From positions 1 to 64,000 of the forward strand of contig JBGSRK010000009.1 of the NCBI GenBank assembly GCA_041737595.1: a stretch of 64,000 nt of DNA, read 5' to 3'. Source of the DNA: Patescibacteria group bacterium (GTDB lineage: Bacteria > Patescibacteriota > CPR2 > UBA1875). A program made the position numbers and the translations under genes. Of this stretch, positions 1-64,000 are shown one piece after another. Each line of letters starts with the position of its first letter. The first letter of the stretch is position 1. Below the pieces are notes generated by a model, which was given only the letters and a program-made list of their open reading frames with translations, was not told the origin of the DNA and made no database searches.

Positions 1-1029
1 TTCAACTTTAGTACTAGAAGGTTTATCAGTGCTCCAAGAGATGATAGCTTGAGCATATTCATCACTCTCACCAAGTGGGAGGATATCTATCTTTACTTGT
101 TCTATAACAGGACCTGTCTTATCCATTGGAGTAGTAAATGATTTTGTTTCAGATCTGGCAGTATTACCAACAGAATCTTTTACATCAACATAGTAAGTAT
201 AGGTTGAGGCATCTTCAAGATTTTCAAGTTTAATTTCATGTGTTTTAGAGATTGAAGCAGATCCAGCTTTATTACCAAACTTACCTTGGTTACCAAATGT
301 GACAGATGCTTCAACATCTTTAGTGACAGTGACTCTTACTTTAGCAGTGTAAGAAGTAACATCAGAGACAGTAACTGAATTTTTGCTATATTTTTCCACA
401 AAATCCTTATAAGAACTAATTTTATCCCCATATGTACCAACTCCTTGATTTAAAAGATCTAAAATAAAATCCGGCTTCACCCATTTTATCTTCCTTAACC
501 CTAAATACTCCCCATAACTCGACCACCCTTCTCTCAGTTCTCTTCTAAGGGTCCGTCCCTCGAAAGGGGCGGACCCTTTTGAGACAGGGTTAAGATGTAT
601 ATAACGAGTTAAGTGCAATAAATAATTATTATCATTTATAAGTATTGCTTTATATCTCCCCTGGAATAGAGTGCCTACCCTGTCATATTTCTTATTGAAG
701 TACATTGAATAATTCGTCATCACACATTTCATAAATAGAGGCATAGAATCCTTATTCTTTTGTCTGATCAATAAATGAAAATGGTTTGGCATAAGACAAT
801 ACGCCATTAATTCAATCTCATCTGTGAATGCCCCTGCCTTGAGGGTGGCACCCTCGAAAGGGTGCCACCCTTTTTGGTGACTAAGTGGCGTAAGATATGT
901 TTTTAGGAGCCAGAGGAAATATTTATAATCTGAATCATCAATAAAGATATCACGCTTTTCTACGCCGCGATTATATATGTGGTAAATGCCACCCTCAACA
1001 TAAATTTTTAATATATTTCTTGCTGGCAT
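1..1029 (-). CDS. RAYT-like HUH/Y1 transposase fused in frame to FN3-like (purple-acid-phosphatase-N-like) repeats; 3' end beyond the window
   Basis: Manual translation from ATG 1029: MPARNILKIYVEGGIYHIYNRGVEKRDIF...AYCLMPNHFHLL (HUH)...YFNKKYDRVGTLFQGRYKA...TRYIHLNP (catalytic Tyr region)...WSSY...YKDFVEKYSKN, then SVTVSDVTSYTAKVRVTV...HEIKLENLEDASTYTYYVDVKDSVGN...SFTTPMDKTGPVI...AIISWSTDKPSSTKVE. No stop in 343 codons. Confidence 0.85.
   Translation of the reverse strand, partial: MPARNILKIYVEGGIYHIYNRGVEKRDIFIDDSDYKYFLWLLKTYLTPLSHQKGWHPFEGATLKAGAFTDEIELMAYCLMPNHFHLLIRQKNKDSMPLFMKCVMTNYSMYFNKKYDRVGTLFQGRYKAILINDNNYLLHLTRYIHLNPVSKGSAPFEGRTLRRELREGWSSYGEYLGLRKIKWVKPDFILDLLNQGVGTYGDKISSYKDFVEKYSKNSVTVSDVTSYTAKVRVTVTKDVEASVTFGNQGKFGNKAGSASISKTHEIKLENLEDASTYTYYVDVKDSVGNTARSETKSFTTPMDKTGPVIEQVKIDILPLGESDEYAQAIISWSTDKPSSTKVE
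547..578. repeat. REP-like palindrome inside the transposase ORF (copy 2)
   Basis: aagggtccgtccct-cgaa-aggggcggaccctt, 14-bp stem with one G-T pair; encodes KGSAPFEGRTL. Confidence 0.85.
842..871. repeat. REP-like palindrome inside the transposase ORF (copy 1)
   Basis: agggtggcaccct-cgaa-agggtgccaccct, perfect 13-bp stem; encodes KGWHPFEGATL. Confidence 0.9.
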
Positions 1030-1080
1030 AAAATTATACTAACATAAGTTTTTTAGTTATGATATATTAACTTAAGTATT

Positions 1081-2598
1081 ATGAGTATTGCAAAAGTAAA
1101 AACCGCTACAACCTTTGGGCTTGATGCTCTGCCAGTCGAAATCGAGGCTGATCTTTCTAATGGTCTTCCTGGTTTTACTATTGTTGGCCTCCCTGATAAA
1201 GCGGTTGAAGAATCACGCGAAAGAGTCCGATCTGCAGTTAAAAATTCTGGGTTCAAATTCCCAGATCGAAAAATAACAGTAAATCTAGCCCCTGCCGATA
1301 TTAAAAAAGAAGGCCCTTCTTTTGACCTCCCAATAGCTGTCGCGTTAATGGCTGTTTCTGAACAAATAAATGCGGATATTTCTGATTCATTATTTGTAGG
1401 TGAACTCGCGCTTGATGGAAGGCTTAGACACACGAATGGCATTTTGCCTGTAGTCCATTTCGCAAAAAGAGTAGGTATCAAAAAAGTTTTTATTCCAAAA
1501 TTCAACTTAGATGAGGCAAGTATTATTGCGGGTATTGAAATATATCCGATAGAAAATCTTTCAGAACTATTATTTTTCCTAAAAGGCGAAACACAAATTG
1601 AACCTATAGTAAGTAGCGGTCCAAAAGTAGATGAAATAAAGATTTTAATAGAAAATGATATCGCGCAAATTAAAGGTCAAGAACATGCAAAAAGAGCGCT
1701 CCTTATCGCTGCTTCTGGTTCACATAATATATTATTTTCAGGGCCTCCAGGAAGTGGCAAAACGATGCTTGCAAAAACGCTTTCTGGAATTTTACCTAAA
1801 ATGGATTTTGAAGAAATTATTGAAGTAACTAAAATATATTCAGTTTCTGGTCTTTTAGATGAAACAAATCAGCTTGTGAGCACCCGACCATTCCGTAGCC
1901 CACATCATACATCATCAGATATCTCATTAGTGGGTGGTGGGAGAATGCCAAAACCCGGAGAAATAACCCTGTCACATCGGGGTGTATTATTTTTAGATGA
2001 ACTGCCAGAATTTTCACGTTCTGTTCTTGAGGTTTTAAGACAACCACTCGAAGATGGGGTTGTAAATGTCGCAAGAGCGGCAGGGTCTGTATCTTTTCCG
2101 GCTCAGTTTCTTTTAATCGCATCTCAAAATCCGTGCCCATGTGGATTTTTGGGTGACGATCGAAAAAATTGCATTTGTACTCCAAGCCAAATTTCTAAAT
2201 ATCAAAAAAAGATTTCGGGGCCACTATTAGACAGAATTGATATTCACATTACTGTTCCTAGAGTTGAAATAGAAAAACTTACCACAAAAACCAAAGGGGA
2301 TGATTCAAATAATATAAGAGAGCAGGTTCAAAAAGCACGGATAATACAAAATAATAGGTATAAAAACACTAAAACTAAAACAAATTCTGAAATGACACAA
2401 AAACAGATTGAAGAACTTGCAAATATCAACTCTGAGGCAATTTTACTTCTTAAATCGGCTGCAGAAAAATTATCCCTTTCGGCACGCTCATATTTCCGGA
2501 TGATAAAACTCGCAAGGACCATTGCAGATCTCGAGGAATCAACTGAAATAAAAGAGAGCCACATTGCTGAAGCTCTCCAATATCGTCCAAGAGAATAA
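1081..2598 (+). CDS. comM: YifB/ComM family Mg-chelatase-like AAA+ ATPase
   Basis: LPGFTIVGLPDKAVEESRERVRSA, NLAPADIKKEG, Walker A GPPGSGKT, PFRSPHHT, LFLDELPEF, NPCPCG. Confidence 0.95.
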   Translation: MSIAKVKTATTFGLDALPVEIEADLSNGLPGFTIVGLPDKAVEESRERVRSAVKNSGFKFPDRKITVNLAPADIKKEGPSFDLPIAVALMAVSEQINADISDSLFVGELALDGRLRHTNGILPVVHFAKRVGIKKVFIPKFNLDEASIIAGIEIYPIENLSELLFFLKGETQIEPIVSSGPKVDEIKILIENDIAQIKGQEHAKRALLIAASGSHNILFSGPPGSGKTMLAKTLSGILPKMDFEEIIEVTKIYSVSGLLDETNQLVSTRPFRSPHHTSSDISLVGGGRMPKPGEITLSHRGVLFLDELPEFSRSVLEVLRQPLEDGVVNVARAAGSVSFPAQFLLIASQNPCPCGFLGDDRKNCICTPSQISKYQKKISGPLLDRIDIHITVPRVEIEKLTTKTKGDDSNNIREQVQKARIIQNNRYKNTKTKTNSEMTQKQIEELANINSEAILLLKSAAEKLSLSARSYFRMIKLARTIADLEESTEIKESHIAEALQYRPRE

Positions 2599-2603
2599 AA
2601 ATA

Positions 2604-3224
2604 TTATTTGATTATTATAACTTCAAGCTCTTCGGGTAAGTCTTTCTTTTGAATCTTAAATTTATCAACTATCTTTGGTTCTTTACCTATCTCTTTTATA
2701 AAGTTTTCAACCGGCTCCAATTCTTTTTTACCGTCTTGATAATGCATAGGTATTACTATTTTGGGGCCTATTTCTGAGATAACTTTTGAGGCTCCTTTTG
2801 GGTCCAGCGTATAGCCAGCACCCCCAACCGGGACCATTAAAATATCAACCCCATTAATCTTTTCTAATTGGTCAGAACTAAGCTCTGCCCCCAAATCGCC
2901 TAAATGACAAAAATTAATCCCATCAATTTTGTATACAAAAATTGTATTGATTCCATATTTTTCACCATGAGAACTGTTAATGCCTATTATCTCAGTATTT
3001 TTAATTTCGTATTCCCCTGGTGAATCAAAACAAATAAAATCTCCCTTAATGCCATTTTTATAGTTATGATCATCGTGATCGTGTGAAATTGTAACAACAT
3101 CCGCCTCAACTTTTGGGAAAGGCTTCCCAACTGATGATTTCTCAGAATTAAATGGGTCTGTAATAATAGTGATCTCTTTACCCTGAATTTTAAATGATGA
3201 ACGACCGAAATAAGTGATTTCCAA
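2604..3224 (-). CDS. MBL-fold metallo-hydrolase (Lactamase_B_3-like)
   Basis: ITDPF, TISHDHDDHN, CHLGDLG, VIPMHY; TTG start. Confidence 0.85.
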   Translation of the reverse strand: MEITYFGRSSFKIQGKEITIITDPFNSEKSSVGKPFPKVEADVVTISHDHDDHNYKNGIKGDFICFDSPGEYEIKNTEIIGINSSHGEKYGINTIFVYKIDGINFCHLGDLGAELSSDQLEKINGVDILMVPVGGAGYTLDPKGASKVISEIGPKIVIPMHYQDGKKELEPVENFIKEIGKEPKIVDKFKIQKKDLPEELEVIIIK

Positions 3225-3225
3225 A

Positions 3226-4239
3226 CTAAGCCTCCTTTTTCTTTGTTGATTTTATCAGAACCCCTACAGCTGACGCAACCGGAACCGCAATAATAATACC
3301 AATAATGCCAAGTAACTTTGCCCCAACTAAAATTGAAAAAATAATTATTACAGGTGAAAGTCCAACTGCTCTTTTCATTACTTGTGGAACAAGAACGTGA
3401 TTTTCAAACTGTTGAATACCAAGGTATAAAAGTGCAACCCATAAGGCCAAAACTGGGTTAATAGTAAATGCAATAAAAATTGCTGGGGCTGCCCCAATAA
3501 ATGGCCCAATAACTGGTAAAAGTTCTGTTATTGCTGCAAATAATGCCAGGGTAAGAGCATAATCAACATTAAGAACAGTAAGCCCAAAAAAGGTCAAAAC
3601 GCCAATAGAACCAGAAAGAATTAATTGACCTCTAGCCCAAAGACTAATCTTTTCAACAATTTGACTAAATATTCTTACTGCTTTTTCTTTACTGTTGGTT
3701 GGCCAATAATCCTTTATAAAATTTTCCATCGAGTTGTTATCAATTAAAAGGTAGAAGGAAATTACTATAACAGTAACAAAACCCAAAAACCCGGAAAATA
3801 TACCAAGAGCGTTATCAACAACATTTATTGATGATGAATACTTGGTTATTTTTTCCGGAAAGCTATTTGAAAAATTATAAACTGCATTTCTAACTGCTTC
3901 TGGAGCACTATCTAAATAATTTACGGCTCTCTCCGTTATAATGTGCCGGTTATCAATTAAATGGTTAACCTGAATTGTCATTGGGGGAACTATTAAACGG
4001 AATAAACCATAAAGGCCAAAAACAATAATGAAAATTATCCCAATAATTGTTGCCCATCGTGGAACGCCCTTTTTGCCTAACATATTTACAATAGGTTCAA
4101 GTGCGGTTGCTAAAATAAATGAAAGAAAAAATAAAACAATAATTTCTCTTAAATAAAACATCAACCATAAAAGTATTAAACCAAAAACAACAGTAAATAC
4201 AGATTTTACAGAAAAATCAAAAATTATTTTTCTTTCCAT
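3226..4239 (-). CDS. AI-2E family (PerM-like) transporter
   Basis: Multi-TM; ELLPVIGPFIG, IQQFENHVLVPQVM, GIIGIIIAVPV motifs. Confidence 0.9.
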   Translation of the reverse strand: MERKIIFDFSVKSVFTVVFGLILLWLMFYLREIIVLFFLSFILATALEPIVNMLGKKGVPRWATIIGIIFIIVFGLYGLFRLIVPPMTIQVNHLIDNRHIITERAVNYLDSAPEAVRNAVYNFSNSFPEKITKYSSSINVVDNALGIFSGFLGFVTVIVISFYLLIDNNSMENFIKDYWPTNSKEKAVRIFSQIVEKISLWARGQLILSGSIGVLTFFGLTVLNVDYALTLALFAAITELLPVIGPFIGAAPAIFIAFTINPVLALWVALLYLGIQQFENHVLVPQVMKRAVGLSPVIIIFSILVGAKLLGIIGIIIAVPVASAVGVLIKSTKKKEA

Positions 4240-4295
4240 TGTTGCCTCTTTTTGGTTTATTTAATTAAAAGGATATTTTTTAGAATTAAATTTTA

Positions 4296-4874
4296 TTATT
4301 CTTCTTTTGATATCCCTAAATAGTCTACCACAACAATCTTAGGAGCAGAAAGTATTTCAGTTAAGAAACGATCAAAAACAACTCTTCGCTCTTGATATTC
4401 TTCAGGTGTCATAATAGTAAAGTTAACTTCATGCCCAACTTCTTCTGAAAGATCTTTTATAAGTGGTTTTAATTTTGTTTTGTCTACATCCCCAACTATA
4501 AATAAATCAACGGCGGAACCTGCATCTTGAACAAAATATCCAAGCAAAGATGCGTAAGAAATAGAACCAATTAATTTTAATTTATCTGCAAGTTGACTTT
4601 CTACTGCTGATTCTCTTGAAATTTTGCTAAAGATTTTCTTTAAATCAGGAAAAATATCAGATTTAGTATTTGCCTGAAAATATACTTTTCCATTTTTTGC
4701 GTTTGATCTGACTAAACCAACTGCTTTTAAGTTTGCAAGTTCACGACGAACTGAATTTATTTGCTCACCAACTTTTCTAGTTATTTCTCTAACATAATAT
4801 GAGCGCGTTGAATTATTTAAAAGAAGTGCCAACACCTTTACTCTTGTTCTTGACCCAAAAAGTTTTTCTAACAT
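4296..4874 (-). CDS. Winged-helix transcriptional regulator with C-terminal nucleotidyltransferase-like domain
   Basis: LFGSRTRVKVL...YVREITR...INSVRRELANL wHTH; VDLFIVG. Confidence 0.7.
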   Translation of the reverse strand: MLEKLFGSRTRVKVLALLLNNSTRSYYVREITRKVGEQINSVRRELANLKAVGLVRSNAKNGKVYFQANTKSDIFPDLKKIFSKISRESAVESQLADKLKLIGSISYASLLGYFVQDAGSAVDLFIVGDVDKTKLKPLIKDLSEEVGHEVNFTIMTPEEYQERRVVFDRFLTEILSAPKIVVVDYLGISKEE

Positions 4875-4879
4875 ATTTA

Positions 4880-4985
4880 TCTCCCCCGACGCTTCATTTA
4901 ATATAATTAGGAGGGTCGGGGCTACCTAATTATTGCTCACTTATCCTCACGGTGCCAAGGGTAGTTAACTGAGCTCCCCCTTTAG
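4880..4985. promoter_or_regulatory. GC-rich structured intergenic element (candidate cis-regulatory leader or sRNA)
   Basis: Competing stems ccccgac/gtcgggg and ataattagg/cctaattat, plus a gctca...tgagc hairpin; overlaps the RBS of the 4874 gene. Confidence 0.4.
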
Positions 4986-5053
4986 CTATTATGCCGTTAT
5001 TATAGCGCAAAAAATATATCTTGTCTACATATTTTGTACAAGATGAGTATAAA

Positions 5054-6481
5054 TTATTTACCCAAGAAATATAGAATGAACATAAGAATAGCAGAAAAGC
5101 CCATTAGATATGTAGAGATTGTCCCCCAAATATTAACCCATGTTGGATTAACGAATTTCCCCATAATATTTTTATCACGGCCAATCTTAAAAATAAAATA
5201 CATTAAAATAGGTGCAATTATACCATTAACAATAGCTGCAAAATACAATGCTTTAATTGGATTTATACCAAAAAAATTCATTAAAAGACCTACTAACATA
5301 GATGCAATTATTACTCCATAAAATCCGCGCGCTTTACTAAATTTTTTTGAAAGTCCCTCATTCCAACTAAAAAGTTCAGAAATACCATATGCCGAAGAAC
5401 CAGCAAGCACGGGGACTGCAAGAAGTCCAACCCCAAATATACCAACAGCAAAAAGTATAGTTGCAAAATTACCCGCGAAAGGCCTTAAAGCTTCTGCTGC
5501 TTGGGCAGCTGATTCAATGTTTGTTATGCCATTACGATTTAAGACATATGCCGTAGTAATAATAATGAATAAAAATACAATATTAGCATAAGACATTCCC
5601 GCGAAAGTGTCTTTTCTCATTTCTTTTATTTCTCTATTTAGAACAATTGTTCGATTATCAGAAAGTATTTTTTTATCTCTTTCTTCTTCTATTTCTTCTG
5701 ATGCTTGCCAAAAAAATAAATAAGGAGTAATAGTTGTCCCCATTACAGCAACCATTGCGGCAATGAATGCTAAATTAAATTCAATTTTTGGTATAACCAT
5801 ACTTTTTGCTACTGCTATCCAATCTGGGCTAATAATAAAGCCTGTAATTATATATCCTAAAACAGATAAGGTAAGCCATTTTAATATTTTTGAATAATTA
5901 TGATATCTGAATGCGACTTCAAGGATTATCATAAATGCAGTTAGCAATATTGCGCCTATATAAAATTTTATTGGAAAAATTAATTGAAAAGCTGCAACCA
6001 TAGCACCTATATCAGCGCCAATGTTTATAGTATTTGCAATAACCAATAAAAAAACTAATGGATATAATATCTTCTTGCCATAATATTTTCCAAGTGTACC
6101 AGAAAGACCTTTCCCTGTTATGATTCCAATTCTTGCAACAGTTTCTTGTATTGCAGTCATCATTGGAAGTAAATATATAGCTAACCAAGCAAGACCAAGT
6201 CCATAACGCGCACCAACCATAGAATACGTTCCTATCCCCGAAGGATCATCGTCCGATGCCCCAGTGATTAAACCTGGCCCCAGTGTTTTAAGATATGAAA
6301 CATGATGTTTTTTACGTACCTTTTCTGAAAGTCCTAAATATTTATTAACTTCTAGTTCAGAAATAAGAATTTTTTCTTCTTTAATAATTGGGTCAATAAA
6401 ACCATTTCTAATTAAAAAAGTTATTTTTCTTACTGGTATATTAAAGTTTTTTTGGATTTCTTTTAATGAATAGCTTTGCAT
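5054..6481 (-). CDS. Nramp-family divalent metal transporter with N-terminal HTH-like extension
   Basis: GPGLITGASDDDPSGIGTYS, ANTINIGAD, MGTTITPYLFFWQ; start ATG 6481 abuts the upstream stop. Confidence 0.9.
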   Translation of the reverse strand: MQSYSLKEIQKNFNIPVRKITFLIRNGFIDPIIKEEKILISELEVNKYLGLSEKVRKKHHVSYLKTLGPGLITGASDDDPSGIGTYSMVGARYGLGLAWLAIYLLPMMTAIQETVARIGIITGKGLSGTLGKYYGKKILYPLVFLLVIANTINIGADIGAMVAAFQLIFPIKFYIGAILLTAFMIILEVAFRYHNYSKILKWLTLSVLGYIITGFIISPDWIAVAKSMVIPKIEFNLAFIAAMVAVMGTTITPYLFFWQASEEIEEERDKKILSDNRTIVLNREIKEMRKDTFAGMSYANIVFLFIIITTAYVLNRNGITNIESAAQAAEALRPFAGNFATILFAVGIFGVGLLAVPVLAGSSAYGISELFSWNEGLSKKFSKARGFYGVIIASMLVGLLMNFFGINPIKALYFAAIVNGIIAPILMYFIFKIGRDKNIMGKFVNPTWVNIWGTISTYLMGFSAILMFILYFLGK

Positions 6482-6482
6482 A

Positions 6483-7553
6483 TTAGTATACCTGAGTTCC
6501 CTGTGGGACAAACTCAACCCATGTAGTTCCTGGGTTTAATTTTAATTCAGTGCCATCAGTATTATAAAACCTGGTAATACTTGAAGAATTTATACGGCTC
6601 CATTTCCCCTCTGTCTTAACCCCATCAATAAAAAAATTTGCGGTACCAGAACCTGTTGTTCTAATTATAGTCTTTTGTTCCCCAATTTTTGTTTTCCCAT
6701 AACTAAAATCTGAATAACAAACTATCACATTTTTTGCTTTTATTTGTTCTCCGCTTGTCTTATCTTTTTGCGCGGATTTAAGCATATTTCTATAATAATA
6801 ATTATCTTCAGGTAAATAATTATATGTTACGGCGTAACTTTGGTTAAAAAATACTGTAAAACTATTCGCAATTGGTCTTTTTTCTTTTTCTATATCTTTT
6901 TTAAATACAAATGAAGAAATATTCTTATCTGTCGTTTCTTTATTTTTTGATTTTACAGCGTCATATAGTTTTTGTATTGTTGTATATACATTATGTGGTG
7001 CATATCTAGTGTTGTCGCGCCAAAAATACTTACTAAAATAAAATTGATTAACATCTTCTATATTCAATTTTGGTATCATCTCAAGTGCTTCAATGTTTCC
7101 ACCAACGTGTGCAAAAATTGCTCTATATGATGTTGCCCATTCTACAAAATATACTCTTGCAGAACGCACTGGCCCAATTTCTTTAGGTTCATTTTCTTGG
7201 AAAAATGCTAAAAATCTTGTTATCCCGCCTTCTGCGAAAGTTTCATAAACTAAAGAAGCAGAATTTAAGCCAGATTGAGGTCTTGCATCTGGGTGATTTT
7301 CTACAACAACGGCAATCGGCCTTCTTTCGGCTAATTCTTCTGTTACTAAATTACCAGAAAGTGGTGCGTGAACACGTGTGTCTTTAGGTTTCTGTTTTAA
7401 AATTATATCTGAAGGCGTAAAACCGGAAGCAGAAAAACTGTCCCAAATAAAAAATCCCCCAATAATTAATGCTGTTAGAACAAGACCTACTGACCATTTA
7501 TGTTTTTTTAGAAAAGACCAGAAATTTGTTAAACACATTTTTATTTTATTCAT
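6483..7553 (-). CDS. DUF3048 domain protein (YerB-like), N-terminal TM anchor
   Basis: RPIAVVVENHPDARPQSGL, EGGITRF, GPVRSAR, APHNVY, GTTWVE; start set to ATG 7553. Confidence 0.9.
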   Translation of the reverse strand: MNKIKMCLTNFWSFLKKHKWSVGLVLTALIIGGFFIWDSFSASGFTPSDIILKQKPKDTRVHAPLSGNLVTEELAERRPIAVVVENHPDARPQSGLNSASLVYETFAEGGITRFLAFFQENEPKEIGPVRSARVYFVEWATSYRAIFAHVGGNIEALEMIPKLNIEDVNQFYFSKYFWRDNTRYAPHNVYTTIQKLYDAVKSKNKETTDKNISSFVFKKDIEKEKRPIANSFTVFFNQSYAVTYNYLPEDNYYYRNMLKSAQKDKTSGEQIKAKNVIVCYSDFSYGKTKIGEQKTIIRTTGSGTANFFIDGVKTEGKWSRINSSSITRFYNTDGTELKLNPGTTWVEFVPQGTQVY

Positions 7554-7605
7554 AGATTTATTATACAAAAGACCTACACTTTTTACTACGTGTAGGTCTT
7601 TATTA

Positions 7606-8298
7606 TTATTCTTTTTCTTCTTTTTTGTTTTCCTCTTCGGTCGCTTCTTCATTAGATTCAGTTGATTCTTCACTGCCTTGTTCAGATTCAGGCATCTCTG
7701 GTGTTTCTACTGGTTCTTCTAGTTCAGCCATTTCTTCTTCACTTCTTGGAGCTTCAACAAAAACAACTGTTTCTTCTGGATCATCTAATATTTCTACTCC
7801 TTCAGGAGATTTAATATCAGAGATATGGATTACAGTATCAAAATCGGAAAGGACAGAAATATCAACCTCAATACTGTGAGGCAAATTTCCTGGTAGACAT
7901 TCAACCTGAACTTCATCTTTACTAGTTAAAAGACTACCTTGTAAATCAATTACGGCTGAACTATCGCCAGTAAAAGAAAGGGGGACATTTGTTGTAATTT
8001 TTTCTGTCATAGAAACTTCATAAAAATCAACATGTTCAATTTTTGAAGTAACTGGGTTAAAAGATAAATCATGTATTAATACATTTTTTATACCTTCATT
8101 TTCAATATCTAATAATAATATTGATGTAGTACCTGTCTCACGGAAAATTTTTTCAATATCATGTAAAGAAACTGAAAGATTTAGATTTTTTTTGCCCTTA
8201 CCATAAACGTTACATGGTACCATACCTGAAGCACGCAAGGTTTGAATCGCCTTGCCAACATTTGCTCGTATATTTGCTTTTAGTGTTACTTTTTCCAT
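7606..8298 (-). CDS. rplY: 50S ribosomal protein L25 (Ctc form)
   Basis: LRASGMVPCNVYG, IEHVDFY, CLPGNLPHSIEVDIS, acidic tail. Confidence 0.92.
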   Translation of the reverse strand: MEKVTLKANIRANVGKAIQTLRASGMVPCNVYGKGKKNLNLSVSLHDIEKIFRETGTTSILLLDIENEGIKNVLIHDLSFNPVTSKIEHVDFYEVSMTEKITTNVPLSFTGDSSAVIDLQGSLLTSKDEVQVECLPGNLPHSIEVDISVLSDFDTVIHISDIKSPEGVEILDDPEETVVFVEAPRSEEEMAELEEPVETPEMPESEQGSEESTESNEEATEEENKKEEKE

Positions 8299-8361
8299 AA
8301 TTAATTACGATCCATAGTATATCAAAATATCCTCTAAAGGTAAAGGATTTTATCCGTTTTA

Positions 8362-8691
8362 CTATTTTAAAACAGCTTTAAAGTCACCATTAAAATTTTT
8401 AATAAATTTATGAAATTCTATTACCTGATTTTTTGTAATGGGTTCTTTTGAAGAAAGTTCAAAATCATTAATAGTTAAATCAGTCATTGGCATTTGCCCA
8501 GTATTATTCCCGGCATAAAAATTAACCCAAACAGGAAGAGAACATTTGTTACAAGTCATTGAAAGTAAAAAATGGCCATCATGGTTCCCAACATATTTCA
8601 TTTCAGAAACATCATAAATTGCAGAACATGAAGGACATCTCATAATATTTTGAAGATTTTTTAAAAGATCAAAAAACTTTTTTTTATCCAT
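8362..8691 (-). CDS. Hypothetical zinc-ribbon protein
   Basis: CPSC...CNKC; C-terminal VIEFHKFIKNFNGDF. Confidence 0.65.
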   Translation of the reverse strand: MDKKKFFDLLKNLQNIMRCPSCSAIYDVSEMKYVGNHDGHFLLSMTCNKCSLPVWVNFYAGNNTGQMPMTDLTINDFELSSKEPITKNQVIEFHKFIKNFNGDFKAVLK

Positions 8692-8747
8692 AATTGTAAC
8701 CCTTCTAACCTAAGTATATTCTCAAAATAAATTAACGTCAATAAACG

Positions 8748-10376
8748 TTATTTGCTTTCTTTTCTATATTTAGGTTGGTTTGATCTAAATTTAGGGGTGA
8801 TCCAAAATACATCGAGTTTTTTTCCAAGCATCAATCTTGTTTGAGATTCAAGTGCTGGGAGTGAATTAAGAAATATTGCAGTAATGGGAGCAAAAAACCA
8901 TTGTGTAACCATTAAAATATTTCTCCATGCCCCATAATTTTTTGGCCTTTCTGGCAAAAGGATAAATGATATCCAAACATTGGCAAAAAGTCCAACCCAG
9001 GCGAATCTAAGCATTTGAGAGATATATATCATAATATTTTGAGCAAGAATGGTATCTTGAAACGCTGTATTTAGTTGTAATGGAATCCAACCTAAAGCCA
9101 AAACAAATGAACTAGTTGACCAAGAGAAAGTACCAGAAAAATGTCTCCATATTTGTAATAATCTTTCGTGAAGTGGAATTTCCTTATGCTCAATCGATTT
9201 TGTTACGACATATGGAAAATCTGAAACACCCCATGCCCACCTTCTTTTCTGCATATATTGATTTTTGAATGAAAGCCACTGACTTTCACCAATAACTGCA
9301 TCCTGATACACAGGAAGAAGTAACGGGACCATATAATGGTCACCATTAAGTGCAAAATATGTTCTCCAATATTGATGACCGTCCTCAACAATGGTTTTAA
9401 CTGACCAAAAATCTGTCAAAAGCAACATTTTAAGTGTTTGTGAATGTGCCGCAAAAGTCCTAAGTCTATATGCGCGCATTGCTTCGGTCATAAGCCAAAA
9501 AGAAGAACCAGCGGCGGTTACTCTATTCATTGCTGGCGCATCCCAAATATTATTAAAAAGAAGAGCCACTGGCTGATAAGTTTTTTTATCTCGATTTGGG
9601 TCTATTACATAAGAATATGTCAGTTTTGCAAAAAATTCTTTATGTACAATATGATCTGCATCTAAATTTGTAACAATTGTTTTTTCTGTATTTATTTTCC
9701 CCTTAAATTCTTTCCAAAAAAGTCTCATGGCACTAGTCATGTTTGGCCCCTTACCAACAACTTCACCTTCCTTAACGTGATGTAAATACCATCTAAATTC
9801 TAAAAATTTATTAGCGTATTTTTTCTCGATAATTTTAATATCTTTTTTAAATGTTTTTTCATATGCAGCCTCTGCAGCAATAACAACAATTAACTTCTTT
9901 TGTGGGTAATTAGCATCAAGCAAAGATTTTACAGTGGGTTCTAATATATCTAACCTTTCTTTTGATACTGCAACCAGTGCAAGATGATTTATGTCTTTCC
10001 AATTTAAGATCTTTTTTTGCTTACCAGATAAATTTTGGATATCGAGCATTTCACGATAATTTTGGCTTTTTTTATTTTTTTGGTATCTACTTTCTAAATA
10101 TTTTTGCAACTCTTTAATATTTTCAGTTCTTTCACACATCTTAAGCCAATTCAATTTCATATTTCTTCTTAAATGGATAAAGCCAGTAATTAAATGTCTA
10201 GAAATATTTAAACTTTTTATTAACCAATAGAATGCATAACTTAAAAGAAAAAATGCTAATATGCTTGGAGCAAATATCCCAAGAATAATTGGAGAAAAAA
10301 TAAATGACCAAGCTAAAAATCCTGGTATTATTTCTAAAAGTCTTTGGAAAAATTTACTTTCTACCCAAGTTTTCAT
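8748..10376 (-). CDS. Membrane glycosyltransferase family 2 protein
   Basis: GKGPN, LDAD (DxD), IVED, QKRRWAWG (QxxRW), flanking TM helices. Confidence 0.85.
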   Translation of the reverse strand: MKTWVESKFFQRLLEIIPGFLAWSFIFSPIILGIFAPSILAFFLLSYAFYWLIKSLNISRHLITGFIHLRRNMKLNWLKMCERTENIKELQKYLESRYQKNKKSQNYREMLDIQNLSGKQKKILNWKDINHLALVAVSKERLDILEPTVKSLLDANYPQKKLIVVIAAEAAYEKTFKKDIKIIEKKYANKFLEFRWYLHHVKEGEVVGKGPNMTSAMRLFWKEFKGKINTEKTIVTNLDADHIVHKEFFAKLTYSYVIDPNRDKKTYQPVALLFNNIWDAPAMNRVTAAGSSFWLMTEAMRAYRLRTFAAHSQTLKMLLLTDFWSVKTIVEDGHQYWRTYFALNGDHYMVPLLLPVYQDAVIGESQWLSFKNQYMQKRRWAWGVSDFPYVVTKSIEHKEIPLHERLLQIWRHFSGTFSWSTSSFVLALGWIPLQLNTAFQDTILAQNIMIYISQMLRFAWVGLFANVWISFILLPERPKNYGAWRNILMVTQWFFAPITAIFLNSLPALESQTRLMLGKKLDVFWITPKFRSNQPKYRKESK

Positions 10377-10378
10377 AA

Positions 10379-10792
10379 TTAGTTACCTAGTAACTTCCCA
10401 AAATTAACTATAAGTACAACTACAATCAAACCTAAAAAAATATTTGTTGATGTTAATATATAGCTGATAATTTTCTCTTTTTTATAAATAGATTTTGAAA
10501 GAAATATATTTAAAAAAGTGATTAGGGTTAAAAAAACAGGTAATCTGTATAAATCATACCAAGAACCAAGACTAGTAACTCCAAAAAAAGAATTATATTT
10601 TATTGGAACCATATAATTACTAATTTTAAAATAAAAAATTGATAAGCCCCAAACAACAGTAATAACAATACCCGAAAAAAATAAAACATATCGAATAATA
10701 TTATCCTTAAAATAAGTATCTGAAAAACCTTTTAATATAGTTTCTTTAAATTTTGTTATTTGGCTCTTAAAATATATATCGATTCTATTCAT
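10379..10792 (-). CDS. Hypothetical membrane protein
   Basis: Three hydrophobic segments; VPIKYNSFFGV loop; abuts the GT2 gene. Confidence 0.65.
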   Translation of the reverse strand: MNRIDIYFKSQITKFKETILKGFSDTYFKDNIIRYVLFFSGIVITVVWGLSIFYFKISNYMVPIKYNSFFGVTSLGSWYDLYRLPVFLTLITFLNIFLSKSIYKKEKIISYILTSTNIFLGLIVVVLIVNFGKLLGN

Positions 10793-10869
10793 TTTGCCTA
10801 GGTATTCTACTATAAAATGTTCATTTTTAAAAGATAAATACGATTAAAACATCTGTAATATTATTAAAA

Positions 10870-10946
10870 TGGTGACCCCGGGAGGATTCGAACCTCCGAC
10901 CTAGACGTTAGGAGTGTCTCGCTCTATCCAACTGAGCTACGGGGCC
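10870..10946 (-). tRNA. tRNA-Arg (CCT)
   Basis: GGCCCCGTAGCTCAGTTGGATAGAGCG-AGACA-CTCCTAA-CGTCT-AGGTCGGAGGTTCGAATCCTCCCGGGGTCACCA; CCA encoded. Confidence 0.95.
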
Positions 10947-10957
10947 AAAAAACAAAT

Positions 10958-11545
10958 TTAATACATTACTTTATGATCAGCTCTATCCCATTCATATATT
11001 TCTTCTTCAGAAAACCAATGACCAATTTCATGTGTAGCTTCTTCTTTTGTTTCAGAAGCATGAATAAGATTCTTTATCGCTCTCTTTTCAACGTTTGCGG
11101 CACCAGAAGAATCTGTAGAATAATCTCCTCTTATGGTACCAATTTCTGCTTTACTAGGTAAAGTCGAGCCAACGATTTTTCTTACCATATCAACCGCATA
11201 AACACCTTCTATAACCATTGGGACAACAGGAGCTTCTGTCATATAATCCATTAACCATTTTCTTACTTCTTTCCCTGCCTCTAAATTATCATTTGTCCCC
11301 ATCACTTCCATAGCATCCATCCCAAGCTCTTTAAATGTGTTAAATCCCTTATCCCCAAGTCTCCTTACCCATGCTTCATCTGATGGATAATGTGCGTTAA
11401 CATGATCAATTGATGGTTTAACCATTTTAAGTGCAATAATTTTAAAACCTCTTTGTTCAATACGTTTAATAATTTCACCAGTTAACCCTCGTTGAACTGC
11501 ATCAGGTTTTAACATTACAAACGTTCTTTCTATATGTTTTGGCAT
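10958..11545 (-). CDS. ndk: Nucleoside diphosphate kinase
   Basis: ERTFVMLKPDAVQRGL, GTIRGDY, NLIHAS. Confidence 0.95.
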   Translation of the reverse strand: MPKHIERTFVMLKPDAVQRGLTGEIIKRIEQRGFKIIALKMVKPSIDHVNAHYPSDEAWVRRLGDKGFNTFKELGMDAMEVMGTNDNLEAGKEVRKWLMDYMTEAPVVPMVIEGVYAVDMVRKIVGSTLPSKAEIGTIRGDYSTDSSGAANVEKRAIKNLIHASETKEEATHEIGHWFSEEEIYEWDRADHKVMY

Positions 11546-11556
11546 TTTTTCTCCTT

Positions 11557-12810
11557 TTAAGCCAGTATTTTAACAAATTTCTTCTTATCTGAAAAGGGTC
11601 CAATTACTGTAATTCTCAATTTATCTAAGGTAAACAACTCTTCTGCAACTTGAACAATATCACTTTTTTTGATTTTTGAGACTTTTTTAACCATTTCTTG
11701 TGGAGTTTCTATTATATCTTTTAATAAAGAATGCATCATAATATAATTACCAACCTCCTCAGGATTATCATATTTGAGAATAGAAGAACCCTTTATATTT
11801 TCGATCGCACGATGTATCTCTTCGTCAGTAACTGTTTTTGAAAAATTTAAAATCTCTTTTTTAATAATCTCAAGAGATGCAATAGCTTTATCTTTTTTAA
11901 CACCACCAAAAACTCCTAAATAACCACAATCTGAAGCTTCTTCAGTATAAGCCCATACTCTATAAGCCCAGCCTCTTTTTTCTCTAATTTCTGTAAATAA
12001 TCGCGCACTCATATAGCCACCAAGAATACTCGCAATAACTACTAAAACATGACGATTTTCATCTGTAACACTATAACCGGGTATAGAAATACCAATATGG
12101 GCTTGTTCTGTTTTTTTAGTGTGAAGTTCTGTTTTACTTTTATTGAAATTTACCTTTTTCCAATTATTATTTTTCCCTGATGGTAATATTTTTGCATATG
12201 TATCAACCCTCTTAATATAATTTTTAGGTAAATCACCTGCTATAACAATTCTACAGTTGGAACCGTTATAATATTTTCGATAATAAGCTTTCATTTTCTT
12301 TTCATTTGTTGCTTTTATAGATTTTATAAACCCAACAATTTCACGACCCATCTCATTTTTCCCAAAAAGTACTTGTTCTATTTTCCCAAAAATATTTATA
12401 TTTGGGTTATCCTCATACATTTTAGCTTCTTGGATAATTGTCCCTTTTTCTTTTTTTATTTCTATTTCAGAAAGAATTGGTTGAGTGACCATATCTCCTA
12501 CAATATCTAGGGCTAAATCAAAATTATTTACAGATGTTTTTATCCAATAAACAGTATATTCTTTACCGGTAAAAGCATTATACTGCGCCCCTATACTATC
12601 TGCTGCTTTAGAAATTAGTTCAGTGGATGGTCGTTTTTTTGAACCCTTAAAAACCATATGTTCCAAAAAATGTGAAATGCCTGCTATTTCATCACTCTCG
12701 GTGCGTGAACCTGTTTTAAAACCAAAAGCAATCATAACAGATTTCGTACCTGGCATTTTCACGCCAATAATTTTAGATCCGTTTGTTAGTTTTTTTTCTT
12801 CAATTTTCAT
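11557..12810 (-). CDS. M16 family zinc peptidase
   Basis: GISHFLEHMVFKG (HxxEH), NAFT, SARLFTEIREKRGWAY. Confidence 0.92.
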   Translation of the reverse strand: MKIEEKKLTNGSKIIGVKMPGTKSVMIAFGFKTGSRTESDEIAGISHFLEHMVFKGSKKRPSTELISKAADSIGAQYNAFTGKEYTVYWIKTSVNNFDLALDIVGDMVTQPILSEIEIKKEKGTIIQEAKMYEDNPNINIFGKIEQVLFGKNEMGREIVGFIKSIKATNEKKMKAYYRKYYNGSNCRIVIAGDLPKNYIKRVDTYAKILPSGKNNNWKKVNFNKSKTELHTKKTEQAHIGISIPGYSVTDENRHVLVVIASILGGYMSARLFTEIREKRGWAYRVWAYTEEASDCGYLGVFGGVKKDKAIASLEIIKKEILNFSKTVTDEEIHRAIENIKGSSILKYDNPEEVGNYIMMHSLLKDIIETPQEMVKKVSKIKKSDIVQVAEELFTLDKLRITVIGPFSDKKKFVKILA

Positions 12811-12819
12811 ACATTCCTC

Positions 12820-13278
12820 CTAAAAAAGTGCTTTTAAACCTAAAGTTAATATTGATACTATGACGCCTGCAATTAAAACACCAAGAAAAATTAATGGTAA
12901 TGATTTTTTTGGTGGTATACCAAAAACAAAAGCTGCAAGTGCGCCACTCCAAGCACCTGTCATTGGAAGTGGAATTGCAACAAAAGTTACAAGTGCAACC
13001 TCTTCTAACGTTTCAAACTTTTTTGAATGTTTTTTTCTTGTATGTTCAAATAACCACTCAAAAAACCATTTGAAAAATTTAGAATGTTTAGATAAGAAAA
13101 TTGATACTGGGTCTAAAAGAAAAACAATCACAACAACTGGTAACATATTCCCAATTACACTAATTAAAAAAGCTAATATTAAATTCAGATTAAAAGTAGT
13201 TAGAGCGAGCGGGAGTGCTACTCTAAGTTCTCCGATTGGAACCATTGCTATAAGTAATGTTTTAATAATATCGTTCAT
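12820..13278 (-). CDS. Small multidrug export-like membrane protein (COG2426)
   Basis: PIGELRVALP, FVAIPLPMTGAWSGALAA. Confidence 0.85.
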   Translation of the reverse strand: MNDIIKTLLIAMVPIGELRVALPLALTTFNLNLILAFLISVIGNMLPVVVIVFLLDPVSIFLSKHSKFFKWFFEWLFEHTRKKHSKKFETLEEVALVTFVAIPLPMTGAWSGALAAFVFGIPPKKSLPLIFLGVLIAGVIVSILTLGLKALF

Positions 13279-13279
13279 A

Positions 13280-14065
13280 TTACCTCATAAAATATAAAAT
13301 AATAATTAATAATGAAAGTGCAACTCGCCACCATAAAAATATGTTTAAATTATGATTTTTTACATATTTAGTTAGAAATTTGATTGCAAAAAATGATGAA
13401 ATAAAAGCTGCAGAAAATCCCAATATCCACGTTGATGAAAATATTTCAACAGTAGAAACATCCCTGAGCCCAAAAATAGTAGCTCCAAAAATTATTGGGG
13501 CAGCAGCGAGAAATGAATACTTTACTGACGCTTCGCGTGAAAAACCAAGAGCCCGACCAGCTGTAATTGTCGCCCCACTTCTAGAAACACCTGGAATTAT
13601 TGCAACTGCTTGAGATAATCCAACTAAAAATGATTTTAGAATTGTCATATTTTCTATTTTATTAATATTTTTAATACATATATCAACTCCCCAAAGGAGT
13701 AAACCAAAAAATAGAAGGGTTGAAGCAACAATTAATGGATTTCTAAAAAGTGTATTGGCCTTATCTTCTAAAAAATATCCAACAAGTGCCCCCGGAATTG
13801 ATGTTATTACTAAAAATAATATTAATTTATGCTCAAATTTTTTTGTTTTATCAAAAATAGAAAGTATTAAACCTTTCCAATCCGCGAAAAGTGCAACAAA
13901 AATTGCGATCAAGCTTCCAGCATGTAGAGCAATATCAAAAGTAAGACCAGGATCCTGGAATTTAAATATATAAGGTAAAACAACAAGATGCCCAGAAGAA
14001 GAAACCGGGAAAAACTCTGTGAGTCCCTGAATTATGCCTAAAATTAATGCCCAAAAAATATTCAT
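13280..14065 (-). CDS. uppP: Undecaprenyl-diphosphate phosphatase (BacA/UppP)
   Basis: GIIQGLTEFFPVSSSGHL, PGVSRSGATI. Confidence 0.95.
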   Translation of the reverse strand: MNIFWALILGIIQGLTEFFPVSSSGHLVVLPYIFKFQDPGLTFDIALHAGSLIAIFVALFADWKGLILSIFDKTKKFEHKLILFLVITSIPGALVGYFLEDKANTLFRNPLIVASTLLFFGLLLWGVDICIKNINKIENMTILKSFLVGLSQAVAIIPGVSRSGATITAGRALGFSREASVKYSFLAAAPIIFGATIFGLRDVSTVEIFSSTWILGFSAAFISSFFAIKFLTKYVKNHNLNIFLWWRVALSLLIIILYFMR

Positions 14066-14130
14066 ATCTTAACTATTCTATCACTTAATTTGAACGCAAA
14101 AAACCCCATACATTTTTATAGATTTATGAC

Positions 14131-14164
14131 TAATACTTTACTAATGTACATTAATAAAGTATTA
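14131..14164. other. dif-like palindromic site upstream of the Xer recombinase gene
   Basis: TACTTTACTAA-TGTACA-TTAATAAAGTA (14134-14161), 11-6-11 layout inside a 34-bp palindrome with one mismatch. Confidence 0.55.
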
Positions 14165-14210
14165 CAAAATTAGACTTTAGAATAATATTTTTGTGTCGTA
14201 CAATATTTAT

Positions 14211-15146
14211 ATGAGTATAAATGAACTAATTCAGGATTTTTTAGAATATTGTGAGATTGAAAAGGGTCATTCTGAACTCACAATCAGAAATTATGAACAT
14301 TATCTTGAGAGATTTTCTAATTTTATGCAGGAAGGGAAATCGCGTGAGGTTTCTCCAAAACAAATTACTCTCGATAAAATTCGTTCTTACAGACTTTATC
14401 TTAATCGCCTTCCTGGCCTAGCTGATGATCAGATGAAGAAGATAACTCAAAATTATCATTTAATTGCAGTAAGAGCTTTCTTGAAATATTTAAGTAAAAG
14501 AGATATTGAATCTTTGGCACCAGAAAAAATTGAACTTTCAGATGCCAAAAGAAAGCAGATTGGATTTTTAGAACCAAAAGAAGTTGAAGCACTTTTTGCT
14601 GCGCCTCAAAAGTTCGAAAAAAAAGAAAATATTGCTGCACGCGATACGGCAATATTTGAGACTTTATATTCAACCGGACTACGAGTGAGTGAACTTGTAA
14701 ATTTAGATCGAGATAAAATCAACCTAGAAAGACGTGAATTTTCTATTCGTGGGAAGGGGGGTAAGGACAGAGTTGTTTTTATATCTTCGTCTGCAGCAAG
14801 TGCCCTTTCTTTATACTTGAAATTCAGAAAAGACCAAATGAAACCACTTTTTATTCATTATGGAGGTGTAAAAGAAGATGATGGAGATTATATGAGAATA
14901 ACTCAAAGAAGTATTCAAAGAATGATAAAAAAATATGCAAAATATGCTGGTATTACAAAAAATGTCACCCCACATGTGCTTCGTCATTCTTTTGCAACAG
15001 ATCTTCTTATCAATGGGGCTGATATTCGTTCTGTACAAGCTCTTCTGGGCCACTCATCAATCACAACCACCCAAATGTATACCCATGTAACCGATCAACA
15101 GTTACAAGAGGTCCACAAGGCTTTCCATGGGAAAAGGAATAAATAA
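14211..15146 (+). CDS. XerC/D-family site-specific tyrosine recombinase
   Basis: STGLRVSEL, RGKGGKDR, TPHVLRHSFAT, LLGHSSITTTQMYT; start ATG 14211. Confidence 0.93.
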   Translation: MSINELIQDFLEYCEIEKGHSELTIRNYEHYLERFSNFMQEGKSREVSPKQITLDKIRSYRLYLNRLPGLADDQMKKITQNYHLIAVRAFLKYLSKRDIESLAPEKIELSDAKRKQIGFLEPKEVEALFAAPQKFEKKENIAARDTAIFETLYSTGLRVSELVNLDRDKINLERREFSIRGKGGKDRVVFISSSAASALSLYLKFRKDQMKPLFIHYGGVKEDDGDYMRITQRSIQRMIKKYAKYAGITKNVTPHVLRHSFATDLLINGADIRSVQALLGHSSITTTQMYTHVTDQQLQEVHKAFHGKRNK

Positions 15147-15153
15147 ACAACAA

Positions 15154-16905
15154 TTAATTTTTAAATTCAGCTTTCATATATAAACCATAATTCATTATAC
15201 CAAGATAACAAGTTGATTCACTAAGACCATCACAAGGGCCCATTTTCCAACGGAAAAAATAATAATTAGTAGCAGGGGTAGCCTTAAGTACAACATTGCT
15301 ACCCTTAACAATTGATAAATGACAAGATGGTGGATTACAGATTAAAGATGTCCCATCTACCGTAACAGTTCCCTGCTCTTTTATTTCAATATCGAGTGAA
15401 ATGTATTCAGCTGGTGCAAAATTTGCAGTAATATTTTTTGCAGAAGTAATATTTGTAATAGTACAAATTGATTCATTCCCAGAACAATCACCCCCCCAAG
15501 AAGAAAATATATTTCCAGCAACCGGAGTTGCAGTCAAAACAACACTTGAACCCTCACCATAAAGCTCATCGCAATCAGTATTAACACTCCCACAAGTAAT
15601 ACCATCCGCAGTTACTTCACCTTGGCCAGAAGTAACTATTGATACTAAATGGTTTACACTTGAAACTGTTTCATCAAAATATGCAATAAATGACTTGTCC
15701 CTATCCATTGAAATGGTACAGTTTAGATTGTTATTAAAACTGGCACAATCATTCTCCCAATGAGAAAAAACACTATTAAGCCCAGCATTTGCAGTTATGG
15801 ATAAATTAATATTTTTATCTACTGCAATGTATGTCCAAGAACCTAAATTACCAGATACTGTGTTTGAACCAAAAGTAGTATTATCACTACTCCCACCTGA
15901 AACATAAGCAGCAATAAAATATTTACCTTCTGCGGGAGGTGGGAAAGTTAGTACTGGGATTGTAATGACTGAACCCCCACTAGCTAAACCTGTACCTGGA
16001 TATCTAGTTAAATATATATTATCTATATAAATATTATTTGTAACACTATCGGTAATTTTAATAAATGTACCATCACCTATGGTAACACTAGTTTGATTTT
16101 CATAAGAAACTCCAGAAGAATTTGTATAAAAGGAAGCTAATGTAGAAAAATTAATATCGGGACTTGAGCTTACATAATCAACGCATAAATGTTTGTCAAT
16201 ATTATCAAATTGATAAAGTTTCAAAGAGATTGAATTATCGTGAACATATTTTATTTTTAATCGATATTCAGCATATTTATTTATAAGAGTAGCATCTGAT
16301 GTTAAGGGAATACTCAATTTCCCATATGTTTCCTCATTACCAGATGAATCTTTGCGATTTAAACTAATTTTTCCATCACTTCCAAATTTTATATAAAGGC
16401 TTGGATTAGTAGACCCTGGTAAAGTATCTAAACCAAATACTGAATTACCAGAAAAAGTTGCATTATCAGCCCAGAAATCAAATTGGAAATCAAAGCTACC
16501 ACTAACTGACGGAGATATGATAGTATTATTAACAATATCAGAGGGAGTAATTTTTTCGGCATTATTATCTTGGATTATATATTCAATTTTACGAACAACA
16601 TTGTTAGCCTTACCTGTACTAGTAATTTTTGTCCCGTCTCCATTTGGGACATCAACCATCACACACACGTCTTCAACTCCAGTAACACTAATATCCAAAT
16701 CAAAACAAGTTGGACCTACAGCCTCCCCTTTATTTATAACCCCCCATTCAATTCCACTTTTTGCAAACGCGTATGCTTTTGAAGAGTCTTCAATGTTTAT
16801 ACCCATTCTTGATTCTTTTATCATATAACTGGCCATAGTTCCGGATATAATTAAAAGAACTAAAATTATTATTAATGTCCAAAGTAATGCTATTGCTTTT
16901 TTCAT
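15154..16905 (-). CDS. PilX-like minor pilin/adhesin with C-terminal InlB-B-like repeats
   Basis: KKAIALLWTLII N-terminus, SSKAYAFAKSGIE; three repeats of the type LTATP..GxxFxxW..C. Confidence 0.75.
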   Translation of the reverse strand: MKKAIALLWTLIIILVLLIISGTMASYMIKESRMGINIEDSSKAYAFAKSGIEWGVINKGEAVGPTCFDLDISVTGVEDVCVMVDVPNGDGTKITSTGKANNVVRKIEYIIQDNNAEKITPSDIVNNTIISPSVSGSFDFQFDFWADNATFSGNSVFGLDTLPGSTNPSLYIKFGSDGKISLNRKDSSGNEETYGKLSIPLTSDATLINKYAEYRLKIKYVHDNSISLKLYQFDNIDKHLCVDYVSSSPDINFSTLASFYTNSSGVSYENQTSVTIGDGTFIKITDSVTNNIYIDNIYLTRYPGTGLASGGSVITIPVLTFPPPAEGKYFIAAYVSGGSSDNTTFGSNTVSGNLGSWTYIAVDKNINLSITANAGLNSVFSHWENDCASFNNNLNCTISMDRDKSFIAYFDETVSSVNHLVSIVTSGQGEVTADGITCGSVNTDCDELYGEGSSVVLTATPVAGNIFSSWGGDCSGNESICTITNITSAKNITANFAPAEYISLDIEIKEQGTVTVDGTSLICNPPSCHLSIVKGSNVVLKATPATNYYFFRWKMGPCDGLSESTCYLGIMNYGLYMKAEFKN

Positions 16906-17510
16906 TTTAGACTCTCCAAAATAACCTCGGTTTCTATATAAAAATCATCCTTATAAAATGGTGATAATCCATTTATAACACCTGACATTTTTATATTTAG
17001 TTTTGTTAGGCCACTTCTACTATCTGTTATTGAATTATTTACCCAAGCATCGTTTGAATCTACATATCTATTAATTACAAAATTATTTAATTCTACTTTA
17101 TTATCGATGCCAAGCAATTCCTGAGGGTTATTATCCCAGGAATTACATGTTGCAATACCTGTTGACATTATAGAAACGCAATCAGTTGTTTTTAATGATT
17201 TTGAATTGGAATCATAAATAAATTTTGTTGCAGTGGGTGGGGTAATTGGGTCTGTTGAATCGTTTACATTAAAATATAATTCTAAAACAGTACCACTGGC
17301 TGTTGTAGAAATCAAATATTTTTGTGACTGTCTAGATAAACGAGTAAGCATTTCTTCAGCAACTCTAATTTTTTGCTGTGATTCTCTCATTATCCCCGTA
17401 AGTGACCTCATTCTTAAAACAGTAATATAAGCACCAACAATAAGGGTCATAATAACTGAAAAAATACCCATCGCAACTACAAGCTCAATTAATGTTGTTC
17501 CTTTTTTCAT
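16902..17510 (-). CDS. Minor pilin (PilW-like)
   Basis: Class III signal KKG|TTLIELVV. Confidence 0.85.
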   Translation of the reverse strand: MKKGTTLIELVVAMGIFSVIMTLIVGAYITVLRMRSLTGIMRESQQKIRVAEEMLTRLSRQSQKYLISTTASGTVLELYFNVNDSTDPITPPTATKFIYDSNSKSLKTTDCVSIMSTGIATCNSWDNNPQELLGIDNKVELNNFVINRYVDSNDAWVNNSITDSRSGLTKLNIKMSGVINGLSPFYKDDFYIETEVILESLK

Positions 17511-17935
17511 TATTCTTTAACCTTGCTTACATATTGATTAGCTGATATTTGGTAATCTTGTCCTTTATAATTCCATTTGACCTCAGATTTTACTAAAACA
17601 AAATTTGTGCCATTTATTTTATCAGACGTATTACTAGAACTAAGTTCTGTAAAACTATCAGAATTAGTAACTTCAAGAGTATATTTATCAGAATTATATT
17701 TTTCAGTTAATGAATCATTATATGAACTGGCCCCAATACAAGCATTTTTTGCTCTATCAACCCCCTTTGATAACCCTTTTTGTAAAATACCCGTAGCTTC
17801 CGTTTTTTCTCTTGAAATCATAGCTAGATTTGTGACAGCAACAATAAGAGTAATGGTCCCCGCAAAAGTAATTGCTAAGAGTGAAAGGCTAACAACAACC
17901 TCGATTAAACTCATCCCTTTTATTTTAGAGCGCAT
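17510..17935 (-). CDS. Minor pilin (PilV-like)
   Basis: KIKG|MSLIEVVV; start ATG 17935. Confidence 0.85.
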   Translation of the reverse strand: MRSKIKGMSLIEVVVSLSLLAITFAGTITLIVAVTNLAMISREKTEATGILQKGLSKGVDRAKNACIGASSYNDSLTEKYNSDKYTLEVTNSDSFTELSSSNTSDKINGTNFVLVKSEVKWNYKGQDYQISANQYVSKVKE

Positions 17936-18542
17936 AAACATCCCCATTTTGTTTTATCTTTATTTTTCTTTCAGCCTCAGAAGATTTAATTGTTATTTCT
18001 ACTTCAGTTATTGGCGAGAGAGATGAAGGGGCCCAATCTTTTACTGGTGATAATTTTTCTAACCAAGTAGATTCAGTTTGACTCATATAAGCTTTCCCAA
18101 AAGGGGTCGCATAAGAAACATATAATGAATCAATTACCGTTGTAGAATTTACTACAATTTCAGTATTATATGGTGCTAGATTTATTTTTTCAGTTACCAA
18201 AGTAAGATCTGAAGTTATTGTAGACCCGTCACAATCTTTATAAGAGATTAAATTAAAGTTGTTATTTTCAATTAAAACTCCCCACACTTTCGTCTCACAA
18301 CTAGCTACGCTTGGTTCTATTTTACCTTTCATAACAGATATTGCCTTATTTTGAGATTCTCTTAGAGTTGATATTAATTCTTCTGCAACCGAATCAACAA
18401 TAGCTTGCTTTTTCGAGCCAAGGAGTGCAGAAACAGAAATTAATGAAATAATTGCAATAATCGTCATTACAACAACTAGTTCAACCAAAGAAAAACCCTT
18501 TATAAAAGTTTTTTTACTTTTTACTTTTTTATTTAGTTTAAT
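17925..18542 (-). CDS. Minor pilin (FimT-like), probable non-canonical ATT start
   Basis: The frame upstream of the TTG at 18488 reads IKLNKKVKSKKTFIKG|FSLVELVV; GGAGG at 18552-18548; no ATG/GTG/TTG back to the in-frame TAA at 18578-18576. Confidence 0.75.
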   Translation of the reverse strand: MKLNKKVKSKKTFIKGFSLVELVVVMTIIAIISLISVSALLGSKKQAIVDSVAEELISTLRESQNKAISVMKGKIEPSVASCETKVWGVLIENNNFNLISYKDCDGSTITSDLTLVTEKINLAPYNTEIVVNSTTVIDSLYVSYATPFGKAYMSQTESTWLEKLSPVKDWAPSSLSPITEVEITIKSSEAERKIKIKQNGDVYAL

Positions 18543-18556
18543 AATACCCTCCGAGT

Positions 18557-19477
18557 CTATATACCTAAGATAATTTTAACATAAAAATTGATTATTTGTG
18601 GGCCAAAAATTAGAGCAATAAATGTACCTAAAGCCAAAAAGGGTCCAAAGGGGATTTCAGATTTAAGACTATTTATTTTCAATTTTATTTTTCTATTCAA
18701 TTTTATATTATTTAAAATAATATTTGTGACACCATAAACTGATCCAGAAACAGAAGCTATTAAAATAGCTAAGAATGTTCCAGCAGGTCCTAAAAGTAAT
18801 CCCATCCCAAGCGCAAATTTACCATCCCCACCACCCATCCAGGTTTCTTTTGAAAAATAAGCAAGTGACCAAAAAAATAAAAATGCCAGCAGGCCAGCAA
18901 GTATATTGTATATTGTATTATGTATATTGTATTGATTACCAATAGAACTAACCAAAAGATAAGTCGCCGAAAGAATAATAAACGTCAAATTAAAACCATT
19001 AGGGATTTCTTTTGTTTTATAATCATAAACCGAGATCATAATCATAATACTTACAATTATAAATAAAATTAATAATAAAAAAGCGTCATTCTGAGAGGAA
19101 ACCGAAGAATCTAGCTTAATAGATTCTAGATCCTTCGCTCTGCTCAGGATGACAGAGTTGGTGGATATATTTTTTAGCCATCTTGATATATTTATTCCTG
19201 ATGTAGAAAATATACCAACTATCGTAAAAATAATCCCAGTTAATAGTTCTACGACTGGATATTGTACCGAGATTGATTTTTTACAATTTCTACATCTTCC
19301 AGATAGTATAAACCAGGAAACTAAAGGAATATTATCATACCAAACAATTTTATGGGAGCAAAAAGGACACATCGAACGCCCCTTGAAAGTTTTTTTTTCT
19401 TGATAACGCCAAAGAAAGGAGTTTATAAAACTCCCAATACACAACCCCAGAACAAATAATATTCCCCCTAAAATCAT
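18557..19477 (-). CDS. pilD: Prepilin peptidase (A24)
   Basis: IGSFIN, RSMCPFC...GRCRNC, YPVVE, MGGGD, IPFGPFL. Confidence 0.93.
   Translation of the reverse strand: MILGGILFVLGLCIGSFINSFLWRYQEKKTFKGRSMCPFCSHKIVWYDNIPLVSWFILSGRCRNCKKSISVQYPVVELLTGIIFTIVGIFSTSGINISRWLKNISTNSVILSRAKDLESIKLDSSVSSQNDAFLLLILFIIVSIMIMISVYDYKTKEIPNGFNLTFIILSATYLLVSSIGNQYNIHNTIYNILAGLLAFLFFWSLAYFSKETWMGGGDGKFALGMGLLLGPAGTFLAILIASVSGSVYGVTNIILNNIKLNRKIKLKINSLKSEIPFGPFLALGTFIALIFGPQIINFYVKIILGI
18901..18935. repeat. 7-bp tandem repeat tract within pilD
   Basis: gtatatt gtatatt gtattat gtatatt gtattga; encodes QYNIHNTIYNI. Confidence 0.7.
19085..19153. repeat. GTCAT...ATGAC palindromic element inserted in frame in pilD
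   Basis: gtcattctgag...gaagaatct...agatccttcg...ctcaggatgac, 69 bp; encodes VILSRAKDLESIKLDSSVSSQND. Confidence 0.85.
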
Positions 19478-19504
19478 ATATTTATTATAACTGATTTTTA
19501 TATC

Positions 19505-19532
19505 AAAAACAGCCGCTTTTCGCGGCTGTTTT
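19505..19532 (-). terminator. Intrinsic terminator after the major pilin
   Basis: aaaacagccgc-ttttc-gcggctgtttt hairpin with A/T flanks. Confidence 0.85.
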
Positions 19533-19544
19533 AGTTGTGACTTT

Positions 19545-20006
19545 TTATCTTAATGCAGTATAGAGTGAATCAGTTGATGTACAATCTGTTTCTGTATCAT
19601 CAGTTGCAGATGTTACTGGACAAGCTCTAATCTCAAAGTTTTCTGTTTTAGTTACAAAATTATAACCCGCTAAAGAAGTTGATGATAACCCATTTAGAGT
19701 TTGAGTAAGAAATTCATTTGTTTTCAAACCATCAACGACCGTACTCACATCAGTAGTTGTAATAGCTGCACAATTTGTAACCCCAGTTTTTACACTAAAA
19801 TATGAACCACATTTAGAATATCTTGATTCAAGAGCTGTTTCTATTGTTTTAACATTACCTGATCTCTGTGTATTAGTCGATTGTCTTCTGGCAGCTGTAA
19901 TTGCTGCAATAATAAGTAGCGATAAAACGGCAATAATTGCCATCACCACCACGAGCTCGATAAGTGTGAATCCTTTTTTTTCTGACATTTTTTCTTTGTT
20001 CAACAT
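19545..20006 (-). CDS. Type IV major pilin (PilA-like)
   Basis: KKG|FTLIELVVVMAII; strong AAGGAGG RBS; own terminator; four Cys. Confidence 0.88.
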   Translation of the reverse strand: MLNKEKMSEKKGFTLIELVVVMAIIAVLSLLIIAAITAARRQSTNTQRSGNVKTIETALESRYSKCGSYFSVKTGVTNCAAITTTDVSTVVDGLKTNEFLTQTLNGLSSTSLAGYNFVTKTENFEIRACPVTSATDDTETDCTSTDSLYTALR

Positions 20007-20134
20007 TTTGATAATTCCTCCTTTTAGATTTGTATTATGAATTTTGTATTCTGTATTATGCGACCATTATACTTTATTCATTATACACTTTTATACTACT
20101 TATATTTTAAAACTACTATCGTACTTGTCAATAA

Positions 20135-21328
20135 CTAAACAATTTGTCCAATTTGATAAATTGGCATCATTATAGCAATTAGAATAACCGCAACCGTTCC
20201 CCCTAACACAACAATAACAAGTGGCTCAATTAAATTCGATATTGATTTTACGGCAACATCTACTTCTTCTTCATAATAGTCAGCTAAATTTGAAAGCATT
20301 CCGTCTAACTCCCCTGTTTTTTCACCCACTGAAATCATCTGAGAAACAACTGGGGGGATAAGGGGATATTCTTTTAAGGCCTCTGAAAGAGCAATCCCAG
20401 ATTTTACCTTTTCTGATGATTCCATAATCATATCTTGAAAAACTATATTCCCAATAGCTTTAGAAACTACACTAAGTGAATCAAGGAGTGGGACACCAGA
20501 AGAAACAAGGCCTGAGAGCGTTCTTGCAAATCTTGCCATATATAATTTTATCAACAGTGTATTAATGATTGGCATTTTTAATTTTAGGTTATCCCAAACT
20601 TTTCTTCCAAATGGTCTTCTTATAGCAAATATAAAATATGCTGATATACCCACAAGCGCAAGTAAAACTAAGGGGCCAAAAGTTGACATACCATTACCAG
20701 CTGAAATAAATATTCTTGTTAATAATGGGAGTTTTGCATCAAAAGACTGATAAAGAGTGTCCATTTGTGGCATCACATAGACTATCATTACAATCACTAC
20801 CACTACTACTACCCCTAAAATAAAAGCCGGATAAACTAATGCTCCTCTTATTTTTCTTATCAAAGATTGTTGTTTTTCAAGCTGATCAGCCATCCTAAGA
20901 AGAGCTTTATCAAGTGAACCACTTGTTTCACCGGACGCAATAAGTGTTAAATCAATCTGTGTAAAAACTTCTGGGAAATGTGCAAAAGCGATTGATAATG
21001 GAGAACCACCTTCAATATCTGAAATTGTAGATTGTAATACTTTTTTAATAGATGGTTTTGTAGTTTGCATATCAAGTGTTTTTAAGGCCTGAGAAATAGG
21101 AAGTCCAGCATTGATCATAGTTGCAAGCTGGCGCATTATAATTACTTTTTCTTTTAATGAAACTCTATTTAATAAAGAGAATCCATTTTCTCTATTAGAG
21201 CTAACACTTATTGGTGTAATTTCACGAGAACTTAAAACTCGGCCAGCCGCCATTTCATTTTCGGCTTCTATCTCTCCATTTACGACTTCACCGTCTTTGT
21301 CTTTACCTACATAAGAATATAAATTCAT
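20135..21328 (-). CDS. pilC: Type IV pilus platform protein (T2SS F family)
   Basis: RQLATMINAGLP, GETSGSL, FARTLSGLVSSGVP, GEKTGEL, IEP. Confidence 0.93.
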   Translation of the reverse strand: MNLYSYVGKDKDGEVVNGEIEAENEMAAGRVLSSREITPISVSSNRENGFSLLNRVSLKEKVIIMRQLATMINAGLPISQALKTLDMQTTKPSIKKVLQSTISDIEGGSPLSIAFAHFPEVFTQIDLTLIASGETSGSLDKALLRMADQLEKQQSLIRKIRGALVYPAFILGVVVVVVIVMIVYVMPQMDTLYQSFDAKLPLLTRIFISAGNGMSTFGPLVLLALVGISAYFIFAIRRPFGRKVWDNLKLKMPIINTLLIKLYMARFARTLSGLVSSGVPLLDSLSVVSKAIGNIVFQDMIMESSEKVKSGIALSEALKEYPLIPPVVSQMISVGEKTGELDGMLSNLADYYEEEVDVAVKSISNLIEPLVIVVLGGTVAVILIAIMMPIYQIGQIV

Positions 21329-21330
21329 TT

Positions 21331-22401
21331 CTAACCGTGTATTAACCTTTCAAGTTCTTTTTGATCAACAGCAAAATTTTTAGCTTCATCTAAAGTAATT
21401 CTGCCTGATTTAACCACAACCGCAAGAGATCTATCCATTGTTTGCATTCCCTCTTCTGCACCTGTTTGTATTACAGCGTCTAATTGATGGGTTTTCCCTT
21501 CGCGAATAATATTACGTACCGCTGAATTTGCTACCATAATTTCTGCGGCTGCAATACGACCACCCCCAATTGCAGGGATTAATCTCTGGGAAACAATAGC
21601 TTGTAAAATATTGGAAAGTTGTGTTCTTATTTGTTGTTGTTGGTGAGGAGGGAACACATCAATCATACGATCAATTGATTGTGCGGCAGTATTCGTATGA
21701 AGTGTTGCGAGAACTAAATGACCTGTTTCTGCGATTGTTATTGCAGCTGCAATTGTTTCAAGATCTCTCATTTCACCAATTAAAACTACATCTGGGTCTT
21801 CACGAAGAACACTTCTAAGTGCGGCAGAAAAAGAACGAGTATCATAATGAACTTCACGCTGTTCTATAACAGATTTTTTATGAGTATGAGTATATTCAAT
21901 TGGATCCTCAACAGTGATAATATGATCTGCTCTTTCGTTATTTATTCTGTCTATCATTGCAGCAAGCGTTGTTGATTTACCAGAACCAGTCGGCCCTGTT
22001 ACAAGAACAAGTCCCCTTGGAATATCTGTAAATTTATTAACAACATCTGGCATTCCTAAATCTTCGAGAGTTCGAATTTTTGTTGGAATAAGACGAAGAG
22101 CGAGCCCCAAATTACCTTTTTGATGGTATGCATTTGCACGAAAACGAGCAACGTCACCAAAAGCAAAAGAAAAGTCTACTTCCATATCTTTTAGTAAAAT
22201 ATCTTTTTGAACATCATCAACTATTGAAAAAATTAGTTTTTCTACTTCTTGCGCCGTGAGTGCGGGTAGGTTAGGGAATGGTTTTAGAGCACCATCAACT
22301 CTTAACATTGGTGGGACACCAACAGTAATATGCAGATCTGAAGCATCTTGTTTTACTACTTGTTCAAGTAAGGTTTCAATTTTTAATGATGATTCTGTCA
22401 T
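21331..22401 (-). CDS. pilT: Type IV pilus retraction ATPase
   Basis: ASDLHI, GPTGSGKSTT, EDPIE, LREDPDVVLIGEMRD, AETGHLV, AVRNIIRE. Confidence 0.96.
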   Translation of the reverse strand: MTESSLKIETLLEQVVKQDASDLHITVGVPPMLRVDGALKPFPNLPALTAQEVEKLIFSIVDDVQKDILLKDMEVDFSFAFGDVARFRANAYHQKGNLGLALRLIPTKIRTLEDLGMPDVVNKFTDIPRGLVLVTGPTGSGKSTTLAAMIDRINNERADHIITVEDPIEYTHTHKKSVIEQREVHYDTRSFSAALRSVLREDPDVVLIGEMRDLETIAAAITIAETGHLVLATLHTNTAAQSIDRMIDVFPPHQQQQIRTQLSNILQAIVSQRLIPAIGGGRIAAAEIMVANSAVRNIIREGKTHQLDAVIQTGAEEGMQTMDRSLAVVVKSGRITLDEAKNFAVDQKELERLIHG

Positions 22402-22460
22402 TTCCCCTCCGAATTTATCTAATTACATTTTACATTAACAACATTTATATTCATATGTTT

Positions 22461-24212
22461 TTATACTTCACTAGCCTTGGCGACAACTTCTTCTATGGTA
22501 GTGATCCCTTCAAGTGCTTTTAAAAATCCATCCTGACGCATTGTAATCATCCCCTCTGAAACAGCTTGTTTTTGAATCTCATATGTTGTCGCATGGTTAA
22601 CTACCAATTTTTCCATTGTTGGAGAAATAGTAAACACTTCATATATCCCAATTCTGCCTGAATAACCAGTATTATTACACTCTGCACACCCCACAGGCTT
22701 ATAAACTGTAAATTCTTTTTCACCATATAAAGGGACTGAATAGCCAAAAGATTTTAATGTAGTAGCATCTTTAGGAAGAAGTTCACCAACTGTCTTAGTA
22801 ATTGCAGCAGAAAGAGATGGTGTCGCTTTATAAGGAGTTTTACATTTAGGGCAAAGAACACGAACTAATCTTTGACCAATTATTGTAGAAATAGTTGACG
22901 CTATTAAAAACGGTTCAATTTCCATATCTAAAAGGCGAGGAAGTACTCCTGAAGCTGAATTAGTATGAAGAGTAGAAAGAACTGTGTGACCCGTAAGAGC
23001 TGATTGGATAGCAAGATCAGCCGTTTCTGAATCTCGTATTTCCCCAACCATTATAATATTTGGGTCCTGACGTAATATAGAACGAAGTCCTGAAGCAAAT
23101 GTAAGACCAACAGCAGAATTTACTTGAATTTGGTTTACCCCTGCGACCTGATATTCAACTGGATCTTCGAGAGTAACAATATTTACGCTTGCAGTATTCA
23201 TTTTAGTAAGAATGGCATAAAGAGTAGTAGTTTTACCTGAACCTGTAGGGCCAGTAGAAAGTACCATACCATGTGGTTTTGTTATCCCCATATTAATTAA
23301 TTCTTCTGCTCTACCTCTAATCCCTAATTTTTCTAATGAAATAACCCCACCACTTTTATCCAGTAGTCTCATTACAACCTTTTCACCATGAACAGTAGGT
23401 GAAAGTGCAACACGAATATCGATTTCATGTCCTTCAACATTTATATCAAATCTCCCATCTTGAGGAACCCGATGTTCATCTATTTTTAAATTTGATAAAA
23501 TTTTTATTCGAGAAATCAATGCCGCCTGTATATGAACCGGAAGTGACATAGTTTCTTGTAAAATACCATCAACGCGAAACCTTACCTTAAGAGCACTTTC
23601 CCAAGGTTCTATATGGATATCAGATGCTTTTGATTTTGCAGCGTATTCTAAAATTGTATTTACTGCACGTGTAACTGGCGCATCCTGAACAAGATCACCA
23701 ACCTCTCCATTCCCAGATAATGTTTTAATGGTTGGTTCTATCTCAACTGATTTAAGTGCTTCACCTACTTCTGCTGATAAATTTTGATATTGGTCAATTA
23801 TTCTTTCTATCCCACTTACCGATGCCATATATGGATTTACTCGGAACCCTGATCTTCTTTCAATAAATTCAATTATTTGTACATTATTAGGATTATTCAT
23901 GGCAACATTTAACATATTTCCAGAAAATCCAAATGGAACGGCACTATATTTTTTAGCCATCTCTTTTGAAATATTTTTTAGAATATTTTGATCAACCTTA
24001 ATACTTGAAAGATCAACATAAGGAACCCCAGAAGAAATAGCATTTGCTTTTACAATATCTTCATCAGGTAAAATATTTAATTTTAAAAGGGTATCATCCA
24101 AATCAGCACCTGAACGGACGCTTTCAATTTTTGCTTGGTCAAGCTGCTCTTTATTTAGAAGATTAAGCTTGACCAGAACTTCTTCAAACTTTTTTTGGTC
24201 TACTGATAGCAT
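22461..24212 (-). CDS. pilB: Type IV pilus assembly ATPase (GspE/PilB)
   Basis: ASDIHIEP, RVPQDGR, GPTGSGKTT, LRQDPN, CPKC/CAEC; start ATG 24212 with RBS. Confidence 0.94.
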   Translation of the reverse strand: MLSVDQKKFEEVLVKLNLLNKEQLDQAKIESVRSGADLDDTLLKLNILPDEDIVKANAISSGVPYVDLSSIKVDQNILKNISKEMAKKYSAVPFGFSGNMLNVAMNNPNNVQIIEFIERRSGFRVNPYMASVSGIERIIDQYQNLSAEVGEALKSVEIEPTIKTLSGNGEVGDLVQDAPVTRAVNTILEYAAKSKASDIHIEPWESALKVRFRVDGILQETMSLPVHIQAALISRIKILSNLKIDEHRVPQDGRFDINVEGHEIDIRVALSPTVHGEKVVMRLLDKSGGVISLEKLGIRGRAEELINMGITKPHGMVLSTGPTGSGKTTTLYAILTKMNTASVNIVTLEDPVEYQVAGVNQIQVNSAVGLTFASGLRSILRQDPNIIMVGEIRDSETADLAIQSALTGHTVLSTLHTNSASGVLPRLLDMEIEPFLIASTISTIIGQRLVRVLCPKCKTPYKATPSLSAAITKTVGELLPKDATTLKSFGYSVPLYGEKEFTVYKPVGCAECNNTGYSGRIGIYEVFTISPTMEKLVVNHATTYEIQKQAVSEGMITMRQDGFLKALEGITTIEEVVAKASEV

Positions 24213-24222
24213 TTTATCCCCT

Positions 24223-24468
24223 TTAATATCCTGAAAAAATATCGGTTTTGCCAATATTGTCTAAGTTTGGCTCACCATAATCAGAAAGATTATTTATTCT
24301 TTCAAAAGTATTTTCATCTATTGTTGTGGGGATAGATTTTATTTGATCGGCCTCTGTTGTTTCAGTTGTTGTTTTTGGAGTAGGATTAAGTAATCTGATC
24401 ATAAAAAATGCCGAGATGCCAATTACAATTGTTGCGATAATTAATATAATTATTTCATTTTTTTTCAT
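24223..24468 (-). CDS. Small single-TM pilus-locus protein
   Basis: N-terminal TM; ATGA overlap with pilO. Confidence 0.7.
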   Translation of the reverse strand: MKKNEIIILIIATIVIGISAFFMIRLLNPTPKTTTETTEADQIKSIPTTIDENTFERINNLSDYGEPNLDNIGKTDIFSGY

Positions 24469-25037
24469 TTATCACTCCTTACATAAGAAGACACTGTTAA
24501 AATAACAGAAAGGTTGTCCCCAGAACTACTAGTATCAACTTTAGATATATTCAATATTCTTAGCGCTTTTTCTAAATTAACTAAAGCATTTTTCAATGAA
24601 TTATAATCATTTGTATTACCTGTCACATTATAAGAAACGGCTCTTACATTATCTTCAGAAGTAGACTCAGCTACAGCCCCAACTGCACCTTGTTCAGTTA
24701 CAGAATCAATAGACAAACCATTTTGAGTCGCAATATTTTCAAATTGAATAAATAATCTAGATATGTCTTTATCTGTTGGAAGAGCTGCTTTTACTTTAAT
24801 ATTTTTTTGTTTTAATTCTTCTTCTTGGCTTTTTAAAGATTTAAGATTTTCTAATTTTTCTTCAAGTTTTAGTAAAACAGCTCTTTTTTCTTTTAAAACC
24901 CTTGATGACTCTTTAAAATCCTTCCATAAAGGAGAACCGATAATAAATATTAAAATTAGAGCAACAACAAACGAGCCTGCCCCAATAAGCACAGCATATT
25001 TATATTGATCAAATAAACTTTTTTCTTTTTTTACCAT
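24465..25037 (-). CDS. pilO: Type IV pilus assembly protein PilO-like
   Basis: TM, coiled coil, then LP motif and LEKALRILNI; follows pilM-pilN. Confidence 0.8.
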   Translation of the reverse strand: MVKKEKSLFDQYKYAVLIGAGSFVVALILIFIIGSPLWKDFKESSRVLKEKRAVLLKLEEKLENLKSLKSQEEELKQKNIKVKAALPTDKDISRLFIQFENIATQNGLSIDSVTEQGAVGAVAESTSEDNVRAVSYNVTGNTNDYNSLKNALVNLEKALRILNISKVDTSSSGDNLSVILTVSSYVRSDK

Positions 25038-25816
25038 ATTAATGCTCCATCAAATAACATTGTTGCTTCAAAAGTGACGGATGTACCATCTTTTCTATAC
25101 TGTGATACTTCCACAGCTGAAAAAAGATTTTTATCTTCAATTTTAATCCCACCATTTTCTGATTTAATTTTTTTGTCAGCCGCTGTGTAAGTAATTAGAT
25201 CTATCTCTTCACCATCAGAATTTCTAATTTCTATGAGATGGTCAGTTGCTGCATCAAAACTAATTGGATACACCCATTGGCCACTAGACTTTACTACAAT
25301 TTCTATTGGGTCTGTCTTATCTACATAAAATTGAAGTTTTTCGCTAGCAGTACCTGAACCATACATTGAAAATATTTTATATTTTTTAAAGCTTTCTACA
25401 AATCTTGCAAGAGAGTTTATATCTTTACCTTCCAAACTAGCTGAAATTTTACCATTATCTAATAAAATTTTAGTAAATTTAATGTCAGTGGGTGTAGCTT
25501 TTTCTATTTGAGGTAATAATTTAGTCCATGGGGTACCATTATCAAGAATTTTTTTTGCCCCCGCTAGACCACTTTCAAGTGATAAGACTGTTTTTTCTAA
25601 ATCAGAATAACTTTCAAGTTCTGTATTAACAGAAGATATATTTTTTTCCACACCGGATGCCATCCCCTTATTAGTTAAGATAAGACCTCCAATAATTACA
25701 AGAACCACTACAATTACTCCAAGAACAGAAAGTGATGAAACTGTTGTAATGTAGTTTAATTTAGAAACTTGTTGTTTCTTTTCTTGGACTTCTGGTACTA
25801 AATTTATTTTGAACAT
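25031..25816 (-). CDS. pilN: Type IV pilus assembly protein PilN-like
   Basis: KINLVP N-terminal PilM-binding motif, TM, W..LL..IEKATP. Confidence 0.75.
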   Translation of the reverse strand: MFKINLVPEVQEKKQQVSKLNYITTVSSLSVLGVIVVVLVIIGGLILTNKGMASGVEKNISSVNTELESYSDLEKTVLSLESGLAGAKKILDNGTPWTKLLPQIEKATPTDIKFTKILLDNGKISASLEGKDINSLARFVESFKKYKIFSMYGSGTASEKLQFYVDKTDPIEIVVKSSGQWVYPISFDAATDHLIEIRNSDGEEIDLITYTAADKKIKSENGGIKIEDKNLFSAVEVSQYRKDGTSVTFEATMLFDGALIW

Positions 25817-25820
25817 AATA

Positions 25821-26849
25821 CTATTCCCTCATCGCAAGTCCGATTGCGGTTGCAAATTCGGCTGATATTTCATTAACTTTATCATTATATTCTTGTTTAA
25901 AAGAAACCTTATTCCAGGGATTTCCTAAAACAACCTCAGTACCTGTAAAAGCTTTTATATATTGGGGCATAAGTGGCATCTTTGAAGAAGCCCCTGTTAA
26001 CACTATTCTTGGAACTGTACTGCCTGATTGTTCTTGATAAAATTTCATACTTCTTACAGCTTCTTCTAAAATGCTCCTAAGAGTTGGCTCAATGGCCTTA
26101 AAAACTTGACCCTCTAGTTTATCTTGAGCAAGCCCGAATTTAACCTTAAATTGTTCTGCTTGAGACATATCTAGCCCAAGGTTTTTAGAGACAGATCTTG
26201 TCATTGCGAACCCAGCGAGTGGGAAACTTCTTGTTTGGACTAAAATTCCTTTTTCAACAACTGCTATTTCTGTAGTTGTTGAGCCTATATCTAAAATCAT
26301 AACAACAGGGTCTGCTTCATTTGTAAGAGAACGGGCCATCGCAACAGTTGCAGTTTCTAGGGCCTGAACATTAAGATCTGCTTTCTCAAATAAATTCATA
26401 AGGCTTTGTACTTTTATCTTAGCTGCAGCAATAATCATTACTGTTAATTCTTTTGTATCTGGATCTTGCTTAATTACTTGCCAATCATATTTAACTTCGT
26501 CTAATTTTAGTGGGATATTTTGTTCTGCTTGGTATGTTATAGCCTTGGCCAGCTCTGCTTGAGACATTGGTGGCATTTTAACTACTGCATTGAAAACCGA
26601 AGTACCAGGGATTGCTGAAACAACCTCTCTATCGGTAATTTGAGAACTCTTAAGAAGCTCGTTTAATATTTTTGCAATTTTTTGTTGATCAAGTTTGGAA
26701 TCACTTTGAGTTAAGCCAGGTGGAATTTGTGCAACACCAAATGCATCCAGCGTGAATTTGCCAGAACCCCCCGAGAGTTGGACCACTCTAATTGCATTGG
26801 TTCCAATGTCGAGACCGAAATGTTTTGTATTCCCTCCAAATAATGTCAT
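25821..26849 (-). CDS. pilM: Type IV pilus assembly protein PilM
   Basis: FGLDIGTNAIRVVQL, ILDIGS, LTGASS, NPW, ATAIGLAMR. Confidence 0.93.
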   Translation of the reverse strand: MTLFGGNTKHFGLDIGTNAIRVVQLSGGSGKFTLDAFGVAQIPPGLTQSDSKLDQQKIAKILNELLKSSQITDREVVSAIPGTSVFNAVVKMPPMSQAELAKAITYQAEQNIPLKLDEVKYDWQVIKQDPDTKELTVMIIAAAKIKVQSLMNLFEKADLNVQALETATVAMARSLTNEADPVVMILDIGSTTTEIAVVEKGILVQTRSFPLAGFAMTRSVSKNLGLDMSQAEQFKVKFGLAQDKLEGQVFKAIEPTLRSILEEAVRSMKFYQEQSGSTVPRIVLTGASSKMPLMPQYIKAFTGTEVVLGNPWNKVSFKQEYNDKVNEISAEFATAIGLAMRE

Positions 26850-26894
26850 ATCAACCTATATTATAATTATTAATTTACTTTATTACTATATGAT

Positions 26895-29408
26895 TTATGG
26901 AGCAACTTCCCCACCACTACCACCGGTAGGTGGGCTAACAATGATCCCACTTGATGGACAAGTAGTAGTTTTTTTAGGGCTTGAATTATCGTTTAAATTA
27001 ATTGTATAGCTTGTAGATGAATTTGATTCATATGTATGCCAAGCAGGTGCATTATAGGTTGGGGCTACAACATAACTAGAAGATGTTCCATCCCCCCAAT
27101 TAAATATAAATGGTGAAACAAATTGGGTAGAAGTATTTGTTATCCACACATGAACTATTAATGGTTCTGGACCACTAGTAGGAGCTGCTTCACACTCTAA
27201 TGCAACCGGAGGGGGGACAACTGTTACTGTAACACTATCTGTACAAGAAACTCCAGCAGAATTTCTGCCTGATATAGTATAAGTTGTGTTTATAGCAGGT
27301 GATACAGCTAAACCTGGCCCTGAATCTGGTAATCTAATAATTGGGGTAGTTAGTAAATTAGTTGTGTTATAACCAGGTATATTAATAACAGCAGTATAGA
27401 TAGAAACATTTTCGTTCTCCCAACCTATCAAAGTAGAATCTCCTATTTCAATTGAAGTGTCAACAACAGAAAGATCTATTACACATTTTGGTGTTTCTGT
27501 AATTGGAGGAGCTGGAGTAAAAATATACACCGCTTCACCTTTCCAAGTATGTACCATATTAAATTTTAAATAATTTATATTACCAGAAACAGCACCTCCA
27601 TAACTAGTAGGAGAAGTAGACCCATCCATATAAGCATTCCAGTGATCAAGTTTATATGTACCAGAAGTATTTGTTATTTTATATGTAGCGTTTAATTGTT
27701 GAGTACTATTATCACTAAAAGATTGCGAACAATCAGTACCACAATTAATCCCTGTACCTGTAATTACCGCACCGGCCGTTTTTGCACTAACTGCTGTTGA
27801 AGGTTCTGTTTTAAATGCGGCTGTAAGTGTTGTCGCTGGATCAACTTTCCAATAGCCTCTAAGATAGATTGTTTTACCATTAACAATAGTAAAATCTAAC
27901 CCATCACCAGTTGGATCACTATATTGTTCTCCATAACCAGCAGCATATTCACCTGAATATGGTCCACTCCAAGCTGAACCGGTAGAAATACCATAATATC
28001 TTACATAAAAATGTCCTCTAGGTTCTGGGTTTGCTCTGCCTAATTTCCATTTATGAGGGTTATGATTACCCGAACAACAAAGATTTACAGTAGATGAATA
28101 TACGCTCGAAAATTTATACATGCATCCTGTGCTTACCGATGCTTCACTTCTAGAATAACCAGTATAATTACCAACCGTGTAACCTCCTAGTAAAGGGCAT
28201 CCTGTATATGCATAAGCCCCAGGCCCTAACTTCGCATAAGAATAACTACCAGCTATAGGTAAGTTTGCCCCTGCGGCTGTAAATATTCTTATTTCAGAAA
28301 TTAAATCTCCTGGGTGAGAAGTTCCTTCATTATATCTCCCAGATGTGCAAGCTGTTTGGTTCCAAGCATAGGCAACATTGTTTGATTTGGGTGTTGATTC
28401 ATAACCAGAAAGAAAACTTCGAACACCTTTAATCATTTTTTGTGTATTTGTCCAACTTCTAAAACTCGTAGAATCACCTTCTTTTTCTTCGTCAACTACT
28501 AATATTGTCCACAAAGAATCTTTAAAATCTACTTTCCCATTATTCCAATCACCATAATCAAGTTTTCTTACAAATGGTTTTTGGATTACACCTTTTTTTG
28601 CTACCGAAAGAATATCTTTAAAATCTGGCCTTTCTAAAAGATTTTCATCTTCAGGAGAGTTTAGTGTATCAAACTCTACATATGGTACATCAAGCGTAAA
28701 ATCTGAATCTTTATAATCAAGAACTTTATCATTAATTACCTTTTCTTTTGCTTGGTCAAAAGTCATTGTGCCATCTGTTAGACCTTTATAAATTTCATCT
28801 TTTATTTTGTCTGCATATTCTCTATCAAATTTTATATCTGCTTCTTGTGTGGCTGTTTTTACGGCTTTTTGTTCAGCTGTTAGTGAATCAGCAACAACAA
28901 AGTGTTTGTCAAATCTGATTTCAATATATCTACCTTTTTTCCAGGAAACAACTTTATCTGATACTTTTTGCTTTAAAAGATTTGCTTTTTGTTGTTTAAA
29001 TGCATAGCTTTTTTGTTCTTCAGTGATAATATTCCAATTTGTTACTTCTTTTTCAGCTAAAGAAGTAACTTCTTCGTCTGTTACAGAAATATTATTTTCC
29101 TCAGCATATTGTCGAACTAACGATTCTTCAACTAAATTATCTAAAAAATAATTCCTTTGTTCTTCATCTATCTTAAGTTTTTCTGCAAGTTGGGTATCAT
29201 TAATGTCACCATCTAAACTAATGCCATAATATTTTTCATTTAAATCAGTTTTTGTAATTTTTTCTGAACCAACTTTTAAAACAAGGTCCTTATTTTGCCA
29301 TTTATCAAAATATAAATAACCAACAAAGGCCAGAACCGAGATAAAAACTAACGCTAGAACAGCCCAAAAAACTAGTAGCTGCGGATGCTTCTTAAATAAA
29401 TTTTTCAT
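26895..29408 (-). CDS. SurA/PrsA N-terminal-like foldase domain fused to a Cys/Gly/Tyr-rich surface protein (B-repeat/PKD-like)
   Basis: TM, VLKVGSEKITKTDL, LDNLVEESLVRQYAEENNISVTDEEV; C-half has GINCGTDC, TTYTI, FNWGDG. Confidence 0.65.
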   Translation of the reverse strand: MKNLFKKHPQLLVFWAVLALVFISVLAFVGYLYFDKWQNKDLVLKVGSEKITKTDLNEKYYGISLDGDINDTQLAEKLKIDEEQRNYFLDNLVEESLVRQYAEENNISVTDEEVTSLAEKEVTNWNIITEEQKSYAFKQQKANLLKQKVSDKVVSWKKGRYIEIRFDKHFVVADSLTAEQKAVKTATQEADIKFDREYADKIKDEIYKGLTDGTMTFDQAKEKVINDKVLDYKDSDFTLDVPYVEFDTLNSPEDENLLERPDFKDILSVAKKGVIQKPFVRKLDYGDWNNGKVDFKDSLWTILVVDEEKEGDSTSFRSWTNTQKMIKGVRSFLSGYESTPKSNNVAYAWNQTACTSGRYNEGTSHPGDLISEIRIFTAAGANLPIAGSYSYAKLGPGAYAYTGCPLLGGYTVGNYTGYSRSEASVSTGCMYKFSSVYSSTVNLCCSGNHNPHKWKLGRANPEPRGHFYVRYYGISTGSAWSGPYSGEYAAGYGEQYSDPTGDGLDFTIVNGKTIYLRGYWKVDPATTLTAAFKTEPSTAVSAKTAGAVITGTGINCGTDCSQSFSDNSTQQLNATYKITNTSGTYKLDHWNAYMDGSTSPTSYGGAVSGNINYLKFNMVHTWKGEAVYIFTPAPPITETPKCVIDLSVVDTSIEIGDSTLIGWENENVSIYTAVINIPGYNTTNLLTTPIIRLPDSGPGLAVSPAINTTYTISGRNSAGVSCTDSVTVTVVPPPVALECEAAPTSGPEPLIVHVWITNTSTQFVSPFIFNWGDGTSSSYVVAPTYNAPAWHTYESNSSTSYTINLNDNSSPKKTTTCPSSGIIVSPPTGGSGGEVAP

Positions 29409-29501
29409 ATTCCCTCCATGAGAATTATTAACTTATATATAAATATTAGCATCTGTACTTTTTATGTCAATACAACAAAATATGATAAAATGTCTAACGT
29501 T

Positions 29502-29600
29502 ATGGGATTATCAATCGGCATTGTAGGTCTTCCAAATGTAGGGACCCACCTTCACAAAAGTTACGGATGGGTAAAAAAGTATACAGAAAGTGAGATTTAA
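29502..29600 (+). other. Short leader ORF beginning with a diverged copy of the ychF 5' end
   Basis: MGLSIGIVGLPNVG-THLHKSYGWVKKYTESEI*; stop lies 1 nt before the ychF ATG. Confidence 0.75.
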
Positions 29601-29601
29601 A

Positions 29602-30702
29602 ATGAGTTTATCAATTGGGATAATCGGGTTACCAAACGTCGGGAAATCGACTTTATTTAACGCTTTAACAAAAAATAAGGCGGAAGCTTCGAATTATCCA
29701 TTTTGTACAATTGACCCAAATGTAGGAATTGTCGCTGTCCCTGATGAACGACTTAGAAAATTAGCTAAAGTAGTTAAAACCGAAAAAATCGTTCCTGCAG
29801 TTGTTGAATTCGTGGATATCGCAGGGATTGTTGCTGGGGCGTCAAAAGGTGAAGGGCTTGGGAATAAATTTCTTTCGCATATTCGTGAATGTGATGCAAT
29901 TGCTGAGGTGGTTCGTGATTTTTCCGATTCAAATGTTATACATGTCGCGGGCGATTTTAACTCGGAGAGCGATAAGGAAACTATAAAAACAGAACTTATT
30001 CTGGCCGATATAGAAACAATGCAAAGAAAAGTTTCTTCACTTGAAAAAGAATCAAGGATAGATAGTAAAAGACAACCAGAACATATTTTTGCAAAGGAAG
30101 TTTTTTCTTTAATAGAAAAGGGAATTTCTGCCAGTGAAGTAAATATTGATTCTGATAATAAAAAAATTTGGCTAAAATCTTTCCAACTGATTTCGGCAAA
30201 ACCCCACATTTATATTTTAAATACCGATGAAGAAGCTTTAACTCGTCATTCTCGCGAAAGCGGGAATCTAGATTCTCGGGTCAAGCCCGAGAATGACAAT
30301 GTAGATACGGTGGTAATTTGCGCTAAAATTGAAGCCGAACTAGCTGAAATGCTTGATACAGAAAAATTAGAATATCTTAAAGAAATTGGGGCAAAGGAAC
30401 CTGGGTTGAATACTTTAATAAAAAAGGCATATGATCTCTTGGGATTACAATCATATTTTACGGCTGGTGAAATTGAGGCAAGAGCTTGGACTATTAAAAA
30501 GGGGGATACAGCACCACAAGCTGCAGGTGTGATTCATACTGACTTTGAAAAAGGCTTTATAAAAGCTGATGTCGTAAATTGGAAAGATCTAGTTGAAACA
30601 GGTGGTTGGACAGAAGCAAGAACAGCAGGAAAAGTCCGTCTTGAAGGCAAAGATTATATAATGCAAGAAGGCGATACGGTTATATTTAAGTTTAATAATT
30701 AG
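29602..30702 (+). CDS. ychF: Redox-regulated ribosome-binding ATPase YchF
   Basis: GLPNVGKSTLFN, NYPFCTIDPN, DIAG, GEGLGNKFL, TGS domain; start ATG 29602. Confidence 0.96.
   Translation: MSLSIGIIGLPNVGKSTLFNALTKNKAEASNYPFCTIDPNVGIVAVPDERLRKLAKVVKTEKIVPAVVEFVDIAGIVAGASKGEGLGNKFLSHIRECDAIAEVVRDFSDSNVIHVAGDFNSESDKETIKTELILADIETMQRKVSSLEKESRIDSKRQPEHIFAKEVFSLIEKGISASEVNIDSDNKKIWLKSFQLISAKPHIYILNTDEEALTRHSRESGNLDSRVKPENDNVDTVVICAKIEAELAEMLDTEKLEYLKEIGAKEPGLNTLIKKAYDLLGLQSYFTAGEIEARAWTIKKGDTAPQAAGVIHTDFEKGFIKADVVNWKDLVETGGWTEARTAGKVRLEGKDYIMQEGDTVIFKFNN
30245..30297. repeat. GTCAT...ATGAC palindromic element inserted in frame in ychF
   Basis: gtcattctcgcgaaagcgggaatct-agattctcgggtcaagcccgagaatgac; encodes RHSRESGNLDSRVKPEND. 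Confidence 0.88.
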
Positions 30703-30707
30703 TTTTT

Positions 30708-30885
30708 GTCATTGCGAGCGTTAGCGCGGCAATCTAAATAAGATTACTTCGTCGTTACACTCCTCGCAATGACGAGATGTTTGTCTTTGCGAGCGTTAGC
30801 GCGGCAATCTAGATAAGATTACTTCGTCGTTACACTCCTCGCAATGACGAGATGTTTGTCATTGCGAGCGTTAGCGCGGCAATCT
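30708..30885. repeat. Tandem palindromic repeat array (A-B-A-B-A, 75-bp period)
   Basis: A=gtcattgcgagcgttagcgcggcaatct at 30708, 30783, 30858; B=agattacttcgtcgttacactcctcgcaatgac at 30741, 30816. Confidence 0.95.
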
Positions 30886-31171
30886 AGATAATCTCCAAAT
30901 ATAAATCATCCCAATTTGGATTTAAATTTTTAATTAGATCAACTTTCTTTTTTCTTGATCCAGCTTTCAATTGTTTTTCTCTTTTAATAGCGTTAACTGG
31001 GTCTGCATAAACCTCATAATAAACTAATTTATTTACATTATACTTTTTCGTAAAACCTTCGATTACTTTATTTTTATGCTCGTAGATTCTTTTTATTAAA
31101 TTTGATGTGACTCCAACATATAAAACGTTATTATTATTACTTGATAGGATATAAACATAAAAACTTTCCAT
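30884..31171 (-). CDS. Standalone small GIY-YIG nuclease
   Basis: FYVYILSS...VLYVGVTSNLIKRIYEH, FTKKYNV.KLVYYE, AIKREKQLK, NPNWDDL. Confidence 0.93.
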   Translation of the reverse strand: MESFYVYILSSNNNNVLYVGVTSNLIKRIYEHKNKVIEGFTKKYNVNKLVYYEVYADPVNAIKREKQLKAGSRKKKVDLIKNLNPNWDDLYLEII

Positions 31172-31190
31172 AAAATAATTATATCAAAAA

Positions 31191-31286
31191 AGATTGCTTC
31201 GTCACTATGTTCCTCGCAATGACGAGATGTTTGTCTTTGCGAGCGTAGCGCGGCAATCTAAATAATCTCCACTGCATCGCAATGAC
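31191..31286. repeat. Continuation of the palindromic array (B-A-degenerate B)
   Basis: agattgcttcgtcactatgttcctcgcaatgac 31191-31223; A-like 31233-31259; ends ...tcgcaatgac at 31286. Confidence 0.9.
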
Positions 31287-31289
31287 TAT

Positions 31290-32003
31290 TTATACAAGAT
31301 AAATCAAAAATTCTACATTCCCCTTAGCGCCTGTTATTGGAGATTCTACCACCCCTACTATTTTATAACCTAGTGTCTCAGAAAAATTAGAAATATCAGA
31401 AACCACATCATGTCTTATTTTATCATCGCGAATTACGCCCTTTGTTTTATCAGCAATGGATTTTCCGACTTCAAATTGAGGTTTTATCAATGCCACAACA
31501 GGAGAAAGCTCAGCTATTTTTTTACATTGCGGTAAAACTTTTTTTAAGGAAATAAAGGACACATCAATTACAAATATATCTATTTTCTCTGGAAGAAAAT
31601 TAATATCTCGAATATTTGTTCTTTCCATATTCACAACTCGATCATCATTTCTAAGCTTTGTATCTAATTGGCCATAACCCGAATCAATTGCATAAACTTT
31701 TTTTGCTCCATTTTTCAAAACATAATCTGTAAACCCACCTGTTGAAGCACCAATATCACAAACTATTTTATCTTTTACATTTATTTTAAATTCATTTATA
31801 GCTTTTTCTATTTTTAATGCGCCACGAGATACATAGGGAAATTTATCTTTTACAATTATTTCTATTTCTTCGGGGAATTCGTGACCTGATTTTGTTACTA
31901 ATTTATCATTAATAGAAATTTCACCTGCCATAATCATTGCTTGAGATTTAGCGCGTGTTATTTCAAGTTTTTCGGCCAGAAGTATATCAATTCTTTTTTT
32001 CAT
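31290..32003 (-). CDS. tlyA: TlyA family rRNA 2'-O-methyltransferase
   Basis: S4 domain, YVSRGALK, DIGASTGGFTD, DVSFISL, LIKPQFE, SPITGAKGNVEF. Confidence 0.95.
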   Translation of the reverse strand: MKKRIDILLAEKLEITRAKSQAMIMAGEISINDKLVTKSGHEFPEEIEIIVKDKFPYVSRGALKIEKAINEFKINVKDKIVCDIGASTGGFTDYVLKNGAKKVYAIDSGYGQLDTKLRNDDRVVNMERTNIRDINFLPEKIDIFVIDVSFISLKKVLPQCKKIAELSPVVALIKPQFEVGKSIADKTKGVIRDDKIRHDVVSDISNFSETLGYKIVGVVESPITGAKGNVEFLIYLV

Positions 32004-32052
32004 TCTTCAATAAATATAGACCGAAAGATATAAATATGCAAAAATAATCATA

Positions 32053-32613
32053 ATGATTGAACTTATTTTAAAAGCTATATATTTCTTTTTGCCCGCATTT
32101 ATTGCAAATAGTGTCCCGGTTTATGCCCACCACTTCAACTGGTTGCCAAACTTTGCAAAACCTATCGATTTCGGTAAAAAAATAAATAAAAAAAGAATAC
32201 TGGGAGATAATAAAACCTTCAGAGGATTTATAATTGGAATTATTTCGTCTTTCTTAGTCGGTATATTGCAATTCACACTTTTTAATAATTTTCAGTTTAT
32301 AAAAGATATTTCTTTAACAAATAATTATCAATATTTATTTTTTTCAATATCACTTGCGGTTTTTCAGGGTTTTGGAGCATTGGTCGGAGATTCTATAAAA
32401 AGTTTTATAAAAAGGCAATTTGATATCGCACCAGGTAAACCGTGGATTGGGCCAGATCAAATTGATTATATAATTGGAGGAATTATATTTAGTCTTCCTT
32501 TTGTATTAATAAATTACGATATTATGTTAACTCTGTTAATTGTTGGGACTATATTACATTTTTTATCAAATGTGACATTAAAAATAATTGGAGTAAGAGA
32601 TAAATGGCTTTAA
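32053..32613 (+). CDS. CDP-archaeol synthase-like (CarS/DUF46) cytidylyltransferase
   Basis: PAFIANSVP, PIDFG, ILGDNKTFRGF, GALVGDSIKSFIKRQ, PDQID. Confidence 0.85.
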   Translation: MIELILKAIYFFLPAFIANSVPVYAHHFNWLPNFAKPIDFGKKINKKRILGDNKTFRGFIIGIISSFLVGILQFTLFNNFQFIKDISLTNNYQYLFFSISLAVFQGFGALVGDSIKSFIKRQFDIAPGKPWIGPDQIDYIIGGIIFSLPFVLINYDIMLTLLIVGTILHFLSNVTLKIIGVRDKWL

Positions 32614-33167
32614 AAGATTTTACATTAAGAAATGTTCACTTAAAAAAAGATACATTTTTAAATAAAATAGGATTTAATTATTTATTCGATTTTTTAAATA
32701 AACTAAAAGTAAAACCCACCCATTTAACTCTATTGGGCGGGATATTTTCATTAATTGCAGTATATTTTGTAGTAATTGATTTAAAATATTATATTGTATT
32801 TGTTCTTTTGCATATTTTTCTTGATACATTAGATGGAAGCTATGCAAGATACATAAAATTTGAAAATGAAATAGGTGAAAAAGTTGATCATATTATCGAT
32901 GCAATTTTTGAGATTTTACTTGAACTACGTGTTGCTTTTTATATAAATCAACCCTGGATGTATTTTGTGCCGCTATTATTTATCGGCGATCTAATTTTGA
33001 TTAATCTTTCAAAACAAAAAAAAGAACGTTATCCCGCAAGGTATGGAATGTTCTTCTTTATGTTTGGTTTATATATAGAAGGGATGATTATCCAAATAAT
33101 AATGCCACTTATTACTATCCCTTTGAAGTTTTTTGTTGATCTAACAAAAAAGAAAACTAAAATTTAA
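32604..33167 (+). CDS. CDP-alcohol phosphatidyltransferase family protein
   Basis: PTHLT, DTLDGSYAR...GEKVDHIID signature. Confidence 0.85.
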   Translation: MALKDFTLRNVHLKKDTFLNKIGFNYLFDFLNKLKVKPTHLTLLGGIFSLIAVYFVVIDLKYYIVFVLLHIFLDTLDGSYARYIKFENEIGEKVDHIIDAIFEILLELRVAFYINQPWMYFVPLLFIGDLILINLSKQKKERYPARYGMFFFMFGLYIEGMIIQIIMPLITIPLKFFVDLTKKKTKI

Positions 33168-33179
33168 GTATGAATTATT

Positions 33180-33740
33180 TTATTTAGCTCTTTCTACGTA
33201 GCTACCATCTCTTGTGTCGACAATAACTCTGTCACCTTTTTTAATAAACATTGGGCCATTTATTATAAGGCCAGTTTCTAATGTTATTGGTTTTGTTGCC
33301 GCTGTAGCTGAGTTTCCTTTGTCGGCTTCCATTGCCTCTGTTACAAGCAAAGGGACCTTAATCGGGACATTAATAGAAATTGGTTTTCCTTTATAGTATT
33401 GGATATCAATTGAATCACCTTCTTTAACATATTTTATTGAATCTCCGGCTATTTCTTCTGAAAAATTAAATTGTTCATAATTTGCTTCATCCATAAAAAC
33501 ATATCCCGTACCGTCATTATAAAGATACTGTGCTTTTTTTCTTTCAAGTTCAACAGGTTGTAATTTATCAGAGCCTTGATATGTTTTTTGTAAATTGGCA
33601 CCCGTAATAAGATTCTTCAATTTTGTTTTAAGAACCGCTCCTCCGCGTCCCATTTTCGAATGATGATATTCTAAAACTACCCACGGTTGACCACCGTCTT
33701 CAAAAACAGTCCCAGTTTTTAAATCATTTATTCCGTACAT
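33180..33740 (-). CDS. efp: Elongation factor P
   Basis: KMGRGGA loop, QYLYND, KPITLETG, VDTRDGSYVERA. Confidence 0.96.
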   Translation of the reverse strand: MYGINDLKTGTVFEDGGQPWVVLEYHHSKMGRGGAVLKTKLKNLITGANLQKTYQGSDKLQPVELERKKAQYLYNDGTGYVFMDEANYEQFNFSEEIAGDSIKYVKEGDSIDIQYYKGKPISINVPIKVPLLVTEAMEADKGNSATAATKPITLETGLIINGPMFIKKGDRVIVDTRDGSYVERAK

Positions 33741-33744
33741 AATT

Positions 33745-33969
33745 TTATTTATTAACGAATGGTAAAAGTGCCATCATTCTTGAACGTTTTATTGCAACTG
33801 CTAATTTTCTTTGGTGTTTAGCACAAAGACCGCTTCTTTTTCTAGCGTCAATTTTACCGTATGAATTTACATATTTTTGAAGTGTTTTGACATCTTTGTA
33901 ATCAATTTCGTTTACATTATCGACACAAAAACGACATACTTTCTTCGGGATATTAATCATTTCTTTCAT
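33745..33969 (-). CDS. rpsR: 30S ribosomal protein S18
   Basis: [29 protein letters not shown]. Confidence 0.96.
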
Positions 33970-34003
33970 ATTATTACTACTCCTGGTTTATATTTATTAC
34001 TTT

Positions 34004-34486
34004 TTAAAAGGGTATGTCTTCGATATTTACTTCTTCTTCGACATCATCTTTCTTTTTCACATCTGATTTAGTTTCACTTTTAGAAGATTTTTTATCTTCT
34101 GGTGATTCCTGAGAATAATCATCATTTGGTTCTTTATCGAATCCTCCAGAAGATGGAGCCTTATCGAGAAATGTTACATCTGTGGCGATAACTTCTGTTT
34201 TGAATTTTTTAGAACCATCTTGTGCTTCCCAGTTTCTTGTCTGGAGCCTACCAATTACATGAACTTTACTACCTTTTTTAAGATAGTTTGCGACGTTTTC
34301 GGCCATCTTTGCCCAAACCACTACATCAGTAAATTCAGCTTGATCTTTATATTCTCCTTGGTCATCCTTCCATCTTCTATTTGTAGCTATTGTTATTTGG
34401 GTAACCGCTTGCCCATTTGGTGTATATCTTAGTTCTGGGTCTTTAGTGATATTCCCCAGTAAAAAAACCATATTTAGATCTTTCAT
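34004..34486 (-). CDS. ssb: Single-stranded DNA-binding protein
   Basis: GNITKDPELRYTPNG, GRLQTRNW, C-terminal DIPF. Confidence 0.97.
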   Translation of the reverse strand: MKDLNMVFLLGNITKDPELRYTPNGQAVTQITIATNRRWKDDQGEYKDQAEFTDVVVWAKMAENVANYLKKGSKVHVIGRLQTRNWEAQDGSKKFKTEVIATDVTFLDKAPSSGGFDKEPNDDYSQESPEDKKSSKSETKSDVKKKDDVEEEVNIEDIPF

Positions 34487-34555
34487 ATTTACTCCTTCGC
34501 CATTCTTTTGGCTTATTAAACATTAACTTAAGTGTTTTAATTATAACACTATAAA

Positions 34556-35056
34556 TTATTTTTTACTCTCTTCTCCTATTATAGCACCAAGTTTTTCGTC
34601 TAACTGTTTCATTCTTTCTTCTTCAGATTCTTCTGGTTCTTTTTTAACTTTTTCTTTTTTTGGAGCAGCGGCAGATTTAACTTCTTTTTTAGGTTTTTCA
34701 GGAACAACTTCTTCTTTTTGCTCATCAGATTTTTTAACTTCTTTTTTAGGTTTTTCTACTTTAACTTTAACCTTATCTGGAGCTGAAAGAAGCATAAATC
34801 TAATAATTTCTTCAGTTTGACGGATATCTCTTTCTATCTTAATCAAAGATGATTTAGGTGCTTCAAAATACCAAAGAACATAAATACCAACATCTGACTT
34901 TTTAATTTCATAAGCCAGTTTTCTTTTACCCCAATTTTCTTCATAAGTAATCTTGCCATCTCGTGATTCAATGGACTTCTTAATTCGATCGGTTATTTTA
35001 TCGATCGAAGCTTCTAGGTCTGGATGTACTATATATAGTAATTCGTATTTTCCCAT
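34556..35056 (-). CDS. rpsF: 30S ribosomal protein S6 with charged C-terminal extension
   Basis: YELLYIVHPDL, WGKRKLAYEIKK; rpsF-ssb-rpsR order. Confidence 0.95.
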   Translation of the reverse strand: MGKYELLYIVHPDLEASIDKITDRIKKSIESRDGKITYEENWGKRKLAYEIKKSDVGIYVLWYFEAPKSSLIKIERDIRQTEEIIRFMLLSAPDKVKVKVEKPKKEVKKSDEQKEEVVPEKPKKEVKSAAAPKKEKVKKEPEESEEERMKQLDEKLGAIIGEESKK

Positions 35057-35165
35057 ATAAAAAAATCCTTTCTTTGACCGTTAGTTTATACTTCGGTGAT
35101 CGGACCACAAGTCTCCTTGTAGGGCCTGCACATTCCATATATCGATGGACCGCAAGCTAAAAGAT
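35057..35165 (-). promoter_or_regulatory. Structured rpsF leader (candidate S6:S18 autoregulatory element)
   Basis: Hairpins tccat-cgatat-atgga and acaag-GAGA-cttgt with nearby CCC/CCG, upstream of the AAAGGA RBS. Confidence 0.4.
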
Positions 35166-35223
35166 CTTCTTCATTTTAGCTTAAAAATTAGAATTCGTCA
35201 ATAAAAGCTTATATAATGAAATT

Positions 35224-35751
35224 ATGAAAATATTTGCAACCGATATTATTGGTTATAAGATTATCACTTTTCATAACAGCTTTGAAGCAGGATTAGTACA
35301 GAGTATTATTATTGATCCAGAAAACGGGCAGTTTCTTGGGGTAAAGTTTATCTATGAGAAAAAAATAAGAGTTGTCCCATTAAGTGAAATATTAACTTTT
35401 GGTAATTCATTTTTGATTATCAAAGATGCAAAATCTATTTCCGAAATAGATGATGTCGTAAAAATTGAAAAGGCTTTATTAATAGATGCCCAAATAATTG
35501 ATGAAAAAGTAGAGACTGAAAGTGGTCAAAAAGTCGGCAAAGTTTCAAATTATATAATTGATCTTTCAAAAATGTCCCTTGATAAACTATATGTTGCCCC
35601 GGCAGTTTCTATAAATTTTCTTGCCAGTGAATTGATTATTCCATTAACAAATATTATAGAAATTAAGAAGAAAAAAATTATTGTATCTGATAAATATATC
35701 AAAGTAAAAAAGCCATTTTTTGATATAAGCCCATCTCCTGTAATAGAATAA
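35224..35751 (+). CDS. Tandem PRC-barrel domain protein
   Basis: IIGYKI...G.VQSIIIDPENG; VETESGQKVGKVSNYIID. Confidence 0.8.
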   Translation: MKIFATDIIGYKIITFHNSFEAGLVQSIIIDPENGQFLGVKFIYEKKIRVVPLSEILTFGNSFLIIKDAKSISEIDDVVKIEKALLIDAQIIDEKVETESGQKVGKVSNYIIDLSKMSLDKLYVAPAVSINFLASELIIPLTNIIEIKKKKIIVSDKYIKVKKPFFDISPSPVIE

Positions 35752-35805
35752 TATATTGTTAATAAAATATGTATTTTAAGCCTTCGCGAAGCCTATTTTT
35801 AGGGC

Positions 35806-35834
35806 TTGACAGTGATTTTCCCTGGGTGTATTAT
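35806..35834 (+). promoter_or_regulatory. Sigma70-type promoter
   Basis: TTGACA (35806-35811), 17-bp spacer, TATTAT (35829-35834). Confidence 0.75.
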
Positions 35835-35868
35835 TGTTTCGTTGCATTGGGAGGATAAAGGAGGCTTA

Positions 35869-35934
35869 ATGACTCTTATACTATTGTGGGCAGTTGCATT
35901 CGCATTCGCTTACAGGGTAATCACTCAAAGCTAG
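35869..35934 (+). CDS. 21-aa hydrophobic small protein
   Basis: AAGGAGG RBS then MTLILLWAVAFAFAYRVITQS*; flanked by promoter and terminator. Confidence 0.65.
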   Translation: MTLILLWAVAFAFAYRVITQS

Positions 35935-35957
35935 GGTAAAATCAAAAATTAGCTTAT

Positions 35958-35990
35958 AAAAAATCCGCCTGATTTTCAGACGGGTTTTTT
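35958..35990 (+). terminator. Intrinsic terminator (possibly bidirectional)
   Basis: aaaaaatccgcctga-ttt-tcagacgggtttttt. Confidence 0.7.
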
Positions 35991-36087
35991 AGTTATCTAA
36001 TAAAATTTAAAAATAATAATCATAGATAGATATTATAATAATTCTTATTCTTGTCTACTTCACTTTAGCGACGTGCGTATAAATATA

Positions 36088-36699
36088 TTAAGAAAATAAG
36101 TTATCAATTACTTTTTTTATTATATCGTAAGAATAACCACGTCGAGAAAGGAAACCACCAATTTTTTTATATGCTTCATTTTTATCTAAATTTTGAAATT
36201 TTTTTCTAGTATTAATTAGTTCTATCGCAGCAGTAAGTTCCGAATCAGAATCAAGATCATAAATTACAATTTCAATATCTTGAGGTTTAACTCCTTTTCT
36301 TTTTAACTCAAATTTAAGAGCATTAATTGATTTTTCAGATTTTCTCGATCTAACCCAAACACGAGCAAAATCTATGTCGTTAATATAATTATATTCTTTT
36401 AATTTTTCTATGGATTTATTTACTGTAAATTCATTATATTTTTCTGATAATTTATCAAACATTTCTTTTTCAGACCGCATCCTAAATGATAAAAAATGAT
36501 AGGCCTTAGAAAGACACTTTGAAAGATCATCCCCCTCTTTATATTTTTTAATATCTTCTTCTGTAACTTCTTTACCTCTATATAAATCATAATCAACTAA
36601 AAGAAGTGATGAAATCCCAAATTCAAATTTATCATCAATGTATATATTCACTCTGTCTTTAGCTTTTTTTTGTTTTTCAATTTTTGTTATTTTTCCCAT
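36088..36699 (-). CDS. recX: Regulatory protein RecX
   Basis: RVNIYIDDKF, AYHFLSFRMRSEKE, YINDIDFA, FLSRRGY; start ATG 36699. Confidence 0.9.
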   Translation of the reverse strand: MGKITKIEKQKKAKDRVNIYIDDKFEFGISSLLLVDYDLYRGKEVTEEDIKKYKEGDDLSKCLSKAYHFLSFRMRSEKEMFDKLSEKYNEFTVNKSIEKLKEYNYINDIDFARVWVRSRKSEKSINALKFELKRKGVKPQDIEIVIYDLDSDSELTAAIELINTRKKFQNLDKNEAYKKIGGFLSRRGYSYDIIKKVIDNLFS

Positions 36700-36713
36700 A
36701 TAGTTATTATACC

Positions 36714-36739
36714 AAAAGCGACCCATAATGGGCCGCTTT
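36714..36739 (-). terminator. Intrinsic terminator after rnj
   Basis: aaaagcgacccat-a-atgggccgcttt hairpin. Confidence 0.6.
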
Positions 36740-36765
36740 AAATTTTAAACGAGTAGAAGTTATTA

Positions 36766-38625
36766 TTATACTTCTATAATAACCGGTATAACCATTGGTC
36801 TTCGTTGTGTTTGATTATAAAGAAAATCAGCAACTCTATCACGTACTTTAGTTTTAAGAATGGCCCAATTTTGTGGAGCATCCCCTTCTTTTCTTTCAAG
36901 AAGTTTTTTAACTTCAGCACGAGCATTATTAACCAGTTTTTCATTTTCCCTCATATAAATGAACCCTCTAGAAATAATATCAGGGCTTGTTACTAGTTTT
37001 CCGCTTCTTCTTTCCACGGTGCAGATGACTACAAATATTCCTTCTGTTGACATTGCTTTTCTATCACGAAGAACAATCTCCCCAATATCACCGATTCCAA
37101 GACCGTCAACAAGAATTATTCCATTTGGAACTTTTTGTTCTAAAACATGAGCTGAATCTTGTGAAACTTGAAGAACATCACCATTATCCATTACAAAAAT
37201 ATTTTCTGCTGGAATCCCAACTTCAAGTGCAAGATCCCTGTGATGTACTAGATGATGGCGTTCACCATGCATTGGCATGAAATATTTTGGTTTAGTGATT
37301 GTAAGCATTATTTTCATTTCTTCTTGACCTGGATGACCAGAAACATGAGTTTTATTTCCTTCTTTGTCATCAAAGATAACATTCGCACCTTCTCGGAATA
37401 AATCATCTATTACGGCTGTAATAGAATTTTCATTACCGGGGATAGGGGAAGATGAAAAAACAACGGTATCACCTTTTTTAATTTTAATATTTCTGTGATC
37501 TCCTGATGCCATTCTTGATAAAGCTGACATCGCCTCTCCTTGAGATCCGGTTGACATTACAACAACTTTTTCATCAGGGAACTTTGAAATATCTTCAATT
37601 TTTACAATAAGACCCGCTGGGATTCTTAAGTACCCAAGTCTAACAGTAATTTCAACATTTCGTAAAAGAGAACGACCCGAAAAAGCTAATTTTTTGCCAT
37701 GTTTAAGTGCAGAATTAATAATCATTTGGATTCTGTTTATCTGAGATGAAAATGAAGCAATAATAATTCTGCCTTCAGAAATGTCCATAATTCTATCAAA
37801 TGTTTCAGCTAGATTTTTTTCTGACATTGTATAACCAGGAACTTCTGCCCCTGTAGAATCAGATAAAAGTAATAATACTCCTTCATCTCCCCAACGTGCT
37901 AGTTTTGCAAAATCAAAATTTTTATTATCAATTGGAGAATGATCAATTTTGAAGTCGCCTGTTGTTAATATACGGCCATCTGGAGTTGAGATTGATATCC
38001 CAACTGCATCTGGGATAGAGTGACAAACTCTAAACCATTCAATTTTAAATTTACCAAGTTGTAAGACATCTTTATCAGGATCAATAATGTTAAGCCCAAT
38101 ATTCCCAGTTAAATTAAACTCACCAAGTTTACCCTCAATTAGACCAATTGTAAGTTTTGGGGCATAAATCGGTGCTCCAATTTTAGGGAGTAAATAAGGT
38201 ATTCCTCCTATATGATCTTCATGACCATGTGTGATTAATACACCTTTAATTCTATCTTTTTTATCTTCTAGATAAGTAATATCTGGGATTATATAGTCTA
38301 CCCCTAACATTTCATCATCTGGGAACATAAATCCCATATCTACAATAACTATGTCTTCTTCGTATTCAAAAACATACATATTTTTCCCGATTTCACCCAA
38401 GCCTCCGAGTGCAAGCACTCGAAAAGAACCTTTTTTGTAAACGGTTTCTACTGATGTTTTCATAACAGGATCATTTTTTGTTTTAATCCCTTTTTGTCTT
38501 AATCTTTTATCTTCAAGATTAAATCTTGGTCTTTTTTGATTTTTTCTTTTTCGGCCAGAGGCGGATTCGCCTTTGGCAAAGTTTTTATCAGCTTTTGGCT
38601 GATTTGAATTTGTGTTTGGTTCCAT
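36766..38625 (-). CDS. rnj: Ribonuclease J
   Basis: LGGLGEIGKNM, THGHEDHIG, HSIPD, TGDFK, HVSGH, HGE; start ATG 38625. Confidence 0.96.
   Translation of the reverse strand: MEPNTNSNQPKADKNFAKGESASGRKRKNQKRPRFNLEDKRLRQKGIKTKNDPVMKTSVETVYKKGSFRVLALGGLGEIGKNMYVFEYEEDIVIVDMGFMFPDDEMLGVDYIIPDITYLEDKKDRIKGVLITHGHEDHIGGIPYLLPKIGAPIYAPKLTIGLIEGKLGEFNLTGNIGLNIIDPDKDVLQLGKFKIEWFRVCHSIPDAVGISISTPDGRILTTGDFKIDHSPIDNKNFDFAKLARWGDEGVLLLLSDSTGAEVPGYTMSEKNLAETFDRIMDISEGRIIIASFSSQINRIQMIINSALKHGKKLAFSGRSLLRNVEITVRLGYLRIPAGLIVKIEDISKFPDEKVVVMSTGSQGEAMSALSRMASGDHRNIKIKKGDTVVFSSSPIPGNENSITAVIDDLFREGANVIFDDKEGNKTHVSGHPGQEEMKIMLTITKPKYFMPMHGERHHLVHHRDLALEVGIPAENIFVMDNGDVLQVSQDSAHVLEQKVPNGIILVDGLGIGDIGEIVLRDRKAMSTEGIFVVICTVERRSGKLVTSPDIISRGFIYMRENEKLVNNARAEVKKLLERKEGDAPQNWAILKTKVRDRVADFLYNQTQRRPMVIPVIIEV
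38554..38577. repeat. Short GC-rich palindrome in frame in the RNase J N-terminal extension
   Basis: gccagaggcg-gatt-cgcctttggc; encodes AKGESASG. Confidence 0.6.
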
Positions 38626-38701
38626 TTTTTTATTTCGACAAATAGTTTTTGTCGGTTTGCATCCTTTCTTTATACTCATAAGAGTTGTAATGCATTTTAA
38701 T

Positions 38702-39337
38702 TTATATTAATTTTTTTTGTTCTAGTTTTTGAGCTCCCCCTTTTTGCTCATTAATTTTTATTATAATTTTTGGTATTTTATTAAAATCTTCTTTTAAAGT
38801 CTCTCGCATCGATCCGTTATATAAAGCTGCTGCTGGGTGATAAAGTGCTAAAAATACTTGTTCGTGCCCGTCCCACATTTTTCTAAACGCTTTACCATGA
38901 ACCTCTGAAATTTTTGCAGTTGGGAAAAATCTGTTTAGGGCATGTCTGCCTAAAAATATAATTAATTTTGGAGAAATAATTCTAATTTGGCTCTCAAGAA
39001 ATGGCCAACAAGCTTCTATCTCATCTGGTAATGGGTCCCTATTATCTGTTGGTCTATGTTTAAGGACATTTGCAATAAATATATCTTTACGTTTTATATT
39101 TATATCTTCAAGCATTTCTGTTAAAAATTTTCCGGCAGCTCCAATAAATGGTTCCCCTTCTTCATCTTCTTTTTTACCTGGTGCTTCACCAATAAACATT
39201 ATTTCAGCTTTTTCGTCTCCAGTTCCAAAAACATCTTTTTTTTTGGTTTTTGAAAGCTCACAACGAGTACAATTAGAAATTAAGCGGTTTAATTCGCTCA
39301 AACTAGATGCATCTAAAATATCAGTGTCTGTTGGCAT
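38702..39337 (-). CDS. udg: Uracil-DNA glycosylase family 4
   Basis: CTRC, IGEAPG, PFIGAAG, LGRHA, YHPAAALY. Confidence 0.92.
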   Translation of the reverse strand: MPTDTDILDASSLSELNRLISNCTRCELSKTKKKDVFGTGDEKAEIMFIGEAPGKKEDEEGEPFIGAAGKFLTEMLEDINIKRKDIFIANVLKHRPTDNRDPLPDEIEACWPFLESQIRIISPKLIIFLGRHALNRFFPTAKISEVHGKAFRKMWDGHEQVFLALYHPAAALYNGSMRETLKEDFNKIPKIIIKINEQKGGAQKLEQKKLI

Positions 39338-39407
39338 ATTTTATAGAGAACTTTCTAAAAAGCTAAAAACAGTATAGCAAAATTTTCATGTTATGTCAAT
39401 AAAGAAA

Positions 39408-39446
39408 GAGCCCGCACTTGCGAACTCCTTCGAGTACAGTGCGGAC
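39408..39446 (-). terminator. Hairpin/terminator after the GC-rich ORF
   Basis: Minus strand ccgcact...agtgcgg followed by ctctttcttt. Confidence 0.5.
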
Positions 39447-39454
39447 CATTTGGG

Positions 39455-39877
39455 TCAGTCAACAAAACGATGACCCCTTGTAGAATGAGACTGAGTTTCC
39501 CAGTCAACCCTTGGTCGAGATGAGGATCTTGAATCCCCAACTGCAGAGTCAAAGTGACTTTGCAGAATAAGAATCTCGATTTCTCCTGATCGAGAACGAA
39601 AAGCCTTGAACCGGACTCGATCTTTATCCTTGAGAAGCAGATCTCGAGCCTCTCCAATCCTTATCCCCTTATCATGAGGGTTGATTGTTCTTTGAACTCC
39701 TTCGGGGTCTGTTGGGCTTGAGATAACAGCTCGGAAGGTTCTCTTGTTCGAGGATACTAGTGCAATTCGCACATTGTCCTCAACCAGAAAACCTACTATC
39801 TTCCCTGGTTCCAACCTGATGGGCTGGTTCCCGAGAATGATAGAAACTGCTTTCCCCGGTCTCTTCTTCTTTGACAT
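39455..39877 (-). CDS. Hypothetical protein of atypical GC-rich composition
   Basis: 140-aa ORF with GAGGA RBS and downstream hairpin; one sampled 60-bp line is 50% GC. Confidence 0.55.
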   Translation of the reverse strand: MSKKKRPGKAVSIILGNQPIRLEPGKIVGFLVEDNVRIALVSSNKRTFRAVISSPTDPEGVQRTINPHDKGIRIGEARDLLLKDKDRVRFKAFRSRSGEIEILILQSHFDSAVGDSRSSSRPRVDWETQSHSTRGHRFVD

Positions 39878-39932
39878 GTTATCCTCGATTCACTCGGGGT
39901 AGGTGCATTTGTATTGGAAGATGATAACATAT

Positions 39933-40619
39933 TTATAGTTTAGTGTCAATATTTTCTATATTTTTTGCCTTATTAATATCATATTCTCCGATTTTAGTTC
40001 GTCGTAATCCCGTAAGATAAGCACCACATTCAAGATCTTTACCAATATCTTCTGCGAGTGTACGAATATAGGTTCCACTAGAACATTTTACTTTTATTTT
40101 AAGTTCAGGATATTTATAATTAATTATTTTAATGTCATAAATTTTAATAATACGAGGTTCAATTTTAACTTCTTTGCCTTGTCGAGCAAGTTTATAGGCG
40201 CGTTCGCCATTAATTTTAATTGCAGAAAATGCTGGAGGAGTTTGTTTAATTTCCCCGATAAATTTTTTTAATACCTTCTCTATGTCATCCTGAGTGAAAC
40301 GAAGGATCTTTTTAGATTCTTCACTTTGTTCAGAATGACAAAAGGGGGTTATTTCTCCTTCTGGGTCACCAGTGTTAGAAATAAAACCGAGTTTTAATGT
40401 TGCTTCATATTCTTTATTAAGCTTCATAAAACTATCTTGATTTTTTGTGGCATCACCACAAAGTATTATAAGAAGACCAGTTGCAAAGGGATCTAGTGTG
40501 CCCGAATGACCAACTTTAACTTTTTTACCTTCATTTTTTGACAGTATCCCACGAATCTTTGCAACTACATCAAAACTAGTCCAACCAGCTGGCTTATCAA
40601 TTAAAATTATTTCGTTCAT
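39933..40619 (-). CDS. truB: tRNA pseudouridine(55) synthase
   Basis: DKPAGWTSFDVV, VGHSGTLDPFATG, PPAFSAIK, CSSGTYIRTL. Confidence 0.96.
   Translation of the reverse strand: MNEIILIDKPAGWTSFDVVAKIRGILSKNEGKKVKVGHSGTLDPFATGLLIILCGDATKNQDSFMKLNKEYEATLKLGFISNTGDPEGEITPFCHSEQSEESKKILRFTQDDIEKVLKKFIGEIKQTPPAFSAIKINGERAYKLARQGKEVKIEPRIIKIYDIKIINYKYPELKIKVKCSSGTYIRTLAEDIGKDLECGAYLTGLRRTKIGEYDINKAKNIENIDTKL
40284..40339. repeat. GTCAT...ATGAC palindromic element inserted in frame in truB
   Basis: gtcatcctgagtgaaacgaaggatct-tttt-agattcttcactttgttcagaatgac; encodes CHSEQSEESKKILRFTQDD. Confidence 0.85.
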
Positions 40620-40678
40620 ATTTATATTATACCGTTATCCCCGCGAAAACAGGAATTTATTTGTTGTTCTAGATAAAA

Positions 40679-42151
40679 CTAAATATTCAAATTTGAAATT
40701 CGGCCATCATCATCAGATTCATCAAACACATCAATTTCATTTTCTTGAGTTTTTTGTGACGAATCTATCCCAAAATCCTTCTTTTTTTCAGCAATTACAT
40801 CTTTAATGCTTGAAAAAGGAACTTCAATTTTACTAACTTTTTCAATTGATTTTAGAGCAGTATCAATCGGATCCTTTGTAACTTCTGTAGTTTCTTGAAT
40901 TTCTTCTTCAGTTTCTGGATGAGAAAAAGATTCTTTTGTTGATTCAATTTCAATTTCTGATTTTGGTGGAGTTAAATCTTCCCCAATAACATCAAAAACG
41001 TTTTTATCTTTTGTTTCACCTCTTTTGGACCAAAAATCATGAATTTTTTTAATAACTTTTAGTTCAATTTCAGCTAGATCTTTTCCTGACTCTGAAAATG
41101 TTGCATTATTGGCAGAGCCTTCACCCCCAAGAGATTTCGCAAGAGTTGCAACTTCTGCCCCTTTTCTACCTTTTAATTTCCCAAATGCTTTACCTTTTTC
41201 GGTTTCACATAAAATAAGAACTGTGTCTGCGTCTGGAGTATTTGTTAAAAGTTCATCAGCCGCATCAGCAATATCTGCTGTCGTTATTGATTTATCAGAA
41301 ATATCAGAAATTGCTACCTTGGTCCAAGCAAAACTATGTTCTTTATCAATTTGAATACCTTCTATCATCTCTCCCCAAAGTTTCATCAGGGCAATTGGTT
41401 TCTTTTTATAAAGATTTGAAATAATTTCTTGTTGTCTACCACCAGCTGCAAGAAGTTGAGCTGCAACAGTTAAAGACTTAGGAGTGGTTGATTGTGAACG
41501 AAAACTTTGAGTATCAGATACAATACCGCAAAGTAAGCAAGTTGCAGCATCAGGGTCTGATATTTTAACTCCAAGTGCTTCAAAAAGGGATACAAGTATT
41601 TCTGATGTTGAAGAAGCTGTTAAATCAACTAAATTTACAGTACCAAAGTATTCATTCCCAGGATGATGATCGATATTTACGATTGGTACTTCAAAAAATA
41701 GTTCTGTATTTTTATCATAAATTTTATCTATTGTTTCTACGTCTGGAGTATCAAGCACAATTACTATATCTGGCTTTGGCATTCCATTTATGATTTCTAA
41801 AAATTCAAATTTAAGATTTCTATTTGCATCTAAAATAATATCAATGTGTTCATCGGCGTTTTTTACACTCATACTTGAAACTGGAAATTTTCTTGTATCA
41901 ATTCGTAGAATTTTTCCATCAGTGAAAAGAAGGCTCTTTTTTACTTTATTTATATTTGGTAAAAATTTAAAAACTTCAGGAATTTTATCAGAGATAATTA
42001 ATTCCACTGTTTTACCCATTGAAATTAATGCTTTTTCAATCGCAAGGGAAGAACCACAAAGGTCTCCATCAGGATTTTTATGCCCAATTACAAGCACACG
42101 ATTAGATTTTTTTATTAATTCAACGGTTTGTTGTTTTGGAGATAATTCCAT
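40679..42151 (-). CDS. DHH family phosphoesterase (NrnA-like) with acidic C-terminal tail
   Basis: HKNPDGD, VLDT, NIDHH, SSTSE, GIVSDT. Confidence 0.85.
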   Translation of the reverse strand: MELSPKQQTVELIKKSNRVLVIGHKNPDGDLCGSSLAIEKALISMGKTVELIISDKIPEVFKFLPNINKVKKSLLFTDGKILRIDTRKFPVSSMSVKNADEHIDIILDANRNLKFEFLEIINGMPKPDIVIVLDTPDVETIDKIYDKNTELFFEVPIVNIDHHPGNEYFGTVNLVDLTASSTSEILVSLFEALGVKISDPDAATCLLCGIVSDTQSFRSQSTTPKSLTVAAQLLAAGGRQQEIISNLYKKKPIALMKLWGEMIEGIQIDKEHSFAWTKVAISDISDKSITTADIADAADELLTNTPDADTVLILCETEKGKAFGKLKGRKGAEVATLAKSLGGEGSANNATFSESGKDLAEIELKVIKKIHDFWSKRGETKDKNVFDVIGEDLTPPKSEIEIESTKESFSHPETEEEIQETTEVTKDPIDTALKSIEKVSKIEVPFSSIKDVIAEKKKDFGIDSSQKTQENEIDVFDESDDDGRISNLNI

Positions 42152-42307
42152 AAATTAAATTCCTATCATTAAAACCCATTCAGCCCTCTCAAAATTGAGT
42201 TGACTTAGCAGTATATATCCAAAGGGATTTGTAGTCAATAGTGTTTACAGATATTTAACAAAAATTTATTTACAAACTTTATCATTCATGCTAAACTTAC
42301 TTTCGTT

Positions 42308-42637
42308 ATGCCAATCATAAAATCAGCAATCAAAAAACAAAGACAGGATATCAAAGCCCGAATTCATAATCGGGGGATTCGTGATGCTTATAAAGAAGCT
42401 TCAAAGAATGTACGTAAACTTGTTGAAGCCGGTGAATTGAAAAAATCTGTAGAAGCATTAAAAGAAGCATATTCAAAGATTGATAGAGCCGCAAAAACTA
42501 ATGTTATTCATAAAAATAACGCCTCACGAAGGAAATCAAGACTTGCGGAAATTGTAAAAAATCAAAAAGTAGCCAAAAATGCTAAAAAGAGCGCGAAAAA
42601 AGTTGTCGCAAAGGTAACTAAAAAATCAAAAAAATAA
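42308..42637 (+). CDS. rpsT: 30S ribosomal protein S20
   Basis: MPIIKSAIKK, IDRAAK..VIHKNNASRRKSRL. Confidence 0.96.
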   Translation: MPIIKSAIKKQRQDIKARIHNRGIRDAYKEASKNVRKLVEAGELKKSVEALKEAYSKIDRAAKTNVIHKNNASRRKSRLAEIVKNQKVAKNAKKSAKKVVAKVTKKSKK

Positions 42638-42662
42638 TCCGCAAGTAAACGGATTATTTTTT
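42632..42662. terminator. Probable bidirectional terminator
   Basis: aaataatccg-caagtaaa-cggattatttttt between convergent genes. Confidence 0.6.
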
Positions 42663-44087
42663 CTAAATAGAGGCGTAAAATTCTATTGGAGAATAGTCAT
42701 CAGTAAAAATTTTATCTGAATATGGGTTGATATCTAACCTATTTTTTAAAAGTTCAGAATATTTATTATTACCTTCGGGGATATCGCTATCTGTAGCCAC
42801 TAATATTACATTTTGTTTTATATTTTGGTTATCATTTTCAACTGGGAATACATATACATTATTAAAAACTTTTTTATAGGTTGAATATTCTGAGATAAAA
42901 TATTTACTATTAATCTTTGCAACCAGATTAATAACTATAACACCGTTTTTATTTAAAATTTCTGACTCTTTTTTAATTGCCTCCTCGGTACCAAGTTGAT
43001 AAGGAGGGACTATGCTTGTAAAAGCATCAATCATAATCACATCATATTTTTCTTTAGTATTATTCAAAAATACTCTACCATCTTCATGCACAATATTCAT
43101 CCTATCGTTATCCCTTAGATTAAAATACTTTTTCGCTATTTCAGTAACTTTAGGGTCTATTTCTACAACAGTTATATCCCCGCTATTTCTAGCTATAAAA
43201 TCTTTTGGATATGAATAAGCAGCTCCACCAATCATAAGGGCATTCTTTATATCAGGGTTAAAGAGTTCTGAAAGACGAAAATATTTAGTATATTCAAGAA
43301 CAAGCTCATTACTGTTTTTAAACATTGCCGATTGAACTCCTAACTTATCCTGAAGAAGTGCAAGGACATCTTTTCCAGTTAATTTATCTTTACCTTCCTG
43401 CAAAAGAATACGACTGTATTGAGTATCGATATCTAATAAATATTTACTTGAGACATTACTATCTACGGCATAAATGTAAAAAATTATCGGTATAAATATA
43501 AAAACCTTAGTTATATCTGGGTTTATTAACAAAGACGAAACTATAAGTAAAAAAACTAATAAATACAAAATATTTGTACTCCCCATTAATGGAATTAAGA
43601 TTAAACCTGCCCCGAATGTCCCAACAATACTTCCAAACGTTGAAACTGCATATATACCACCAACAGTGCTACCGCTGTCTTTTAAATTATTTAGTAATAG
43701 TCTTGTTGTATATGGTGTTACCATCCCTAAAAGAAAACTTGTGGGCCCAAAAAGAATAGCCGCTGCAATAAATGATCCTGCAATAGTACTTAAATTAGTC
43801 CCCAATAAATCTAAAATAGGTTCTTTAATAATAATATTTAAAGCGATTAGTAAGGCAGCAATTAAAATTATAGTTGAAAGTTTTTTAGGCTTTGGATCTT
43901 TATCCGCATATTTACCACCTAGATAATAACCTAAGCTCAAACTTGCTAAAACTACCCCAATAATATTGGTCCATACATAAATCGCATTTCCAAACTGCGG
44001 AGCGATAATTCTTGAACCAACAAGTTCAAAAATCATTACAACAGCGCCAACTATCGTAATTGCAATATATAAAAATATCCTTTTCAT
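42663..44087 (-). CDS. Fused MFS-like membrane domain/spermidine-synthase-like methyltransferase
   Basis: MIFELVGSRIIAPQFG, STFGSIVGTF, VVEIDP, DGRVFL, DAF, TDDYSP. Confidence 0.88.
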   Translation of the reverse strand: MKRIFLYIAITIVGAVVMIFELVGSRIIAPQFGNAIYVWTNIIGVVLASLSLGYYLGGKYADKDPKPKKLSTIILIAALLIALNIIIKEPILDLLGTNLSTIAGSFIAAAILFGPTSFLLGMVTPYTTRLLLNNLKDSGSTVGGIYAVSTFGSIVGTFGAGLILIPLMGSTNILYLLVFLLIVSSLLINPDITKVFIFIPIIFYIYAVDSNVSSKYLLDIDTQYSRILLQEGKDKLTGKDVLALLQDKLGVQSAMFKNSNELVLEYTKYFRLSELFNPDIKNALMIGGAAYSYPKDFIARNSGDITVVEIDPKVTEIAKKYFNLRDNDRMNIVHEDGRVFLNNTKEKYDVIMIDAFTSIVPPYQLGTEEAIKKESEILNKNGVIVINLVAKINSKYFISEYSTYKKVFNNVYVFPVENDNQNIKQNVILVATDSDIPEGNNKYSELLKNRLDINPYSDKIFTDDYSPIEFYASI

Positions 44088-44132
44088 ACATCGATTATAT
44101 CAAATATTTATTTAATCTAAATGAGTTAGATA

Positions 44133-45362
44133 TTAAACAACAAATGTAAGGGCTTTACCGATAGAATCTGCACGGCCTGTTCTACCAATTCTGTGAACAT
44201 AATCATCGTAGGTTTGAGGAACAGTATAGTTTATTACGTGAGTAACTTCTTTTATATCAAGACCTCTTGCTGCAACATCAGTTGCAACTAAGATATCTAC
44301 TCGATTTTCCTTAAAATTATTAAGAGCTCTTTGTCTTTGACCTTGTCTTTTGTCTCCATGTATTGAATCAGCTTTAAAACCATGGCTAATAAGATCATTT
44401 GAAAGTTTTTCTACATCTCTTTTTGTTTCAGAAAATACTAAAACCTTATTTGCCCCTGGTTCACTCAGTAAATCTGTAAGTTTCCCAAATTTCATATCTT
44501 TACTTGTACGGATAACTTCTTGTTTTACATTATTCGAAATTTCTTGAGATTTAACTTGCACAACAATAGGGTTATTTGAGAATATTTCAATTAAAGATTT
44601 AATTTTAGGTGGCATTGTTGCTGAGAAAAATAGACTCTGTCTTTCCTTCGGAAGTTCATTTAACATAAATTTTATTTCATCAACAAAACCCATATCAAGC
44701 ATACGATCCACCTCATCAAGTATCACATTTTTAAAAGTATGAAGCCTTATTAAACCTCTATCAGTTAGGTCTTTAATACGTCCAGGTGTTCCAATTATAA
44801 AATTTGGATTATGATTTTTAATATCTCTGATTTGTCGTCCAATAGGCATACCTCCAACGCAAGATACATAAAAAATTCTCATTCTGTATGAAAATTCTCT
44901 GAGCTCTGTCTCAATTTGAAGAGCAAGCTCACGAGTCGGTGCTACTATTAATACTTTTTCAGTTCTATCTCTATATACTTTTTCAATCATAGGCAAAAGA
45001 AAAGCAGCTGTTTTACCAGTACCTGTATTTGCCATACCAATAAGATCTTTACCTTCAAGAATTGGTTTGATTGATTGATCTTGGATAGGTGTTGGAGTTC
45101 GATAGCCTTTATATTTAAGATTATCTTGTATCCCCACTGATAAATCAAAATCCAAAAAAGTATTTTTGATTACTGTTTTTACTTGCGGTTCTGCCGCTTT
45201 TTGAATCGCTTTTTGGATATAAGAATTTATATCAAGTTTACTTTCACCTCTTCGCCCTCGATTATATTTTGGGCTATAAGTGTTGTGACCTGGTCTGCTT
45301 CTGAAATTACTTTGAGTTCTACCTCTACTAAAACCGTTATTTGATCTTCTACTTCCTTGCAT
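44133..45362 (-). CDS. DEAD-box RNA helicase
   Basis: PTPIQ, TGTGKT, PTRELA, TPGR, DEVD, SAT, HRIGRTGR; start ATG 45362. Confidence 0.93.
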   Translation of the reverse strand: MQGSRRSNNGFSRGRTQSNFRSRPGHNTYSPKYNRGRRGESKLDINSYIQKAIQKAAEPQVKTVIKNTFLDFDLSVGIQDNLKYKGYRTPTPIQDQSIKPILEGKDLIGMANTGTGKTAAFLLPMIEKVYRDRTEKVLIVAPTRELALQIETELREFSYRMRIFYVSCVGGMPIGRQIRDIKNHNPNFIIGTPGRIKDLTDRGLIRLHTFKNVILDEVDRMLDMGFVDEIKFMLNELPKERQSLFFSATMPPKIKSLIEIFSNNPIVVQVKSQEISNNVKQEVIRTSKDMKFGKLTDLLSEPGANKVLVFSETKRDVEKLSNDLISHGFKADSIHGDKRQGQRQRALNNFKENRVDILVATDVAARGLDIKEVTHVINYTVPQTYDDYVHRIGRTGRADSIGKALTFVV

Positions 45363-45364
45363 AA

Positions 45365-45458
45365 AAAAAATTCCCGTCTCGACAAATTGTCGGATTATTA
45401 TTATTCTTTCTTTCAACAAGCTGCATAGAACGTCGAAAGAATAATACTTACGGAAATC
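45365..45458 (-). promoter_or_regulatory. Structured 5' leader of the helicase gene
   Basis: Nested stems ttccgt/acggga, tattattctttc/gaaagaataata and cgac-aattt-gtcg. Confidence 0.5.
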
Positions 45459-45506
45459 TACAAAACTTTATTGACTCGAGAATTATATCAACTTTTTTTA
45501 TGATTG

Positions 45507-46115
45507 TCAATAATACTTTATAATAGTTTCGATAACTCGGTCTAAACTTTTTTCAGAAATCATAATTTTATTTTTTTCTAAGGTTATTCTATTTTTATAA
45601 ACGTCTGTCCAAGGAATATGAATAAATAAAAAGGGTATAGGGTTTTCACTTTCTGATATTTTTTTGCTCAATAAATATATTAAAGTATTGCAAATAAACC
45701 CTTCAGAATTATTTGAAAGCTCTGCTCTTATACCAAATTTTTCTAATTCTTTTACTAGTTGGGGAATTTTCCCCGAAGTATAATAAAATTCTTTATCCCC
45801 CTTAATAATTGGAACCCCTGAAAATTGCCTGCCTTCAGAGTCCATATATTTACTATTTTTAACATTTCTTCCTCGTGTTTCAAATCTAATAGAAGGGACT
45901 CTAGATGCAAGGCCAAAAGATATAACAATATCAGGTTTGTTTTTTTTAATAAGATCAGATGCAACTTTTACGGCATCATTATAGGAACAAGGTAATACTT
46001 TACCAATAATAATACTCCCTGCTATTTCCTTCCCATTAAGTCGGTTAATTAGATCTTGTGTAGGGTTATATTTATAATCCCCAAATGGGTAAAAACCCGT
46101 TAAAAGTACTTTTAT
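45507..46115 (-). CDS. pcp: Pyroglutamyl-peptidase I (C15), apparent ATA start
   Basis: Open frame IKVLLTGFYPFG...NPT...LPCSY...PDIVISFG...RFE...FICN...FIHIP; GGAG 7 nt before ATA 46115; in-frame TAA at 46121-46119. Confidence 0.8.
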   Translation of the reverse strand: MKVLLTGFYPFGDYKYNPTQDLINRLNGKEIAGSIIIGKVLPCSYNDAVKVASDLIKKNKPDIVISFGLASRVPSIRFETRGRNVKNSKYMDSEGRQFSGVPIIKGDKEFYYTSGKIPQLVKELEKFGIRAELSNNSEGFICNTLIYLLSKKISESENPIPFLFIHIPWTDVYKNRITLEKNKIMISEKSLDRVIETIIKYY

Positions 46116-46136
46116 AATTTATCTCCAATACAAATA

Positions 46137-47246
46137 TTAAAAATTAAGAATGCTCTCAGGGGTTTCTCCACCTTGGCTTTTTATTTTTATCCCAGATTCT
46201 TTAACTATTGTTCCACAAACCTTTACCTTAAATTTATATTTTTCGGCTATTTCTTTTATTTTTTTATCTTCTGGCGCGATAATAAGCATACCTTGCCCCA
46301 TATTCCAAGTTTGATAAGCCTCCTTATCAGATACTTCTCCCATCTTTTGCATCTCTAACATTAGATCACATGGAGCAAAAAGATTTGGTAAATCTGCTCC
46401 TAGCCCTGATGGTCTTAAAATCCTGCCAAGTTTTCCTGGCACCCCTCCGCCTGTTACATGAACGACTCCATGGATTTCGGTTTTTGGCTCTTTTGAAAAA
46501 CCACCAGTAAGTTCACAAATAAATTTTGAATATATTTTAGAAGGCTCAAGTATTTTTTCTGCCAAATCTTCTTTTTTATGCCATTCATTTCCATAAGCAT
46601 TTGATAATATCTTTCTGGCTAAAGAAAGTCCATTTGATCTGAAACCACTTTCTGAAAGAGCAATAACCTTGTCCCCCTCTTTTATTTCATGGCCAGTAAA
46701 CATACGATCCTTTCTGGCAAACCAAACTAGACCAGCCCCCCAATTATAATTAAAATCACCATAGCCAGAAACTCTTGAACCAAGTTCTGCAAGTTCTCCA
46801 TTAATAACTGCAACATTTGCTTCTTTTGCAGCTGCAACATAACCGACGGCTAAATCTTTAAGAAAATTTTTAAATTCAACCCCATTTTTTGAAAGACAAT
46901 TTACGTCAAGGATTGAACCAATTAATACAGGTTCACCACCTCTCACTACTGCATCATCACAAACCATCGCAAAAAGATCATATGCAATTGTGTCATGTTT
47001 TCCGATTCTCTCACCTATTTCCATTTTTGTCCCAACACCATCAAAGCCAAGACACATTAATGAACCTTTTGGGAGTTCGCTTACATCAACTACTCTTACT
47101 CCGCTAAAATCGTCAAATGGGCTTATTACTTCACCAATTTCACCTTTCCGGTTTTCCCAAGTCAATTTAGCAGCTTGAAATAATACTTTTGAAGCATCAT
47201 CGCCTAATTCAATATCAACACCGGCATCTTTATAAGAAATTCCCAT
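46137..47246 (-). CDS. purM: AIR synthetase
   Basis: SYKDAGVDI, DGVGTK, AMVCDD, GELAE, GFRSNGLS, HVTGGG, NMGQG. Confidence 0.9.
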   Translation of the reverse strand: MGISYKDAGVDIELGDDASKVLFQAAKLTWENRKGEIGEVISPFDDFSGVRVVDVSELPKGSLMCLGFDGVGTKMEIGERIGKHDTIAYDLFAMVCDDAVVRGGEPVLIGSILDVNCLSKNGVEFKNFLKDLAVGYVAAAKEANVAVINGELAELGSRVSGYGDFNYNWGAGLVWFARKDRMFTGHEIKEGDKVIALSESGFRSNGLSLARKILSNAYGNEWHKKEDLAEKILEPSKIYSKFICELTGGFSKEPKTEIHGVVHVTGGGVPGKLGRILRPSGLGADLPNLFAPCDLMLEMQKMGEVSDKEAYQTWNMGQGMLIIAPEDKKIKEIAEKYKFKVKVCGTIVKESGIKIKSQGGETPESILNF

Positions 47247-47247
47247 T

Positions 47248-48063
47248 TTAATCCTTTTGTTTAAAATAATTTACTGCGTTTTCAAAAATCATAAGAGCGG
47301 GTTCATAAATTTCACTTATTGCTATTTTTCTTCTTCTCGCTTGCTCTCTTTTTTCATAATAATCAGGATGAGAAAGAAATGAAATTGATCTTTCAGGGTG
47401 AGGCATCATTCCAAGAATATGGCCTGTTTCGTCACAAATACCAGCCACATCTTCTAATGCCCCGTTTGGGTTAAATGGAAACTCACCTTCTGCTAAGGTG
47501 CTATCTTCTTTCACATACCTAAATACGACTTGATCTGAGTCATTCATTTTACTCATCATTTTTTCATCGGCATAAAAATTACCCTCACCATGTGCAATTG
47601 GAATATTCATTTCTTTTATACCTTTTGTAAAAACACAAATATTTGATTCAACCCTTATCTTAACCCAACGGCATTCAAACCTAGCCTTCTGATTATGGAG
47701 AAGGGCAACCTGTTTTTCTCCATACCCACCATTGGCTGCAGGAAGTAACCCTAAATTAACTAGAATTTGGAAACCATTGCATATTCCAATTATCAGATTA
47801 CCTCTCTTAATAAAATCTTTAATCTCTGTAAATAGGTTATTTTTTATTTTATTCGCAAAAGCTTTTCCAGAACCAGTATCATCACCATAAGAGAAACCAC
47901 CCGGGAAAACAAGAATCTGAGCACTTTTTAACTTTGATTTATCTTCTGTTAAATCATTTATATGAACAATTTCTACATCTGCACCAACCTTATTAAATGC
48001 AAAAGCAGTCTCCTCGTCACAATTTATCCCATATCCGGTGATTACAATTACTTTTGGTTTCAT
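47248..48063 (-). CDS. purQ: FGAM synthase glutaminase subunit
   Basis: GINCDEE, PGGFSYGD, GICNGFQ, AHGEG, MMPHPER. Confidence 0.95.
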   Translation of the reverse strand: MKPKVIVITGYGINCDEETAFAFNKVGADVEIVHINDLTEDKSKLKSAQILVFPGGFSYGDDTGSGKAFANKIKNNLFTEIKDFIKRGNLIIGICNGFQILVNLGLLPAANGGYGEKQVALLHNQKARFECRWVKIRVESNICVFTKGIKEMNIPIAHGEGNFYADEKMMSKMNDSDQVVFRYVKEDSTLAEGEFPFNPNGALEDVAGICDETGHILGMMPHPERSISFLSHPDYYEKREQARRRKIAISEIYEPALMIFENAVNYFKQKD

Positions 48064-51000
48064 TTAATAGTCCTTTAATGTTTTATGATAATTATTTTGA
48101 AGATCATTTATTAATAAATTAATTATTTTTTCCCCATTACTATTTATTATAAATCGGTTATTATCTGAAACCTCGCCAATAAATGTAGCGTCCACTGAAA
48201 ACAATTTTTCAAATTCTTCTTTATTTTCCTTTGCTATACTTACTAAAAATCTACTCTGTGTTTCAGAAAATAAATATTGATCCTTTTTTATTGTTTTTTC
48301 ATCAGTATTTATATCTATTTTTACCCCTAAATTACTAGATATCGTACTTTTTGCAAGAGCTACCCCAATACCACCTCTCTCAATACTAATCGACGAAGCT
48401 AATAGCCCCCTTTTTATAGCAATGGTAACTTTTTGGTATCTTTCTTTTGCAACTTTGGCATCAACTTTTGGAGAAGTATTCCCAATCGCGCCGAGTAATT
48501 TATAATATTCACTTCCACCTAATTCATCCTTTGTTTCTCCAATAACATATATTAAATCACCAGGAGTTTTAAAAGCTATATCTATAGTTTCAGAAACATC
48601 ATCTATAACCCCTATTGAAGATATTAACAGAGTTGGCGGGACTGATATTTTTATTTTATTATCTGAATCATCTTCATACCCAACAAAATCATTAAACATA
48701 CTGTCTTTCCCGGAAATAAATGGTGTTTCAAAGGCAACTGAATAATCATAACAAGCCTTAACAGCTTCTTTTAGTTGACCTAATCTTTCTGGCTCATTTG
48801 AACTACACCAACAGAAATTATCTAAAAGAGCTAATTTATTAATATCACCACCGGCAGAAATTGCATTTCTTATAGCAGTATCAATTGTACAAGCAGCCAT
48901 GTGGTAAGTGTCTATTTCTGAAAGATTTGGGTATAAGGCTTGTGAAAGTACTACTCCTTTTTTTGAATCAAGCCTTGGTCTTGTTATTGTAGTTGTCGAA
49001 TTCACTCTACCTTTACCTTGAAGTGGTTTTAAAACCGAACCTCCTTGTACTTCATGATCATATTGGGTAGAGATAAATTCAAAAGAAGATATATTTAATG
49101 TCGAGAGTATATCACAAATTATTTTATCTAGATCTGTTGGGAATTTGTCTGGTTCTGGATTTATTTTTTTTTGATATGAAGATGTGAGAACTTTATCAGG
49201 GAGACCATCATGAAGAAAGTCCATACTAATATCCATAATTACATTATTATTGAATTTAACAATACATTTCCCGTTATTTTTAAATTCTCCTATAATTGTT
49301 GCTTCTACTCCTCTTTTTTTCATTAATATATCGAAAGAATTCCATTTTTCTTTTGGAACTGAAAGAGTCATTCTTTCTTGAGATTCAGAAATCCAAATTT
49401 CCCAAGGTTTAAGACCAGGATACTTTAATGGAACCTTTTCTAAATCAACAACACACCCACCACATTCTTTTGCCATTTCAGCTACCGAACAAGAAATCCC
49501 ACCTGCCCCGTTATCTGTAATACTTGTATATAAATCTAAATCTCTTGCTTCTTTTACAATTGCATCAGAAAGCTTTTTTTGTGTTATTGGATCTCCAATT
49601 TGGACTGCAGTTGCAGGACTCCCAGAATCCATTGCTTCAGATGAAAAAGTAGCACCATGGATACCATCTGCCCCAACCTTGCCGCCAATCATTACAATAT
49701 AATCACCAGACTGTGCTTGTTTTTTTGTACTATCTTTCCTATTTATTGTCCGAGGGATTAACCCAACCGTACCAACAAAAACTAGTGGCTTTCCTCGATA
49801 TTTTTCATCAAAGTAAATAAATCCCTGAGGACTAGGTATTCCAGAACAATTTCCACCGACATTAACCCCTGAAATTACACCTTCCATTATTTTCCTTGGG
49901 CTAAGCATTTTTTGAGTTTTATTTGACCCTTTATAAAGTTTTCTTTCGTCTCTTGGATCAGCAAAACAAAATCCATAACGATTAATAACTGGTTTTGCTC
50001 CCATACCAAACCCAATTGTGTCACGATTAACTCCGACTATCCCAGTAATTGCTCCTCCGAAAGGATCAAGAGCAGAAGGGGAATTATGTGTCTCAACCTT
50101 ATCTGTAATTAAATATTCATCGTCAAATATAATCCCACCAGAATTATCAACAAAAACTGAAACACAAATATCATTCTTCCCTTTTTTCTTTCTAATTTCC
50201 TGGGTAGCTTTTTTAATGTAATCTTTGTAAAGCCCCCCTTTAATTTCATCTAAAGAAGCAGCAAAAATAGTATGTTTACAATGTTCTGACCAGGTTTGTG
50301 CAAGAGATTCAATTTCAATATCGGTTGGTATGCGTTTTTCTTTATTAAAATATTTTTTAATTTCTTTTAGTGATTCAAGATCAAGTGCTAAGGGGCCCCT
50401 TCTTGAACCATCTTTGTTTAAAACACCCTCTTTTCCCAGTTTTGTAAGTTCTTCATCTGAAAGATCTAAAGAAACTAAATCAGTAGTTTGACCTAATTCA
50501 AGTTTGACTAAAGGAGTTGAGATACCCATACCATTGTTTTTGATATAATCATTCTTAGATAAAAGTTGGGCTCTTTGAATAAGTGGGTTATAAAGTGATT
50601 CAGAAATTTCTTTTTGTTTATCAATTTCACCACTTATAAGATATAAAAATGATGAATATACAGACTCCTCATTCTTAAAATCACAATTTATTGATTCCGA
50701 AATTTCCTCTTTAATAGTAGTTGCAATATTATCAGTTACTCCCGGTAAAAAACCTATTTCAATTGCAAAATCAAAGTTTTCTATACTAGTTGGCTCATCA
50801 ATTTTTATCTCTTCATTTACTGAATTAAGTAATAGATCGGTGATTTTTTTAAGCTCATTTTGGCTAAAATCTTTTGCTATAGTATAAACATTAATAATTT
50901 TTACATTAGATATTTTGAATCCAAGAGATTTTAAATCAGCAAGTAGTGTTTCAGACCTGCCATCATGAATTTTTGATTTTATTTCTACCCTGTGTCCCAT
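48064..51000 (-). CDS. purL: FGAM synthase synthetase subunit with N-terminal PurS-like region
   Basis: QTWSEHCKH, KVETHNSPS, DGIHGATFSS, DNGAGG, SESQERM, ISGKDS. Confidence 0.95.
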   Translation of the reverse strand: MGHRVEIKSKIHDGRSETLLADLKSLGFKISNVKIINVYTIAKDFSQNELKKITDLLLNSVNEEIKIDEPTSIENFDFAIEIGFLPGVTDNIATTIKEEISESINCDFKNEESVYSSFLYLISGEIDKQKEISESLYNPLIQRAQLLSKNDYIKNNGMGISTPLVKLELGQTTDLVSLDLSDEELTKLGKEGVLNKDGSRRGPLALDLESLKEIKKYFNKEKRIPTDIEIESLAQTWSEHCKHTIFAASLDEIKGGLYKDYIKKATQEIRKKKGKNDICVSVFVDNSGGIIFDDEYLITDKVETHNSPSALDPFGGAITGIVGVNRDTIGFGMGAKPVINRYGFCFADPRDERKLYKGSNKTQKMLSPRKIMEGVISGVNVGGNCSGIPSPQGFIYFDEKYRGKPLVFVGTVGLIPRTINRKDSTKKQAQSGDYIVMIGGKVGADGIHGATFSSEAMDSGSPATAVQIGDPITQKKLSDAIVKEARDLDLYTSITDNGAGGISCSVAEMAKECGGCVVDLEKVPLKYPGLKPWEIWISESQERMTLSVPKEKWNSFDILMKKRGVEATIIGEFKNNGKCIVKFNNNVIMDISMDFLHDGLPDKVLTSSYQKKINPEPDKFPTDLDKIICDILSTLNISSFEFISTQYDHEVQGGSVLKPLQGKGRVNSTTTITRPRLDSKKGVVLSQALYPNLSEIDTYHMAACTIDTAIRNAISAGGDINKLALLDNFCWCSSNEPERLGQLKEAVKACYDYSVAFETPFISGKDSMFNDFVGYEDDSDNKIKISVPPTLLISSIGVIDDVSETIDIAFKTPGDLIYVIGETKDELGGSEYYKLLGAIGNTSPKVDAKVAKERYQKVTIAIKRGLLASSISIERGGIGVALAKSTISSNLGVKIDINTDEKTIKKDQYLFSETQSRFLVSIAKENKEEFEKLFSVDATFIGEVSDNNRFIINSNGEKIINLLINDLQNNYHKTLKDY

Positions 51001-51167
51001 CTATATTTATTTAATCACAGTTTTTATTTATTAAGAAGCTTTTTAAGGTTATTGGATATTTCGACCATTTACAGCTTATGGTTCTGATGATAGAATGTCT
51101 CCACGTGAATATAGGATATGGATCCGTACTCAGGTTCCTAAAAACCGAAAGGCAAGGTGAATATCTA

Positions 51168-52079
51168 ATGAACGAAGATAGGACTGGCTTTCAACCTGAT
51201 CATAGGGGGAAAGTCAGAGATATCTACGATCTTGGGGACAGACTTCTCCTAATCGCTACCGATCGAGCTTCGTCGTTTGATGTTGTTCTCCCTGGCACGA
51301 TTCCTGGGCGCGGGGTGATTCTCACCAAGATCTCGAAGTTCTGGCTTGAGGGTCCACTCGCAGATATCGTCCCTAACCACCTTCTGAGCACCAATATCCT
51401 CGATCTTCCAGCTGACTTCCTGATGCAGTTCACTTCTGATGAAGTGGACTATCTCGAAGGTAGAATCATGATCGCGAAAAAGGCCAAGGTTTTCCCTGTC
51501 GAATGTATTGTCAGGGGATATTTGGCCGGCTCAGGTCTCAAGGAGTACAACAATCAAGGGACCGTTTGCGGGATCGTTCTTCCTACTGGTTTGGTCAATT
51601 CCGACAAACTGCCGGAACCGATCTTTACTCCGTCAACCAAGGCCGAGGCAGGCTCCCACGACGAAAACATCACTTTTGGGCAGATGTGTCGCATTGTCGG
51701 CGAGTCAGTCGCAGTAGAACTCAAGCGGCTCTCTCTCGAACTCTACAACAGAGCGGCCGAACACGCTCTGGTACGAGGTGTCATCATTGCCGATACCAAG
51801 TTCGAGTTCGGAATCATCAACGACGAGATCATGTTGATCGACGAAGTTCTGACCCCTGACTCATCTCGGTTCTGGCCTCTCGATGAGTACGAGCCAGGTC
51901 GGGAGCAGAACAGCTTCGACAAGCAGATCCTGAGGAACTACCTTACGGGTCTCAAGAAGCAAGGTCTGTGGAATGGAGAAGCCCCTGGGCCTGTCATTTC
52001 TCAAGAGATCGTCGAACAGACTATCGCACGCTATCGCGAAGTCTACGGGAGAATCACCGGTCATACCTATATGGTCTGA
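51168..52079 (+). CDS. purC: SAICAR synthetase (GC-rich, probably horizontally acquired)
   Basis: RGKVRDIY, ATDR.S.FDV, PVECIVRGYLAGS, FTPSTKA, IADTKFEFG, DEVLTPDSSRFW; start ATG 51168. Confidence 0.96.
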   Translation: MNEDRTGFQPDHRGKVRDIYDLGDRLLLIATDRASSFDVVLPGTIPGRGVILTKISKFWLEGPLADIVPNHLLSTNILDLPADFLMQFTSDEVDYLEGRIMIAKKAKVFPVECIVRGYLAGSGLKEYNNQGTVCGIVLPTGLVNSDKLPEPIFTPSTKAEAGSHDENITFGQMCRIVGESVAVELKRLSLELYNRAAEHALVRGVIIADTKFEFGIINDEIMLIDEVLTPDSSRFWPLDEYEPGREQNSFDKQILRNYLTGLKKQGLWNGEAPGPVISQEIVEQTIARYREVYGRITGHTYMV

Positions 52080-52112
52080 CACCAACCCCTCAGAAGAAAG
52101 TGCTCCATGAAG

Positions 52113-52137
52113 GACCTCTCGCGCGAGGGGTTCTTTA
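52113..52137 (+). terminator. Terminator after purC
   Basis: gacctctcgc/gcgaggggtt hairpin followed by ctttattattt. Confidence 0.55.
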
Positions 52138-52145
52138 TTATTTAT

Positions 52146-52889
52146 TTATCTAACTATATCCCAATCAGATTCTTTATCATTTTTTAAAATAACTCTGTAA
52201 AAATAACTTTTCATTCTTTTAACGAGTTGTGAAAAAAATCTCCCTTGAAAACGACGATAACTAGTTTCTAGAATTAATTTGGGACAATATTTAATTTTTC
52301 CTATTTCTTTTACTCTTAAAGATAAATCAACATCTTCAAGTGCGCTAATTTCGGGGTTAAACCCCCTTGACTTTAAATAGGCTTTTTTTGTAATCGCAAA
52401 GTTTAAACCCCGAAAAGCATACCCCCGATTAAATATTCGATGGATATAATCGAAAAATATCATGGCAGACCGGAAAGAAAAATTAAATATATCGCTCTTA
52501 TCAAAAAATCTATATGTCCCAACTGTTCCTACATATCTGTTATCATTTATATTATTATAAATTTTTATTAGCCAATCTGACGGTAGAACTGTATCTGCAT
52601 CAGTGCTCGCAATAATTTCACTTTTGACCTTAGTAAAACCTTTTTTCCGAGCAGAACCAATCCCTTGTTTTTTCTCTTTTACAATCTTTAGGGTTGGTAA
52701 TTTTTTTTTGTATTTATTTATTATTTCTAAAGTTTTATCAGTTGAATTATTATCAACTAGAATTAGTTCATATGATACCTCTTTAGAAAGATTTAATATC
52801 GAATTCAAGAGATGTATTATAGATTTCTCTTCATTATAGAATGGTATAACAATAGATATTTTTGGACTATTTTGTAAATTCATCTTCAT
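52146..52889 (-). CDS. Glycosyltransferase family 2
   Basis: [28 protein letters not shown]; exact start uncertain (52889 or 52883). Confidence 0.88.
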
Positions 52890-54663
52890 TGCCTGCTTGA
52901 TGCCCCCAAAGTTTTGCATATAAACCATCTAATTTAATCAACTCTTCATGGGTACCATCTTGAACAATTTTCCCCTTATCAAGAACTAGTATTCTATCAA
53001 GATGTTTAATAGTTGAAAGCCTATGGGCAATAACAAGCGCTGTTTTATCTTTCATAAGTTCCCACAAACCTTCTTGAATATATTTTTCTAATTCAGAATC
53101 ATGTGAACTTGTAGCTTCGTCTAAAACAAGTATTGGGGCTTTTTTTAATAGGGCCCTTGCAATTGCTACTCTTTGTCTTTGCCCCCCACTTAGTTTAATT
53201 CAACGTTCTCCTACTAATGTATTATAGCCTTCAGGTAGTAAATTAATAAATTCATCAGCATGTGCAATTTTTGCAGCTTTTAAAATATCTTTTTTTGATG
53301 CATTTTCATCTCCGTATGAAATATTCTCCAAAAGAGAACGATGGAAAAGTAGTGGTTCTTGCGGAACGTAAGAAATTGCTTCTCTGAGAGAAATTTGGGT
53401 AACTTCTTTAATTGGTTGGTTATCAATAGTTATTTCCCCCGATTCAGAATCTATAAATCTTAAAATCATCTTTGTTATAGTTGTCTTTCCACCACCACTT
53501 GGTCCGACAAGCCCAACTTTTTCTTTTTTCTTAATATCTAAACTAAAATTGTTTAAAAAACACTCTCCATCTTTTCCATTATCACAATATTTAAAATTAA
53601 CATCCGAAAAAGAAATATTTCCATCTATAACTTTTAAATCTTTCGCACAATCAATATCTTTAATTGATGGCGGATCTACAAATAGTTGAGTAAATTCAGC
53701 AGCTTCACTTATAGAAGATTCTGTATTACGATAAATTTTACTAATATTCCAAAATATTCTCGTAATTTGAGCATAATAAGAGAAAACAACTACAATCGCG
53801 CCAGCATTTAAATTAAGGGACTGAGCAAAAAATATTGCCGCAAAAAGCCCAATTGCGTTTGTAAAAACATAAAATGGAGAAACAATTGAATCATAACGTA
53901 AATTTTGAAAATCTGCAGTTTGTTTGAATTTGTTAGTAAATTTATCTACATGTTTACCAAAAATTTTATATTCTTGATTTTCTTTTGCAAAAGACTTAAC
54001 TGCAAGAATATTTGTGAGTGAATCTGATAATCTCCCAACCATTTTACTGCTTGCATCATGTCTTTCTGTAACTAATTTTACTCTTTTTTTAATGAGAGGA
54101 ATGGCGATGAAAACCAATATAGACAAACAAAATAATAATATAGTTGGTATCCAAGGTGAATATCTCCATAAGACAAAAAAGACAAAAAAGACCGGAAGGA
54201 TTTCTGAAACAATATTAAAACTCAAAGTATCAGTCACGGTTTCAAAATTTCTTGAATAGGAAGCAGCCTTTTTTGTAAGTGTTCCAACAAAATTATTCGA
54301 ATAAAAATCATAATCTCTTTCAGCTAATAATGAAAAAGATTTTTTTGATAAGTTATTAATCCCTTTAGTTTCAATTTTAATAATAAAATGTATTCCAACC
54401 CGCCAAAATATTTCCCCGATTAACCAACCTCCGGCAAAAAGGAAAATATAACCTAAAGAATCAGAAAGTAAAATTTGCTGTTTTTCATTAAAAATATCAA
54501 TCAGCTTTGCAATTATTAAAGGTGGGACATAAAAAACAAAAATATTACCAAAACCAGGTGAAAAAAGAGCTATTAGTGTTTGAAATGGAAAACTACGTAA
54601 TTGAACCCAATAATCACTAATAACCTGGTTGACTGCTTTTTTTGTAATTAACTTTTCTGCCAT
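52867..54663 (-). pseudogene. ABC exporter (TMD+NBD) interrupted by an in-frame TGA
   Basis: ...LVGER-TGA(53202-53200)[16 protein letters not shown]...[13 protein letters not shown]...AHRLSTI...; one frame, 599 codons. Confidence 0.8.
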
Positions 54664-54793
54664 TTTATACCTTTATTTTTTATATAAACTAAATTATAAC
54701 AACAAACAGGAACGTAGCAAAGATAAACAAAAAAGATCTACTTTTAGGTTTTGTTAAATATCGAGATATTTTGTAAATAATCTTTTAGTTTAG

Positions 54794-56800
54794 TTATTGT
54801 TTCATTAAAGCAAATTGGCTGTTATAAAGAGATGCATAAAAGCCTTTTTTTGCTAATAATTCTTTGTGAGTGCCTTGTTCAACAACATCACCATTATTCA
54901 TAACTAAAATAAGATCTGCGTCGCGTATAGTTGAAAGACGGTGTGCTATAACAAAACTTGTTTTATTCTTCATTAAATTATCCATAGCTTTTTGAATAAG
55001 TACTTCTGTTCTAGTATCAACCGAGCTTGTGGCTTCATCAAGTATGAGCATGGGTGTTTTAGCAAGCATTGCTCTTGCAATCGTTAAGAGTTGTTTTTCA
55101 CCTTGAGATATATTATTTGCTTCTTCATTTAATTTCATATCATAACCATCAGGCAAAGAACAAACAAAATGATCAACATGAGCTTCTTTAGCTGTTTTAA
55201 TTATTTCTCTATCAGAAGCATTAGTATTGCCATAGGTAATATTATCTCGAATAGTACCATTAAAAAGCCAAGTGTCCTGGAGTACCATCCCAAAAAGTTT
55301 TCTAACATCAGAACGTCTCATATCTCTGATATCAACACCATCAATTTTTATAGAACCACTATTTATTTCATAGAATCGCATCAAAAGATTTACTAAAGTT
55401 GTTTTCCCGGCTCCAGTTGGACCAACTATTGCAATTCTGTGCCCCGGTTCGATTTTCACAGTAAGATTTTTAATTATTTTTGTATCTGGTTTATAGCCAA
55501 ATACTACATTATTAAATTCAATTTGACCCTTAATATTTGAAATAGTTACCGGTTTTTTTGTTTCTGAAGATTGTTCTTCTTCTGCTAAAAACTCAAAAAC
55601 CCTTTCAGCTGATGCTGCAGTTGATTGTAAAACATTTGCGATATTTGCTGTTTGAGCAATTGGTTGGTTAAACTGTTGAACATATTGAATAAATGCTTGG
55701 ATATCTCCGATTTGTATTTTGCCATTTATTGCTTGCCAACCTCCCACAACAGCAACCCCAACATAACCTAAATTTCCAACAAATGTCATCACCGGGAACA
55801 TTAAACCAGATAAAAACTGTGATTTCCAAGCACTATGATATAACTTATCATTTATCTTATTAAACTTATCAACAGATGACTTTTCACCATTAAAAACACG
55901 CATTACCATATGACCTGCATACATCTCTTCAATATGGCCATTAAGATCGCTAAGTTCTTTTTGTTGTTTTGTAAATTGAACTTGAGATTTTTTCATAATC
56001 AACATAATTAGAATAAAACTTAAAGGTAAAATTAAAAGAGTAACTAAGGTTAAAAGCCAGCTGATTGAAAGCATCATTACGATAATTCCAATAATCATTA
56101 CAAAAGAAGTAACAATTTGAGATAAACTTTGATTTAAAGTCTGGCTAACAGTATCTACATCATTTGTAACTCGGCTAAGAACTTCCCCATAAGTGATTTT
56201 ATCGAAATAGCTAAGTGGTAATCGATTAATTTTTTCAGAAATATCTTTTCGAAACTGATAAGTAACTTTTTGAGTTACTCCCGTCATAATCCAACCCTGT
56301 ATATAACTAAAAATTGCACTAAAAATATATAAAGCAAAAAGAAATAGAATAATATTTCTAGTACTCGTAAAATCAAATTTTGGGCGACTAGTTAAATCAA
56401 GAGATTTAATTTTATCAAGCTTATCCTGAGGGATTTGCTCCAACATTTTAGGAGGCATTTTCTGGATTAAATCAGCTACAGTTGTTCCAGCGGGAAGTTT
56501 CGTCCCAGCTGGAATTTTTTCAATAACCTGATCATATGCTTTAATATTTATATAATCATCAACTATTTGGTTTGTGACATTCCCTAAAATCTTTGGGCTA
56601 ACTATTGCAAATATTGTGCTCGCAATCGCAAAAATAAATACAAACATTATCTTAACCCAGTAAGGCTTAAGATAAACTGCAAGGCTTTTTAGCGTACCCA
56701 TAAAATCTTTTGCTTTTTCTTGTGCATTACCACCTAACATCGGAGGACCAAAATGTCTGCCTGGACGCGCTTGTGAAGTAGTTATTTTTTTTTCTTCCAT
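54794..56800 (-). CDS. Heterodimeric ABC exporter subunit (TM288-like)
   Basis: GPTGAGKT, degenerate ISQGEKQ, ILDEATS, AHRLST. Confidence 0.92.
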   Translation of the reverse strand: MEEKKITTSQARPGRHFGPPMLGGNAQEKAKDFMGTLKSLAVYLKPYWVKIMFVFIFAIASTIFAIVSPKILGNVTNQIVDDYINIKAYDQVIEKIPAGTKLPAGTTVADLIQKMPPKMLEQIPQDKLDKIKSLDLTSRPKFDFTSTRNIILFLFALYIFSAIFSYIQGWIMTGVTQKVTYQFRKDISEKINRLPLSYFDKITYGEVLSRVTNDVDTVSQTLNQSLSQIVTSFVMIIGIIVMMLSISWLLTLVTLLILPLSFILIMLIMKKSQVQFTKQQKELSDLNGHIEEMYAGHMVMRVFNGEKSSVDKFNKINDKLYHSAWKSQFLSGLMFPVMTFVGNLGYVGVAVVGGWQAINGKIQIGDIQAFIQYVQQFNQPIAQTANIANVLQSTAASAERVFEFLAEEEQSSETKKPVTISNIKGQIEFNNVVFGYKPDTKIIKNLTVKIEPGHRIAIVGPTGAGKTTLVNLLMRFYEINSGSIKIDGVDIRDMRRSDVRKLFGMVLQDTWLFNGTIRDNITYGNTNASDREIIKTAKEAHVDHFVCSLPDGYDMKLNEEANNISQGEKQLLTIARAMLAKTPMLILDEATSSVDTRTEVLIQKAMDNLMKNKTSFVIAHRLSTIRDADLILVMNNGDVVEQGTHKELLAKKGFYASLYNSQFALMKQ

Positions 56801-58575
56801 TATTTAACTCCCTCACTAATAACTTTAGTTGGATCTATTTCAATAGATTTCAATTCTTCATCAGAGAGTTGTGAATAAGCAATTTCTTTATAAACTTTAT
56901 TATTTTTAAGAAGTTCTTTATGTTTACCTTGACCGACAATTTTACCTTCATCTAAAACAATTATTTTATCTGCATTTGAAATTGTACTAATTCTTTGGCC
57001 AACAATAAGAACCGTTTTATTTTTAATTTCCTCTGAAAGAGCTTCTCTTAGTAGGGAATCAGTTTTAAAATCAAGCGCTGAAAATGAATCATCAAATATA
57101 TATATCTTTGGATCAACTGTAAGTGCTCTTGCAATTGATAACCTTTGCTTTTGTCCTCCTGAAACATTTGAACCACCTTGTGAAATTTTATTATCGTATT
57201 TATTTCCTAAGTTATTCACAAAATCACTTGCTTGTGCAATTTCTACAGATTTTTCTATTTTTGAATCTTTAGCATTTTTATTCCCATATTTAATATTACT
57301 TTTAATGGTTCCCGAAAAAAGTACACCCTTTTGTGGAACATAACCAATTTGTTTATATAAATCTTCTAGATTCATATCTCGAATATCCACACCATCAATT
57401 AATATCTGGCCAGATGAAACATCATAAAATCTTGGGATTAGATTTATAAGAGTTGATTTTCCGCTACCAGTACTACCTATAAATGCAGTTGTTTGGCCTA
57501 TCTCAGCAGTAAAATTAATCCCCATAATAACTGGTAAATCCGCGCCAGGATAACTAAATGTAACATCTTTAAATTCGATTCGTCCCTTACTTTTTTTATC
57601 TATCTTAATAGGTTTTTTAGGATTTTTTATTGTCGATTCTGTTTCAATTACTTCTGATATTCTGTTTGCAGAAACTGAGGCACGTGGGATCATAATAAAC
57701 ACAATTGATATCATTAAAAATGACATAATCACTTGTATTGCATATTGCATGAAAGCAAGCATATTACCTATTTCTAAATTACCGGCATCAATTAAATGAG
57801 CTCCAAACCAAACAATAGCAACTATTGCAAGATTCATAATAAGCATCATGGCTGGCTGTAAAATAACCATTAATCTATTAACAAATAAATTTAAATTTGT
57901 TAGATCTACATTTGCTTTTTCAAATTTTTCTTCTTCTTTAGCTTCATTATTAAATGCACGAACCACTCTTAGCCCAGTCAAATTTTCTCGAGTTACTAAG
58001 TTTAATCTATCAACCATTTTTTGAAGAAGCTTAAATTTAGGGATACCAATTGAAAAAAGAACAATAATCATTACCATTAATGATGTTGCGGCAACAGCAA
58101 TAATCCAGCTCATTGATGGGGCCATATTAATAGCTTTTTGTAGTGCGCCTACAGCCATAAATGGTGCCATTAATACCATCCTAAATATCATGATCATAGC
58201 CATTTGAATCTGTTGAACATCATTTGTAGAGCGTGTTATTAAAGATGCAGTTGAAAATTTATTAAATTCATTTATAGAAAAACCCTCTACTTTTGTAAAA
58301 ACCTTTTTTCTGATATCACGAGAAGCACCTGTTGCAATCTTTGAGGCAAGATAACCTACAATGACAGCACAAATACCTCCACCTAAAGTCACAAGTAGCA
58401 TTAACCCACCATTTTGATAAATTGCATTTATATCTTTTAAGAGGATGCCTTTATTAATAATATTTGCGATATAGTCCGGAAGTTTAAGATTTGCCATTAC
58501 TTGGAGGTAAGTAAAAAAAACTAAAACTACCATTAGCCATGTGTAGGGTTTAAAGAATTTTAGTAATTTTTTCAT
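56800..58575 (-). CDS. Heterodimeric ABC exporter subunit (TM287-like)
   Basis: GSTGSGKS, VSGGQKQR, degenerate FDDSFS and GQRIS. Confidence 0.92.
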   Translation of the reverse strand: MKKLLKFFKPYTWLMVVLVFFTYLQVMANLKLPDYIANIINKGILLKDINAIYQNGGLMLLVTLGGGICAVIVGYLASKIATGASRDIRKKVFTKVEGFSINEFNKFSTASLITRSTNDVQQIQMAMIMIFRMVLMAPFMAVGALQKAINMAPSMSWIIAVAATSLMVMIIVLFSIGIPKFKLLQKMVDRLNLVTRENLTGLRVVRAFNNEAKEEEKFEKANVDLTNLNLFVNRLMVILQPAMMLIMNLAIVAIVWFGAHLIDAGNLEIGNMLAFMQYAIQVIMSFLMISIVFIMIPRASVSANRISEVIETESTIKNPKKPIKIDKKSKGRIEFKDVTFSYPGADLPVIMGINFTAEIGQTTAFIGSTGSGKSTLINLIPRFYDVSSGQILIDGVDIRDMNLEDLYKQIGYVPQKGVLFSGTIKSNIKYGNKNAKDSKIEKSVEIAQASDFVNNLGNKYDNKISQGGSNVSGGQKQRLSIARALTVDPKIYIFDDSFSALDFKTDSLLREALSEEIKNKTVLIVGQRISTISNADKIIVLDEGKIVGQGKHKELLKNNKVYKEIAYSQLSDEELKSIEIDPTKVISEGVK

Positions 58576-59015
58576 CTATTATTTTCTTTAATTTTCTTAA
58601 GTAGTTTTGTTGTAATAATATTAAGCTGTTTAATTTCAGTTTCCGATAAAATTTCAAAAAAAGTAAAAATTTTATCAAAAGCTTTTTTTCTCGTGTTTTC
58701 TAAATATTTAACACCTTTATTTGAAGGTTTTATTCTAAAAATCCTTCTGTCAATATCATCAACTTCTCTTATAACAAACTTATTTTTGATTAAACCATCA
58801 ATTAACTGTGTTGCGGCACTTTTTGTAACCCCAAGCATATTAGCAATTTCAGTAACATTCATTTCTTTTTTATTTTTCAGCATAAATAAAACCATTGCCT
58901 GAGTAACAGTCATGCCGAAATTATTATTCATACACTGTTTTTCAAAAGCAATCATTCTTTTTATAGCATGAAAGTTTTTAAATATTTTTTCGATTTGTAT
59001 ATTTCTTTTATTCAA
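58572..59015 (-). CDS. MarR family transcriptional regulator
   Basis: VTEIANMLGVTKSAATQLIDGL, DRR wing; TTG start. Confidence 0.9.
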   Translation of the reverse strand: MNKRNIQIEKIFKNFHAIKRMIAFEKQCMNNNFGMTVTQAMVLFMLKNKKEMNVTEIANMLGVTKSAATQLIDGLIKNKFVIREVDDIDRRIFRIKPSNKGVKYLENTRKKAFDKIFTFFEILSETEIKQLNIITTKLLKKIKENNR

Positions 59016-59024
59016 ATTCTACCT

Positions 59025-59070
59025 TAGTTAAGTACCTAAATAGTTTAGTATCTTAACCTTTATTTGTCAA
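59025..59070 (-). promoter_or_regulatory. marR-ABC promoter with tandem palindromic operator
   Basis: TTGACA (59070-59065), 17 bp, TAAACT (59047-59042); overlapping tagttaagtacctaaata and tagtttagtatcttaacc. Confidence 0.65.
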
Positions 59071-59107
59071 TAATAAATTTTAGGTTAGTTTTAACCTTTA
59101 CCTAAAT

Positions 59108-59920
59108 TTATTTAGATAAAAGTGATTTCATCTGTTTTGCTATAAGATTTGTTGCAAAAACAGGGTTCAGGCGATAAAGCATATTCATAAATTTCGAATC
59201 TTTACCGGTAAATATTTGAAATTTATTTTTTTCTATACCATCTAAAATTATTTTTGCTGCCTCACTGGCAGGGAGCATTGGAATATTTTGTTCTTTTGAA
59301 TTTGTTTTTGGTGTTTCTGGCATTCCAACCCCTGAATTTTTTGAAATATTAGTTTCAGTTGCACCCGGGAAAACGACTGAAACTCGAACATTTGTATCTT
59401 TTAGCTCTGCATATAACCCTTCAGTCAAAAGTTTTACGGCAGCTTTTGATGCTCCATAGACACTCTGCCCAGGAACTGGGAGGAAGCCACCCATACTAGA
59501 AATATTAACTATATGAGCCTCTGGTCTTTTTAATAGTTTTGGCAAAAATGCTTTTACCATATATAGTGTGCCATAAAAATTAACATTCATTACTCTTTCA
59601 ATCGCTTCAAAATCAAGATCGTTAACTTTTAAAAATGGCTGAATAATCCCTGCACAGTTAACTATTCCATCTATACTACCTTGTTTTTTTATAACATCTT
59701 CTGGTAAATCAAAAACGGCCTTTTTATCTGAAATGTTTATAACATGAATTGAAATATCTTTAGCCTTTTCGCCTGCTAATTTTTTTAATTCTATTAAAGA
59801 TTCTTCTCGAAGATCAACCGCAGCTACTTTTGCTCCTTTTGATATCAAAGCTAATGTTATCTCTCTTCCGATACCACTTCCAGCACCTGTTACAAGAATT
59901 GTTTTATTTTGTATATTCAT
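59108..59920 (-). CDS. SDR family oxidoreductase
   Basis: TGAGSGIG, NCAG, NISS, YGASK. Confidence 0.93.
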   Translation of the reverse strand: MNIQNKTILVTGAGSGIGREITLALISKGAKVAAVDLREESLIELKKLAGEKAKDISIHVINISDKKAVFDLPEDVIKKQGSIDGIVNCAGIIQPFLKVNDLDFEAIERVMNVNFYGTLYMVKAFLPKLLKRPEAHIVNISSMGGFLPVPGQSVYGASKAAVKLLTEGLYAELKDTNVRVSVVFPGATETNISKNSGVGMPETPKTNSKEQNIPMLPASEAAKIILDGIEKNKFQIFTGKDSKFMNMLYRLNPVFATNLIAKQMKSLLSK

Positions 59921-60023
59921 AAGATTAGTTTATCATTTTACTCAATTAATATAAATAAGCTAAACATAGACAGTTAATTTATTATCCTCTATTTAAAAAT
60001 AGTAATAAAATCACAAAATATAC

Positions 60024-61064
60024 TTAATATTCTAAATAAATCTTTTTTTGAGAAGTAAGAACGCGAGCTTTTTTACCAAGTGGGAGTGAAATTTGAGGGT
60101 CTGTGTGACCAAAATCAAGATTTTGAACAATCGGTATACTTTTATTATATTCTCTTACTACTCTTATTATTGTTTCTCTTTGTTCTTTTCGATAATTAGC
60201 TTTTTCGACCGTGCTAAGTTTTTTCCCAAAATCCCACGCCTTAGGACGACCAATTAAAATTGCCTTAAATTTTTCTAAAAATCCCCGTTCTCCAAAACCG
60301 GTAAGAAGATACTCTATAACCCAATGTTCTGGGATGTCTTCTGCAGTTTCAAGAACAAGAATAGTTCCATCTAAATCATTATCATTTGGTAAATATTTGT
60401 TTGTTGTAGTTTGGACAATAAGACTCTCGACACATCCGCCCCACAAAATACCTTCTGCGTTTAAGTTCCCGTCCCAATAAAGACCATCATTTTTTTCAAT
60501 TTCCCTAGTCTTTAAAAGATTTCCCCTATCTGACCAGTCAAGCCCAATATCGTTATAATTATCAGAAACCGTAAGCTCATATTCACCAACATCAAAAAGT
60601 GCATGCTTTAAGAAATTGATAGTTTCACGGTCCATTTCTCCTTGCATCGCGAACTGAGTCATAATTGCACCACCATAATAGGTAGGGATGCCAAGATTCC
60701 ATAAATAATTATGAAGATGAGTGTTATCGCTAAAACCAAAAAATGGTTTTTTATTTGCTATTAATATTTTTGGATCAAGATATTTTAATAATTTAATTTG
60801 GTCATTACCTCCAATTGATGTAAAAACTGCTTTATTATTTGGGTCAGAAAAAGCATCCATAATATCACGCGCCCTATCTTTTAAAGAAGACCCCATTAAT
60901 CTAGTGGTTGGATATTCTTTCGGCACAAGACCAAAAACATCTCTTAATCTTTCTAGCCCAAGGTCAAAAACCCATGGGAAAATTCCAGGTAGTCCAGCAG
61001 ACGGAGATATAACAGCAACTTGGTCACCCTTTTTTAGTTTTGGTAATGTAATAAATCTTTTCAT
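60024..61064 (-). CDS. S66 family peptidase (LD-carboxypeptidase/MccF-like)
   Basis: VAVISPS, IGGND, GFSDNT, WGGC, LETAE, DFGHTDP. Confidence 0.9.
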   Translation of the reverse strand: MKRFITLPKLKKGDQVAVISPSAGLPGIFPWVFDLGLERLRDVFGLVPKEYPTTRLMGSSLKDRARDIMDAFSDPNNKAVFTSIGGNDQIKLLKYLDPKILIANKKPFFGFSDNTHLHNYLWNLGIPTYYGGAIMTQFAMQGEMDRETINFLKHALFDVGEYELTVSDNYNDIGLDWSDRGNLLKTREIEKNDGLYWDGNLNAEGILWGGCVESLIVQTTTNKYLPNDNDLDGTILVLETAEDIPEHWVIEYLLTGFGERGFLEKFKAILIGRPKAWDFGKKLSTVEKANYRKEQRETIIRVVREYNKSIPIVQNLDFGHTDPQISLPLGKKARVLTSQKKIYLEY

Positions 61065-61089
61065 ATTAAAATTTTATCATAAAAGATAA

Positions 61090-61266
61090 TTAATCTTCAT
61101 CTTCATTCTCAATATCTTCTTCAAAGTTATTTCCATCCTCTTCGGGCAAATAATCTGGATCTAAACTTTTGTTTTTTTTAGAAATTTTTTCTGCTTCTTC
61201 TGCATCTTTTAGCCTGCTTCTAAATTCGCCATAACTATCAACCCCTGGTAAAAATTCCCGGCTCAT
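61090..61266 (-). CDS. Small acidic hypothetical protein (58 aa)
   Basis: AAGGAGG RBS then MSREFLPGVDSYGEF...EDED. Confidence 0.6.
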   Translation of the reverse strand: MSREFLPGVDSYGEFRSRLKDAEEAEKISKKNKSLDPDYLPEEDGNNFEEDIENEDED

Positions 61267-61279
61267 AATAAATGCCTCC

Positions 61280-62017
61280 TTATTTAACTTTATGGTTTTT
61301 AGAATTATGTTGGTCAAGTTTTTCGTAGAGAGGAACAATCTTAAGTGCAAGAATAAACGCAAATATCAATGCAAACCCACACATAATTGATGCGACACCA
61401 ATTCTTGAATTCACTATAAATAAATAAACAAGAGTTAAGGGAACGATAAATGAAAGATATCCAACAATGAACCAAAATAGAATCTTTCTTAAAATTTTAT
61501 TTGTACCATCTTCCTTTAAGCGTTGGAATGATTCCCACATTGCAAAAAGTAAAAATCCAAAATAATAAAAGCCGTAAAATTTAAATAAAGTTTCCGGTCC
61601 ATTAAATATTACATAATTTCCTCCGCAAGCCGCACCATCAATTGCTTTTGGAACAAAAATAAAATAAAGGCCAAATCCTATAGAAAGAATATACCCTAAA
61701 TATAAAAGCCAGGTTTTTTTATTTATTAAAGAAATAAGATATAAACCTAATATTGGTAATATAGTGATAGAAAAAAGGCCTACCTTTGACCATAAAAGAG
61801 GGTTAGAGCCCGAACAAATTTGAAATTCAGAAATTTGGAAAAAGGCTAAAAAAATTAAGGTATAAATCGCCCCACGGCCGAATTTAGTAGATCTGGCTTT
61901 TAAAAAAGTCCATGCTGCAAGAATTATTTCTGCCGAAAAAGTAAAAAACATTACTTCTGGGGTAAAACAATATAGTTTCAAATAATTATTTTTTTTGTTT
62001 TTAATATTTCTTAACAT
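61280..62017 (-). CDS. Hypothetical 7-TM membrane protein
   Basis: About seven hydrophobic segments; CFTPEVM, FQISEFQIC, CGGNY, SIMCGFA. Confidence 0.65.
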   Translation of the reverse strand: MLRNIKNKKNNYLKLYCFTPEVMFFTFSAEIILAAWTFLKARSTKFGRGAIYTLIFLAFFQISEFQICSGSNPLLWSKVGLFSITILPILGLYLISLINKKTWLLYLGYILSIGFGLYFIFVPKAIDGAACGGNYVIFNGPETLFKFYGFYYFGFLLFAMWESFQRLKEDGTNKILRKILFWFIVGYLSFIVPLTLVYLFIVNSRIGVASIMCGFALIFAFILALKIVPLYEKLDQHNSKNHKVK

Positions 62018-62023
62018 TTATAA

Positions 62024-63421
62024 TTATTTATTTTTGTCTTTTGTTAATTTCACACCAGCTTCCTTTAAAAGAACATCGGGTAGTGAGGTTGGTGCTCCCG
62101 TCATAGGGTCTTTAGCATCTCCTGTTTTAGGGAATGCAATTACTTCTCGTATATTTGGCTCTTCCAAAAGAATTGAAAGTATTCTATCAATACCTAGAGC
62201 GATCCCGCCATGTGGGGGTGGAGAAAATTTAAATGCTTTAAGCAAGTGCCCGAATCGTTCTGACATTTCATTTTTAGGGACTCCCAAAACTTCGAATATC
62301 TTTTTTTGTAATTCTTCCTCATGGATTCTAATGCTTCCGCCGCCAATTTCAAATCCGTTTAAAACAAGGTCATAAGCTGATGCCCTAACCTTAGCTGGTT
62401 CTTTTTCTAAAAGTTTCATATCACTATCTTTGGGTCTAGTAAATGGGTGATGAGATGAAGTTAAACCATTTGAATTTTCTGTTTTTTCGAAAAGTGGAAA
62501 ATCGACGACCCATGCAAATGCTAGTTCATTTTGGTCCTTTTTGTTCTTTCTAAGATCGGGCTTATCAGTTTTGTATTTTTTTATCGATTCTGAATAGTCA
62601 ATCCTTGGAAATGGTTTTCCCGTAATTTTCTTTTCAGGGAAAAGCTTTGTTACAAGTTCAATAATCATCTGCTCTGTTAAAGATAAAACATCTTCTTCTT
62701 CAACAAATGACATTTCAATATCAAGTTGTGTAAATTCAGGTTGACGGTCACCCCTTTGATCTTCATCTCTAAAACAACGCGCTATCTGGAAATACTTTTC
62801 AAAACCAGCCACCATTAAAAGTTGTTTATATTGTTGAGGGGATTGGGGTAAAACAAAGAATGAACCTTTACTTAAACGAGAAGGAACAATAAATTCTCTG
62901 GCCCCCTCCGGTGTCCCCTTGGTTAAAATAGGTGTCTCTATTTCTAAAAAAGATTTTTCAGAAAGATAATTTCTTAAAAAAAGATTAAATTCATGACGTG
63001 TCTTAATATTTCGAGCCATTCTAGGTGTTCTAAGATCTAAATAACGATATTTAAATCGAGTTTCTTCATTCACATTACTTGTTGATTTATTAATTTCAAA
63101 AGGCGGGACCTCACAACTAGAAACTAGAGAGATGGATTCTGAAGCTAATTCTAAGTTGCCATTTTTTAGTTCTGGATTCACAAGTTTATCTGGTCTTTTT
63201 TTAACTTTACCTGTAATTGAAACTAAAAATTCTTCTCTGAAACTTTTTACCTGCTCTAAAAGATCTTTATTAAAAATAACAACCTGCACTACCCCAGATG
63301 TGTCGCGAACATCCCAAAAAACAACTTTGCCGTGATCCCGAGAATTTTCAATCCATCCAGTGATAGTCACTTCTTGATCTATTTTATCTGAAATTTTTTC
63401 AATCATTTCTCTCTTAGCCAT
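62024..63421 (-). CDS. aspS: Aspartate--tRNA ligase, compact form
   Basis: OB fold, RYLDLR, PEGAREF, LPQSPQQYKQ, CFRDED, GGGSIR, PPHGGIALGIDR. Confidence 0.96.
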   Translation of the reverse strand: MAKREMIEKISDKIDQEVTITGWIENSRDHGKVVFWDVRDTSGVVQVVIFNKDLLEQVKSFREEFLVSITGKVKKRPDKLVNPELKNGNLELASESISLVSSCEVPPFEINKSTSNVNEETRFKYRYLDLRTPRMARNIKTRHEFNLFLRNYLSEKSFLEIETPILTKGTPEGAREFIVPSRLSKGSFFVLPQSPQQYKQLLMVAGFEKYFQIARCFRDEDQRGDRQPEFTQLDIEMSFVEEEDVLSLTEQMIIELVTKLFPEKKITGKPFPRIDYSESIKKYKTDKPDLRKNKKDQNELAFAWVVDFPLFEKTENSNGLTSSHHPFTRPKDSDMKLLEKEPAKVRASAYDLVLNGFEIGGGSIRIHEEELQKKIFEVLGVPKNEMSERFGHLLKAFKFSPPPHGGIALGIDRILSILLEEPNIREVIAFPKTGDAKDPMTGAPTSLPDVLLKEAGVKLTKDKNK

Positions 63422-63525
63422 TTTTTACCTAACTTTTTTATTTATTATTAAAATAACGTAATTTAACCCTCATTATAATACTAAAAGCTTGGGCTTCCAA
63501 GTGTTACTAACTTTTTAAATAGATT

Positions 63526-64000
63526 TTATTTTAGGTTTTTTGGTTTTAAATTATAATCATTACGAATGTCTCGTTGCTTACCATCTATCTCTACTGTTGC
63601 CATTACAGGATCTTCAATTCCAATAGCGTATGCGAGTTTAACGAGTACTTCTTGAGCTTTTTCTTTCTTAAGTATTTCAAGAGCTATTTCCCTAGCTTTT
63701 TTGGCACCTGATCTATCTACCTTTGTGTAATCTTTACCAGAAAAAGCGCCGCCGCCAACAGGTATTTCTGGACCATAGGCGTCAACAACTATTTTTCTTC
63801 CCGTTAAACCTGTATCAGCTTCAAATCCACCAACCGTAAATTCACCAGTTGGGTTAATAAGAATGTTTTTTGGTTTATATCTTTTTGCTAAATCATATAA
63901 AGGGGTTAAATCTTGGCCTTTTTTATGTTGTGCTGAGATAACAATGGTTTCTACTTCATTTTTTTTATTAATTGTAACTTGGCTCTTTGCGTCTGGACCG
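63526..64000 (-). CDS. metK: S-adenosylmethionine synthetase, 3' part (5' end beyond the window)
   Basis: Manual translation GPDAKSQVT...SAQH...INPTGEFTVGGFEADTGLTGRKIVVDAYG...GGGAFSGKDYTKVDRS...AYAIG...KPKNLK*. Confidence 0.92.
   Translation of the reverse strand, partial: GPDAKSQVTINKKNEVETIVISAQHKKGQDLTPLYDLAKRYKPKNILINPTGEFTVGGFEADTGLTGRKIVVDAYGPEIPVGGGAFSGKDYTKVDRSGAKKAREIALEILKKEKAQEVLVKLAYAIGIEDPVMATVEIDGKQRDIRNDYNLKPKNLK

What the first reader, a model, noticed from the sequence alone, without database searches (positions are those of the whole stretch)
1..1029. RAYT-like HUH transposase fused in frame to FN3-like surface-protein repeats
Seen: one uninterrupted minus-strand frame, absent from the ORF track because it runs off the window. 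About 215 N-terminal residues form an apparently complete Y1/HUH transposase (YHIYNRG, MPNHFHLL, LFQGRYK, RYIHLNP, WSSY). Near nt 385 it continues without a stop into beta-rich repeats (VTVSDVTSYTAKV...HEIKLENL..STYTYYV.VKD.VGN...SFTT, then ISWSTDKPSSTKVE). Known: RAYT/IS200-like proteins are small cytoplasmic ssDNA nucleases that form a covalent Tyr-DNA bond, while these FN3-like modules usually belong to exported surface proteins. Inference: either a new domain fusion (no signal peptide is visible), a scar of transposase-mediated capture of a surface gene, or an assembly chimera.
Basis: partly seen in the sequence, partly recalled or inferred. Interest (0 to 1): 0.8.

Follow-up and report, generated by a model that had tools for sequence, protein, structure and literature searches.

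The report
RAYT gene joined to surface-gene tail
At the very end of a contig, an ordinary RAYT-type transposase-like gene runs in frame into the tail of a giant surface-protein gene; this looks like a recent deletion scar or an assembly chimera, not a new kind of protein.

Summary
Window 1029..1 (-) is one open 343-codon frame that runs off the contig start. Residues 1-218 are a RAYT-like Y1/HUH protein; 219-343 are FN3-like repeats.

It is not a conserved architecture. All 20 homologues read in relatives stop 11-14 residues after the junction. No Tnp-FN3 protein appeared in 40 relatives, the best 120 and 150 hits of two protein searches or 63 metagenome loci.

In 8-10 of those 20 loci a large surface-protein gene lies directly downstream on the same strand, and the window's FN3 piece matches the C-terminal end of that gene family.

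Public contigs carry both unfused forms, and they part from the window exactly at nt 374|375: the RAYT with its normal tail, the FN3 piece with normal upstream gene sequence. The joint has no microhomology. Whether reads bridge it was not shown.

Best reading: a recent strain-level deletion between neighbouring genes (0.55). Main rival: a chimeric join near a contig end (0.33). A functional fusion is unlikely.

Side finding: the RAYT gene carries in-frame REP-like palindromes.

The parts
375..1029 (-). RAYT-like Y1/HUH gene (TnpA_Y1 class 2, motifs of subclass 2.1), residues 1-218 plus the first base of codon 219. It lacks the last 12-13 codons of the natural gene.
   Evidence: Pfam Y1_Tnp 40.1 bits. 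Colinear with 20 stand-alone homologues up to ...YKDFVEKYSKNS. AlphaFold pLDDT is above 90 for residues 11-150. Best PDB fold match is 4er8_A, the E. coli REP-associated tyrosine transposase (E 4.8e-6, TM 0.67 on the target).
775..786 (-). HUH motif N82-H83-F84-H85
   Evidence: N82, H83 and H85 are at least 90% conserved in alignment A1 of 32 sequences.
601..603 (-). Putative catalytic tyrosine Y143 in RYIHLNP (the Y---NP signature of class 2)
   Evidence: R142, Y143, H145, N147 and P148 are at least 90% conserved. The signature is given in Table 1 of PMC6006769.
842..871 (.). GC-rich perfect palindrome (13-nt arms, 4-nt loop) read in frame as KGWHPFEGATL (residues 53-63), in a loop before the HUH motif
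   Evidence: The model has low pLDDT in this loop.
547..578 (.). Second GC-rich palindrome (14-nt arms, 93% complementary, 4-nt loop), 76% identical to the first, read in frame as KGSAPFEGRTL (residues 151-161), just after the Y motif
   Evidence: Its arm motif recurs as palindromes elsewhere in the genome.
374..375 (.). Junction. Codon 219 (GTT) takes its first base from the RAYT side and its last two from the FN3 side. There is no shared base between the two parental sequences.
   Evidence: Loose ends of public contigs lie exactly at 374 (behind) and 375 (before). Their translations continue as the natural RAYT tail and as natural giant-gene linker.
1..374 (-). About 1.3 FN3-like modules (residues 219-343) from the C-terminal region of a giant surface-protein gene, cut by the contig start
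   Evidence: 61.5% identical to residues 2215-2331 of the giant ORF of at least 2428 aa on contig C71. 47% identical to residues 1971-2093 of the 2193-aa ORF (stop-to-stop frame) that follows the RAYT-like gene in G009. 59% identical to P0136.

Best explanation
The frame is a chimeric ORF made by a recent deletion in one strain of a small-genome (about 1.1 Mb, Patescibacteria-like) bacterium. The ancestral layout, still seen in relatives, is a RAYT-like Y1/HUH gene followed on the same strand by a giant FN3-repeat surface-protein gene. The deletion removed the last 12-13 RAYT codons, the spacer and roughly the first 2,200 codons of the giant gene. It joined the remainder bluntly and happened to keep the frame. 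What remains would encode a RAYT core without its conserved tail, then about 2.3 FN3 modules and the giant gene's C-terminal end. With no signal peptide, this product would stay in the cytoplasm. I read it as a scar, not a selected fusion. Shown here: the frame, the exact junction, both unfused forms in public contigs, the absence of the architecture elsewhere, and the neighbourhood in relatives. Inferred: that the two genes were neighbours in this strain, and that the joint exists in real DNA.
For: (1) The window RAYT is colinear with 20 stand-alone homologues, which all end 11-14 residues past the junction.
(2) In 8 of those 20 loci (10 on a lenient count) a same-strand ORF of 772-2514 aa, or one cut by the contig end, starts directly downstream. 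The background in this genome is 6 of 338 mid-size genes.
(3) The FN3 piece matches the C-terminal part of exactly that giant-gene family. Contig C71's giant ORF shares its N-terminal module with the genes downstream of the RAYT in L019, L020, L022, L027 and L030.
(4) Order and orientation of the two pieces are those of a simple deletion.
(5) Contigs of run X1 carry the RAYT side, fitting from nt 375, preceded by the natural tail (...EEILGNLKID). Contigs of X1 and X2 carry the FN3 side, fitting up to nt 374, preceded by the natural linker (...ALAKPNISS), which matches P0136's ...ALAKPGISS. No difference from the window was listed next to the joint in X1, so the event is recent.
(6) The two parental sequences share no base at the joint. 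A k-mer graph cannot create such a join without reads that carry it.
Against: The joint lies only 374 nt from a contig end, in a region with several strain variants.

No printed contig piece bridges 374|375. Four X1 records lying within nt 302-424 were not printed, so support for the joint is unknown.

Window bases 1-189 occur in X1 only as a variant with 8 differences.

The body of the parental giant gene is absent from the genome bin. This says little, because a second giant paralogue (C71:1-1689) is also missing its body.

That the two genes were neighbours in this strain is inferred from relatives in other genera. A wider sample of 63 metagenome loci does not show the neighbourhood at all: none of about 17 stand-alone genes with enough flank has such a neighbour.
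Confidence: 0.55

Rival explanations
1. Assembly or library artefact. A few chimeric reads, or a wrong path through a multi-strain graph, joined the RAYT gene to a fragment of a giant-gene paralogue at the tip of contig C67. No cell carries this joint.
For: The joint is 374 nt from the contig start. Contigs of the best-holding public run leave the window on both sides exactly at the joint, and no printed piece bridges it. Giant genes break this assembly repeatedly: C56 and C88 start with giant-gene 3' ends, and C71 starts and ends inside giant genes. The exact window haplotype is missing from X1 contigs at nt 1-189 and at nt 427.
Against: There is no shared sequence at the joint, so a graph error is not expected. 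A random chimeric fragment would rarely join two genes that are neighbours in relatives, in the right order and strand. The assembler carried the contig through the branch instead of stopping at it.
Confidence: 0.33
2. A genuine, selected fusion protein: a HUH nuclease domain tethered to FN3 modules.
For: The join is in frame and falls within one or two residues of the start of an FN3 module. This RAYT clade does form real fusions. 11 of the best 150 representative proteins are 350-460 aa and read as Y1 domain, transmembrane helix and SH3-like C-terminal end; Pfam SH3_3 was confirmed in the 5 tested.
Against: No second example was found in 40 relatives, in the best 120 hits of a 5.8-billion-protein search, among 3 longer proteins, in the best 150 representatives of a 1.84-billion-protein library or in 63 metagenome loci. 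The conserved RAYT tail is lost. There is no signal peptide or membrane segment to export the FN3 part. The flanks show no listed difference from the unfused forms, so there has been no time for selection.
Confidence: 0.05
3. The deletion was made by the RAYT itself: HUH cleavage and rejoining of single-stranded DNA near its REP-like palindromes, giving on/off or size variation of the neighbouring surface protein.
For: The joint is blunt and homology-free, as strand transfer by a HUH enzyme would leave. REP-like palindromes lie inside this gene. In relatives they also flank the gene, including the spacer before the giant gene (G017:C7:8215, G015:C21:996).
Against: No palindrome lies at or next to either breakpoint in the sequence available: window 1-374 and the two 30-nt loose ends. 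The nearest is 172 nt away. There is only one event and no recurrence.
Confidence: 0.07

Closest known systems
REP-associated tyrosine transposase (RAYT / TnpA_REP), e.g. E. coli protein in PDB 4ER8
   Same: HUH motif, Y---NP tyrosine motif and low copy number (2 copies, about 40% identical). 4er8_A is the best fold match. GC-rich palindromes are associated with the gene.
   Different: About 230 aa in natural form against 165 aa. It scores below the NCBIfam equivalog cut-off (47.3 against 80 bits). The palindromes sit inside the reading frame. In this contig the 3' end is replaced by FN3 sequence.
TnpA_Y1 subclass 2.1 of Quentin et al. 2018 (PMC6006769, Table 1 and section 15 read; Bertels group 1)
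   Same: Key motifs NH[YF]H, FQ, Y[IV]HLNP and SS all fit (NHFH, LFQG, YIHLNP, WSSY). The median length of 238 aa fits the 219-241-aa homologues.
   Different: The paper reports no REP for subclass 2.1. Here REP-like palindromes lie in, beside and away from the genes. Patescibacteria are not named in the passages I read.
In-frame REP insertions in tnpA_REP genes of subclass 2.4 (PMC6006769, section 13 passage)
   Same: Palindromes are inserted in the transposase-like gene without breaking the frame.
   Different: [quoted passage not shown] Here one is before the HUH motif and one after the Y motif, and the protein motifs are those of subclass 2.1.
Giant FN3/Ig-repeat surface proteins of small-genome (Patescibacteria-like) bacteria, e.g. 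the ORF of at least 2428 aa on contig C71
   Same: Window residues 227-343 are 61.5% identical to its residues 2215-2331. The conserved C-terminal end (...SILQLILKSLEETFSW...) recurs at C71, C56 and C88.
   Different: The window piece lacks the N-terminal membrane anchor (Kyte-Doolittle 1.71 in C71) and about 2,200 residues of body.
Natural fusions of a Y1 domain, a membrane helix and an SH3_3 domain (P0170, P0206, P0219, P0269, P0272; loci L061, L064)
   Same: The same RAYT-like clade is joined to a domain typical of the cell envelope.
   Different: They keep the RAYT tail, have a transmembrane helix (Kyte-Doolittle 2.05) and recur in many clusters. 31 of 63 metagenome loci have such long frames (only two were inspected). 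The window ORF has none of these properties.

Membership tests
TnpA_Y1 / IS200-like HUH superfamily (Pfam PF01797) | Score above Pfam's gathering threshold | tested here: met
   40.1 bits against a cut-off of 23, residues 69-145
TnpA_Y1 / IS200-like HUH superfamily | HUH motif and catalytic tyrosine | tested here: met
   N82-H83-F84-H85 and Y143 in RYIHLNP, at least 90% conserved among 32 sequences
TnpA_Y1 / IS200-like HUH superfamily | Y1 transposase fold | tested here: met
   Foldseek: 19 PDB chains at E <= 0.001. Those printed at E <= 0.001 are all Y1 transposases, with 4er8_A best at 4.8e-6. The model has pLDDT above 90 for residues 11-150.
RAYT (NCBIfam NF047646, REP-associated tyrosine transposase, equivalog) | Score above the curated cut-off | tested here: not met
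   47.3 bits against a cut-off of 80: a relative, not an equivalog
RAYT / REPtron | Gene flanked by cognate REP palindromes that are also dispersed in the genome | tested here: inconclusive
   In the window there are two palindromes inside the ORF, none in the 51-nt upstream spacer, and the downstream flank is replaced. About 7 related palindromic loci occur elsewhere in the genome. In relatives G017, G015, G013 and G028, copies flank and interrupt the gene, and 3-27 copies per genome match CAAGGGN5CCCTTG against 0 for the reversed control.
RAYT | Low copy number with divergent copies, unlike an IS | tested here: met
   Two copies in this genome, about 40% identical (C67 and C54). Some relatives have more: G015 gave at least 8 matches.
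TnpA_Y1 subclass 2.1 (Quentin et al. 2018) | Motifs NH[YF]H, FQ, Y[IV]HLNP and SS; length about 238 aa | tested here: met
   Read against Table 1 of PMC6006769 and the sequence. The paper's own HMMs were not run.
Fibronectin type III repeat | Pfam fn3 or a related model above threshold | tested here: inconclusive
   The window piece scores only 17.1 bits on Pur_ac_phosph_N (cut-off 30). Its 59%-identical relative P0136 passes Pur_ac_phosph_N (53.8 bits) and fn3 (34.2 bits). The structure model of this part has low confidence (pLDDT 27-61).
Conserved multidomain architecture (RAYT + FN3) | The same domain order in at least one independent genome | tested here: not met
   None in 40 relatives, the 120 listed hits, 3 longer hits, the best 150 representatives or 63 metagenome loci

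The most novel reading that the evidence does not exclude
The joint is a footprint of RAYT/REP activity. The HUH enzyme, whose gene in this lineage is interrupted and flanked by its own palindromes and sits directly upstream of giant surface-protein genes, cuts and rejoins single-stranded DNA. It thereby deletes or resizes the neighbouring surface gene, giving strain-level surface variation in a small-genome episymbiont-type bacterium.
Probability: 0.07. Interest if true: 0.7.

Novelty: new member of a known kind. Interest (0 to 1): 0.25.

Why it matters
As a fusion protein it would have been remarkable, but the evidence points to a scar or an artefact at a contig end, so the finding itself is ordinary. 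It is a useful caution: in-frame chimeras at contig tips next to giant repeat genes should not be annotated as new architectures without read support.

Three by-products may be worth a separate look. First, RAYT-like genes of this lineage carry in-frame REP-like palindromes in two fixed loops and are flanked by dispersed copies. For this motif class the literature I read reports no REPs. Second, in this order the gene often sits just upstream of giant surface-protein genes. Third, a sister group is fused to a membrane helix and an SH3 domain, which hints at non-transposase roles for these HUH proteins.

Tried and rejected
Read support for the joint. Read laying served only Logan contigs. None of the printed pieces spans 374|375, and 4 X1 records lying within nt 302-424 were not printed. 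I tried to infer them from the binned depths (31.4, 26.3 and 15.8 for nt 301-450). A five-unitig model with a bridging unitig overshoots the middle bin. A model without any extra record undershoots it by about 5.5. The arithmetic is underdetermined, so I draw no conclusion. The 0.80 share of words in X1 cannot settle it either. Parts of the window without cover in X2 (nt 375-934) and X3 are not used as evidence.

Junction in other assemblies. A 28-nt window stretch across the joint gave 0 matches in metagenome contigs. The population seems absent from that collection, since the best JGI relative of the RAYT is 65% identical, so this is uninformative.

Contig overlaps. The first 21-127 nt of C67 occur nowhere else in the bin. 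The two 30-nt loose-end strings are also absent from the bin.

A search for short fragments spanning the joint found one unrelated 110-aa hit.

I tested whether giant-gene N-termini contain RAYT-derived sequence, because KGRTF-like peptides appear in both. There was no significant BLASTP hit, so I rejected the idea.

I tested whether the RAYT-to-giant-gene neighbourhood is general. It is not. Among stand-alone genes in the 63 metagenome loci with at least 800 nt of downstream flank, none of about 17 has a same-strand neighbour of 770 aa or more; the largest are 759 and 618 aa. The neighbourhood is limited to the window's order.

Literature. Searches 'IS200 + Patescibacteria' (5 papers, none relevant by listing) and 'repetitive extragenic palindromic + Patescibacteria' (1 irrelevant paper) found nothing on REP/RAYT in this phylum. 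Supplementary figures of PMC6006769 (S10 and others) were not seen and may bear on the claim that in-frame palindromes are new for this subclass.

Full report
WHAT IS THERE. The window is the first 64 kb of contig C67 of a 1.09-Mb genome bin. The bin has 143 contigs, 38.5% G+C, 96.9% completeness and 3.5% contamination. On the minus strand, one frame runs from ATG 1027-1029 to nt 1 without a stop, 343 codons, and leaves the contig there. Pfam finds Y1_Tnp above threshold on residues 69-145. The rest gives only weak FN3-type hits. The ORF is missing from an ORF list only because it is cut by the contig end.

THE TWO HALVES. I aligned the ORF with 20 homologues read from relatives' genomes. It is colinear from M1 to ...YKDFVEKYSKNS (residue 218). 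All 20 homologues then finish with 11-14 more residues, a conserved tail of the type xxILGxLxLE, and a stop. The window goes on into FN3-like sequence instead.

- The HUH motif (NHFH, residues 82-85) and the tyrosine motif (RYIHLNP, Y143) are conserved.
- A model built from 32 sequences is confident for residues 11-150. Its best PDB match is the E. coli REP-associated tyrosine transposase, 4er8_A, followed by the ISDra2 and IS608 transposases.
- Against Table 1 of Quentin et al. 2018 (PMC6006769; outline, section 15 part 1 and searched passages read), the motifs NH[YF]H, FQ, Y[IV]HLNP and SS fit subclass 2.1.
- The NCBIfam RAYT equivalog model is matched below its cut-off.
- Residues 227-343 are 61.5% identical to residues 2215-2331 of an ORF of at least 2428 aa on contig C71. 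That ORF is a giant protein with an N-terminal membrane anchor and many FN3-like repeats (for the anchor).
- The window ORF itself has no hydrophobic segment.

IS THE ARCHITECTURE FOUND ELSEWHERE? No.

- In 40 relatives, every match covers either query residues 1 to about 227, in open frames of 207-272 aa, or residues 193-343, mostly in frames of several hundred to 3448 aa. Only the window's own contig spans both.
- In the 5.8-billion-protein search, 7869 proteins passed E 1e-5. The 120 listed are all 215-268 aa and cover 62-66% of the query.
- Among longer proteins, three contain the RAYT-like part and none has FN3.
- In the search of 1.84 billion representatives, each of the best 150 matches one half only.
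- None of 63 metagenome loci is a RAYT-FN3 fusion.

WHERE THE FN3 PIECE COMES FROM. In relatives the RAYT-like gene is often followed directly, on the same strand, by a very large surface-protein gene:

- 2193 aa (stop-to-stop frame) in G009:C89.
- 2514 aa in G007:C8.
- 1392 and 1385 aa in G015 and G017.
- 772 plus 1435 aa in G031.
- ORFs cut by contig ends at 1074, 943 and 935 aa in G021, G029 and G009:C43.

That is 8 of 20 loci strictly and 10 of 20 leniently. In the window's own genome, 6 of 338 mid-size genes have such a neighbour. The upstream neighbours differ between these loci.

The giant genes fall into three N-terminal families. C71's ORF belongs to the family that follows the RAYT-like gene in L019, L020, L022, L027 and L030. 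The second RAYT-like copy of this genome (C54, about 40% identical) lies head to head with another giant gene of 2576 aa, judging by coordinates.

The neighbourhood is not general. Among stand-alone genes in the 63 metagenome loci, none of about 17 with enough flank has it.

THE JUNCTION IN PUBLIC DATA. Two runs of one study hold the stretch (X1 0.80 and X2 0.34 of sampled words). Only contigs were available.

- In X1 and X2 a contig fits the window up to nt 374 and then goes on differently. X2 record 9 is 719 nt long and has 17 differences over nt 1-374.
- In X1 another contig fits from nt 375 and is preceded by different sequence.
- The sequence preceding nt 375 translates as the natural RAYT tail: ...KNS-E-EILGNLKID, against the homologue consensus DSxExLGxLxLE.
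- The sequence beyond nt 374 translates as a normal inter-module linker of the giant gene...ALAKPNISS-I-TVSD, against P0136's ...ALAKPGISSVEVLD.
- So both unfused parents exist in the same community, and they part from the window at the same phosphodiester bond.
- No difference from the window was listed next to the joint in X1.
- Codon 219 (GTT) is split between the two sources, and the parents share no base at the joint.
- Whether any contig bridges the joint is unknown. Four X1 records within nt 302-424 were not printed, and my depth arithmetic could not resolve them.
- The exact window haplotype is missing from X1 contigs at nt 1-189 and at nt 427.

WEIGHING. The join is very recent, because no divergence from the unfused forms is listed beside it, and it is unique. 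That rules out an established fusion protein.

- A k-mer graph error needs shared sequence, and there is none. So either the molecule exists or a few chimeric reads were assembled.
- A random chimera would rarely join two genes that are neighbours in relatives, in the order and orientation of a simple deletion. That favours a real deletion allele coexisting with the intact locus (0.55).
- The position 374 nt from a contig tip, in a multi-strain region where giant genes repeatedly break the assembly, keeps an artefact well alive (0.33).
- Keeping the frame has a one-in-three chance, and the finding was selected for being in frame.
- The breakpoint near an FN3 module boundary is mildly suggestive, but it is a single observation.

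SIDE FINDINGS.

(a) Palindromes in the RAYT ORF.
- The RAYT ORF holds two related GC-rich palindromes (window 842-871 and 547-578). They are read in frame as KGWHPFEGATL and KGSAPFEGRTL, in two surface loops.
- About seven loci elsewhere in the bin carry palindromes with the same arm motif, some next to giant genes.
- Seven of the 20 relatives have GC-rich palindromes in the same two loops, and several have more just upstream of the start.
- The pattern CAAGGGN5CCCTTG occurs 27, 15, 7 and 3 times in G015, G017, G013 and G028. The reversed control gives 0. Copies sit upstream, inside and just downstream of the RAYT-like genes.
- This is a REPtron-like arrangement. In-frame REP insertions are described for subclass 2.4, and 'no REP' is reported for subclass 2.1 (PMC6006769).

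(b) Natural longer forms of the clade.
- Eleven of the best 150 representative proteins are 350-460 aa and read as RAYT-like domain, transmembrane helix and SH3-like C-terminal end, one of them also with an N-terminal MerR-type HTH. Pfam SH3_3 was confirmed in the 5 tested.
- 31 of 63 metagenome loci have 361-438-aa frames of this kind; two were inspected.
- Each is followed by a gene of about 200-240 aa. The two inspected encode membrane proteins of 205 and 216 aa with no Pfam match.

VERDICT. The 'new fusion protein' reading is rejected. The most likely explanation is a recent deletion scar between a RAYT-like gene and its neighbouring giant surface-protein gene, with an assembly chimera as a serious rival. 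Raw-read mapping across nt 374|375 would decide.

Noticed in passing
window 547-578 and 842-871; also G000 C56:430-455, C71:2103-2128, C71:18246-18271, C71:50191-50216, C80:5567-5592: Two related GC-rich palindromes lie in frame inside the RAYT-like ORF, and palindromes with the same arm motif (GGACGGACC / GGTCCGTCC) are dispersed in the bin. Seven of 20 relatives carry palindromes in the same two protein loops. In G015, G017, G013 and G028, copies also flank the gene and are dispersed (27, 15, 7 and 3 matches to CAAGGGN5CCCTTG; reversed control 0). This is a REPtron-like arrangement in a motif class for which PMC6006769 reports no REPs.
   Followed up: partly
P0170, P0183, P0192, P0206, P0210, P0219, P0231, P0250, P0256, P0269, P0272; L061:3881-5083, L064:3911-5206: A sister group of the RAYT-like proteins (350-460 aa) is naturally fused to a transmembrane helix and a C-terminal bacterial SH3_3 domain; one member has an extra N-terminal MerR HTH. 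In the metagenome loci it is followed by a gene of about 200-240 aa; the two inspected encode membrane proteins of 205 and 216 aa with no Pfam match. This suggests a membrane-linked, non-transposase role.
   Followed up: partly
L015-L017, L019, L020, L023, L027, L030 (relatives); G000 C54:107437-115795: In the window's order the RAYT-like gene sits directly upstream, on the same strand, of a giant surface-protein gene in 8-10 of 20 loci, with differing upstream neighbours. The control in G000 is 6 of 338. The second copy on C54 is head to head with a 2576-aa ORF. The pattern is absent from the metagenome sample (none of about 17).
   Followed up: partly
G000 C71:1-1689, C71:54045-61328, C56:2-166, C88:1-135: Giant FN3 genes break this assembly. 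C71 begins inside one paralogue and ends inside another. C56 and C88 begin with giant-gene 3' ends (76% and 84% identical to C71's) and are candidates for the missing 3' end of the window ORF.
   Followed up: partly
homologues in L015-L034; alignment A1: The RAYT-like proteins of this clade end in a conserved C-terminal tail (consensus DSxExLGxLxLE). This is the part lost in the window ORF. Its role is unknown.
   Followed up: no
window 1081-2598 (+) and 2604-3224 (-): The neighbours are ordinary: a ComM/YifB-type Mg-chelatase-like AAA+ protein (Mg_chelatase, 311.9 bits), divergent from the ORF with a 51-nt spacer, and a metallo-beta-lactamase-fold protein (Lactamase_B_3, 164.7 bits).
   Followed up: yes
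G000 small contigs C3, C37, C61, C86, C93, C142 and others: Several contigs of 1.5-3 kb carry very GC-rich hairpins (67-93% G+C) in a 38.5% G+C genome. They are probably contaminant contigs in the bin (stated contamination 3.5%).
   Followed up: no
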